A DNA stretch of 43,375 nucleotides from Chthonomonadaceae bacterium (lineage in GTDB: Bacteria > Armatimonadota > Chthonomonadetes > Chthonomonadales > Chthonomonadaceae). Each line of letters opens with the position of its first letter. Positions within the stretch are counted from its first letter, which is position 1. The notes under the pieces are model-generated. The model had not been told where the DNA came from and ran no database searches. It was given only the letters and a program-made list of their open reading frames with translations. Both the position numbers and the translations under genes were made by a program. Positions 1 to 43,375 of this stretch are shown here, in pieces. The DNA lies in contig DASRGZ010000079.1 of assembly GCA_035650735.1 (NCBI GenBank), positions 1 to 43,375 of the forward strand. The letters run 5' to 3'.

Positions 1-95
1 TCGAAGACCTGTTTGCACCCGGCCTGCTGCAAGGCATCCTTCTGCAAATCCAGGCTCTGATCCAGGGTAGACACCCGCGCATAGCCAATGAGCGT
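1..95 (-). CDS. Serine recombinase (resolvase/invertase), N-terminal part; runs off the window edge
   Basis: Minus strand reads (ACG)-LIGYARVSTLDQSLDLQKDALQQAGCKQVFE, the GYARVST catalytic-Ser motif. AAGGAG RBS at 102-107. The codon at the expected Met position (93-95) is ACG. Confidence 0.9.
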
Positions 96-126
96 TCCTC
101 TCTCCTTTCTTGCGATGGAATGCCCG

Positions 127-155
127 ATTGTAACCGAAACTTAGCCGTTCGTCAA
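127..155 (-). promoter_or_regulatory. Sigma70-type promoter for the resolvase
   Basis: TTGACG (150-155), 17-nt spacer, TACAAT (127-132) on the minus strand. Confidence 0.75.
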
Positions 156-265
156 TAGATGGCACATAGATTTCGGGTACGGATTTTTGGAACAGAAAGG
201 GCGGGGGATCGTATCCGCAAGACGCAGGGGCCAAGTGTCCCCGGAAACGCTCGTTTTCGGGAACA
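150..265. promoter_or_regulatory. Probable res site region (resolvase binding subsites)
   Basis: Imperfect palindrome GTCCCCGGAAACGCTCGTTTTCGGGAAC at ~237-264, directly upstream of the resolvase promoter, the usual position for res subsites. Confidence 0.45.
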
Positions 266-1984
266 GGCGGAAGCGGCTTGGAAGGTACAATGAGGTCATT
301 CTTATCCGCCGGAGGAGTGTCGCCATGTCCCTGCGCCCGCACAGTATTGAGCCTGTCCCGGAGCAAACCGCTCGTATTGCTCAGGCTGCTTTCCCCAAAG
401 GCAACCTCTATATGCAGATGCGCCAGGAGTTAGGAACCTTCTACACCGACGCAGACTTTGCTACCCTCTACCCCAGGCGCGGGCAACCGGCCATCGCCCC
501 CTGGCGTCTGGCGCTGGTGACGGTCATGCAGTTCGTGGAGAACCTCTCCGACCGGCAAGCGGCGGAGGCGGTGCGCGCTCGCATTGATTGGAAATATGCG
601 CTCGGATTAGAGTTGATCGATCCTGGCTTTGACTTCTCCATCCTCTCAGAGTTTCGTGCCCGCCTGGTCGAAGGCGAGGCGGAACAGAGATTGCTCGACC
701 GAATGCTGGAAGTGTTCGGCGAGAAGAAGCTCCTCAAAGCGCGCGGTCATCAGCGCACCGACAGCACTCATGTGCTGGCTTCTATCCGAGTAATGAACCG
801 CCTGGAACTCGTCACCGAAACCTTGCGAGCAACGCTCAATGATCTGGCAAGCGTCGCCCCCGATTGGCTGCGCTCGGTCGCTCCGGCAGAGTGGCAGGAG
901 CGCTATACTCAGCGCGCGGAACAGTCGCGGCTGCCCAAAGGGGAGAAGGCGCGCAAGGAGTATGCCGAAGTCGTGGGACAAGATGGCGTGTTGCTCCTGC
1001 GTCTGCTGGACGAGCAGCAACCGGGCTTGAAGAAACGGGCAGAGGTGGAGACGTTGCGCCAGGTCTGGGCTCGCCACTTTGCCCGCTGCGAAACCGGCGA
1101 ACTTTTGTGGCGAGCCGAGGCTGAATTATCCCGCGCGGCCACCGCCATTGAATCACCCTATGACACCGAGGCGCGTCACAGCAACAAGCGCGACACGTCC
1201 TGGACGGGCTACAAAGTGCATCTGACTGAAACCTGCGATGCTGATCTGCCCCGGATCGTGACCGATGTGCTGACCACCGTTGCCACCACACAAGATGTGG
1301 CTTGCACCGCCGATATTCAGCAGTCGCTGGCGGACAAAAACTTGCTGCCCGCTCGCCACCTGGTAGACACCGGCTATGTGGATGGCGATCTATTGGTCAG
1401 CAGCAAAGAGAAACACGCCATTGAACTCTTCGGCCCGCCGCGCGAGGGACAGAGTTGGCAAGCCCGCGAAGGTGGTTACGACCAGGCGCGATTTACAGTG
1501 GATTGGGAGCGGGAACGCGCCTTCTGCCCGGAGGGAAAGGCATCGGCTTCCTGGCGCTCTTACACCCAAGAGCCGTATGGCTACTCCATTGTGAAGGTGC
1601 GCTTCGCTCAGAAAGACTGCATAAACTGCCTGAGCCGCGAGAGATGCGTTCGCTCGGCGGGAGGGCAGTCACGCACGCTTGTGTTGCCCGCGCGTCCTCT
1701 CTATGAAGCCTTACAGCAGACGCGCAGCGACCTGACTACCGAAGAGGGCAAAGCGGAGTATCGCAAGCGGGCGGGCGTGGAAGGCTCGCTGTCGCAAGGG
1801 GTTCGGCGAAGTGGAATGCGGTGTTCGCGGTATTACGGCTTGTCCAAGACGCACTTACAGCACCTGGCGACAGCGGCGGCACTCAACGTCGTGCGGGTGA
1901 CGGATTATCTGGCTGGGAAGCCGCTGGCGAAGACGCGCCGTTCGCGTTTTGCGAGATTGGCGGCATGAATTCGCCAACGGTATC
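266..1984 (+). mobile_element. IS1182-family insertion sequence (ends approximate)
   Basis: Intact transposase. The right end is probably GAATTCGCCAACGGTATC just after the stop, abutting a hairpin at 1985-2005. The left end and target duplication could not be identified. Confidence 0.6.
325..1968 (+). CDS. IS1182-family DDE transposase
   Basis: ATG at 325 with GGAGGAG RBS. MSLRP..PVPEQTARIAQAAFPKGN start, LSDRQAAEAVRARIDWKYAL, TDSTH, VDTGY, YRKRAGVEG and HLQHLATAAALN motifs typical of IS1182 transposases. Confidence 0.9.
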   Translation: MSLRPHSIEPVPEQTARIAQAAFPKGNLYMQMRQELGTFYTDADFATLYPRRGQPAIAPWRLALVTVMQFVENLSDRQAAEAVRARIDWKYALGLELIDPGFDFSILSEFRARLVEGEAEQRLLDRMLEVFGEKKLLKARGHQRTDSTHVLASIRVMNRLELVTETLRATLNDLASVAPDWLRSVAPAEWQERYTQRAEQSRLPKGEKARKEYAEVVGQDGVLLLRLLDEQQPGLKKRAEVETLRQVWARHFARCETGELLWRAEAELSRAATAIESPYDTEARHSNKRDTSWTGYKVHLTETCDADLPRIVTDVLTTVATTQDVACTADIQQSLADKNLLPARHLVDTGYVDGDLLVSSKEKHAIELFGPPREGQSWQAREGGYDQARFTVDWERERAFCPEGKASASWRSYTQEPYGYSIVKVRFAQKDCINCLSRERCVRSAGGQSRTLVLPARPLYEALQQTRSDLTTEEGKAEYRKRAGVEGSLSQGVRRSGMRCSRYYGLSKTHLQHLATAAALNVVRVTDYLAGKPLAKTRRSRFARLAA

Positions 1985-2010
1985 ACCCCGTTTTTGAGAC
2001 GGGGTATTTT
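1985..2010. terminator. Hairpin, possible terminator between the IS and the convergent mer operon
   Basis: ACCCCGT-TTTTGAG-ACGGGGT followed by ATTTTT. Confidence 0.4.
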
Positions 2011-2161
2011 TATGATCTATGATGGCAAACGAGAGTTATGGATGTTGGATGAGGACTTTGCGAAGTTCCGCCGCGAAGGTTGTTCCATCCAGGCGCGGCA
2101 CGACAGTGACGCCCCCGTAATTCTAGCAGGGCCGTTTGGAGATATGAGATACTGCCCCCCG

Positions 2162-2956
2162 CTATTTTTCGTTCGGCAGTGGACAACAGCCCGAAGCAAG
2201 AGCCTGCTGCAAAGCGACAATGCCTTGCTCGTCCAGATGAACACGCGCTGCTTTTAGAATCGCGCTTTCTATCCCATCCTGCCGCGTCTTTGCCAGCTTT
2301 GTGGAACCGCTAACGAAGCGGCGATGAAAGACGTTTGCGAAAGCGGCCTCTAGCGCGCGGCCCTGCTCATCGGTGAGCGTTGTTTTTGCCTTCATCCTTC
2401 GGACGATGCGGGCCGCGATGATCCCCGCCTCTTCTTCGCTGAGGCGATCTACCTCCGCGCCGCGATACCAGCCTGCGTCCGCGCTGAACTCCTTCAGTGC
2501 GGCATTGCGACTGGCCTCCTTGAGTTCCTTTAGGTCGAAGTTTTGTTGTTTCGCGAGCGACCGGATCGCTTCGTCTCGCGCCGCCTGGGAGGAGTCTTTC
2601 TCCCACACAACGGCTATCAGGGTTCCGGGACGATTCAGCCAGGCTTGCGCCACCTCCGGCCTGCGCTCTAAGGCCAGAAGCACAGGTTTAGACCGGCTAC
2701 CACACCCGATTTCCGGGGCGGCGGGGCAAACCAGGGGAACGGAGTAGAAACTCATGCGGTCGGGAGCGATATTCTGCATTGTGCGGTTCCTTTCTACGGC
2801 AAGGCTTTTCCCTGCCGCCTTAGCCAGTGGCGAAGGACAGCAGCCAGGCGCACCGTCCTCGTGCGCTCGCACGTTTGCGGCAATGACACCGCATGCCGCG
2901 ATAGCGGCAAGGCCCAGGCTTAACGCGAAGGGGGTTCTGAACTGTTGAGTTTTCAT
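2162..2956 (-). CDS. Exported Cys-rich putative metal-binding protein (last gene of the mer operon)
   Basis: Likely ATG at 2956 (AAGGAG RBS). Signal peptide, GCCP near the N-terminus, CPAAPEIGCG motif in an HMA-like segment, C-terminal GCCP. Confidence 0.7.
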   Translation of the reverse strand: MKTQQFRTPFALSLGLAAIAACGVIAANVRAHEDGAPGCCPSPLAKAAGKSLAVERNRTMQNIAPDRMSFYSVPLVCPAAPEIGCGSRSKPVLLALERRPEVAQAWLNRPGTLIAVVWEKDSSQAARDEAIRSLAKQQNFDLKELKEASRNAALKEFSADAGWYRGAEVDRLSEEEAGIIAARIVRRMKAKTTLTDEQGRALEAAFANVFHRRFVSGSTKLAKTRQDGIESAILKAARVHLDEQGIVALQQALASGCCPLPNEK

Positions 2957-3002
2957 CAACGTTCTCCTTTCTTCCAAGATCACGGACAACAGGGGGTGCT
3001 TG

Positions 3003-3629
3003 TCACTTCTTCACGGGGCAGCAGGCGTCTCCGTGAGAGGTTATCTCCGTAGCCGGGAAACCGGTTCGATCAATGGTTTCCCGTAGTTTTGGCACGCCGA
3101 TGCGCGTCGCATCGTAGCGCACGGTCGCCTGCTTCGTGTCGAAGTCCACCTTCGCGTCGTAGACGCCGGGCGTCTTCTTGAGCGTGTCGGCGATATTCGC
3201 CGCGCACGCGGCACAGTCCATCGAGGGGATAGTGAATCGAACGGTCTGCGCCTTCACCGACGCAGCGACCGCCGGGACGGAAGCAGCCGACACTCGTGCA
3301 TGATACGCGGCGATGTTGGGATAGGCCAGCGTCCCCACTGTGAAGAGCGTCACGACCCACAGCAGCGCCCGGCTGATGCGCCGGGCGCGCACGGACTTTG
3401 TATCGCAGTCCGTTTCGCACCCTGCTTTCCCTGGCCGGTAGGTGAAGTAAAACGCCGCGCCGAGCAGCAGCACGGTCAAGGCAATGAAGTAAGGACGGTA
3501 CGGAACCAGCGCCGCACTGAGGCCCACCGTTCCAACGCTTGCCGCCCCTAAGAGGAGCGGGAGAATACAGCAGGCGGAGGCCGCGATTGCGGCCACCACC
3601 ACGCCTAGCAGCACAGAAAGTTTTTTCAT
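3003..3629 (-). CDS. merT: Mercuric ion transporter MerT fused to a MerP-like HMA domain
   Basis: ASACCILP in TM1, PYRPYF motif, three TM segments, loop cysteines, then an HMA domain with MDCAAC. Adjacent to merA. Confidence 0.85.
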   Translation of the reverse strand: MKKLSVLLGVVVAAIAASACCILPLLLGAASVGTVGLSAALVPYRPYFIALTVLLLGAAFYFTYRPGKAGCETDCDTKSVRARRISRALLWVVTLFTVGTLAYPNIAAYHARVSAASVPAVAASVKAQTVRFTIPSMDCAACAANIADTLKKTPGVYDAKVDFDTKQATVRYDATRIGVPKLRETIDRTGFPATEITSHGDACCPVKK

Positions 3630-3642
3630 CGCAGATACTCCT

Positions 3643-5094
3643 TCACTCTGCGCAGCAGGAGAGCTTCGCCGGGTCTTTGTAGCGGGAGATGGCGGCGATC
3701 TTGAGCGCTTCCGCCATAGTCGGGTAAACGTGTAGCATGTCTATGAAGTCATGGATGCTGGCACGGAACCGCAATGCCATCGCCGCTTCGTGGATCACCT
3801 CAGCGGCGCTGTTTCCCACTATCGTCACCCCCAGCACCTCGTTTGTGTCGGCATCCGCGACCATCTTGACAAAGCCCTGAGTGTCGCGGATCGCGCCCGC
3901 ACGCGGAACCAGAGACATGGGGATCGTGTTGCACCAGCAGGCATGCCCTGCGGCTATAGCCTGCTCCTCCGTCATGCCGACAATGCCAATCTGCGGGTCG
4001 GTGAAGATGGTGCGGGGGATCACGCGATGATTGACCAGTAAGGGCTTTTCCCCTGAGAGCGCGTTGTGCGCGGCTTTGCCGCCGTCTTGACTGCCCACGG
4101 GCGTCGCCATCTGGCTTCCGGTTTCGGCTCCGATCACATCCCCTGCCGCGAAGATATGCGCCACATTCGTCCGCAGGGTTTCATCCACGCGGACGGCTCC
4201 CGCAGCGTCCAATTCCACCCCTGCCTTTTCAATGGCGATGGTATCCGTATTGGGGCGGCGGCCTGTGGCAATGAGAATTCTTTCGGCCCGAAACTCCTGC
4301 GCACTATCTCCCACCTGGACGGTTGCGGCGACCTCGTTCCCCTCCTGACAGACGCGGCGTACCGTGGCCCCAGTGACGACGCGGATGCCCTCCTGCGTGA
4401 AGATGTCAGCGATGGTCGGCCCAACTTCTGGTTCATGACCGTGCGCCAGCAAGCGGTCGTTGCGTTCCAGAACGGTGACTTCGGCCCCGAATCGGCGGAA
4501 CATCTGCCCCAGTTCCAGCGCGATGTAGCCGCCGCCCACGATCAGCAATGATCGCGGGCACTCCTTCAATTCCATCGGTTCGTCGTGCGTCAGGAGGTCA
4601 CTGGTAAGATAGGGCACTCCCTGGAGGCCGTCAATAGGCGGCAGCACGGGCCGCGATCCCGTGGCGATGAGAATTCTCTCGCCGGTAAGCCGCTTGCCCC
4701 CAATCTCCACTGTGTGCGCATCGAGGAACTGGGCATGGCCCTTCTCGATGCTGAACTGCCCGCCAACGAGACTGTCGTATTTCTTATCGCGGTAAACCTG
4801 GATGACTTCATCTTTCTGGGAAATGAGTTTCCCGAAGTCCAGGCTCAGGGCAGCACCGGTCAGACCAGGAAAGCGCGGGTGCTGCGCGTCGTAGAGGAGT
4901 TTCGCGGCCTCGATCAAGTTCTTGGAGGGCAGACAGCCTCGGTTGACGCAGGTTCCGCCGATAGCACGTTCCTCGGTCATCACAGCGGTTTTGCCCATCT
5001 CCTGGGCGCGGAGCGCAGCGGCGAAGGCGGTAGAGCCGGAGCCGAGGATTACAAGGTTGAAATGCTGTTCATTCTGATCGTGATGGTCAGCCAT
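3643..5094 (-). CDS. merA: Mercury(II) reductase lacking the NmerA domain
   Basis: GSGSTA FAD motif, [13 protein letters not shown] redox pair, GGGYIA NADPH motif, HVYPTMAE and C-terminal LSCCAE vicinal cysteines diagnostic of MerA. Confidence 0.95.
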
Positions 5095-5158
5095 TGCGGG
5101 CTTCTCCTTTGCCGTCCGGCGATGCGCTCGGACGATAGTGACACGTTATAGATAGTGG

Positions 5159-5242
5159 CTATAGAGGCCGGTCGGTTAGCCGCTTCAGCAGGAGCAGGGC
5201 GAGCACAAAGGCCCCGCCGCAGCAGATCAAGTGGACTATCAT
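5159..5242 (-). CDS. 27-aa Cys-Cys membrane micropeptide (MIVHLICCGGAFVLALLLLKRLTDRPL)
   Basis: ATG preceded by AAAGGAAAG. Lies within the operon just before merA. HLICCG matches HLLCCG of the 7240-7533 protein. Confidence 0.5.
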   Translation of the reverse strand: MIVHLICCGGAFVLALLLLKRLTDRPL

Positions 5243-5517
5243 GGTTCTTTCCTTTTCTGTTCTTTCCAGGCGGTTCCCGGTGCTTCCCGTCGCCTGTTGG
5301 CTCATGGAGTGCGCAAGGCAAACGCCTTGCTCAGGTCGTCCGTCTCTTCCGTCATTACCGGGTCGCGGTTCCAGAGGTCACTCTCCAGCGTCGCCTTAAC
5401 GACTGCCACGATGCGACGTGGCTCCGCCCTTTGCGGGTCAAAGCCTATCTCCAGCAAGAGGTTCGACCCCGCCTGCGTCTGCTTTACCGCGCTCACGCCG
5501 TCTACCGCCTTCACCTT

Positions 5518-5536
5518 CTCGACCACACGGGTCAAG
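5518..5536 (-). other. SECIS-like hairpin downstream of the TGA at 5545-5547
   Basis: CUUGACC-CGUGU-GGUCGAG: 7-bp stem with one G-U pair, starting 8 nt after UGA, G at loop position 2. Confidence 0.55.
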
Positions 5537-5910
5537 CACGACGCTCAAGTGAAGCGGCTGGAACCCACAGCGACCCGGCCTTCCTCCTCCTTGTACCGGA
5601 TGATGCCCCCGCGCCCGCTCGATCCTTCTGTTGCCGCCCTCTTCTTCGTCAGGATTGCGTTGAGGCGCGAGACTACATCCCCCGCCTGCGAATAGAGCAG
5701 CCGCGAATCCTTGCCGATGATCACGACATGGGGCAGAGCACCGGACACGCTGAACCGGTCGATCCCTGCCTGCTCGCGATCTATAAGATAGAGATACGTA
5801 AGGCGGTGCGCAGCCTTGAACGCCTTCGCCTTGCGTTCAGGGGTCGCCCGCATTGATGCCGATGACCTGGACGCCTTTGGTGTTCAACTTCTGCCACACT
5901 TCCTTCTCCA

Positions 5911-5929
5911 AACGCGGAGCCTCCGCGTT
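5911..5929 (-). other. SECIS-like hairpin downstream of the TGA at 5939-5941
   Basis: AACGCGGA-GGC-UCCGCGUU: perfect 8-bp stem starting 9 nt after UGA, with a G-led apical loop. Confidence 0.65.
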
Positions 5930-6134
5930 GCACGACCCTCAATAGGCGGCAGAGAAGGCCACCACCGTATGTCCTTTGAATTGGCTCAGGCGCACGGTCT
6001 TGCCACCGGTGTCTTTGAGCGCGAACTCCTTCACCACGTCACCAACTTTGTAAGGCACGGGCGGAGCGGCATCTGCCCCGCGCCGGTGAGCAGGATCGCT
6101 CCCACAATGGCAGCGATTTTCGTGACCGCTTTCA

Positions 6135-6533
6135 TCACTGCACGCCTCCTCTCTTTCTGCGGGTCAGGTCATCAAGCAGTGCTCCGAGCGTTCCGTCGAG
6201 GTGTTCGTGCCGAATATGGTAGCAGGCGAACTTTCCCTCCTTGCGCACTTTCAAAATGCCGGACGCGGTGAGGATTTTCAGATGATGGCTCACTGACGGC
6301 ATGGACATATCGAGCAGCACCGATAGTTCGCAGACGCAGAGCGACTCGTGCGTCAGCGCGAAGAGAATCCGCACGCGAACCGGATCGGCAATGGCTCGAA
6401 GCAGGTTCGTCGCCGCATCGAAGGCATCGTCGGGCGGCATCTGCATGGCAACGCGCCGCACCCGCGTAGGGTCGTCGTTGTAGGCGTCACAGGTCAATTC
6501 GGTAATGTCGCGGTCGTCTAGCGTGATAGGCAT
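6135..6533 (-). CDS. ArsR/SmtB-family metal-sensing repressor (CadC-like)
   Basis: ATG at 6533 with AGGAGG RBS. ADPVRVRIL, SLCVCEL, SVSHHLKIL and RKEGKFACY motifs. First gene of the operon. Confidence 0.9.
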   Translation of the reverse strand: MPITLDDRDITELTCDAYNDDPTRVRRVAMQMPPDDAFDAATNLLRAIADPVRVRILFALTHESLCVCELSVLLDMSMPSVSHHLKILTASGILKVRKEGKFACYHIRHEHLDGTLGALLDDLTRRKRGGVQ

Positions 6534-6552
6534 GTCTGATCCTCCTACATTC

Positions 6553-6586
6553 ATTCTACCATACGATTCGATCATTGTTTAATCGT
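6553..6586 (-). promoter_or_regulatory. Extended -10 promoter and candidate ArsR operator
   Basis: TGG-TAGAAT (-10 at 6553-6558) and ACGATT-N12-AATCGT inverted repeat (6563-6586) between the divergent genes. Confidence 0.5.
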
Positions 6587-6652
6587 TGGAACAATTTTTG
6601 GTTTCCGACAGTCGTTCTGAGAGCAAGAGCGTGACGCGAGGAGGAACAAACA

Positions 6653-7243
6653 ATGGCTAACGCGGTGACGAGTTATGGAACCGATGCGTGTCCTCCGCAG
6701 GGCACCGAGCGAGTGAACGGTGAACAGCCGATCCCGAAGAAGACAGTCGGCGCGGGGAGCGTCGTCGGAGACCTCGTGAAAGGAGCCGTCGCCGGACTCG
6801 TGGCGACGAAGTTAATGGGCTGGGTGACAAACTTCATCTGGGAGCACGAACCGCTCGCCGCTCGCCAGCAATACGAGCGAGTCACAGGCGGCAAGTATCC
6901 TCCCGACCGGGCTGCCGAATCCATAGAGAGAACGCTCCACCTCCAAGTCAACGAGAAACAGCACGGTGCGCTGGCTCAAGCCATGCACATGGGGCTTGGG
7001 ATCGGGGCCGGAATGGTCTATGCGCTCATGCGGAGGCGGGTTAGGGGCGCAGATCGCGGGCAGGGTCTTCTGTTCGGATTATTGTTTGCCGCCATCGTGG
7101 ATGAGGGACTGACGCCACTACTGGGCCTTGCCGAGCCGCCGCAGAAGTATCCCTGGCAGGCCCACGTTCGCGGTCTAGCCGGTCATGTCGCATACGGTGT
7201 GGCGGCAGACTCGACGCTGGATGTATTGGACAAATTAGCATGA
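6653..7243 (+). CDS. DUF1440-like membrane protein
   Basis: GAGGAGG RBS. GAVAGLVAT..M, H.GLG...G.VY, DEGLTPLLGL and H.RGLAGHVAYG pattern. Confidence 0.65.
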   Translation: MANAVTSYGTDACPPQGTERVNGEQPIPKKTVGAGSVVGDLVKGAVAGLVATKLMGWVTNFIWEHEPLAARQQYERVTGGKYPPDRAAESIERTLHLQVNEKQHGALAQAMHMGLGIGAGMVYALMRRRVRGADRGQGLLFGLLFAAIVDEGLTPLLGLAEPPQKYPWQAHVRGLAGHVAYGVAADSTLDVLDKLA

Positions 7244-7533
7244 ATAGAGACTCAGGACGACCGAAGGGCTGGGGACTTGTGGCGCTGTTCGCGCTGCTAC
7301 ACCTGCTTTGCTGCGGTGTACCGCTTCTGCTCCTCTCCGGGGTGTCGCTGGCATTCCTCGCCCCGCACTGGCCTGCAATCGGAGTAGCGCTGGCGGTGCT
7401 CGGCGTGGTGGGGTTTGTCTGGTATCTCAAGCGCCGTTGCCCTACGTGTCCTCGGAATGAAGCCCGGTATCTATTGGATCGGCAAGCCAAAGATAAAGAT
7501 GATGGGCAAGGTGAGCATCCGGTGACCAGGTAG
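7240..7533 (+). CDS. Small two-TM Cys-Cys membrane protein, MerF/MerE-like metal transporter candidate
   Basis: ATGA overlap with the upstream gene. LHLLCCGVP in TM1, second TM, then a CPTC tail. Confidence 0.6.
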   Translation: MNRDSGRPKGWGLVALFALLHLLCCGVPLLLLSGVSLAFLAPHWPAIGVALAVLGVVGFVWYLKRRCPTCPRNEARYLLDRQAKDKDDGQGEHPVTR

Positions 7534-7576
7534 CGCTGGGCCGGTTCCACGTATTTGCGGCGCACGACGGCTGTAC

Positions 7577-7975
7577 CTAACCACCCTCGGCTAGGTAGGG
7601 CCCCAACAGCCCCACGTACTGGCTTGCGTCCTGCTCCAACAACGCCTCGATCCGCTTGCGCTCCTCGGCGGGGAGTGACCGCAGCACCCGATCCAGGCGA
7701 CGCGCCAGCCCCAGGTCGATCTCCTCCGTGTCCTCCACCGCGTAGCCCGCTGTCCGCAGAACGACGGCCTCATCGACACCCAGGCCACGGGCGACGGTGG
7801 CGCAGGTATCACGCTGCGGATGCTTAACCATCCGCTCCATCCGGCTCCATGCCGTCAACTTCATGCCCGCACGCCTTGCGCACTCGGTTGCGGTGAGGTG
7901 GCGTGCCTCCCGCTCCTGCCGCACCCAACTTCCGAAGTTCTCTATCGCGCCTCCCTCCTGAACTATGGAGTTCAT
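7577..7975 (-). CDS. XRE-family helix-turn-helix regulator
   Basis: FGSWVRQEREARHLTATECARRAGM...WSRMER...ATVARGLGV HTH_3 pattern. Start position uncertain. Confidence 0.75.
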   Translation of the reverse strand: MNSIVQEGGAIENFGSWVRQEREARHLTATECARRAGMKLTAWSRMERMVKHPQRDTCATVARGLGVDEAVVLRTAGYAVEDTEEIDLGLARRLDRVLRSLPAEERKRIEALLEQDASQYVGLLGPYLAEGG

Positions 7976-8227
7976 ATTCCACGTGGGCTCCGCGATCTAC
8001 TCCGCGACGTCATCATATTATGGTGAACGTAGGGATTGGCAATATGAGCTTTATAGTATATAACCCAAGTTGCTACCTAGGAACACGTTTGAGAGAGGAT
8101 CGCTCTGGAAACCGGCTTTTGCATCACCGTTTGCCTTCTCGAAGAGGCAAGGTAGCAACTTGAGTTAGATATTATGATCGTACGCGTTCATGCTGGATAC
8201 TTAACGAGTGCGTGAGAGGAGAATCAG

Positions 8228-8389
8228 ATGTTCCACACTGACCAGATAGATCAGCCAAACCTGCCGACGATCATGCCGTTATTAACCGAGCCTGCCCATG
8301 CCATTGTTGCCGATCTGCAAGGCCAGAGGCAGGCGCAGCTGACGGCCAGTTGCGCCGATGGTACGGTAATCGCCTGTGGCGCGCAGTAG
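8228..8389 (+). CDS. 53-aa hypothetical protein, possibly truncated at the island boundary
   Basis: ATG with GAGAGGAG RBS, divergent from the XRE gene. No recognisable motif. Confidence 0.3.
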   Translation: MFHTDQIDQPNLPTIMPLLTEPAHAIVADLQGQRQAQLTASCADGTVIACGAQ

Positions 8390-8433
8390 TCCCTCGGATT
8401 TCCCCGATTTGCGGTCTATCCGCCAAACTGCCG

Positions 8434-8460
8434 GGCAGAGCAAGAAAACTTTGCTCTGCC
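8434..8460. terminator. Hairpin / possible terminator
   Basis: GGCAGAGCAA-N7-TTGCTCTGCC perfect 10-bp stem. Confidence 0.45.
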
Positions 8461-8462
8461 TA

Positions 8463-8522
8463 TTGACATCGGCTGTGGAGTGTGTTATGTTTAGACAGAC
8501 CCTTACGCTAATCGCTTGCCTA
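8463..8522 (+). promoter_or_regulatory. lacI-family gene promoter plus operator 1
   Basis: TTGACA (8463-8468), 17 nt, TG-T-TATGTT (-10 at 8486-8491). Operator GCTAATCGCTTGCCTA at 8507-8522. Confidence 0.75.
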
Positions 8523-8618
8523 ACTTTCTGCGACAGCCGTAGAAGCTAGTCGAGCGCGGCCTGTGTATCTCTCTTCAACACAGAATCATTCCTACTGGCA
8601 CTTGCGAGGAGGCAGATT

Positions 8619-9620
8619 TTGGCAGTGACGCTGGCGGATGTAGCCAAACGGGCGGGTGTTTCCGTGGCGACCGCGTCCCGAGTTTTGAATAATAAGATGG
8701 TGATGCCGATCCCGCCGACCACCGTCGCCCGTATTAAGCAGGCGGCGGAGGAACTTCAGTACCTGCCGAATGCGATAGCGCGCGCGCTGGCGACCGGTAA
8801 GACGCGCACCCTGGGCCTTTACAGCCAGGAGATGACCGACCCGCATTTCGCGCAGATGCTGGAGGCGGCGGAAGCGAAGGCGCGCTCCCTCGGATTCCAT
8901 CTGATCGTTTCCAGCACCCTGGAAGAGGTCTCGTGGCGCGGGCGCGTGGATGGCATTGTGGCGCTTGGCGCTCCCGACCAGCCGCAATTTGAGGGACTGG
9001 CAGACCGCCTTTCCACCGTTTTTGTGTTTCATGCTTCTCAGCCGAAGCCGAACCTGGTGGCCTGGAGCGACGAAGAGGGCATGTATCTGGCGACCCGGCA
9101 TCTGCTGGAGCTTGGACATCGCAAGATCGCCGCGCTCTTCTGTTATGGCGAAGAGAGGTCGCAACCGAAAGTGGCCGGTTTTCGCCGAGCCATCGCAGAG
9201 GAGGGAGCCGAAAGCATCGAGTGCTGGCAGGCGTATAAGACGGATCAGACCATACACGGCAATCAGTTTGAAAACGGCTATCGCTCCGTGCAGCAGCTCT
9301 GCCAGGAAAGACGCGATTTTACCGGACTGGTGGCGCGCAACGATTTTCTGGCGCTGGGCGCGCTTCGTGCGTTGCGCGCTGCCGGAGCGGTTGTTCCCGA
9401 AGATGTCTCGGTCATCGGCTATACCGACAGTATTCACGCGGTCTGCGCCGATCCGCCGCTGACTTCGGTGCGCACGCCGATTGCGGAAGCCGGGGAGATG
9501 GCCATAGAACGGCTGGTGCGCTCCATCGAAGGCAAAGAGGCCGATTTCGAGGGCGTCTTGCTGCCGACGACGCTGACCGTGCGCCACTCCTGCGCGCCGC
9601 CTTCCGAGCGCGCCCGGTAG
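8619..9620 (+). CDS. LacI-family transcriptional regulator
   Basis: TTG start with AGGAGG RBS. TLADVAKRAGVSVATASRVLN HTH, YLPNAIARAL hinge, VPEDVSVIGY and PPLTSV motifs. Confidence 0.95.
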   Translation: MAVTLADVAKRAGVSVATASRVLNNKMVMPIPPTTVARIKQAAEELQYLPNAIARALATGKTRTLGLYSQEMTDPHFAQMLEAAEAKARSLGFHLIVSSTLEEVSWRGRVDGIVALGAPDQPQFEGLADRLSTVFVFHASQPKPNLVAWSDEEGMYLATRHLLELGHRKIAALFCYGEERSQPKVAGFRRAIAEEGAESIECWQAYKTDQTIHGNQFENGYRSVQQLCQERRDFTGLVARNDFLALGALRALRAAGAVVPEDVSVIGYTDSIHAVCADPPLTSVRTPIAEAGEMAIERLVRSIEGKEADFEGVLLPTTLTVRHSCAPPSERAR

Positions 9621-9746
9621 ATCAGGGCCATCGCAGGATACGCTTTCCCTTCCCAATCGGAGCAGGCGAACATCCCTGTAATAAGATTCAGAGGCGATGG
9701 CCCTACCCGGTAGATTTAGCAGCATCCCTACTTCGGATAGTCCACT

Positions 9747-12700
9747 ATGCAGAGAGGGTCCAAAATCACGCGCAGGCAGTTTGTTCGTCAGGCGGCTTAC
9801 GCAGCGGCCGCTTTGAGTCTCTCCGCCCCCGCCGACGCGCTGCGTTCGGAGGCTCTGCTGGAAGTAACCGACTGGCAGCAGGCGCAACAGGTGGGCTGGA
9901 CGTTCGGGGATAGCCGGGACGGACGGCACGACGGGCAGATCACGGTCAGCGACAAGATCGCGCGCGTGCTGGATGATCAGGACGGAAAGCTGGGATGGGC
10001 CGAGTTAGCCTACCCGCAGCGCCTCTCCGTGCCGGAACGCTTCGCCGTGACCGTACGGATGCGTTTCCTGCACATCGGTCAGGACGACGGCAGCACCGGG
10101 CAAAAGTCGCATCTGCGCCTGCAACTGGGCGTCCACGCGCCGCACGGCGATTTCGGCCTCGGTTTTGCTTTTACCGGCGACCGCTATAAGCTTGACGACC
10201 AGCTGAAAATTTTCCGGACGAAAGACGCCTGGCACGACTGGCGGTTCGAGGTGGATACGCGCCGCAAGACGGTCGCCATGTTCCACGACGGCGAGTATGT
10301 CTGCCTGCATCATGGCGGGGCCGCGCAGGAGCCGGGCGTGCGGTTTCAGGTGCAGGGCGCTTCCGATGTCCCCGCCCACATCGAGATCGGGCGGTTAATA
10401 ATTGAGCCGTTGCCGCAAGAGATTGTGCCTTCTGTGCGGAAGCGTCCGCGCGAAACAGAGTTCACGCCCGGCGAATGGCCGATGTGGCGGCGCGATGTGC
10501 GCAATACGGCGTTCTCTCCGCTTGTCGGACACATCACGAAGCCGCATATCGCCTGGCAGATGCCGGTCGGCGGCGTGGCGAGCACGCCGCTCCTGTTCGA
10601 CGTGGATGGCGACGGACAGAAAGAGGCCGTTGTCAGCTATGGCGGCAACCTATCGGTCTATCGCCTGAACGGGACGCGGCTCTGGCAGGAGCGCGCCGAG
10701 AACGCGGTCGTGCATGGCGCGTTCGATCTGGATGAGGATGGCGAGCGCGAAATCCTCGTCTCGTCGGGTGTTCCCTCGCAGTTGCGTGTTCTGCGCGGTC
10801 GCGACGGCAAGACTCTTTATGCCTGCCCGCAGTTCCCGAAGGCGAGCATTATGGCGGTTCGCGTCGCCAAGATGAATCCGGCCAAAAAGGGACTGCAAGC
10901 GGTCGTCTGGGCGCCGCTCCATGAAAAGGGATTCTGCCTCTCCTTTGCCGAGGGCGCGGCCAACGCTACAGTAGACTACACGTTCGACTGGCAAATGACC
11001 GGGTTCACGCCGGTCGTCGCGCTGGTGGATATGGATAGAGATGGCCTGCCGGAGATCGTCATCGGCACGTATGATCGCGTTCTGATCGCCAATGGGCAGA
11101 CCGGCGCGCTGAAAATGAAGCTGAAAGCGCCGCTCGGCAGGAACTACGGCACGCTGGTCGTCAAGGACATTGACGGGGACGGCTACCCGGATGTCGTGCT
11201 GCTGGCCGATGTCCTGCGCGAGCATGTGGCCGTCGTTAAGAACGAAGCGGGCAAGTCGCTGCGGCTGCTCTGGGACAAGTTCTACGAGCAGAACTATCCC
11301 GAAGACCATTGCGCGCTGCGCGTGCTGACCGAGTCGGTAGACGACTTCGACGGCGACGGACAGACGGAGATAGTCTACTCGCTTTTCGACGACAGGACGG
11401 ACGCCCGATGGCATACGCTCGTCGTGGACGCGGTTTCCGGCAAAATAAAGGCCGATCTTGCCGGGCGGTATCTTGTGGGGGCGGGCGCGCTCTTTCCCGA
11501 CAGCCCGCCGGTCGTATTTCTCTCCGCGCCCGCCAGTCGCAACGACCTGCATCTCGATAACCTATCTCTCTGGAGCGGCAAAGGCGGCGTCTGGCAGGAA
11601 CAGGCGAAGCTGCCGACCGGAACGCTGGTCGCCGCGAGCTCCGCCGCCGACTTTCCGCTGAACACCTGGGGGCAGGTCAGCGGGATTGCTACGGGAACGC
11701 CGACGCGCGTGCTGCAAACGCTGCCGGGGGGAGAGTCGGGCGTGTTCCTGGCGCGCTCCGGCAAGAAGGGACAGGCGCGGTCCGTCGTCTTCTTGATCGG
11801 AGACCGGGCGGGTCAGCTTCAGACGGCCTGGCAGGGCCGGCTGCCCGCCGATCTGCCTTCCGGCACGCTCCTCCATGTCGAGCCGATGGCTGCCGGAACG
11901 GAGGCGCTGCACACGCTGTATTCGGGGGCAGACGGCGTGGTGCGCGTTTTCAGTCCGCAGGGCGAACTGGCGGGAAGCATCGAGGCGCACGCCGGATTTG
12001 TGACGGCTCCGGTCGTGGCCAAGCTGCGGCCCGATGCGCCGCCTTCAGTACTCTACCTGGATACAAAGGGCGAGGTCTGCTGCCTCCAGGCGCCGCGCGG
12101 CCGCGGCACGCCGGAAAAACGGTGGGCGCGGCCTTCACTCCGCTCGCCGGAGATACCTCTGATCGGGCAACTGCGCCCGCTCGGCTGCCCCTGCATTCCG
12201 GTCGTTGCGGCCCTGAGCCGGAAAAGCGAACGGGAGATTCTAATTGCGCAGGAGCCGGATCGTCTGGTCGCCCTGAACGCGGAGGGGAAGCCGATGCGCG
12301 TCTGGAAACTGCCCTCGCTGCCGGTCGCCTGGAACTACGGCGATTTCGACGGCGACGACGCGCTCGATCTGTTCGTGACGCATAAAGTCGGCATGTGGGT
12401 GGATTTTGAAAGCGTCGCGTTGGCCGGAAAGGACGGCAGACCGCTCTGGCGCTCACACTGCGGCAACGGCCCCGCCGCCATCTACGACCTGGACGACAAC
12501 GGCATAGACGATGTGACGCTGCGCGACCTGTATGAGCATCGGACGCTGAACGGGCGCACTGGACGCGATCTCTACCCGATCACGCAGTGGGCCGGATATC
12601 ACACCCCGGCTATCGTCTCGCTCGACGGCCCGGACAAGCCGCCGGGCGTGGTCTGGACGGGCGGTAACTACTCGCTGGTCGTCGAAGATTTGGCAGGCAG

Positions 12701-13145
12701 GCAGCGCTGGTGGAAGCCGTTCATCGCGACCGGCCTCGAAGCCATTGCCGATGTGGATGGTGATGGACAGATGGAGATCGGGGGTGTCACGGCGGGGCAG
12801 CTCTACAACTGGCCGCAGTTCTATCCGGTAGACGGCCCGAACCGGGAATTCCTCTGCATTGAAGCGGCGACCGGCCAGGTGAAATGGACGTATCCGCTCG
12901 GCGTGACGGCCTCGGCGGTCGTCAGTGCGGATGTGGACGGCGACGGCAAGGCGGAGTTTGTGTTCGGAACCCAGGATGGCCGGCTGATGGCGCTGCGCGG
13001 CGGTTCGGAAGCGGCAGAGCGCGTGGTCTGGGAACTGCCGTTTCCGGCGGCGCTCGGGATGCCGGTTCCCTGCGACGTGGACGACGACGGAGCGATGGAG
13101 ATCCTGGTCAGTTGCGCCGACGGCAATCTCTATTGCGTGAAATAG
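9747..13145 (+). CDS. Tat-exported FG-GAP/VCBS-repeat beta-propeller protein with an extra N-terminal domain (paralog 1)
   Basis: TRRQFVR Tat motif. Many DxDGDG repeats. WPMWRRD..NT PQQ-like propeller start. Confidence 0.8.
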   Translation: MQRGSKITRRQFVRQAAYAAAALSLSAPADALRSEALLEVTDWQQAQQVGWTFGDSRDGRHDGQITVSDKIARVLDDQDGKLGWAELAYPQRLSVPERFAVTVRMRFLHIGQDDGSTGQKSHLRLQLGVHAPHGDFGLGFAFTGDRYKLDDQLKIFRTKDAWHDWRFEVDTRRKTVAMFHDGEYVCLHHGGAAQEPGVRFQVQGASDVPAHIEIGRLIIEPLPQEIVPSVRKRPRETEFTPGEWPMWRRDVRNTAFSPLVGHITKPHIAWQMPVGGVASTPLLFDVDGDGQKEAVVSYGGNLSVYRLNGTRLWQERAENAVVHGAFDLDEDGEREILVSSGVPSQLRVLRGRDGKTLYACPQFPKASIMAVRVAKMNPAKKGLQAVVWAPLHEKGFCLSFAEGAANATVDYTFDWQMTGFTPVVALVDMDRDGLPEIVIGTYDRVLIANGQTGALKMKLKAPLGRNYGTLVVKDIDGDGYPDVVLLADVLREHVAVVKNEAGKSLRLLWDKFYEQNYPEDHCALRVLTESVDDFDGDGQTEIVYSLFDDRTDARWHTLVVDAVSGKIKADLAGRYLVGAGALFPDSPPVVFLSAPASRNDLHLDNLSLWSGKGGVWQEQAKLPTGTLVAASSAADFPLNTWGQVSGIATGTPTRVLQTLPGGESGVFLARSGKKGQARSVVFLIGDRAGQLQTAWQGRLPADLPSGTLLHVEPMAAGTEALHTLYSGADGVVRVFSPQGELAGSIEAHAGFVTAPVVAKLRPDAPPSVLYLDTKGEVCCLQAPRGRGTPEKRWARPSLRSPEIPLIGQLRPLGCPCIPVVAALSRKSEREILIAQEPDRLVALNAEGKPMRVWKLPSLPVAWNYGDFDGDDALDLFVTHKVGMWVDFESVALAGKDGRPLWRSHCGNGPAAIYDLDDNGIDDVTLRDLYEHRTLNGRTGRDLYPITQWAGYHTPAIVSLDGPDKPPGVVWTGGNYSLVVEDLAGRQRWWKPFIATGLEAIADVDGDGQMEIGGVTAGQLYNWPQFYPVDGPNREFLCIEAATGQVKWTYPLGVTASAVVSADVDGDGKAEFVFGTQDGRLMALRGGSEAAERVVWELPFPAALGMPVPCDVDDDGAMEILVSCADGNLYCVK

Positions 13146-13223
13146 CTCTGCCGGGCATTAAAAGCGCCCGTGCAGTGACCACAGAGATCGGTAATTTCCG
13201 TACCCGGAGATAAGGATACGCTC

Positions 13224-14003
13224 ATGCACATCACACTGCCCGTTCAATTCTATCGTGCCGTGCCGACTTCCCACCCGGAGGGGCATGTCCGGGAAGACTG
13301 GACGCTCGACCTGAACAAGACGGCCTTTGTCGCGCTGCACTGCTGGAATGTCGGCGCGCCCGACGGCCCGCCTGTGCCGGAGGACTACTGGGTGGACCTC
13401 GGCTCACCGCAGAACCACGAACTGGGCTGGCAGGTACTGACCGATGCGCTCGTTCCGGCGCTGGCGGCGGCTCGGGGGGCCGGAATGCCGGTCGTGCATG
13501 TACAGTCGGAACTCATCGGCAGACGCTATCCGCACCTTCAGCCGCCGATGCCTCCACGAGAAGCGCAGCCGGTACACGGCTGGTCTCCCGTCTCCGATCA
13601 TGCCTCGCATCGCGCCGCGCGCGTGCATGGCGCGGGCTTTATGGAGTGGGAGGGATGGAAGCAACTGGACGCGCCTGGCCCTGCAAAGCCGCTCGACACG
13701 GAGCCAGTGGTCGTCGCAACGGATCAGTTCGACGCCTGGCTGCGTGAGAAGGGGATAGATACGCTTATCTATACGGGCTTTGCGACGAATCTGTGTATTC
13801 TGGACGCGCCTGCGGGCATGAAGCCGATGGCCGGATTGGGATATCGCTGCGTGCTTCTGCGGGAGGCGACGCTTGCCGTCGAGTTCCCGGAAACCATGCA
13901 GGAGCGAATCCATACCCAGACCGCCCTGCGCTATATCGAAGCCTGGGTCGGCTACACGGCCAGCGTCCGCGATTTTATCCTTCGCCTTTCTGCGCGCCGA
14001 TGA
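13224..14003 (+). CDS. Isochorismatase-like cysteine hydrolase
   Basis: LDLNKTAFV..CWN, AARGAGMPVVH, GIDTLIYTGFATNLC and GYRCVLLREAT motifs. Confidence 0.8.
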   Translation: MHITLPVQFYRAVPTSHPEGHVREDWTLDLNKTAFVALHCWNVGAPDGPPVPEDYWVDLGSPQNHELGWQVLTDALVPALAAARGAGMPVVHVQSELIGRRYPHLQPPMPPREAQPVHGWSPVSDHASHRAARVHGAGFMEWEGWKQLDAPGPAKPLDTEPVVVATDQFDAWLREKGIDTLIYTGFATNLCILDAPAGMKPMAGLGYRCVLLREATLAVEFPETMQERIHTQTALRYIEAWVGYTASVRDFILRLSARR

Positions 14004-14215
14004 GAGCGCTGCGCCGCTGCTGACGACAGAAGAACGTCTTGCCTTGCCGCCTCAGTTGATCCTCTCCTAGTGCCATGCGTGCCTAGATGGCGTGTACAAA
14101 GTCCCGCCCGAAGAGCGCGCCGCCTCTCTAGGGCGTCCGCCCGATATGACCCGCCCGGAGTGGATGGCTCTACCGGCGACCCTGACCTCTTGATCGAGAT
14201 GGGAGTGAGCCGCAG

Positions 14216-16237
14216 ATGTCGGTCGTACCGCGTCCTATGACCCAGGAGCCAGAATCGGACACCCCGGAGATTACAGCCGCGCCTCTGCCGGGCCGACGCG
14301 CGCTCGCGGCGATGGCGTTCGGCGTCGTCTATATTCTTCTGGTCGCGCTGGCCGTGCGCTACACGGAGATGGTGACCGGGCGCTACGTCAGTCACGGCGT
14401 GCCGCCCCTGCCGGCCTTTGCCGCCATTCTGCTGCTCAGCCTGCTGCGTCCCGTTCTCCGCCGCTTTGCGCCGCGCCTGACACCCTCGCACGGCCAGATG
14501 CTGCTCGTCTACGCGATGGTCGCGACCGCCACGATCCTGATGGGAGCCTACCATATCCGCGCCTTCCTGCCCCATCTGGTGGCCATGCAGTACTGGAGCA
14601 AGGATACGCCCGCGCTGGCCGAGTATGCGAAGTATCTGCCCTCCTGGCTGGTTCCCCACGATGCCGAGGCGATCCGGCGCTACTATGAGAGCGACCGGAA
14701 CGGCGTGATTCCCTGGAGCGTCTGGATACCGCCGCTGTTCTGGTGGAGTCTGTTTCTGCTGGCCATCTTCCTGGGAGCCTTCAGCCTGATTACCCTAATT
14801 CAGCGCCGCTGGATTCGGGAGGAGCGCCTGACCTTTCCCCTGCTCGCCATCCCGCTCGCCGTTTCCTCCGACGACTGGTCTTCGTATGGCGGCACGGCGG
14901 GCCGTCGGCGCGCGCTGTTCTTGCTGGGGCTGGCGATTCCGGCGCTGTTTAACGGCCTCAACATCCTGCATGTGCTGGTTCCTTCGGTCCCTTCGCCCGG
15001 CTTCTATCAAAGCTTCCATGACTACTTCCCGGATCGTCCCTGGCAGCCTTTCGGGCAGGTCTATATCTTCTATATGCTAGAAGCCATCGGCATCGGTTAC
15101 TTCGTGCCGCTGGAGATCAGCTTTTCGGTCTGGTTCTTCTACCTGCTCAATCGCCTGATGGCGGTGGCCGGATCGGCGGCAGGCTACGATGAGCCGGGCT
15201 TTCCCTTTACGCAGGAGCAGGCTGCCGGGGGCTACATCGCGATGGGACTGCTGCTGCTGTGGGGGCTGCGCCGCGCGCTGGCGCGCAGCCTGAAGCGCGC
15301 GTTTGGGTCCCTGGCCGCCACGTCGGACACCGCGCAGGAGCGCTGGGCCTGGATCGGTCTGGTCGGCAGCACGCTGTTTATTTTGGGTTTCTGTCAGGTG
15401 GCGGGCTTCTCGCTCTATCTGGCCGTCCCTTACTTTGCCATCATCGGCCTGTTCGTGCTGGTCTTTGCGCGCATCCGGGCCGAAACCGGCGTGCCGTTCG
15501 GGTTCATCTATCCCTACAGTCTGCCGAAAGAAATGCTGCTCAATACGATCTCGATTTCGCGCGCCCTGAGTTGGGGTGGAACCGGCTCGTTCGTTCTGTT
15601 CTCCAGTCTGGCCTGGCTCTCGCGCCATCACCTGCCGGAGGAACATGCCGCCTATCAGCTTGACGGCGTGAAGCTGGCCGAGGCCGGGCGTATCCCTTAT
15701 CGCACAATGTTCGGCGCGCTGCTTCTGGCGTTCGTGGTCGGGTTGGTGGCCTCCTACTGGGTGCATCTGAGCGCCTACTACGCCATCGGCAGCAATCTGG
15801 CCGGAGGTGGCACGGGCACGGGGGAGTATCGCTCGATCGTCGCCTTGCAGGAGTACCAGCAGATGGCCTCCCGCATCAGTTCGCCGCCGAATCCGCAGCT
15901 TTCGCGCACGTTCGCCACGTTCGGCGGCTTTGCGTTCGTCTGCATCCTGACCGCGCTGCGCACGCATCTGCTGCGGATGCCGCTCCATCCGCTCGGCTTC
16001 CTCATCGCAACGGCCTATGGCGACTCCGGCACGGCCTGGTTCCCGCTGGGAATCGCCTGGGCTTGCAAAGCGACCATTCTGCGCATAGGCGGCCTGAAAA
16101 TGTACCGGCAGGGCATTCCGTTCTTCCTGGGGATCGCCATCGGCCACTTCTTTATCGCGGGCATCTTCTGGCCGGTGCTGAGCCTGTTCATCACCCGTGA
16201 GGCGAGCCAGGGCTATCATCTCTATTTTGGTGGGTAG
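14216..16237 (+). CDS. Polytopic membrane protein, DUF6785/DUF6784-like putative permease
   Basis: About 15 hydrophobic segments. W...ERLTFPL, RIRAETG, PLHPLGF and K..ILRIGG...YRQ..PFFLG motifs. Confidence 0.75.
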   Translation: MSVVPRPMTQEPESDTPEITAAPLPGRRALAAMAFGVVYILLVALAVRYTEMVTGRYVSHGVPPLPAFAAILLLSLLRPVLRRFAPRLTPSHGQMLLVYAMVATATILMGAYHIRAFLPHLVAMQYWSKDTPALAEYAKYLPSWLVPHDAEAIRRYYESDRNGVIPWSVWIPPLFWWSLFLLAIFLGAFSLITLIQRRWIREERLTFPLLAIPLAVSSDDWSSYGGTAGRRRALFLLGLAIPALFNGLNILHVLVPSVPSPGFYQSFHDYFPDRPWQPFGQVYIFYMLEAIGIGYFVPLEISFSVWFFYLLNRLMAVAGSAAGYDEPGFPFTQEQAAGGYIAMGLLLLWGLRRALARSLKRAFGSLAATSDTAQERWAWIGLVGSTLFILGFCQVAGFSLYLAVPYFAIIGLFVLVFARIRAETGVPFGFIYPYSLPKEMLLNTISISRALSWGGTGSFVLFSSLAWLSRHHLPEEHAAYQLDGVKLAEAGRIPYRTMFGALLLAFVVGLVASYWVHLSAYYAIGSNLAGGGTGTGEYRSIVALQEYQQMASRISSPPNPQLSRTFATFGGFAFVCILTALRTHLLRMPLHPLGFLIATAYGDSGTAWFPLGIAWACKATILRIGGLKMYRQGIPFFLGIAIGHFFIAGIFWPVLSLFITREASQGYHLYFGG

Positions 16238-16250
16238 AGCGCAAAAAAGG

Positions 16251-16320
16251 CCCCTCATCCCCCGATCCCTTCTCCCTGTTTCCCGCTTCGCGGCAGGAGA
16301 GGGGGCTAGGGAGTGAGGGG
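16251..16320. repeat. GC-rich palindromic intergenic repeat (CCCTCAYCCC...CTCCC/GGGAGAGGG family)
   Basis: Imperfect long hairpin. Related copies at 19032-19071, 19236-19278, 26663-26710 and 33971-34070. Confidence 0.7.
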
Positions 16321-16348
16321 AGAGGCTTGAAGGAGTTGAACTCGGACC

Positions 16349-19015
16349 ATGTTCAGGCAGAATAGCGTCACGATCTTGTGTTGGAGCGCGGTGCTTTTTG
16401 CGTTGGCGGCACAGGCGTTCGGGCAATCGCCGCCGCGCGGGCTGTGGCTGCTGCCGCGTAAGGATGCCCAGAATACCGCGCGGGCCGATGTGCCGGGGAA
16501 GATGAAGACCGCACCGAAAGAGGTCTGGGCCTACGGCGGCGTTGCTGACAGCTATGCGTTCGCGAGTCCGGTGCAGGTGGGAGGCAAAGCCGCCTTCTTT
16601 GTCCAGGTGCGCTCCGGGCTGAAACTGGTACGGGCGGACGGCGTTAAGGTCTGGAACCGTCCGGTGCTCGGCGTCAGCGCCGTCGTTGCTCTCCTGGACT
16701 TTGGCGGGAAGCCGAAGGCCGCCGCGCTCGCTACGATAGGCAAAGACGGCTTTGCCCTGTTCGATGTGGCGACCGGCAAGACGCTCTGGAACTGGTCGCT
16801 GCCGCTCAACACCTACCTGGGAGCCTATAAGCTGCTGCGCGAGAAGGCCGGCGCGCGGCTGTTCGTCTTTCCGCAGGACTCGCTCTCCGGCGTCTGCTTC
16901 ACGTTCCATGCCAACGAATCGAAGCCTCGGTTGCTCTGGGAGAACACCTATCCCAACACCTACTGGCAGAATTTCGGCCCGGCGTTCGCGCTGGCGGATA
17001 TGGACAATGACGGCAGGCTCGATATTGTGGTGGCCGGAAAGCCGGGCTATATGGGCGTCATTGATGCCGACACCGGCAAACTCAAATTCGATCTCCACTA
17101 CGGGATTCCGGGCGAAGCGAGTCTGGGTCGCCCCTACGGGCTGCTGCAAGTCGGAGATATGGACGGCGACGGCTATAACGATGTCGTCATGGTCTCTTGC
17201 CAGGTCGAGGAGTATATCGCTGTCATCCACAATGAGCGCGGCAAGGGATTGAAGTTAGCGTGGTCACAGTTCGTCGAGCACGACTTTCCTCACGATTTCC
17301 GCGAACTGCGCCCGAACGTGACCTCGCTGGCCGACCTGCACGGCGACGGCAAAAAGTCGCTGGTACTGGGCCTCTACAATATGGACGGCGACAATCGCTG
17401 GCATACGCTGGTCTTCGACGGCATGAAAGGCTTTCACGCCCGGCTTGCCGACCTGCCGGATCGCTTCTTCTGGGGCTGCTACGATCTGAACGGCGACGGT
17501 CGCCCCGAAATCATTACCTCAGAGGAAAAAGCGCGGCGTATCGCGGGCGTGACGACCGTGCAGGCCGTAGACAGCAGGACGTTCCAGGACATTGCGACGC
17601 TCGAGAAAACCTCCCTGCCGACTGCAAATCTGCCCCTGCCGGACGATACGACCTTCTTTTCCGCGCGCTTCACGCCTCTCTATCTGACGGAACCGGACGG
17701 CGCGAAGGGGCTGCTGGTGCGGCGCAGCGCGACCGGGCCGGAAGAACTCTGGCGGCTCGTGAACGGGAAGGCCGCCTTTACGCCGCTCCCGATGACGCCG
17801 CTCTCGCGTGTGGCGCTCTACTCGGACGGCTCCGGCAAAATCGGGCGGCGCGATCTCACCATCAAAGGCGAACACGAGGTCAAAACGCCTGCCGCCTCCG
17901 GCCCGCTCGTCACCATCGCGAACGGGAAGCGGGAACTGATCGTCTCCCTCTCCGACGGCACGATTCTCGGCGGCGTGCCCGATCTCTCCCGACGGGGCCG
18001 TTTCAAGACTTCTTGGAAAGTGCCGGGGACCGCGCCCGCCGTCTGGATCGGCCCGAACGGCGCGCGTGTCGTCTGCGCGATCTCGCCAACGGGCGACCGC
18101 ATCTTCCTCTATCAGCCGACTTCGGTCCGTCAGAGCGCCGCGCCGCCGGTCACGATCACCCCGCCCTGGCCGGTCTACAACTATGCCTGGACGCGCACCG
18201 CCCGAACCCTGCTGCCGTTCGGACAGGAGCAGATGCGGCTGTTCGTCAGCCTCCAGCGCGGCAGGCACGCGCTGACAGGCGTCCTCTACGATGCGAGCGG
18301 GAAGGAACTCTGGCGTGATCCGCTCGATGGGCCGTATCCGCGCACCGCCGCCATCGCCGATCTGCGGGGGCAGGAGACCATCATCTCGGATGATCACGGC
18401 AAGCAGATTTTTTACGATGAGAGCGGGAAAGGCCGCCTGATCGCGGAAGGCTGGACGAACGTGGTGCCGGGCCGCGCCGATGGCTCCAAGTACGCCGTCC
18501 CCATCATCGGCCCGTTCGGGCCGGGCGGCAGCACGCGGATCGTTATGGCGCCGGGGCTGGATTCGCTAGAAGTGCTGGACGCTTCGGGCGCGCGGCTTGC
18601 CAAACGGGACTATGCCGAACACTACGAATTCGAGTGGTGCGGCGCGGCGGTCGCGCAGATTCGCGGCCAGGGAACCTGGGATGTCGGCATGGTCAACGGG
18701 CAGGGCGTTTTCCACTGCGAGGACGTGAACACCTGCCGGACGCGCTGGACTCTCGACCTGGGCACGAAAGCGACGTTCCCCATCAATGTCGTCAGTGGCG
18801 ATCTCGACGGCGACGGGCGCGATAACTTCCTGGTCGGGCTGCCGAACGGGGAACTGCTGGCTCTGGATGAGAAGAACGGGCAGGGCGTCGTTCTCTGGAA
18901 GCTGACCTTTCCGGCAGGCGTGAAAGAGGCGATCCTGGCCGACATAGACGGCGACGGCCTGGCCGAGATCATCGTCGAGACGGACGACGGCCAGGTGCGA
19001 ATACTGAAAACGTGA
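16349..19015 (+). CDS. Sec-exported FG-GAP-repeat beta-propeller protein (paralog 2)
   Basis: AAGGAG RBS, signal peptide ending in AQA or AFG, many DxDGDG repeats, motifs shared with paralogs 1 and 3. Confidence 0.8.
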   Translation: MFRQNSVTILCWSAVLFALAAQAFGQSPPRGLWLLPRKDAQNTARADVPGKMKTAPKEVWAYGGVADSYAFASPVQVGGKAAFFVQVRSGLKLVRADGVKVWNRPVLGVSAVVALLDFGGKPKAAALATIGKDGFALFDVATGKTLWNWSLPLNTYLGAYKLLREKAGARLFVFPQDSLSGVCFTFHANESKPRLLWENTYPNTYWQNFGPAFALADMDNDGRLDIVVAGKPGYMGVIDADTGKLKFDLHYGIPGEASLGRPYGLLQVGDMDGDGYNDVVMVSCQVEEYIAVIHNERGKGLKLAWSQFVEHDFPHDFRELRPNVTSLADLHGDGKKSLVLGLYNMDGDNRWHTLVFDGMKGFHARLADLPDRFFWGCYDLNGDGRPEIITSEEKARRIAGVTTVQAVDSRTFQDIATLEKTSLPTANLPLPDDTTFFSARFTPLYLTEPDGAKGLLVRRSATGPEELWRLVNGKAAFTPLPMTPLSRVALYSDGSGKIGRRDLTIKGEHEVKTPAASGPLVTIANGKRELIVSLSDGTILGGVPDLSRRGRFKTSWKVPGTAPAVWIGPNGARVVCAISPTGDRIFLYQPTSVRQSAAPPVTITPPWPVYNYAWTRTARTLLPFGQEQMRLFVSLQRGRHALTGVLYDASGKELWRDPLDGPYPRTAAIADLRGQETIISDDHGKQIFYDESGKGRLIAEGWTNVVPGRADGSKYAVPIIGPFGPGGSTRIVMAPGLDSLEVLDASGARLAKRDYAEHYEFEWCGAAVAQIRGQGTWDVGMVNGQGVFHCEDVNTCRTRWTLDLGTKATFPINVVSGDLDGDGRDNFLVGLPNGELLALDEKNGQGVVLWKLTFPAGVKEAILADIDGDGLAEIIVETDDGQVRILKT

Positions 19016-19031
19016 TCGCCGTCCCTAATGG

Positions 19032-19315
19032 CCCTCGCCCCCGGCCCTTCTCCCTGCTAGGGAGAGGGGAGAGGCCCCTACCCCCGTCCCACTGCCAGGG
19101 TCGGGCCTGCAATGGACTGCCAGGGTCGCGCCTGCCATGGTTCGGCCACTGCTTAGGGTCGCCGGAGTTATGGCCTCCGGCTCCGCCTGGCGATCCCCAA
19201 GAACAGGGGAGGGAAGAGGAAAGCGTTGGCTTCTGCTTCCCCTTCTCCCTGCAAGGGAGAAGGGCCGGGGATGAGGGCGGCCCTACACCCTACCCCCTAC
19301 ACCCTACCCCCTACA
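19032..19315. repeat. Composite repeat: ~40-bp inverted palindromic units flanking 25-bp tandem repeats, followed by a heptamer array
   Basis: 19032-19071 is the near reverse complement of 19236-19277. ACTGCCAGGGTCGSGCCTGCMATGG x2 (19091-19140) plus a partial third copy. CCCTACM x5 at 19281-19315. Confidence 0.8.
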
Positions 19316-19321
19316 CGGGGG

Positions 19322-20578
19322 TTAGGTCATCACCGCGAGGATCGCGGCAGCGTCGTCGGGCAGAAGCGGCGGCTGCGGGCCGAGGGCGGCATCAAGCTGC
19401 GCGGGCCACTTCATGCCGGTTCCGGTCAGGAGCGCAACGATAAGCTCCTCGCGGTCGATGGCTCCGGCGGTGACCTGACGGCGCAGCGCGGCAATCGGAG
19501 TCGCGGAAGCGCCCTCCACGCAGATGCCGTGCCTGCCGAGCAACGGAACGGCGGCGAGGAGTTCCGCATCCGAAGCGTCCCAGGCATCTCCGCCCGTCTC
19601 TCGGATCGCTTCCAGCGCGCACTGACTGCCCGTCGGGTCGCCGATGCTCAGCGCGAAGGTCGTCGGCTCGACGGTCGGGAGATGATCCATCCCGCGCCGT
19701 ACCGCCTCCACGAGGAAGTTTGCGCCGGTAGACTGGCACGCGGTCATGCGGGGCAGGCGGTCTATCAGTCCTAACTGCTGCATCTCGCGAAAGCCTTTGT
19801 AGGGGCCATACAGAGCGTCGCCAGCGGAGGTCGGCACGCAGACCCGGTCAGGAATGCGCCCAAGCTGTGCGGCGATCTCAAACGCAATGGTCTTATAGCC
19901 CTCCACGCCGTAGGGATTGGCCGGACCGGTAAACGGGCCGAGTATCGTGCTGGGATAGAAGCCGTGTTCGCGCACGAGCGTGTTCATCAGCGCCCGCGCA
20001 TTGGGCATGACCGGCCCGGGTTGGCTCGGCGTGGTAATGTGCGCGCCGAACAGCCGCATCAAGCGCCGCTGCTCCGGCGAGGACTTCGGATCGGTGATGA
20101 TGAGCAGGGAGAGACCGGCGCGAGAGGCATACGCCGCGCACGACACGCCATGATTGCCCGCCGTCGTCAGCAAGGCGCGTCGGAAGCCGAGTTCCCGCGC
20201 GACGGCCATGGAGACGGTATGGTAGCGGTCTTTGAACGCGCCCGTCGGGTTCACAAAATCCAGTTTGAGATAGAGATTCGGCAGGCCGAGTTCACGATTC
20301 AGTGCCTCGATCCGCACGAGCGGCGTCCGGCCCTCGCCGAGCGTCGGCGACGCACCCGCATTCCGCACCGGCAATAGCGGCGCATAGTCCCAGACGCGGC
20401 CCGGTCGCTTGAGAAAATCGGGCGCGATACGCTCCCGATCGTACTGGACTTCCAGCCAGTAGGGAGCGCCTGCGGGGTCGGTGCAGGCGGCGCATCCGAA
20501 CCAGTGCGGCCCCGGTTCGAGCGTCGTGCGGCAGTGGGGGCAGACAAGCCAGAAAGCGGGCCTGGGCGCGGCAGTCAT
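19322..20578 (-). CDS. Threonine-synthase-like PLP-dependent enzyme (fold type II)
   Basis: ATG at 20578 with GGAGG RBS. N-terminal CxxC/CxxC, TLGEGRTPL, NPTGAFKDR (PLP lysine), AGNHG, EGYKTIAFEI and LTGTGMK motifs. Confidence 0.85.
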   Translation of the reverse strand: MTAAPRPAFWLVCPHCRTTLEPGPHWFGCAACTDPAGAPYWLEVQYDRERIAPDFLKRPGRVWDYAPLLPVRNAGASPTLGEGRTPLVRIEALNRELGLPNLYLKLDFVNPTGAFKDRYHTVSMAVARELGFRRALLTTAGNHGVSCAAYASRAGLSLLIITDPKSSPEQRRLMRLFGAHITTPSQPGPVMPNARALMNTLVREHGFYPSTILGPFTGPANPYGVEGYKTIAFEIAAQLGRIPDRVCVPTSAGDALYGPYKGFREMQQLGLIDRLPRMTACQSTGANFLVEAVRRGMDHLPTVEPTTFALSIGDPTGSQCALEAIRETGGDAWDASDAELLAAVPLLGRHGICVEGASATPIAALRRQVTAGAIDREELIVALLTGTGMKWPAQLDAALGPQPPLLPDDAAAILAVMT

Positions 20579-20609
20579 AGAACAGCCTCCAAAAAGGGAT
20601 AGGGACGAT

Positions 20610-20810
20610 ATGCCCGATAACAAACCTCTCCAAATTGCGATGATCGGCCTCAGCGCGTTCGGTCTGCGCTGCATTCGCGCGCTGCGGGCGATGCATGGGG
20701 TCGAGATCGCCTGGTGCTGCGATCTCGACGAAGCCGAAAAGAGACCTTTGAAAAGGAGAACCATTGATGAGCGCGATTTCCAAAGAGAACGCCGCGCGTA
20801 TTCTCAGTGA
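20610..20810 (+). pseudogene. Truncated Gfo/Idh/MocA oxidoreductase (start of the Rossmann fold only)
   Basis: MPDNKPLQIAMIGLSAFGLRCIRALRAMHGVEIAWCCDLDE; similarity then ends and the next gene begins. Confidence 0.6.
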
Positions 20811-21921
20811 TTTGATTGCGCTCCCGTCGGTCAATCCGATGGGACGTCCTTACACCGGAACCGAACGGATCGAGAGTAAGGTTGCGGACTATATCGAGCG
20901 GCTCTTTGCGCCGTATGGCGCGCCGATGGAGCGGGACCCTTACAGCCCCCTGCATGAGAGCCTGATGGTGACCGTGCCGGGCCAGACGGACGGCCCGGCG
21001 CTCTTCTTCGAGTCGCATATGGACACGGTGCCTGCCGACGACTGGCCCGATCACGCCTTTATCCCGCGCTGGGAAGGCGACACGCTCTTCGGGCGGGGCG
21101 CGTGCGACGACAAAGGCCCGCTCGTCGCGATGATCCTGGCGACAATGGCCGTACTGGAGAGCGGCGTAAAGCCGCCGCGCACCGTTCTGTTTCTGGCGGC
21201 GGGCGATGAAGAGAACAAACAGACCGGAATCAAGCGCTTTCGCGAGAAGAACGTTCCGCTCTCCGGCTGTATCATTGGCGAGCCGACGCGCTGCCTGCCG
21301 GTCGTGCAGCATAAAGGAACGGTGCGCTGGGACATCACGGTGCATGGCCGCAGCGCCCACACCTCACAGCCGGAACTGGGCGTCAACGCGATCTATGGCA
21401 TGATGGAGGTCCTCGCCGAAATACGCAAACATCAGGAGGAGGTACGGCAGCGCTATTGCACGCCTCTGCTGACCGGCCCGCTCCTGACCGTCAGCCGAAT
21501 CCAGGGCGGGCGCACGCGCAATGCCGTGCCGGACGAATGTACGATTTCGGTAGACTACCGCATCATTCCCGGCATGGAAGGCGACTCGGCGCGCGAGGAA
21601 GTGATCCGCAGGCTAGCCGCGCTCGGCCACAAAATCACGCATCATGAACGCCATATTCAAACAGAGCCTCTGCAAACGCCGCTCGATGACCCGTTCGCGC
21701 AGCATGTTCTGGAGATTTGCCGACAGGCTCTTGGCCCGGAAACGCAACTGTGTGGCGTCCCCTACGGGACGGATGCTGCCTGGATTTTCGACCGCGCGCC
21801 CACGCTGGTTCTGGGGCCGGGCGACATCGCGTCGGCCCACGCCATTGACGAGCATATTGACATTAACGAGGTCGTGCGCTGCGCCGAAATCTACCGGCAG
21901 ATAATGCGGCGTCTTCCTTAA
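20767..21921 (+). CDS. M20-family metallo-amidohydrolase (ArgE/DapE-like)
   Basis: AAGGAG RBS. SHMDTV, GRGACDDKG, DEE, GEPT, GRSAHTS and AHAIDE motifs. Confidence 0.9.
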   Translation: MSAISKENAARILSDLIALPSVNPMGRPYTGTERIESKVADYIERLFAPYGAPMERDPYSPLHESLMVTVPGQTDGPALFFESHMDTVPADDWPDHAFIPRWEGDTLFGRGACDDKGPLVAMILATMAVLESGVKPPRTVLFLAAGDEENKQTGIKRFREKNVPLSGCIIGEPTRCLPVVQHKGTVRWDITVHGRSAHTSQPELGVNAIYGMMEVLAEIRKHQEEVRQRYCTPLLTGPLLTVSRIQGGRTRNAVPDECTISVDYRIIPGMEGDSAREEVIRRLAALGHKITHHERHIQTEPLQTPLDDPFAQHVLEICRQALGPETQLCGVPYGTDAAWIFDRAPTLVLGPGDIASAHAIDEHIDINEVVRCAEIYRQIMRRLP

Positions 21922-21998
21922 GGCAGGCGGCGACGCTTCCGTTTGCAGCCCCGAAAGCAGGAGTGTCAGGCAGGCGAGAAGGGAGAGCAGCGCCGGCA

Positions 21999-22997
21999 TC
22001 ATCCGCTTCGTCGGAACATGAGTTCCATGCCGTCGGTGACATCAACTGTCAACCGCAGATGACGCGGGCGGGCCAACTCCGCCCTCACCGGTTTCCCATC
22101 CACCCAGACGACCGGATTCTGACACCAGGCGGCAGGCACTTCCGCCTCCAATGTCAACGCCCGACGGACTACCTGCTCCGGCAGGTTCTCGAAGGTCAGG
22201 CGGTAGATATGCTCCTCGTCTGTAGCGCGCACCGTCTCGATGCGCGTGTGGCGGCGGGTTGTGTGATAGTAGATGACCTCGTCCGGGTTGGCGCACCAGA
22301 CCGCGTCGCCGCCCTCGGAGAGCACCGCTTCAAAGCGGCGGCGCAGTTGAGCTTCCGAGCAGTCTTTATTCCGATGGACTGGCTTTTCCAGGGGACAATG
22401 GCAGTAGTCTATGATCCAGCCCTTGTCGGCCTGCGCGTGCCGGATATTGCGATAGGGGTCGAACTCGCTGTAGAACGGCTCATAGTACTGATCGTGCAGG
22501 GGCGTGCGGTTGAGCCAGAACAGTTCATCCCCGGGCCGATTGAGCGCGTCGGTGATGCTCATCGCGCCGAGATAGCCGTATTTGCGGCAGGCGGCCAGCA
22601 CATGATCCGACATGTTGGCGTTGTTGCCTGCGGCGCAGTAGAGCGGAACCGGCCCGCCAATCGCCTGCTCCAAAACCTCTTTCGCCTCGCCGATCTCCCG
22701 GTCTACCATATCGGGCTGAACCAGTTCATGGCTCCAGGTATGATTGCCGACCCCCCAGCCGCGCGCGACCAGGTCCCGCAATCCCTCCGGCCCCATGTGA
22801 TGAAACCCATTATAGCTGGACTGACCGAGTTGACGCACTTTGCCGATATGTCCGGCGACGGCCTCGACATGGCCGGGAATGCCGAACTCTTCATGGTAGG
22901 GAACGACGAAGCGATGCAGTTCTTCGAGCGCCTCGTCGTAGGTGATCGAGTAAACCCACTGTTTGTCGTATTTCCAGTCGCAGATTTTCAGAGCCAT
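21999..22997 (-). CDS. Polysaccharide deacetylase (NodB/CE4-like) family protein
   Basis: SITYDE motif 1 and GWGVGNHTWSH metal-binding motif. Confidence 0.8.
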   Translation of the reverse strand: MALKICDWKYDKQWVYSITYDEALEELHRFVVPYHEEFGIPGHVEAVAGHIGKVRQLGQSSYNGFHHMGPEGLRDLVARGWGVGNHTWSHELVQPDMVDREIGEAKEVLEQAIGGPVPLYCAAGNNANMSDHVLAACRKYGYLGAMSITDALNRPGDELFWLNRTPLHDQYYEPFYSEFDPYRNIRHAQADKGWIIDYCHCPLEKPVHRNKDCSEAQLRRRFEAVLSEGGDAVWCANPDEVIYYHTTRRHTRIETVRATDEEHIYRLTFENLPEQVVRRALTLEAEVPAAWCQNPVVWVDGKPVRAELARPRHLRLTVDVTDGMELMFRRSG

Positions 22998-23009
22998 GCG
23001 TATCTCCCA

Positions 23010-23100
23010 TTAGATTTCGTTCGCGCGTGTAAAACGGCCTCATACCCACCTTGCCTTCCGACTCCGGAGTGAGGCTTTGCCTTTAGATTTCGTTCGCGCG
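23010..23100. repeat. 18-bp direct repeat duplicating the 3' end of the upstream gene
   Basis: TTAGATTTCGTTCGCGCG at 23010-23027 and 23083-23100. Confidence 0.85.
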
Positions 23101-24678
23101 CGTGAGCGCCAGCAATGTCCAGCCGAGCAGCCAGGCCAGATTTTCGGGCGGGCGTGGTTCCGCCTCGCCCGTGACCGGGAAATAGCCGCCGGAATCCACG
23201 CTTTCCGGGGTGATATGCGCAAGCAGCCAGTCGCGCGCGGCCAGGGCTCTCGGGCGATAGAGCGTCTCATCCTCCGCAGAAAGATAGCCTGCGTCACGAA
23301 CCCGCAGGAACGAGAGGATCGCGCCCGCCGTCGTGCCCAGATACTTGTCGTCGCGCGTCCGCATACCGAACGCCCCGTCCTCGAACTGGCAGGCGTCGAA
23401 CTGCCAGCGCATCGAGGCGGCGCATTTGGCGGCGACCTGCGCCTTCAATTCGGTATCGGCGGTCGCGGCGGCCAGTTCCGTTAGAAACTCGATCCCGCCA
23501 ACGGAGGAGAACGCCCAGCCGATCTCGTAGGACTTTTGGCCCCGGAAATGCTCGAACGAGTCTACCGGCGTCGGGCCGACGATCCAGGTGCCGAGTTCGG
23601 AAGACCAGCAGCCGACAAACGTTCCTGGAACGGCCTCCGTCAGATAGTAGCGGGCCAGACCTTCCGCCGTATGCAGCACGTCCGGGCGCTTGCTGATAGC
23701 ATAGTAGCCCATCAAACCGCGTCCCATGTGCAGATTGTCGTCGGAGAAGCCGCAGTCAATGACGCCGAGTTTGTCGTTGCCGTAGCTATTACGGAAATAG
23801 CTGCCCTCCTTCCACCGGAACGTCAGCAGCCACTCGTACAGCGCGGCGGCTTTGCCGTCTATCGAAGTCTCCTCCGGGTTCTGCTCCCGGAAGCGTCGAT
23901 ATCCGGCCAGCGCCATGCCGTACTGATAGGGATATGAGGGATAGTCCTGCCGCTGGCCCCCTTCCGGCGGATTGCGCATACAGGCCAGGTAGAAGGTGAT
24001 ATAGCGGTCGGCGGCCTCTTTGTAGAGCGCGCGGCCTGTCGCCTCATAGGCGGCGTAGAGACCGAAGGCCAAAAAGGTCGGGCTGTGGAACTGCGTGGAG
24101 ATGCAGGGGCCGGGCGTGACGAACGGACACTGCTTCGGATCGGGCCGGCCATAGGCCGTCTGCCAGCCTGCAAACCGGTCGGCCAGCAGGAGAATCGGAG
24201 CGAGGGGAAGCTCCGGCTTCTGAGTCGCCTCGGAGACACGCTCGATAGCGAGGGGCTTCACGCCTTCCCGCCGCATCCGCCGACAGACGGCATAAAACGC
24301 TTCGCTGCCCTCGCGAATGCGGGCGAAAATATTGACCGGAACCGGCCCGTCCGCCATCGAAGGACGCGCGTCGTTGTCATAGAACCAGCAGATCTCGGCA
24401 AAATCGCGCTCCACGCCGTAGGCGGAACCGGCGGCAAACCAGGTGAAACCGACATCGCCCTTCCGCACCTCGGAAGTCGCATTTTCCGCGTCCGCCCGCA
24501 GCAACTCCGGCAGGACGAGTACCGCCTCGCTCCCGGAGTAGATGGCATGGTGCGCCTCTCCCTGCACAGGAAGCGCTTTCCAGACGATCTCACAGGTCGT
24601 CGGAGCGAGAGTTTCGAGTAAATCGACGACTGCCGAGATACCTTCTGTCGCAAAGGTCAGGCGAATCTGACGAGCCAT
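23083..24678 (-). CDS. DUF3830 (cyclophilin-like) domain fused to a putative alpha/alpha-barrel domain
   Basis: ATG at 24678 with GGAG RBS. LLETLAPTTC...ALP....HHAIYSGSE...ENAT...GDV pattern, followed by ~370 aa of helical, aromatic-rich sequence (LYAAYEATGRALYKEAA, SDDN). Confidence 0.65.
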   Translation of the reverse strand: MARQIRLTFATEGISAVVDLLETLAPTTCEIVWKALPVQGEAHHAIYSGSEAVLVLPELLRADAENATSEVRKGDVGFTWFAAGSAYGVERDFAEICWFYDNDARPSMADGPVPVNIFARIREGSEAFYAVCRRMRREGVKPLAIERVSEATQKPELPLAPILLLADRFAGWQTAYGRPDPKQCPFVTPGPCISTQFHSPTFLAFGLYAAYEATGRALYKEAADRYITFYLACMRNPPEGGQRQDYPSYPYQYGMALAGYRRFREQNPEETSIDGKAAALYEWLLTFRWKEGSYFRNSYGNDKLGVIDCGFSDDNLHMGRGLMGYYAISKRPDVLHTAEGLARYYLTEAVPGTFVGCWSSELGTWIVGPTPVDSFEHFRGQKSYEIGWAFSSVGGIEFLTELAAATADTELKAQVAAKCAASMRWQFDACQFEDGAFGMRTRDDKYLGTTAGAILSFLRVRDAGYLSAEDETLYRPRALAARDWLLAHITPESVDSGGYFPVTGEAEPRPPENLAWLLGWTLLALTRANEI

Positions 24679-24764
24679 TTTTTTCTCCGGAAGGGGCGGC
24701 AAGCCAGCCTGTTAGCGGCGGTATTCGTGCTATACTTTAAGCGGAGAGCCTTGAAAGCGCATGG

Positions 24765-24811
24765 GCTAAACGGTTGCCTAGAATAATAACATCTGCCCGG
24801 TACGCTGTCAA
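24765..24811 (-). promoter_or_regulatory. Promoter plus LacI operator 2
   Basis: Minus strand TTGACA (24806-24811), 17 nt, TG-T-TATTAT (-10 at 24783-24788). Operator GCTAAACGGTTGCCTA at 24765-24780 overlaps the predicted transcription start. Confidence 0.75.
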
Positions 24812-25113
24812 CCCTCTTTTTGCCAGGCATCCAGGGGCATTCCGTTTTCCGTCGCTCGACGCCGGGCAATAAATTTCCCGTCTGTGTGGCCTACGGCCAG
24901 GCGTCCTAGCGGACGCTCCGTTGCGGCAGGCTCTTCCCATTCTACAAAGGCAGCCACCTGCCGCCAGGATGGTGGTTCCGTCCGCAGGACGGTTGGCGGC
25001 AAAGCCGCCCCACAGACGGGTCATTCATGGCCCGGCTGCGGACGCCAAAAACGCAAAAGCGCCGAGAACGGAAGGACCCTGCCGGGCGTCCAGGTTGGGA
25101 GGAGGAACGCAGA

Positions 25114-26562
25114 ATGGCCAACGATCTAGAGCTACTGACCGATGCGCAGATGCAGCAGTTTATCCGCGAAGGCTATCTTCTTATTCAGGCTGACTTCGCG
25201 CGCCCTGTGCATCAGGAGATCTATGAGCAGCTAGAGCGGATGCTCGAGCAGGAGAAGAATCCGGGCAACAACCTCCTGCCCCGCGTTCCGCAAATTCAGC
25301 AGGTCTACAACCATCCTACCGTTTGCGGCGCACTGACGAGCCTGCTGGGGCCGAACTATCTGATGAACCCGCACCGCTACGGCCATCTGAATCTACCGGG
25401 GTCGCCGGGCCAGCACTGGCATAAAGATAACTACGTCTTCGATGAGATCATTCGCCATCCGCGCCCCCGATGGGTCTTCGCCTTCTATTATCCGCAGGAC
25501 GTCACGGCGGACATGGGGCCGACAGGCATTCTCCCCGGCAAGCACTACTATCATCACATCTCTAGCGACGATCCCGCGCAGACGACGGAAACCGAGCTGC
25601 CTCTGTGCGGGCCGGCCGGCACAGTCGCGCTTGTCCACTACGATAGCTGGCATCGGGCGACGGCCAACAGCAGCGCCAAGAAACGCTATATGCTGAAATT
25701 CCTCTTCGAGCGCATGGCAGAGCCGCGCCAACCGGCCTGGAACAACGCCAGCCCCGCCTGGCAGTGCGATGACTCCGACCCACACGCGGCGGTCAACGCC
25801 GATGTCTGGCGCTGGCTGCGCGGCGATACCGCCTCGCCAGCGGAAACGCCGGAAGCGCGCGACGCGGCTCCAAAGCTGCTGGCTGCGCTGGAGGACGAAG
25901 CGGAAGCCGTGCGCCTGAACGCGGCCTATGCCTTAGCTGCGCTGGGTGCGCCCGTCGTTCCCACATTAATCGAGGCGCTGCGGGCGGAAGCCGTCGCGAT
26001 GGCCGACCAGATCGCGGCGAAAATGCCCGGCAATCCACGCGGCAGCAATCCGGCGGCCTGTCCTGCGGGCAATGCGTTGGCCGCTATCGGGCTGCCTGCC
26101 GTGCGCCCTCTGATCGGGCTGCTGCAAGACGATCACTGGTGCGTGCGGACGATGGCAGCGGATACGCTCGGCAACATCGGCCTTCCGGCGCAGGAAGCCG
26201 TGCCCGCGCTGATACAATGCCTGGACGATGGCCACCCGCGCGTTCGCCGCCATGCTGCCGAGGCATTAGGCCGGATGGAACAGGGAGCCGCAGAGGCAAT
26301 TCCCGCGCTCATCGCCCATATCCGCGATAACGATGTGCATGTGCGGCATAACGCGGTCTTGGCTCTGGCGAAGATCGGGCTGCTGGCGAACGAGGCGATT
26401 CCTCCGCTGCTGGAAACGCTGGAAGACGAAGACCGCTATGTGCGCTATTTTGCTGCCGTTGCCCTGCGCCGGATCGGGACGCCAGAAGCGCGCGAGGCGC
26501 TGCTGGATGCACTCTTTACCGCGCGCTGGTGTCCATTGACCACCGGCGAAACGCCCTACTAA
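25114..26562 (+). CDS. PhyH-like Fe(II)/2-oxoglutarate dioxygenase fused to HEAT repeats
   Basis: ATG at 25114 with GGAGGAGG RBS. QFIREGY, WHKD (HxD), MGPTGILPG and WHRA motifs. C-terminal VR..AA.ALG HEAT repeats. Confidence 0.85.
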   Translation: MANDLELLTDAQMQQFIREGYLLIQADFARPVHQEIYEQLERMLEQEKNPGNNLLPRVPQIQQVYNHPTVCGALTSLLGPNYLMNPHRYGHLNLPGSPGQHWHKDNYVFDEIIRHPRPRWVFAFYYPQDVTADMGPTGILPGKHYYHHISSDDPAQTTETELPLCGPAGTVALVHYDSWHRATANSSAKKRYMLKFLFERMAEPRQPAWNNASPAWQCDDSDPHAAVNADVWRWLRGDTASPAETPEARDAAPKLLAALEDEAEAVRLNAAYALAALGAPVVPTLIEALRAEAVAMADQIAAKMPGNPRGSNPAACPAGNALAAIGLPAVRPLIGLLQDDHWCVRTMAADTLGNIGLPAQEAVPALIQCLDDGHPRVRRHAAEALGRMEQGAAEAIPALIAHIRDNDVHVRHNAVLALAKIGLLANEAIPPLLETLEDEDRYVRYFAAVALRRIGTPEAREALLDALFTARWCPLTTGETPY

Positions 26563-26662
26563 ACTCACGCAAAGCCGCACACCTCGGCAGCTTCGCACCG
26601 GTTCCGGTTTTGATAAAAACATGGGCAGGAGACCCCTGTACATTCACGGGCATCTCGTTTTT

Positions 26663-26710
26663 CCCTCACCCCCTGGCTCCCTCTGCCGCCGAGCGCGGAG
26701 AATGGGAAGG
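26663..26710. repeat. Degenerate copy of the GC-rich palindromic intergenic repeat
   Basis: CCCTCACCCCCTGGCTCCCTCT...GGAGAATGGG between convergent genes. Confidence 0.5.
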
Positions 26711-26728
26711 TTAAGGCAGCGTGGGATT

Positions 26729-29407
26729 TCATGCGGAATCGAGCAGGCAGAGGCTGCCGTCGCCAAGCGCGGCGAGGATTTCGGAAGCGCCATCGCTATC
26801 CGCATCGGCGACAATGAGCGCGTGAACTCTGGCAGGCAGGCGCGCTTTCCAGACGAGATACGGCTTGCTGTGCCGATCCGCGAGGGCGTAGACCTCGCCG
26901 TGACTGGTTCCAAAGACGAACTCCTGTATGCCATCTCCGTTGATGTCGCAGGCGCAGACATCGGTGGCCGAACTCTGGAGCGGAAATTCCCAGCGCGTCT
27001 TGCCGGTTCGGGCGTCCAGGCAGGCGAACAGGCCGTCTTCGCGCCCGAACCCCATCAGCCATGTGCCGTCCGGCAACGGAAGAAAGCCTTCGGCCCCCGC
27101 GTGCGCGGTTCCAATCGGAGGAAGCTGATACCAGTACGGCGCGGCATGGAGCGACATTGCCGCGCGAAAATAGAATCCGGCTACCAGACAGACGGTCGGC
27201 TCGCTGCTGCCATTAGGCAGGATCGCGGGCAGCGTGTAGAGGCCCTGGCTTGGCTGATGGAAGATTTGTGGGGGAAAGATAGGGCCGAGCAGTGGGTCGC
27301 CGGTCGGCCCGGAAGCCACGCAATAGTAGTCCGGGCAGGTGAAGACCAGATCGTCCTTGCCGTCACCGTCGAAGTCCCAGACGGCGGCCTGATTGACGGT
27401 CGGTGCGAAGTAGCGCTCGAGGTTGGGAATCTCGCCTTTCTCCCACAGAATCGCGCCGGCGCTGCCGTCGAGCATCAGGCTGCGCACCAGCGGCATTCCC
27501 ACATACACATAGATGTCGTAGGTCTTCTTGCCGGTAAAGCGCCCGGTCTGAAAATAGAGGGCGCGTCCGTAAGGCATTCCTTGCCGGTCGGGGCGCTTGA
27601 GCGTCACCTTCCAGAGCCGTTTTCCGCCCGTCCCCGGCTTGATCGCCTCGATGACCGGGTCGGTCGTGGGCGTGGCGGCTCCTAGAATCAGTTCGGGCCT
27701 GCCGTCGCCGTCCAGATCGGCCAGCGCCGGAGCGCCATCCGAGGGATAGGACTCCAGCTTGACAAATGTAGGGCCCGGCTGATAGCGATAGATCGTCGCC
27801 GTTTTCTCGTAGTAGTGGATGACCTCGTTTTTCCCGTCGCCGTCCACATCGGCGACGAGCGGAGCGTTCAGCGGCAGCCCGACATGGGCCGGGAGATGCG
27901 GGAACGTCGGGGCGGGCGGCGGCGCGGCAGGCGACCCGTCCGCAAGGCGAATCTGCTTGCTTACGTCCCACTTCAGGCGCTTCGTGCTGCCGCCGGTCTG
28001 AACATAGACCGCCTCGCGCAGCTGCTCTGCCGCCTTGCCCTCGCGGACGGGAAGGTCGACGGCGCGCGCGCCCTTCTCCTGCCATAGCTCGATCGGCGCG
28101 TTGTTGGCGACTTTGAGCAGGCTGGCTCCGGTGATCTCCGTGCGCGTCGGGTCCTGGGAGATATTCGCCAGTATCTCCGCCGCGCCGTCGCCATCCATAT
28201 CGGTCAACTGCACGGCGATACGATCTGGCACGCGCGCCTTGATCGCTCCGGTCATCGCGTCGTAGATGCGAATCATCCAGCGGCCCTCCGACTCGGAGTT
28301 GAACATATTGACCAGCATCTCCAGCTTGCCATCGCCGTCTACATCGGCAATAGGCGGATCGGGCCAGGTCGTCGCGAGTTTGCTGGTCGTGACCGAGTTA
28401 TCCCAACCATGCGTCCAGGCCAGCTTGAACTGCCCCTTCTCATTAACCAGAACTTCATGGTGGTGGGAAAAATCGCCGATGCAGAAGAACTCCGGCAGGC
28501 CGTCGCCGTTCAAGTCCTGAAAGCGCACCAGGCCGTAGCTGCGGACGTTGGCGGGCGCAGGGTTCCATTCGACATACTGATGTACCTTTCCGCTGCGCGC
28601 ATCGAATACCCACATATGGCTGTGCGTCTCAACGCAGATTTCGTTCACGCCGTCGCCGTCCACGTCCGCCTTCAGAATGCTGGGGAAGCAGGTGTACTTA
28701 TCGAAATCGTACCGCCAGAGCGGGCGAGGCACTGCGCCGGGCTTCTCGAAATGGAACAGAACGAGGTAGCCGTTCTGCTTGTCGGGCGGATAGCCGTGCT
28801 CGCACATCAGAAGCTGTTTTCCGATGCCGTCGGGCAGATAGTGATCGGCCTTGAGCGTCCACCAATAGGACATCGGCTCGACATCGTAGCGAAAGCGCAG
28901 TTCGCCGGTATCCGCTGCGACAAGCGCAACGGCTCCCAAAGGATCGGTAGGCCTGCCCGCCATCAGCGCCAGCTCAATCCGCCCGTCGCCGTCCAGGTCT
29001 TCCGCCGCGATAAGGCTGCTAAAGTTGAGGCCGGGCGGATGTGTCTCCCAGAGCAGCTTGCCTTCCGGCTGATAACAGCGCAACGCCCCATTTTCAAGCG
29101 CGACGACTCGATCTATCGGCCCGCCAGGCTTCGACACAAGGGGGTATAGCGCGCCCTGCCCTGTCGGAAAGGCGATTTTCGACATGATTTTGGGCGCAAC
29201 CCTGATGTTGCCCGGAAGCGGTTGAACGCTGGTCAGGCAGCGGTTCTGGCGCGGGGTCGGCCAAGCGCCGGGCGTCTCTACAGGGGGCATCTTGCGGGCC
29301 GCCTTTTGCGGCAGCCCGGCCGGGGTTATCAGAGCCGCACTCATCGTCACCGTCTTTGCGCAGAACTCTCGCCGCGTCAGGCGGCGCTTCGGTTCCGGTG
29401 CTTGCAT
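26729..29407 (-). CDS. Tat-exported FG-GAP-repeat beta-propeller protein (paralog 3)
   Basis: LTRREFC Tat motif, numerous DxDGDG repeats, motifs shared with paralogs 1 and 2. Confidence 0.8.
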   Translation of the reverse strand: MQAPEPKRRLTRREFCAKTVTMSAALITPAGLPQKAARKMPPVETPGAWPTPRQNRCLTSVQPLPGNIRVAPKIMSKIAFPTGQGALYPLVSKPGGPIDRVVALENGALRCYQPEGKLLWETHPPGLNFSSLIAAEDLDGDGRIELALMAGRPTDPLGAVALVAADTGELRFRYDVEPMSYWWTLKADHYLPDGIGKQLLMCEHGYPPDKQNGYLVLFHFEKPGAVPRPLWRYDFDKYTCFPSILKADVDGDGVNEICVETHSHMWVFDARSGKVHQYVEWNPAPANVRSYGLVRFQDLNGDGLPEFFCIGDFSHHHEVLVNEKGQFKLAWTHGWDNSVTTSKLATTWPDPPIADVDGDGKLEMLVNMFNSESEGRWMIRIYDAMTGAIKARVPDRIAVQLTDMDGDGAAEILANISQDPTRTEITGASLLKVANNAPIELWQEKGARAVDLPVREGKAAEQLREAVYVQTGGSTKRLKWDVSKQIRLADGSPAAPPPAPTFPHLPAHVGLPLNAPLVADVDGDGKNEVIHYYEKTATIYRYQPGPTFVKLESYPSDGAPALADLDGDGRPELILGAATPTTDPVIEAIKPGTGGKRLWKVTLKRPDRQGMPYGRALYFQTGRFTGKKTYDIYVYVGMPLVRSLMLDGSAGAILWEKGEIPNLERYFAPTVNQAAVWDFDGDGKDDLVFTCPDYYCVASGPTGDPLLGPIFPPQIFHQPSQGLYTLPAILPNGSSEPTVCLVAGFYFRAAMSLHAAPYWYQLPPIGTAHAGAEGFLPLPDGTWLMGFGREDGLFACLDARTGKTRWEFPLQSSATDVCACDINGDGIQEFVFGTSHGEVYALADRHSKPYLVWKARLPARVHALIVADADSDGASEILAALGDGSLCLLDSA

Positions 29408-29599
29408 ACCGAGTTCAGACCTTCTTTTATAGATTGGGGCCTCTGGCCCATGTCAGCCGTCGTGATATAGGCGCGCGAAGGCCGCGCGGCCTTCGGCAAA
29501 GAGTGCCGGCATCCGGACGCACTGAAAATCGCTACTGAAACGCGTGATAGAAACGATCCAGCAGCGTCATCTGATGGCGGCTTTTCCTCAAAAACGGCG

Positions 29600-30844
29600 T
29601 CAGACGCGATTACGGTCGGCGACGGTGCGGACGATCTGCGCGGCCAGTTCGCAGTGGTGCGGCTGATATTTCTCACAGAATGTGGACCACCGGATGAAGT
29701 TTTGCAGGAAGGCGTGCGCGGTCGGACAGGTCGTCTCGTCGTAGATGTATTCACGAGAAGCCGGCGGCATGGAATAGGGATAGACCTTGTTGCGGGCGTT
29801 GCGATTCAAGAACGTCAGCGCCTCCGGCATCAGGTAGTAGTTGCCGATGCCGGCTCCCGGAATGCCCGCTTCGGCAAGCTGCTGCGCGAACGTCTCGGCG
29901 TCGCACCGGAACGCCTGTGGGTCTATGCTCAGGCCGACCATCCAGCAGGAGTAGACGGTCACATAGTCCGGAATCGGCAGGGGCGTGATGCCGGGTATCT
30001 CGGCCAGCAGTTTGCTCAGCAGCCGCGCCATCTTATCGCGCTGCGCCACGTTCTCGTGGATGATCTCCAGTTGCGCCAGCGTGACGGCAGCCGTGCAGAG
30101 AGGCATTCGGAAGGCGTAGCCAGCCTCGGTATGCGTGCGTCCGAAGTGCGGTTTCATGACCGCCGCGCGGCTCTGCCCGATGAAACGCATCCGCTCTGCA
30201 AGTTTATCATCGTTGGTGACGACGCAGCCTCCGGTATCCGATCCCATCGTCTTTTCGGCATCGAAGGAGAAGGCGGCGGCATCGGCCAGCGTTCCCGCGA
30301 TCCGCCCTTTGTAACGTCCGAAGACGGCCTGGCAGCAGTCCTCGATCACTATCAGGCCGTGCCTTTTCGCCAGCGCATTGATCGGATCCATATCGCAGAT
30401 CAATCCGGTCTTATGGACGACCAGGATGGCGCGGGTACGGTCGGTGATGCAGGGAGCGATGGTGTCGGCATTGAGATTGACCGTCCCCGGCTCCGTATCG
30501 GCAAAGACGGGAATGTAGTTCTCTTTGATCAGGCCCTGGAGCGTGCCATAGTCGGTGATCGGGCTGACGATGATCTCGTCGCCGGGTTCAAAGGGCAGCG
30601 CCGCCGCCAGCATCGCCAGCGAGGGGGTGCATCCCGGCGCGGCGATGCAGTGCCGAACGCCGACCTCGCGCGCAAACGCCTGTTCAAAGCGCCCGACCAT
30701 GTCTCCTGTCAGTCCGCCTTCCGCGACCTCTAGCAGATACTTCGCACAGTTCGGCCCCATAATGCGGGGAAACGGGGTGGGAAGTTCTCCTTTCAGGCCT
30801 TCATAGGCGGCTGCACCATATTTGGCTCGCTCCAATGTGGACAT
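29600..30844 (-). CDS. DegT/DnrJ/EryC1/StrS-family aminotransferase
   Basis: ATG at 30844 with AAGGAG RBS. PGDEIIV, PVFAD, IEDCCQA and SFDAEKTM (PLP lysine) motifs. Confidence 0.9.
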   Translation of the reverse strand: MSTLERAKYGAAAYEGLKGELPTPFPRIMGPNCAKYLLEVAEGGLTGDMVGRFEQAFAREVGVRHCIAAPGCTPSLAMLAAALPFEPGDEIIVSPITDYGTLQGLIKENYIPVFADTEPGTVNLNADTIAPCITDRTRAILVVHKTGLICDMDPINALAKRHGLIVIEDCCQAVFGRYKGRIAGTLADAAAFSFDAEKTMGSDTGGCVVTNDDKLAERMRFIGQSRAAVMKPHFGRTHTEAGYAFRMPLCTAAVTLAQLEIIHENVAQRDKMARLLSKLLAEIPGITPLPIPDYVTVYSCWMVGLSIDPQAFRCDAETFAQQLAEAGIPGAGIGNYYLMPEALTFLNRNARNKVYPYSMPPASREYIYDETTCPTAHAFLQNFIRWSTFCEKYQPHHCELAAQIVRTVADRNRV

Positions 30845-30976
30845 GCTCTCTAGCTCCTTCACAACACATAGTCAGGCTACATGTGTGCATACAGAATGGC
30901 CGTACAAGCGGCCCGTGTCACTGCTTTCGACAAACGCCGTCTCGTTCCTACCGGGCAATTCATGCCGTTACGGAAG

Positions 30977-31255
30977 CTACTGGCCCGAAGGCGCGGCAGA
31001 TGGCGGTGCGGTCGAAGTTCCGCCGGGCGCAGGCGCCGTGCCAGGAGGCCCGCCTCCGCCGGGAATCAGGGGCGTTGCTGAGTTAGGAGAGGGCAGAGGA
31101 GCGCCCGGTTTCACCGCAGGGGGCAGCGGCCCGCCGCTCGAAGGCGCAGCAAAGAAGAGTTTCCAGCCAATTCCTGCCAGTATCAAGACGACTACACCGA
31201 TGAGGACGATTGCGGCTTTAGGACTAATCTGTTGCTTCATTGGGGTTGCTTCCAT
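30977..31255 (-). CDS. Small membrane-anchored Pro/Gly-rich protein
   Basis: MKQQISPK followed by one TM helix and a low-complexity tail. Directly downstream of the prepilin gene. Confidence 0.65.
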   Translation of the reverse strand: MEATPMKQQISPKAAIVLIGVVVLILAGIGWKLFFAAPSSGGPLPPAVKPGAPLPSPNSATPLIPGGGGPPGTAPAPGGTSTAPPSAAPSGQ

Positions 31256-31428
31256 CGGAATCTTGAGTCAGGTTCGTGGCAAGGTAGGGTCGCCTTGCCG
31301 CCCAGAGAAAGGGAGAGTTGTCCCCGGTACGGCCCGTAGCGAAGCAAAACGTCCGCTGCCGGTACGGTTCAGCCTCTCCTTTCTCTTTGCAGGCGTTCCT
31401 CACCAGAGTGGCGAGGGTAAGGTGGTTC

Positions 31429-32226
31429 TTACTTATCGCATTGGGTCGGGTCGGTTGCGTTGCGAATCTGGCACCACAGATTCTTCGGGCGAATCGTGGC
31501 CTCCGGACTCATGGGCTTAACATGCCCATCTACGAAGGCAATGTTCACCTTCTTGAGATGGAGCGGCAAAGGCGCTGACCATCTGTTGCTCGTCGGTTCG
31601 TAGACATAGGGATAGGAGTATTGCGCTCCGCTGGTATTGGCGGGAGAACAAGCGTAGTTGTAGATGCCCTCGAACGTTAGCGCGTTGCAGTCATCCGTAC
31701 CGGGCCAAGCGCCGGAGTCCATGATCATCACCGTATCCGCCGGTTCGCTGAACGCTGCCAGAGACGGGCCTACTGGGAAGCCGAAGGCGCTGCCGGGAAT
31801 GGGGGGATAGCCGCCCCACATCGTCGGATAAGCGTAGCCGTAGCTGAAGTACAGCGCAGGGTCGCCGTAGGAGGTGTTCTTGCGACTTGGACAGGCATAG
31901 ACGTCGGTGTTCTTGACGTAGGGGCAGGTTTCGCACTGCGCTTTGGCCTGCTCTGCCGTCCAGCCCGGTGGATAGAGATAGGGGCTATGCGCCATAATCG
32001 CGCCGGGACTCCACTGCCACATGCCGGGGTAGTTCTCATCGTAATCCTGCGCATACATCACGGCGGCCAGACCCATCTGCTTCAAGTTCGAGACACAACT
32101 AATGGCTCGCGCTCTTTCCCGCGCCTGGGCAAACACTGGGAAAAGAATTGCGGCGAGAATGGCGATGATGGCGATAACGACGAGCAATTCGATTAGGGTA
32201 AAACCCTTTGCTATGTTCCGTTTCAC
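31429..32226 (-). CDS. Prepilin-type N-terminal cleavage/methylation protein (DUF1559 / H-X9-DG type)
   Basis: GTG at 32226 with [58 protein letters not shown] and [13 protein letters not shown] motifs. Confidence 0.9.
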
Positions 32227-32391
32227 GTTTTTCTCCTTTTCTGCCGAGCCTTCCTGGATAGGAAGCGTAAAACGCGGATGAACGTTCGGGCGAATTATCA
32301 ACGATAGGGAATAATCACCCCCTCTGTTTAGCCTCTCGTTGAAGGAGCGCATGGGATGCGCGCAATGAAATCATCGGCTTCTCTACAGAAA

Positions 32392-32419
32392 GTAACCGCT
32401 AACGCTAACCGCTTGCCTA
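32392..32419. promoter_or_regulatory. LacI operator 3 with an adjacent weaker copy
   Basis: GCTAACCGCTTGCCTA at 32404-32419, preceded by GTAACCGCTAAC. Upstream of the prepilin operon. Confidence 0.7.
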
Positions 32420-32518
32420 AGCAACGAAGAAATGTATGCTTTAGTCTGCCTCCTGATTGAGCGTCATCAAGATGCGTCTAACGGAATGCGAGGCTTGGTT
32501 TGCTGGATAGCTACGAGT

Positions 32519-32692
32519 CTAAGGCGCTACGGCAACGTAGGACTCACGCCCAGTAAGCCGGATAGTTAAAAGAGCGCCATCGAGCGTATCTGCTCCGCGC
32601 TCGATGGCGCGTACCAGATGCTCCATTGCGGTTGCCCCAGCCTCTTCACTGGGAGTACATACAGAGGTCAGCGCGGGATCGGCACAATAGGC
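32519..32692 (-). pseudogene. C-terminal remnant of a second LacI-family gene
   Basis: AYCADPALTSVCTPSEEAGATAMEHLVRAIE aligns with AVCADPPLTSVRTPIAEAGEMAIERLVRSIE of the 8619-9620 LacI. Confidence 0.8.
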
Positions 32693-32703
32693 AGTTTCAA
32701 TCC

Positions 32704-32730
32704 GCACCCGGCCTTCGGGCCGGGTGCTAC
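32704..32730 (-). repeat. GTAG-type REP-like hairpin
   Basis: Minus strand GTAGCACCCGGCC-CGAA-GGCCGGGTGC, perfect 10-bp stem (C-TTCG-G loop on the plus strand). Confidence 0.45.
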
Positions 32731-32769
32731 GCAGGAACGGACAAACAAACCCTATGTCAGTTAGTGAAA

Positions 32770-32798
32770 ACCTTAACACAGTTTTTCGCGCCTGTCAA
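32770..32798 (-). promoter_or_regulatory. Sigma70-type promoter upstream of the LacI remnant
   Basis: TTGACA (32793-32798), 17 nt, TG-T-TAAGGT (-10 at 32770-32775). Confidence 0.6.
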
Positions 32799-33039
32799 GT
32801 CCTTTCTGCGAACTCTTTTGCAATTACTTTAGCCTTTTCGGACTATCGAAGTTTCTCCGCGCGCTGTGCAAGCGACAACGCTTTGGCCGTGTATCCGCCT
32901 GCCATCAGAGCCTTCGCTGCCGCGATCAACGCGGCGGGAGCGTCCGGCAAACAGCGGAGCGCCTCCACGAATCATCCTTGCTCATTGAGCCGACGCCCGA
33001 TATGCCGGAGGAACCGCCCGGCGTCAATCGAGAGAGCAT

Positions 33040-33951
33040 CTAGTGTTCTGGGGTGCGCTCGGCATTCATTTCAACGAAGGTGTTGGCGAGGCGAGCAAAC
33101 TCTTCCAGGGAAAGCGTTTCGCCGCGACGATTGCCATCCATTCCGGCGCGGGCCAGCAGCTTCTCGACCTCAGCACGGTCGTCCATGGTGAAGCCCAGGC
33201 CAAAGGAAGCGGGGGCGCGCAGCAGGGCGTTGAGCAGGGTTTTGCGGCGCTGGCCGAAGGCGGCACGGATGATATGGAAGAAGTGCGACTCGTCGCGAAC
33301 AGGCACCGTGCCGGGAACGACGGGCGTGAGGGCGATGATGGCGGAATTGACCTCCGGCGCCGGCAGAAAGACTGTGCGCGGCACGACGCCGACCATCTCC
33401 ACCTGGGCATGGTACTGCACGAACAGAGTCATCGCGCCATAGTCCGAGGTGCCCGGCGCGGCGATCATGCGGCGGGCAAATTCCTGCTGCACCAGCAGCA
33501 CGATACGCTTGAGGCGCGCTTTGTGCGCCAGCAGCCGCTCCAGGATCGGTGTCGTGATGTAGTAGGGAATATTGGCGACGACCACGCCAGGCCGATCACC
33601 GAAGGCCTGATCGAACAGCGCCGGTATCTCCAGGCGCAGAAAGTCCGCGAAAATAAGCTGGACGTTGGGATGGCCGGAGGTAACTTCGCGGAGGATCTGT
33701 TCCAGAGAGCGATCAATTTCTATGGCGGTAACGGAGGGGGCGGTGGCGGCCAGGGCGAGCGTCAACGCGCCCAGCCCTGCGCCGATTTCGAGCGCCGGAT
33801 CGTCGGGCGTGAGGTTAGCCGCCCGCACGATCCGGTCGAGAGTGTTCCTGTCACACAGGAAGTTCTGTCCCAGGCGCTTCTGGGGCCGCACCCCATACGC
33901 CTGAAGCAATTCGCTGGCCTGCCTCGGTGATGTCAGATCGCGTGCTGCCAC
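33040..33951 (-). CDS. rsmA: 16S rRNA (adenine-1518/1519-N6)-dimethyltransferase
   Basis: KRLGQNFL, LEIGAGLG, VANIPYYITTP, FLPAPEVNS, AFGQRRKTL and RGETLSLEEF motifs. Confidence 0.95.
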   Translation of the reverse strand: MAARDLTSPRQASELLQAYGVRPQKRLGQNFLCDRNTLDRIVRAANLTPDDPALEIGAGLGALTLALAATAPSVTAIEIDRSLEQILREVTSGHPNVQLIFADFLRLEIPALFDQAFGDRPGVVVANIPYYITTPILERLLAHKARLKRIVLLVQQEFARRMIAAPGTSDYGAMTLFVQYHAQVEMVGVVPRTVFLPAPEVNSAIIALTPVVPGTVPVRDESHFFHIIRAAFGQRRKTLLNALLRAPASFGLGFTMDDRAEVEKLLARAGMDGNRRGETLSLEEFARLANTFVEMNAERTPEH

Positions 33952-33970
33952 GGGTCGCTCTTCCCTGATA

Positions 33971-34070
33971 GCCCTCCCTCTCCCGCAGCGTGGAGGAGGG
34001 GAGAGGCAAGCGTTGGCTTCTCGGTGCCCCCTCTCCTAAAGTTGGGAGAGGGGGGGCAGGGGTGAGGGCC
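33971..34070. repeat. GC-rich palindromic intergenic repeat
   Basis: Shares AAGCGTTGGCTTCT...CCCC.TCTCC...GGGAGAGGG...GGGG.TGAGGGC with 19221-19278. Confidence 0.7.
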
Positions 34071-34104
34071 TTAACAAGCATAAGAGCCGCCGGCGGTAGG
34101 CAAA

Positions 34105-34812
34105 TCAGTCCAGAATGTGGACGCGCACCATGCTCCAGTTATGGATGTGCCGAACATCGTGCTTGGAGTCGATGCCCAGGTCAATGCGATTGCCCTTGAT
34201 CGCCCCTCCGGTGTCGGCGGCGACGGCGTAGCCGTAGCCTTCAATGTAGAGGCGCGTGCCCAGCGGGATAAAGCGCGGGTCCACGGCTACCACGCCGTAG
34301 CCGCCCATTAAGCCCGACGCCGTTCGGCCCGTTCCTGAGCCGCCGCAGTTAAATGGGTCGTAGAGGGTGGCGCGCATCAGCACCACACGCCGACCCGAGA
34401 AATAGCCGCGCGAGGCCAGCCAGGTACGCCGTCCGATCTCGACGACCTCCGGTTTCGGCTTCTTGAGTATCCGGGTCGAGACGACTTCACGCCGGGTTCC
34501 GGCGCCGTCGCCGTGGATATAGACTCTATACGTAACTTCTTTGATTCCGTTGACCCCGTTACGCAGGGTGCGACTGGTGCCGCTACGCAGTTGGGAAGTG
34601 GTCTTCCTCAGGGTGGGATACGGGATCGGCTCGCGTTGCACGACGATACGCGTTGTCGGGGCGCTAGGGCCGCTTGGGACGGCGGGCGTCGTGCCGCTGT
34701 TCCTGTCCGTCTGTCTGGGCGCTCCCCACACCAGCGGCGTCAGGGTCAGCAGACCCAGGCCCGCCAGCGCGGCTAAGAACGCCCGGAAACGGGCAGTGGC
34801 TACGAGGGTCAC
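34105..34812 (-). CDS. G5 + 3D domain cell-wall protein (YabE/Sps-like)
   Basis: GTG at 34812 with AGGAGG RBS. Signal/TM segment, G5 domain, VAVDPRFIPLGTRLYIEGYG..VAADTGGAIKGNRID 3D domain. Typical position upstream of rsmA. Confidence 0.9.
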   Translation of the reverse strand: MTLVATARFRAFLAALAGLGLLTLTPLVWGAPRQTDRNSGTTPAVPSGPSAPTTRIVVQREPIPYPTLRKTTSQLRSGTSRTLRNGVNGIKEVTYRVYIHGDGAGTRREVVSTRILKKPKPEVVEIGRRTWLASRGYFSGRRVVLMRATLYDPFNCGGSGTGRTASGLMGGYGVVAVDPRFIPLGTRLYIEGYGYAVAADTGGAIKGNRIDLGIDSKHDVRHIHNWSMVRVHILD

Positions 34813-34958
34813 TCGGCGTTCCTCCTTCCTTTTTCCTTCTGGGGACACCCGTTGGGATGCCTGTGTGTAAACCTCCTTGGCTGCTGGAAAGATCTCTCTG
34901 CGCGGCCAGCGAACAGAGGATGTGGGGCATTGCGTCGTCCAGGCGGCGAACGCGGGCG

Positions 34959-34987
34959 AGTCTAACACAATCCAAAACGCCTGTCAA
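34959..34987 (-). promoter_or_regulatory. Promoter for the G5-3D / rsmA operon
   Basis: TTGACA (34982-34987), 17 nt, TG-T-TAGACT (-10 at 34959-34964). Confidence 0.7.
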
Positions 34988-35106
34988 CCCCAATAGAGTA
35001 GACATTTGTTGGCTGTCCGTCTTCCTTGCTAGCACTTGCTGCCCCTGGTTGCCAACCGCAAACAGTAAAAATCGTGAAAAAAGTTTCGATTGCTTCCATA
35101 GAACCA

Positions 35107-35140
35107 TTGACAAATTTCTACTATTCTGGTAGAATAGTAG
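35107..35140 (+). promoter_or_regulatory. Promoter overlapped by a perfect palindromic operator
   Basis: TTGACA (35107-35112), 17 nt, TAGAAT (35130-35135). CTACTATTCT-GGT-AGAATAGTAG at 35118-35140. Confidence 0.75.
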
Positions 35141-35234
35141 CTAACGAGATCGAGTTTGAGGGGTTGCACGCGGCGGCGCTCGCCGTGTGCCTTTTCGGAC
35201 GCGGGCAGTTGGGTCCGTGTAAAGGGAGAGAATC

Positions 35235-35939
35235 GTGAAAAAAGAGTTTCTTGTAGAGCGTCAGGGCAGGGCCTTCGTCCTCTATGCGGGGCTGCTGGAT
35301 ATGGCCCATCAGCAGGGCTTGAAGTCCATTCGCACGGAGTTGATCCAGATTCCTTCGGAGGCGAACAACCGCGTGGCGATCTGTGTGGCGACGGTCGTGC
35401 TGGAGAAAGACGGCGCGGAGCGCGTGTTCACCGGCATCGGTGATGCGGCTCCCAACAATGTCGCCCCGGCCATGCAGACCTGTTTGATTCGCATGGCCGA
35501 GACACGCAGTAAGGCGCGCGCCCTACGTGATGCGGTCAACGTTGGCGTGGCGGCCCTGGAGGAGTTGGGCGAGGAGGATGCCCTGGATGGCGCTCCCGAG
35601 CGCGGCTACGCCATCGGGCCTGCGCGCAGCGCCCGGTCTGTCCCGACGCCACGCGCGGCTAGCGCTATCCGGGAAGCGGCCAAGCCCGCCGCTCCGAAAC
35701 CGGCGGAGAGCGCTCCGCTTCTGGCAGAGACGCGCAGCCCTGCCGCCAGCCCGATCACCGAGGCGCAGTTGGAGGCCATTCGCAGCCTGTGCCGCCGACG
35801 CGGGCAGGACGCGGACGACATCGCCCAGGCTAAATTTGCCGTGGAGAATGTAGCCGCCCTGACGCAGGCGCAGGCCAGCGAGCTTATCAAGGCGCTCAAC
35901 GAGCGCAACGGCAACGGGCGCGCGGCGGCTGCGGCCTGA
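35235..35939 (+). CDS. Putative Rad52/DdrA-like single-strand annealing protein
   Basis: GTG start. LYAGLL..AH, FTGIGDA.P.NV and [16 protein letters not shown] motifs, an Ala/Pro linker, and a C-terminal ITEAQL...[10 protein letters not shown] helical module. Confidence 0.55.
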
Positions 35940-35961
35940 TAGGTCTGCGCCAATCTCTCAT

Positions 35962-36044
35962 CAGGGCAATTGCCCGAACCAAATTTTCTCTCTCCTCTGT
36001 GCCAGCAGGCATAGATGCAACAAGAGGAAGAGGCAATTGCCCTG
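35962..36044. mobile_element. 83-bp MITE / internally deleted IS
   Basis: 13-bp perfect terminal inverted repeats CAGGGCAATTGCC. 10-bp target duplication AATCTCTCAT at 35952-35961 and 36045-36054. Confidence 0.85.
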
Positions 36045-36124
36045 AATCTCTCATGTTGCATCGGGGTGGGGAGCCGTGTTACAATAACAGCAGGTTTTCG
36101 TCCTGCTGTTATGAGGTAAGTCCC

Positions 36125-36739
36125 ATGCCCCGCCCTAGCTTCGTCAGGCGTTCTCTCGGCGCCGCCGCGTTCACGCTGGTCGAGCTGCTCGTCGTCATCG
36201 CTATTATTGCGGTGCTGACGGCGATCCTGCTGCCCGTATTCGCGGCGGCGCGCGCTTCTGCCCGCCGCACCGCCTGCGTCTCGAACCTGCGCCAGATCGG
36301 GCTGGCGCTGGGCATGTACCGGCAGGACTACGAAGAGCTTCCTCCGCAGCTTTCGACCCTCTATCCGGCCTATGTCTCCGACGCGCGCCTGTTCCTCTGT
36401 CCCAGCGATCCCAAGCAGGGCCAGTACGAGGGCAATTCCCGGCTGGAAGGCAATCTGTATCTCCCCAGCGGCGTGAGCTACTGCTACATTCCGCGCTGGC
36501 AGAAAGCGCTGGATATGGGCTGGTGGCGATCCGGTCCGCCGTTCGGCCCCGGCAAATGGGAGGACCTGACGCCGGTGGCGGACTGTCAGTGGCACTGGGC
36601 GCGGACGTTCAACCCCAACTGGACGGATAATATTAAGGGCGCGCGCGGGTGGGATTTGGTGCTGATGATGGCCGGCAGCGTGCGCAAGATCCGCGTGGAG
36701 GAACCCCTGGAAAACTTTACCCCCGACCACTACCGCTGA
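36125..36739 (+). CDS. Prepilin-type N-terminal cleavage/methylation protein
   Basis: ATG at 36125. [40 protein letters not shown] and FLCPSD motifs. Confidence 0.85.
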
Positions 36740-36752
36740 TGGGAGCAATTGA

Positions 36753-37934
36753 GTGAGTCAATCCATCTCTTTCCGAATCCTGGCCGGGCACGTGGCCGAT
36801 GCGCGTGGTGAGCGCCAGAACGTCGCTCTGACTGTGCAGGCGGGCCGCATTGGGGAGTTAGCCCCCTGGAACGACGCGACGACGCCCTCTCCCGGCGACA
36901 TAGACGCGCGGAACGCCCTGCTGCTGCCCGGCTTTATGGACATTCACATTCACGGCGGCGCGGGCCGCTACCTCATGGACGGCACGGCGGACGCGTTGGA
37001 GACGGTCGCCGCGCATCTGGCGCGGCATGGCGTGACCGGGTTTCTCTCGACGACCGTCACGGCTCCCTGGGAAGCGCAGTCGCAGGCATTGGCGGTGGCG
37101 GCCCGTGCGGCGCGTTCCCCGCAGAACGGCACGCGAGGCGCGGCGGTGCTGGGGTGTCATCTGGAAGGCCCGTACATCAACCCGAAGAAGAAGGGCGCGC
37201 AGCCAGGGCAGTATATCCTCAAGCCGGATGTGGACGACTTTCGCCGCCAGGTGGGGGACAACCTGAGCGCGGTGCGCGTGATGACCCTCGCCCCGGAGAT
37301 GCCCGGCGCGCTGGAGCTCATTCGCTTTCTGGCCGCGCATGGGATCATCGCCTCGCTCGGCCACACCGATGCCACTTACGAGCAGATGTGCGCCGGAATA
37401 GATGCGGGCGCGCGCCACGTCACGCATTGCTTCAACGCGATGCGCCCCATGGAGAGCCGCGAGCCGGGCGTCGTAGGCGCGGCGATGAGCCGCTCGGAGC
37501 TAACGGCGGAACTGATCTGGGACAATGTCCATGTCCATCCGGCCTCCTGCCGCGCGCTCATCAACGCGAAGGGGACGGAAGGAGTCATCCTTATCTCCGA
37601 CGGCATTCCGGGCACTGGAATGCCGGACGGCTACGAGTTCTCGCTGGGCGATCTGACGGTCGCCGTCCACAACGGCACGGCCCGTCTGCCCGACGGCACG
37701 CTGGCCGGCAGCCTGCTCACCCTGGACGTGGCTTTCCAGAATGCCTCGGCGTTCACGCTCCCGCAGCGCGCCGCCCTGACCTCCCGCAACGCCGCGCTCG
37801 CGCTCGGACTCGGCCACCGCAAGGGCCTGCTTGCCCCCGGCTATGACGCCGACCTCGTCCTGCTCAACCCGGACGGAACTGTGCGCCAGACCTTCGTGGC
37901 CGGTCGCAGCGTCTATCAAGCCGCAACGGCCTGA
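36753..37934 (+). CDS. nagA: N-acetylglucosamine-6-phosphate deacetylase
   Basis: PGFMDIHIHG, HLEGPYI, TLAPE, GHTDA, THCFNAM, LAGS and GYDAD motifs. Confidence 0.93.
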   Translation: MSQSISFRILAGHVADARGERQNVALTVQAGRIGELAPWNDATTPSPGDIDARNALLLPGFMDIHIHGGAGRYLMDGTADALETVAAHLARHGVTGFLSTTVTAPWEAQSQALAVAARAARSPQNGTRGAAVLGCHLEGPYINPKKKGAQPGQYILKPDVDDFRRQVGDNLSAVRVMTLAPEMPGALELIRFLAAHGIIASLGHTDATYEQMCAGIDAGARHVTHCFNAMRPMESREPGVVGAAMSRSELTAELIWDNVHVHPASCRALINAKGTEGVILISDGIPGTGMPDGYEFSLGDLTVAVHNGTARLPDGTLAGSLLTLDVAFQNASAFTLPQRAALTSRNAALALGLGHRKGLLAPGYDADLVLLNPDGTVRQTFVAGRSVYQAATA

Positions 37935-38021
37935 TCCTGGCTCCCTTGCTCGGTTTCTGTCTCATCCAACCCAAGACAACTATGTTATAATGGGGATACG
38001 AGGGAACCGGAGGTGAAGGAG

Positions 38022-38243
38022 ATGGCACAGCCTGAAATCATAGGACTGCATATCAGCGGCGCGGCAGAGCGAACGCGAATGCGAGCGCTCATGCGGCAGT
38101 ATCGAGATACCCCAATGGATTTAGCCGATGCGTCCCTTGTGGCGGCAGCGGAGGCGCTCAAGGTCAGGCGCATCTTCACGCTCGATAACGACTTTTACGT
38201 CAACCAGATGGACGGCAACAAGCCCTTTGAGGTTGTCCCCTAA
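38022..38243 (+). pseudogene. Internally deleted toxin-antitoxin module (VapC/PIN C-terminus)
   Basis: YRDTPMDLADASLVAAAE...IFTLDNDF is the C-terminal half of a PIN domain; the N-terminal catalytic Asp region is missing. Strong TG-T-TATAAT (37983-37991) and RBS are retained. Confidence 0.7.
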
Positions 38244-38303
38244 GCGTTTGCCACTTCAAAGCAGGCACAGAAAACTGACAGGCCGTATTCGCAGTCCCAT
38301 GCA

Positions 38304-40568
38304 ATGAAAATGTGCATATCAAGAAGCAGTTTCATGCTGTGCCCGCCTGCAATAAAGCGCGGCTGTGAATCCGCGCGGGGAATGTTGCTGGCGGGCTTGT
38401 TGTGCGTGTTCTCTCTGCGGGCGGCAGGCGCGGCTGCGCCGGGCGCGACACTGGCGACGGAAGATACGGCCATCCGCGTGGAGGCGCGCGATAATCGGGT
38501 CGTGCTTGTCTCGTTGAAGTCTGCCCAGGCGCAGTGGGACTGGATCGCGCCGCAGGAGGCAGAAACGGAGGGCCGTGATCCGACCAGCATTCCCTTTGTG
38601 GCGACTGCCGAGGTGGGGGGGCGCGCGATGCCGCTTACCTGGCGATTTGCCGGGTGCAGCGTCCTGGAAGGCACGCCGCGCCGCTGCGTCCTCACCTTCA
38701 TCTGCTCAAGCCCGTACCTGGAGCTAAAATCCACCTGGCAGGCGTGGCCCGGCCCCGGCCCCATCGAGCACACCCTGACCATCGCCAACAAGGGCCGCGC
38801 GCCCGTCCTCCTTCCCGTGCAGCCCAGCCTCGTCTTCGATGCCCGCCCGCCCGCCAACCACACGCTCGAAAACTGGTGGGTGGAGAAGGGCGCGGGCACG
38901 CCTACCAACGTCGGCACGCACCGCGCAGCGGTCCATGCGGACTTCGCCCTCGCGCTCCTCTCTCTGCCCTATGCGCGCGATAACGCCCAGGAGCGCGACC
39001 CCATCCCCTGGACGGCGGTGCAGGATGTGCAGGGACAGCAGGGCTGGTACGCGGGCGTGGAGTTCTCCGGGCGGGTGCGGATGCGGCTGAGCGCTCTGCC
39101 AGCGCCCCATGTGGAACCGGGCCAGACGAGCGGCTTTGGCCTGGGACTGCGTGCCGAGATCGGCCTGGACCCCGACGAGAATGCCATGCTGCCCTACCGC
39201 ACGCGCCTGGAGCCCGGCGAAACGCTGGAGACACCGACGGTCTTTCTCGGCTGCTACACCGGTGACGTGGATGACGGGGCCAATCGGCTGCATCGCTGGG
39301 TGGAGGCGCACCTGCGCCCGCCGGCGCCCAAAGACCGCTTTCCCCTGCTCGCCAACAACACCTGGGGCAGCGGCATGGCGGTCAATGAGGAACTGGCCCG
39401 CCGGATGATCGCGGATGCCGCCGACCTCGGCCTGGAGCTCTTTCACATAGACGCGGGCTGGTATCAGAGGGTAGGGGCCTGGTATCCCGATAGGGCAAAG
39501 TTTCCGCGCGGATTGTCTCCTATCGCCGCCGACGCGCACGCCCACGGCCTGCGGTTCGGGCTGTGGGTGGGATGGACGCAGGGCGGCGACCTGACCGATG
39601 CAACGGGCCGACAGGCATTCCTGAGCGTTTTCGACCCGGCCATGCGTCCCTGGTTTACCAAGAACTATCCGCGCGGCTGGAAGCCCGCTGACTTCACCGG
39701 CGCGGATGTCTGCCTGGGCGATCCACAGGCGGCGGACTGGTGCCTGCGGGAGTTGCGTCGCATTTGTCGCGAGTATAAGGTGGATATGTTGGAGCACGAC
39801 CAGCGCATGATCGTGGACGACTGCGACCGCACCGAACACCTGCATACCTACGCGCCGACCGACATTGCCTACCGCGCCGCGCGCGGCTATTACCATATCT
39901 ACGATACGCTGCGCGCCGAGAACCCTGGCCTGCTGTTCGAGGACTGCGTCAATGGCGGGCACATGGTAGATTACGGCGTCGTCCGCCGCACGCACTACAT
40001 CAGCATCACCGATACCTACGATCCGCTTTCGAACCGCCGCGCCTTCTACGATGCCTCCTACGCGCTGCCGCCCTCGATGTGCGAATGCTACGTTGCCAAC
40101 CATCCCACCGCCAGCCTGGCCGAGTTTGTCGCCATGCTCCGCAGCGGCATGATGGGCTGGTGTACCATCATGTGCGACACGAGCCAATGGACTCCGGAGC
40201 AGCATGCCGCCGCGAAACGGCAATTCGCCATCTATAAGACCTGGCTGCGCCCTCTCATCGCCAACGGTAACCTCTACCATATCACCGACCGCCCGGACGG
40301 CGTGCGCTGGGATGGGATGGAGTACGCCGACCCACAGGCCGGCAAGGGCGTTCTCTTCGCGTTTCGGGGAACCACGCAGGAAGAGAAACAGATTTTCAAA
40401 CTGCGCGGCCTCGACCCCGCCGCCCGCTATGAAGTCTCCTTTGAGGACTCGAAGGCCGAGCGCTTCATTGATACCGGCGCCAACCTGATGCGCAACGGTA
40501 TCCTGCTACGCCTGGCCGCGCCGCAAAGCTCGGAACTGGTCTATCTGTCGCGCCAGGAGGCGCAATAG
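38304..40568 (+). CDS. Exported GH36-like (alpha-galactosidase/melibiase clan) glycoside hydrolase
   Basis: NNTW, FHIDAGW, FPRGL, FGLWV, EHD, EDCVNGG and GLDP.ARY motifs. Start may be the ATG at 38382. Confidence 0.8.
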   Translation: MKMCISRSSFMLCPPAIKRGCESARGMLLAGLLCVFSLRAAGAAAPGATLATEDTAIRVEARDNRVVLVSLKSAQAQWDWIAPQEAETEGRDPTSIPFVATAEVGGRAMPLTWRFAGCSVLEGTPRRCVLTFICSSPYLELKSTWQAWPGPGPIEHTLTIANKGRAPVLLPVQPSLVFDARPPANHTLENWWVEKGAGTPTNVGTHRAAVHADFALALLSLPYARDNAQERDPIPWTAVQDVQGQQGWYAGVEFSGRVRMRLSALPAPHVEPGQTSGFGLGLRAEIGLDPDENAMLPYRTRLEPGETLETPTVFLGCYTGDVDDGANRLHRWVEAHLRPPAPKDRFPLLANNTWGSGMAVNEELARRMIADAADLGLELFHIDAGWYQRVGAWYPDRAKFPRGLSPIAADAHAHGLRFGLWVGWTQGGDLTDATGRQAFLSVFDPAMRPWFTKNYPRGWKPADFTGADVCLGDPQAADWCLRELRRICREYKVDMLEHDQRMIVDDCDRTEHLHTYAPTDIAYRAARGYYHIYDTLRAENPGLLFEDCVNGGHMVDYGVVRRTHYISITDTYDPLSNRRAFYDASYALPPSMCECYVANHPTASLAEFVAMLRSGMMGWCTIMCDTSQWTPEQHAAAKRQFAIYKTWLRPLIANGNLYHITDRPDGVRWDGMEYADPQAGKGVLFAFRGTTQEEKQIFKLRGLDPAARYEVSFEDSKAERFIDTGANLMRNGILLRLAAPQSSELVYLSRQEAQ

Positions 40569-40721
40569 TCCCTCAGTGGGCTGCCATCTATCGGGCCGTC
40601 AGGAAGAAAACCCACGCCCTTAATTTCGACGCAGGAAACGCGGGCGCCGTGCCGAATACTGTGGGCTGGAAAGTTCACGCCGAACGGCAACGAACTTAGC
40701 ACTCAAGGAGAGGACGGAACG

Positions 40722-41534
40722 ATGCGCGTCATGCTGTGGTGCGACATGGAAGGCGTGGCCGGTATATCGGTGTGGGAGCAGGTCAACGGCGGCGCGGCGC
40801 TCTATGAAGAGGGGAGGCGGCTCTATACCGCTGAGGTCAACGCGGCGGTGCGTGGCTGCAAGCGTGCCGGAGCCTCCGAGATCGTCGTCGTGGATGGGCA
40901 CGGCGCGGGCGGCCCCTGGAGCTTCAAGAGCCTGATCCCGGATCATCTAGAAGGCGGCGCAGAGTACGTGCTGGGCTACTCCTGGGCGCGCTACGTGGCG
41001 CCGCTGGAGGCGGGCTGCGACGCGGCGCTCTTTGTCGGGGCGCACGCGATGGCCGGAACGCCCGACGGCGTTCTCTCGCACACTGTCTCCTCGCAGGCCT
41101 GGTACAACGCGCGCATCAACGAGACGCTGGTGGGCGAGTCGGGCATCGTGGCGGCCCTCTGCGGCGACTTTAACTGCCCGTGCGTGTTTGTCTCCGGCGA
41201 CGCGGCCACCTGCCGCGAGGTGCGTCAACTCGTGGGCGAGAAGGTCGTCGAAGCGCCGGTCAAGGTCGGCCTGGGACGCTACAGCGCGCGGCACTTGCCA
41301 TCCCACGATGCCTGTGCGCTCATCGAGGGGCGCGTCTATAGCGCGTTGACGCGGCACGACTGGCCCCCGCCGCTCAAATTTCCCGCGCCTGTCACCTTCA
41401 CGGTCGAGCTCGCCTCGCCCGACCGTGCCGACGATTTCGCAGGCAGGCCCGGCGTTGAGATCGTCAACCCGCGCCTGGTGGTCTCCCGCGCCGAGAGCTT
41501 CTGGAAAGCCTGGGACCAGTTCTGGCCCCGCTAA
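40722..41534 (+). CDS. M55-family D-aminopeptidase (DppA-like)
   Basis: DMEGVAG, EVNAAV.G, DGHG, GAHA, LSHT, GES and VSGD motifs. Confidence 0.9.
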   Translation: MRVMLWCDMEGVAGISVWEQVNGGAALYEEGRRLYTAEVNAAVRGCKRAGASEIVVVDGHGAGGPWSFKSLIPDHLEGGAEYVLGYSWARYVAPLEAGCDAALFVGAHAMAGTPDGVLSHTVSSQAWYNARINETLVGESGIVAALCGDFNCPCVFVSGDAATCREVRQLVGEKVVEAPVKVGLGRYSARHLPSHDACALIEGRVYSALTRHDWPPPLKFPAPVTFTVELASPDRADDFAGRPGVEIVNPRLVVSRAESFWKAWDQFWPR

Positions 41535-41542
41535 ATGCGCTT

Positions 41543-41572
41543 CAACAGGATTAACAGGATTTTGCAGGATTT
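41543..41572. repeat. Short ACAGGAT tandem repeat
   Basis: CAACAGGATTAACAGGATTTTGCAGGATTT; same family as 42368-42512. Confidence 0.7.
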
Positions 41573-41632
41573 CACAAAGCGACGCCCAGGCACAGGAAGT
41601 TGCATTATCGAAGGGCCAGAGGAGAGTTCTGT

Positions 41633-42361
41633 ATGCAGGCTAAGGAGCGTATCATCTGCGCGCTCGACGTGGACAACGCCTACCGCGCCATTCAGCTTGT
41701 CGGGCAGCTCAAGGATCACGTCGGCATGTTCAAGGCCGGCCTGGAACTGGTGACGGCGGCGGGCATACAGATTTTCGAGAAGCTGCGCGACGCTGGCGCG
41801 GAACGTCTCTTCTACGACGCCAAGCTGCACGACATACCCAACACCCTCGTAGGAGCCATGCGCGGCGTAGCACGGCTCGGCGTCGAGTGCGTTACCGTCC
41901 ATGCGGCGGGCGGCAGGGCGATGTTGCGCGCGGCGGTGGAGGCGGCGCACAGGGAGGCGGAGGCGTTTGGCCTGCCGCGCCCCAAAGTGCTGGCCGTCAC
42001 GGTGCTGACCAGCATCAGCGCGGAGACACTGCGGGATGAGCTATGGGTAGAGCGCCCACTGACGGAGTACGTGCCCCATTTAGCGCGCCTGGCCCATGAG
42101 GCGGGCTGCGACGGCGTCATCGCCTCTCCGCACGAGATCGAGGCCGTCCGCACCGCAGTCCCGTCGTCCGACTTCCTCGTCGTGACGCCGGGCGTGCGGC
42201 CTGCCGGGGCTGAGCAGGGCGATCAGGCCCGCGTGCTCACCCCCGCCGAGGCCATCCGGCGCGGCGCGAGCTACCTGGTGATCGGGCGGCCCATCGTCGC
42301 CGCTGTCGACCCCGTTGCCGCCGCCCAGGAGATCGCCGCCGACATCGCGCACCATAAATAA
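41633..42361 (+). CDS. pyrF: Orotidine-5'-phosphate decarboxylase
   Basis: ATG at 41633. ICALD, DAKLHDIPNT, VTVLTS, TPGVRP, DQAR and LVIGRPI motifs. Confidence 0.95.
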   Translation: MQAKERIICALDVDNAYRAIQLVGQLKDHVGMFKAGLELVTAAGIQIFEKLRDAGAERLFYDAKLHDIPNTLVGAMRGVARLGVECVTVHAAGGRAMLRAAVEAAHREAEAFGLPRPKVLAVTVLTSISAETLRDELWVERPLTEYVPHLARLAHEAGCDGVIASPHEIEAVRTAVPSSDFLVVTPGVRPAGAEQGDQARVLTPAEAIRRGASYLVIGRPIVAAVDPVAAAQEIAADIAHHK

Positions 42362-42367
42362 AGACCT

Positions 42368-42512
42368 CAACAGGATGAACAGGATTTTACAGGATTAAAC
42401 AGGATTTCTAAAACCAGCCCAATCCCTGCTTCTCTCTATAACCCATACGAGCCCTATATCTCTGTCTGTGTCCTCATCCTGTAAATCCCGAGAAATCCTG
42501 TTCATCCTGTTG
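42368..42512. repeat. Inverted pair of ACAGGAT tandem arrays
   Basis: CAACAGGATGAACAGGATTT (42368-42387) is the exact reverse complement of 42493-42512; further units lie inside. Confidence 0.8.
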
Positions 42513-42543
42513 GAATCTTTTTGGGAAGGGAGGCTTCCTGCGC

Positions 42544-43375
42544 ATGAGAGGGTTTCTCGCCCTGATTTGCCTGTTTGCGCTCACCATCACCACGGCTCTA
42601 GCTCAGCAAGCCGCGCCCATCAATGGGCCGGGCTCGACGCTTTCGCAGAGCGCGCGCCCGAAGGTGCCCCGTTCCCCCAAACTTCCCTATGGCCTGCAAC
42701 TGATGGCGCGTTTCGATCTGCTGCCGATGCTCCGCGATACCCGCTGCGTGCAGGATTCGAGCTACGACAGGTCGGGCGGCAACGGCGACGCGGGCCACTT
42801 CCTACGCATGGAGGGCAACACCGCCGTTCTGTGCGACATCCGGGGGCCCGGCTGCATCTACCGATTCTGGTCGGCCAATGCCAGCGGGCAGCTGCGCATC
42901 TATTTCGACGGAGAGGCCGCACCGCGCATAGACTGCCCTATGCAAGACCTGTTTCTGGGCAAGGTCGCCCCGTTTGTCTCGCCGCTGGTCGGGCACAAAA
43001 GCGGCGGGTGGTACAGCTTCTTCCCCATGCCCTTCCAGAAGGGCTGCCGCATCGAAGTGACCGATCCGGGCGGAATGTACTACCAGGTGCAGTACCAGCT
43101 CTTTCCCGACGGCACGCCGGTGCGTACCTTCACCCGCGGGCTGACCCCGGAGGACCAGCGGGCGCTGGAGACGGTGCAGGATCAGTGGGCGCATCTGGGA
43201 AGCGACCCCTGGCCGTCCTCCGAGCTGACGACGGAGGCCAACGGGCGGGTGACGCTGGCGGCGGGCGAAACCAAAACGCTGGCGACGCTCAACGGGCCGG
43301 CGGAGATCAGCGCGTTTCGCGTCAAGGTCACGCCCGCCGACCGCTATACCCTCCGGCAGACCGTCCTGCGCGTCT
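42544..43375 (+). CDS. Exported DUF2961 (GH172-like) protein, partial; runs off the window
   Basis: ATG at 42544. Signal peptide MRGFLALICLFALTITTALA; SSYDRSGGNGD, GPGCIYRFWSAN, LRIYFDGE and PMPFQKGCRI motifs. No stop before the window end. Confidence 0.8.
   Translation, partial: MRGFLALICLFALTITTALAQQAAPINGPGSTLSQSARPKVPRSPKLPYGLQLMARFDLLPMLRDTRCVQDSSYDRSGGNGDAGHFLRMEGNTAVLCDIRGPGCIYRFWSANASGQLRIYFDGEAAPRIDCPMQDLFLGKVAPFVSPLVGHKSGGWYSFFPMPFQKGCRIEVTDPGGMYYQVQYQLFPDGTPVRTFTRGLTPEDQRALETVQDQWAHLGSDPWPSSELTTEANGRVTLAAGETKTLATLNGPAEISAFRVKVTPADRYTLRQTVLRV

Follow-up and report, generated by a model that had tools for sequence, protein, structure and literature searches.

The window analysed here, a stretch of 43,375 nucleotides from a Chthonomonadaceae bacterium whose genome comprises 6.5 Mb and is 97.6% complete, raises the question of whether the region between arsR and merA encodes an exported protein with two selenocysteine (Sec) residues, as an earlier note had proposed, and whether such a protein is made. 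The reading that we favour, with more confidence than doubt, is that the gene once specified an exported double selenoprotein, was acquired as an accessory by an arsR-merA-merTP mercury-resistance operon and has recently been inactivated.

The operon and the layout of the redoxin-HMA gene

On the minus strand, a promoter-like site is followed by arsR, the redoxin-HMA gene, an ORF of 27 codons, merA, merT fused to an HMA domain, a gene for a hypothetical protein of 275 amino acids and a gene for an IS-type transposase (Table 1). IS and resolvase genes adjoin the operon. The mer setting upstream of merA and merT described by the earlier note is borne out, with TIGR02053 and the MerT Pfam profiles scoring above cut-off, and a MerA of this kind with C-terminal CC, together with MerT and a regulator of the ArsR type, identifies a true mer operon by its encoded families. 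Mer operons under ArsR control are known according to the available part of PMC3466566. The probable start of arsR is at 6533, while the ORF list places it at 6575. The MerT-HMA protein scores 136 with NF033556, under the cut-off of 180. The hypothetical protein has no family above threshold among the Pfam and NCBIfam profiles; structurally, it matches (TM 0.71) an Atlas cluster carrying MerT (90%) and HMA (98%), in which the domain is fused to MerT-HMA. A search of the NCBIfam profiles with the 27-codon ORF gave no match, and five of eight residues are common to the protein encoded at 7240-7533; the ORF possibly specifies a small or remnant Hg-transport peptide.

MerA of this type is encoded in nine other genomes among 400 from the Armatimonadota. 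An arsR orthologue (57-70% identity) adjoins merA in all nine, eight times in line and once divergently, and none of these loci matches the redoxin-HMA fusion at an E-value of 0.01. Because the fusion is absent from all of them, the 1.04-kb stretch has, by gene content, been inserted into a conserved arsR-merA-merTP operon, and an insert that the core operon of nine other genomes lacks would have been free to decay.

The inserted gene would specify a signal peptide, a TlpA-type redoxin with a U-G-S-C motif and a domain of HMA fold with the motif FT-U-A-S-C. Its coupling to arsR is as previously described: the ATG at 6135 overlaps the arsR stop codon by one base (TGATG). The sequence AGGAGG is located 9 nt upstream, and the gene stops at 5304-5302; the positions stated in the earlier note are correct. 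A single open frame from the start across both Sec codons is absent, as two frameshifts interrupt it, and the length of 277 codons is a sum over three frame pieces (276 counted plus Pro at the second break). As the DNA stands, the first piece runs out of frame and yields a peptide of 34 amino acids ending at TGA 6033-6031. The C-terminal half of the redoxin and the HMA-subfamily domain share one frame and are joined by a short linker, and read-through of the gene encounters no premature stop besides the two Sec TGAs. A structure predicted for the read-through protein from the single sequence had a pLDDT of 44 and was not used.

Table 1. Coordinates of the operon, of the pieces of the interrupted redoxin-HMA gene and of its proposed recoding elements in the window
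Feature	Position	Strand	Basis
Sigma-70-like promoter TAAACA-17-TG-TAGAAT, for the operon	6553..6581	-	consensus match only; 1 found, 0.4 expected
arsR/SmtB-family regulator	6135..6533	-	HTH_5 52.7 bits; NF033788 84.9 over 55
Piece A: start codon and signal-peptide-like segment	6080..6135	-	by eye and N-termini of homologues
Frameshift 1: G4 run, lacks one base relative to the redoxin frame	6076..6079	-	seen in runs X4, X2, X6
GTGA overlap: stop of 34-aa peptide and in-frame GTG of redoxin piece, possible restart	6031..6034	-	sequence
Piece B: N-terminal half of TlpA/AhpC-TSA redoxin, U-G-S-C	5840..6079	-	AhpC-TSA 49.5 over 26; Redoxin 45.2 over 26.6
Sec codon 1 (TGA), context FSAAY-U-GSC	5939..5941	-	TGA in 28 of 31 distinct homologous loci
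SECIS 1, stem of 7-8 bp, loop AGGCU, -10.6 kcal/mol	5911..5929	-	fold and covariation
Frameshift 2: C4 run (5843-5840) one base too long, makes CCC-TGA	5837..5843	-	runs and homologues
Piece C: C-terminal half of redoxin, short linker, HMA-subfamily domain (about 5610-5350), FT-U-A-S-C	5302..5838	-	sequence, homologues
Probable Sec codon 2 (TGA), context SRFT-U-ASC	5545..5547	-	aligns to first Cys of subfamily CxxC
SECIS 2, stem of 7 bp, loop CGUGU, -7.8 kcal/mol	5518..5536	-	fold; single sequence
27-codon ORF, HLICCG and hydrophobic stretch, purine-rich ribosome site	5159..5242	-	sequence
merA, intact, C-terminal CC, without NmerA domain	3643..5094	-	TIGR02053 492.4 bits over 454.45
merT fused to Cys HMA domain (MerTP-like), intact	3003..3629	-	MerT 49.8 over 32.9; HMA 65.6 over 24.8
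275-aa hypothetical protein, last gene, CC and C-x6-C	2162..2989	-	structure match to Atlas cluster

Two in-frame UGA codons

That the host should possess a Sec machinery, as the earlier note presupposed, holds true: selA, selB, selD and tRNA-Sec are all encoded in its genome and lie above the family cut-offs, and selD itself carries an in-frame TGA. Both TGAs of the redoxin-HMA gene (5941-5939 and 5547-5545) share the context TGAGSGTCGTGC and align to the catalytic or metal-motif Cys of homologues, in agreement with the first-Cys positions originally assigned to them. The hairpins seen at the outset are likewise present, with stems starting 9 and 8 nt past TGA 1 and TGA 2, respectively, and G as the second base of either loop. 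The bacterial SECIS model in the accessible part of PMC13188914 comprises a loop of 3-9 nt and a stem of 4-16 bp at 16-37 nt from UGA, with G in the first two loop positions and -7.5 kcal/mol or lower; both sites comply with the constraints given there, their loops beginning with base 17 (site 1) and base 16 (site 2) past UGA, the latter at the lower edge. A rule made by hand and set after viewing examples (loop 15-20 nt after UGA, G within the first two loop positions) also applies to both sites, with stems of 8 and 7 bp, and to 4.3% (at least 6 bp) or 1.8% (at least 7 bp) of 20,000 random genomic TGAs. The folding energies of the two hairpins are unremarkable (z between -0.02 and 0.41 in four folds).

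For the first site, comparison with homologues is conclusive. Among 34 non-self matches to the redoxin in 400 Armatimonadota genomes, 30 contain one TGA. When 31 distinct loci were read out, a count that leaves out three duplicate loci and for which the neighbouring paralogue was read in the case of L101, TGA occupied the aligned site in 28 and TGC or TGT in the remaining three. A SECIS-type hairpin of at least 6 bp under the hand-made rule is found at all 28 TGA loci and at none of the three Cys homologues. SECIS 1 was aligned over 28 distinct contexts, that of the window among them: two pairs vary on both sides (UA/CG 16:12 and CG/AU 15:13), the outermost one does not pair in 11 contexts, and the covariation of 0.293 compares with 0.113 for shuffled and at most 0.034 for slid alignments; none of 500 shuffles reaches it, a figure that is no probability with related rows. 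The window hairpin is a full member of this covarying set, and on these comparative grounds the redoxin TGA encodes Sec beyond reasonable doubt.

The redoxin lies above the cut-offs for Pfam AhpC-TSA and Redoxin, keeps the x-x-C part of its motif and has LP at the cis-Pro column; it is below the NCBIfam cut-offs for ResA (62.9 under 170) and the WAxxUGC selenoprotein (24.1 under 300). Its closest relatives are P0007 and P0008, with 69% and 67% identity over the C-terminal half and 99/99 support for the grouping. Judging from their ends, these two proteins appear cut at TGA on both sides, and they continue through a linker into a PDZ domain, not an HMA domain. In the tree, the window redoxin groups with PDZ-fused proteins, apart from the stand-alone Sec redoxins of Armatimonadota, so that it looks like a mobile Sec module that has been combined with varied partners. 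None of the redoxins read out from the 31 Armatimonadota loci is fused to an HMA domain.

The C-terminal domain had been described as HMA/MerP-like with an MxCxxC motif, a description of which the fold stands and the motif does not: FT-U-xx-C takes the place of GMxCxxC, and at an E-value of 0.1 there was no match to PF00403 or TIGR02052. NF041115 (UxxU) scores 14.7, under 95, and NF045683 did not match. The predicted model of the domain (pLDDT 84.2) displays a ferredoxin-like fold with CxxC before helix 1, and the best eight hits in a structure search are HMA domains (Z 7.4, rmsd 2.3, 71 aligned residues), with unrelated folds at Z 7.0; going by this model, the domain has the HMA fold. Copper chaperone and ATPase domains are the top matches. 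HMA folds are uninformative on metal identity. For the homologue P0019, a precomputed match to PF00403 exists, and its TIGR02052 score is 29, under 92.55.

The domain belongs to a subfamily with the signature GG...S[NS]RF[TR]CxxC...RV...ALExDP that is, to judge from our searches, rare and unnamed. In 400 other Armatimonadota genomes, none of its members and only ordinary HMA matches were found, and samples of 301 and 401 Acidobacteriota genomes contained it in the same two genomes, as Cys forms. In both, the gene order is merR-merT(-HMA)-thioredoxin-fold-[HMA-subfamily gene]-merA, with a signal-peptide protein encoded directly upstream of a merA whose product is 67-68% identical to the window MerA. 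In P0037, the subfamily domain sits behind a MerP domain that passes TIGR02052. By eye, P0023 and P0038 have the same layout of MerP and HMA-subfamily domain. The position directly before merA in two of two other genomes and the fusion to MerP mark the subfamily, as far as gene context tells, as a mer accessory in its own right. The only protein combining a redoxin with the HMA subfamily is P0021, which has an internal signal-like stretch and may represent two merged genes; an Atlas search with P0019 gave leads under 0.9 only. Both genomic orthologues and all full-length homologues carry Cys at the position of TGA 2. Of what the earlier note had proposed to look for in homologues, Cys at the site and adjacency to merA were found, but no orthologue with TGA.

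Frameshifts and the search for intact copies

The earlier note had proposed to repair the frameshifts. All or part of the region is contained in nine sequencing runs, half or more of it in six; five runs were flagged as possible sources, and there is no RNA run among the nine. Runs X4 (soil, 2017) and X2 (mine, 2024) both cover the whole of 5100-6900 and are free of differences, and run X6 (mine, not flagged as source) spans both breaks without gap and with one substitution, at 5372. Run X7 is without coverage of the gene, and the comparison used contigs, in which rare variants are hidden. Two JGI contigs are 100% identical to the locus and may share a source. Both frameshifts are present in the DNA of X4, X2 and X6, which rules out an assembly error as their cause.

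In P0007 and P0008, the nearest redoxins, break 2 corresponds to an in-frame GDPERK, so that a C has been gained at 5843-5840, and at break 1 a G is missing at 6079-6076. The 31 Armatimonadota redoxin loci read through, and the break is not conserved. In addition, piece B is one codon short before the active site in comparison with 29 of 29 aligned homologues. The three indels fall within about 240 bases in which little else is altered: none of 17 strongly conserved and four of 31 conserved redoxin columns are changed, the end branch of the redoxin is 0.17 and its GC3 (0.73-0.76) is like that of the operon. The paucity of substitutions points at a recent break; a long decay through excess substitution is unsupported by redoxin columns that are barely changed. 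The changes in five of 22 conserved HMA columns, one of them a Pro, were considered as a sign of decay and dropped, as divergent members range from 0 to 13. Since the frameshifts are real, homologues are in frame at break 2 and the one-codon deletion is unique, this copy is, from its sequence, most likely a young pseudogene, and the proposal that a 277-residue protein is made at the locus is unsupported. The broken allele, with both SECIS hairpins kept, is identical over 1.8 kb between the soil run of 2017 and the mine run of 2024. A clonal strain would account for this, and so would selection on something within the allele.

Neither an intact fusion nor a TGA-bearing HMA orthologue was found in 60 relatives, in the 400 Armatimonadota genomes, in the 301 plus 401 genomes of Acidobacteriota, in five single genomes, in plasmids and viral contigs or in protein databases, where TGA-cut proteins are poorly represented. 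Scans of metagenome and genome contigs with exact short patterns had neither an intact fusion nor an HMA orthologue with TGA among the matches listed. All these searches are samples, in which absence is no proof, and the ancestral two-Sec protein is thus reconstructed from one allele. We nevertheless think it somewhat more probable than not that there was once an intact, exported mer protein with two Sec residues and that it survives in unsampled strains.

Possible function, alternatives and comparison with known systems

The intact protein would have been exported via its signal peptide. UGA 1 would be read as Sec by SelB with the aid of SECIS, as the comparison of loci demonstrates, and UGA 2 probably likewise. 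A DsbD-type protein of the host, for which a DsbD_TM gene is located elsewhere in the genome, may have fed electrons to the TlpA-like redoxin. By analogy with the TlpA and MerP families and with the mer operon of pI258, the redoxin would have served in the periplasm to keep the U-x-x-C of the MerP-like HMA domain, to which it is joined, in reduced form. Mercury binds selenols more tightly than thiols. The selenol-thiol pair would have captured Hg(II) and handed it over to MerT, to be taken up and then reduced by MerA, or else would have retained Hg(II) as a sink. Loss of one base, loss of one codon and gain of one base would later have broken the gene in this strain, leaving intact a core operon without need for it. 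MerP as periplasmic scavenger, control of the ArsR type and the role of NmerA are covered in the available portions of PMC3466566 and PMC10587081. The occurrence of the HMA subfamily before merA in two Acidobacteriota genomes, together with a Cys-containing TlpA in pI258, makes the mercury link, on the evidence of gene neighbourhood, more than one of position.

The CCC-UGA at break 2 is a shifty stop and the 34-aa peptide ends on an in-frame GTG, so that leaky cytoplasmic expression is conceivable: a restart at GTG, followed by a +1 shift at CCC-UGA and by Sec insertion at both sites, would yield low levels of a cytoplasmic redoxin-HMA protein that could feed Hg to the MerA devoid of NmerA, and the intact SECIS elements and the occurrence of one allele in two habitats would be in keeping with this. 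However, a +1 shift at CCC_UGA amounts to 15% in E. coli pheL but to about 1.9% in Salmonella and was undetected for pdxH, as stated in the accessible part of PMC3082878. The shift-prone motif occurs at break 2 only, where it has no SECIS downstream, is not conserved, and arises automatically once a C is inserted before TGAA, with homologues being in frame; break 1 is without a slippery X XXY YYZ heptamer. The GTG restart also drops the first redoxin strand, one codon is lost in any case, and nine other Armatimonadota MerA loci lack such a partner. We regard such stacked recoding as quite improbable, and see equally little prospect for a selenium-based mercury-resistance component, equipped with its own Sec reductase and Sec Hg-binding domain, that is still made by restart, +1 shift and two Sec insertions and stands in for NmerA in the cytoplasm. 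Decay could also explain one of the UGAs, if the redoxin alone contained Sec and the HMA TGA arose from TGC by a nonsense change in an already dead gene. The two codons are one base apart, the gene is broken, and the full-length homologues with Cys at this site would be accounted for. Against this, only one of 81 possible nonsense changes falls on that codon, and the gene has no further premature stop; a SECIS-like stem of 7 bp follows few random TGAs, as given above; P0025, known as a protein record only, begins just past the HMA motif, as a gene call after TGA would; and an ordinary Sec-HMA lipoprotein (L061) is present in another Armatimonadota genome. A nonsense change is unlikely in this light, and the HMA-domain TGA very probably encodes Sec.

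Other explanations concern the identity of the gene. It could specify a protein of general metal (Cu, Ag, Au) or redox function, a passenger of the operon that at no time contributed to mercury resistance, which would be in line with the copper-type best fold matches, with a redoxin family that is common without an HMA partner, with a MerT-HMA fusion already provided by the operon and with the adjoining mobile genes. This is rather unlikely for a gene that is start-stop coupled to arsR and whose HMA subfamily precedes merA directly wherever else it was found in genomes and is fused to MerP in P0037; the TlpA of pI258 is a precedent as well. Least credible of all is that redoxin and HMA domain were two genes merged only after decay. 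Homologues of either half are mostly separate proteins, but the HMA domain is preceded by neither a further signal peptide nor a start or ribosome site of its own, whereas in stand-alone HMA members the GG motif follows a signal peptide, and the nearest redoxins likewise continue through a linker into another domain.

Mercury poisons selenoproteins. If a recently inactivated accessory gene is indeed what the locus contains, a mer operon would have put that poisoning chemistry to use by recruiting selenols for Hg, a natural test of whether the Se-Hg bond can be passed to MerT or is a dead end; the decay seen here hints, speculatively, at the latter.

In the literature covered, which is incomplete, we found no description of a Sec redoxin-HMA mer gene, of the HMA subfamily or of redoxins as recurrent mer accessories, and to this extent the gene is unlike described mer genes, as had been suspected. 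Sec redoxins, Sec HMA domains, Sec MerT proteins and proteins with two Sec residues are on record, however, in the available parts of PMC13188914 and 10.1101/2022.07.06.499078, and TlpA is known from a mer operon, which brings the idea closer to known systems than proposed. The entries NF041115, NF045683, putative mercuric transport protein and MbdU have Sec at the position of a heavy-metal Cys, as in the window, but in the available parts of these two sources no redoxin plus HMA architecture is given for them. The Sec redoxin/TlpA family (PF08534 UxxC; UGC-containing TlpA in the accessible part of PMC13188914) shares the thioredoxin fold, U-x-x-C and a bacterial SECIS with the window redoxin. 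It is conserved in Armatimonadota, whereas the window copy is fused to HMA, located in a mer operon and broken.

In Staphylococcus aureus pI258, with the order merR-TlpA-CcdA-merT-merA-merB, an exported TlpA-type redoxin is encoded directly after the regulator, as in the window (WP_000746202.1, with CcdA WP_000010352.1). The two redoxins are 26% identical over 139 residues, and that of pI258 differs in having Cys instead of Sec, in being a separate gene with its own CcdA and no HMA fusion, and in being preceded by MerR instead of ArsR. With MerP (TIGR02052) and HMA chaperones (PF00403), the C-terminal domain has in common a predicted HMA fold, a metal motif before helix 1, export and a location next to merT and merA; the subfamily is set apart by S[NS]RF[TR]-C/U-xx-C in place of GMTCxxC, by an additional hairpin at the N-terminus and by the segment ALExDP at the C-terminus. 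The HMA gene of Pyrinomonas-type mer operons (WP_352430757.1, that is P0019) belongs to the same subfamily (about 36% identity), is located directly upstream of the gene for the MerA with 67-68% identity mentioned above, which is likewise without NmerA, and follows a thioredoxin-fold domain. Unlike the window gene, it is a stand-alone Cys form with its own signal peptide under MerR regulation, and the neighbouring thioredoxin-fold domain is fused to MerT and has no match to the window redoxin. The sole two-Sec copy found is broken, while the Cys form of the HMA-subfamily mer protein is intact; the subfamily precedes merA in two phyla, and redoxins recur as mer accessories in pI258, in Pyrinomonas-type operons and at the window locus.

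Sec redoxins and other selenoproteins

Exported Sec redoxins with the motif U-x-x-C-N-[AE]-E-A-P make up a conserved family in Armatimonadota (loci L073-L101, L010 and L011 of other genomes), and the SECIS element of this family is near-invariant and covarying. A tblastn search of the host genome, G000, found no stand-alone member. The redoxin-PDZ proteins P0007 and P0008, the nearest relatives of the redoxin in the window, start after one site and end before another at which TGA would be expected. Judged by their protein sequences, they are probably unrecognised selenoproteins with two Sec residues each, related to NF041199. An HMA selenoprotein is also encoded in another Armatimonadota genome (L061).

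Features of the window and of loci in other genomes
Feature	Position	Strand	Basis or remark
Start of resolvase-like gene, at contig end	window 1-100	-	by eye
Transposase, DUF772 and DDE_Tnp_1_6	window 187-1968	+	domain matches
275-aa hypothetical protein, final gene of the operon	window 2162-2989	-	structural likeness
27-codon ORF	window 5159-5242	-	HL[IL]CCG motif
DUF1440 membrane protein	window 6653-7243	+	domain match; divergent from arsR
97-aa membrane protein	window 7240-7533	+	HL[IL]CCG motif
HMA selenoprotein, lipoprotein-like, motif MT-U-GSC	L061:1372-1800	+	SECIS-like hairpin present
Pyrinomonas-type mer operon	L070:8799-9995	-	gene order
Pyrinomonas-type mer operon	L071:7149-10588	+	gene order

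Apparently mobile surroundings of the mer operon

The region behind the operon looks mobile because the start of a resolvase-like gene is found there together with a transposase gene, the latter immediately following the operon. A MITE-like element of about 115 bp, ending in terminal inverted repeats, was noted at 8055-8171; dozens of near-identical copies occur across G000, accounting for most of the first 80 matches listed, and two unitigs of the sequencing runs start at this element.

Accessory genes and known mer systems

The 275-aa protein matches no Pfam or NCBIfam family above threshold. In structure comparison it resembles a domain fused to MerT-HMA in one Atlas cluster (TM 0.71), and its gene, probably a further unnamed mer accessory, was not found in the nine other Armatimonadota merA loci or the two Acidobacteriota loci compared. 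The Acidobacteriota operons at L070 and L071 encode a MerT(-HMA)-thioredoxin-fold fusion and carry an unnamed HMA gene ahead of merA. At L071, a gene that looks like selA by eye is located some 2 kb from the mer operon.

The 27-codon ORF and the 97-aa protein, which additionally contains CxxC, have the HL[IL]CCG motif in common and returned no family match. Both resemble small Hg-transport proteins and may be members of that group.
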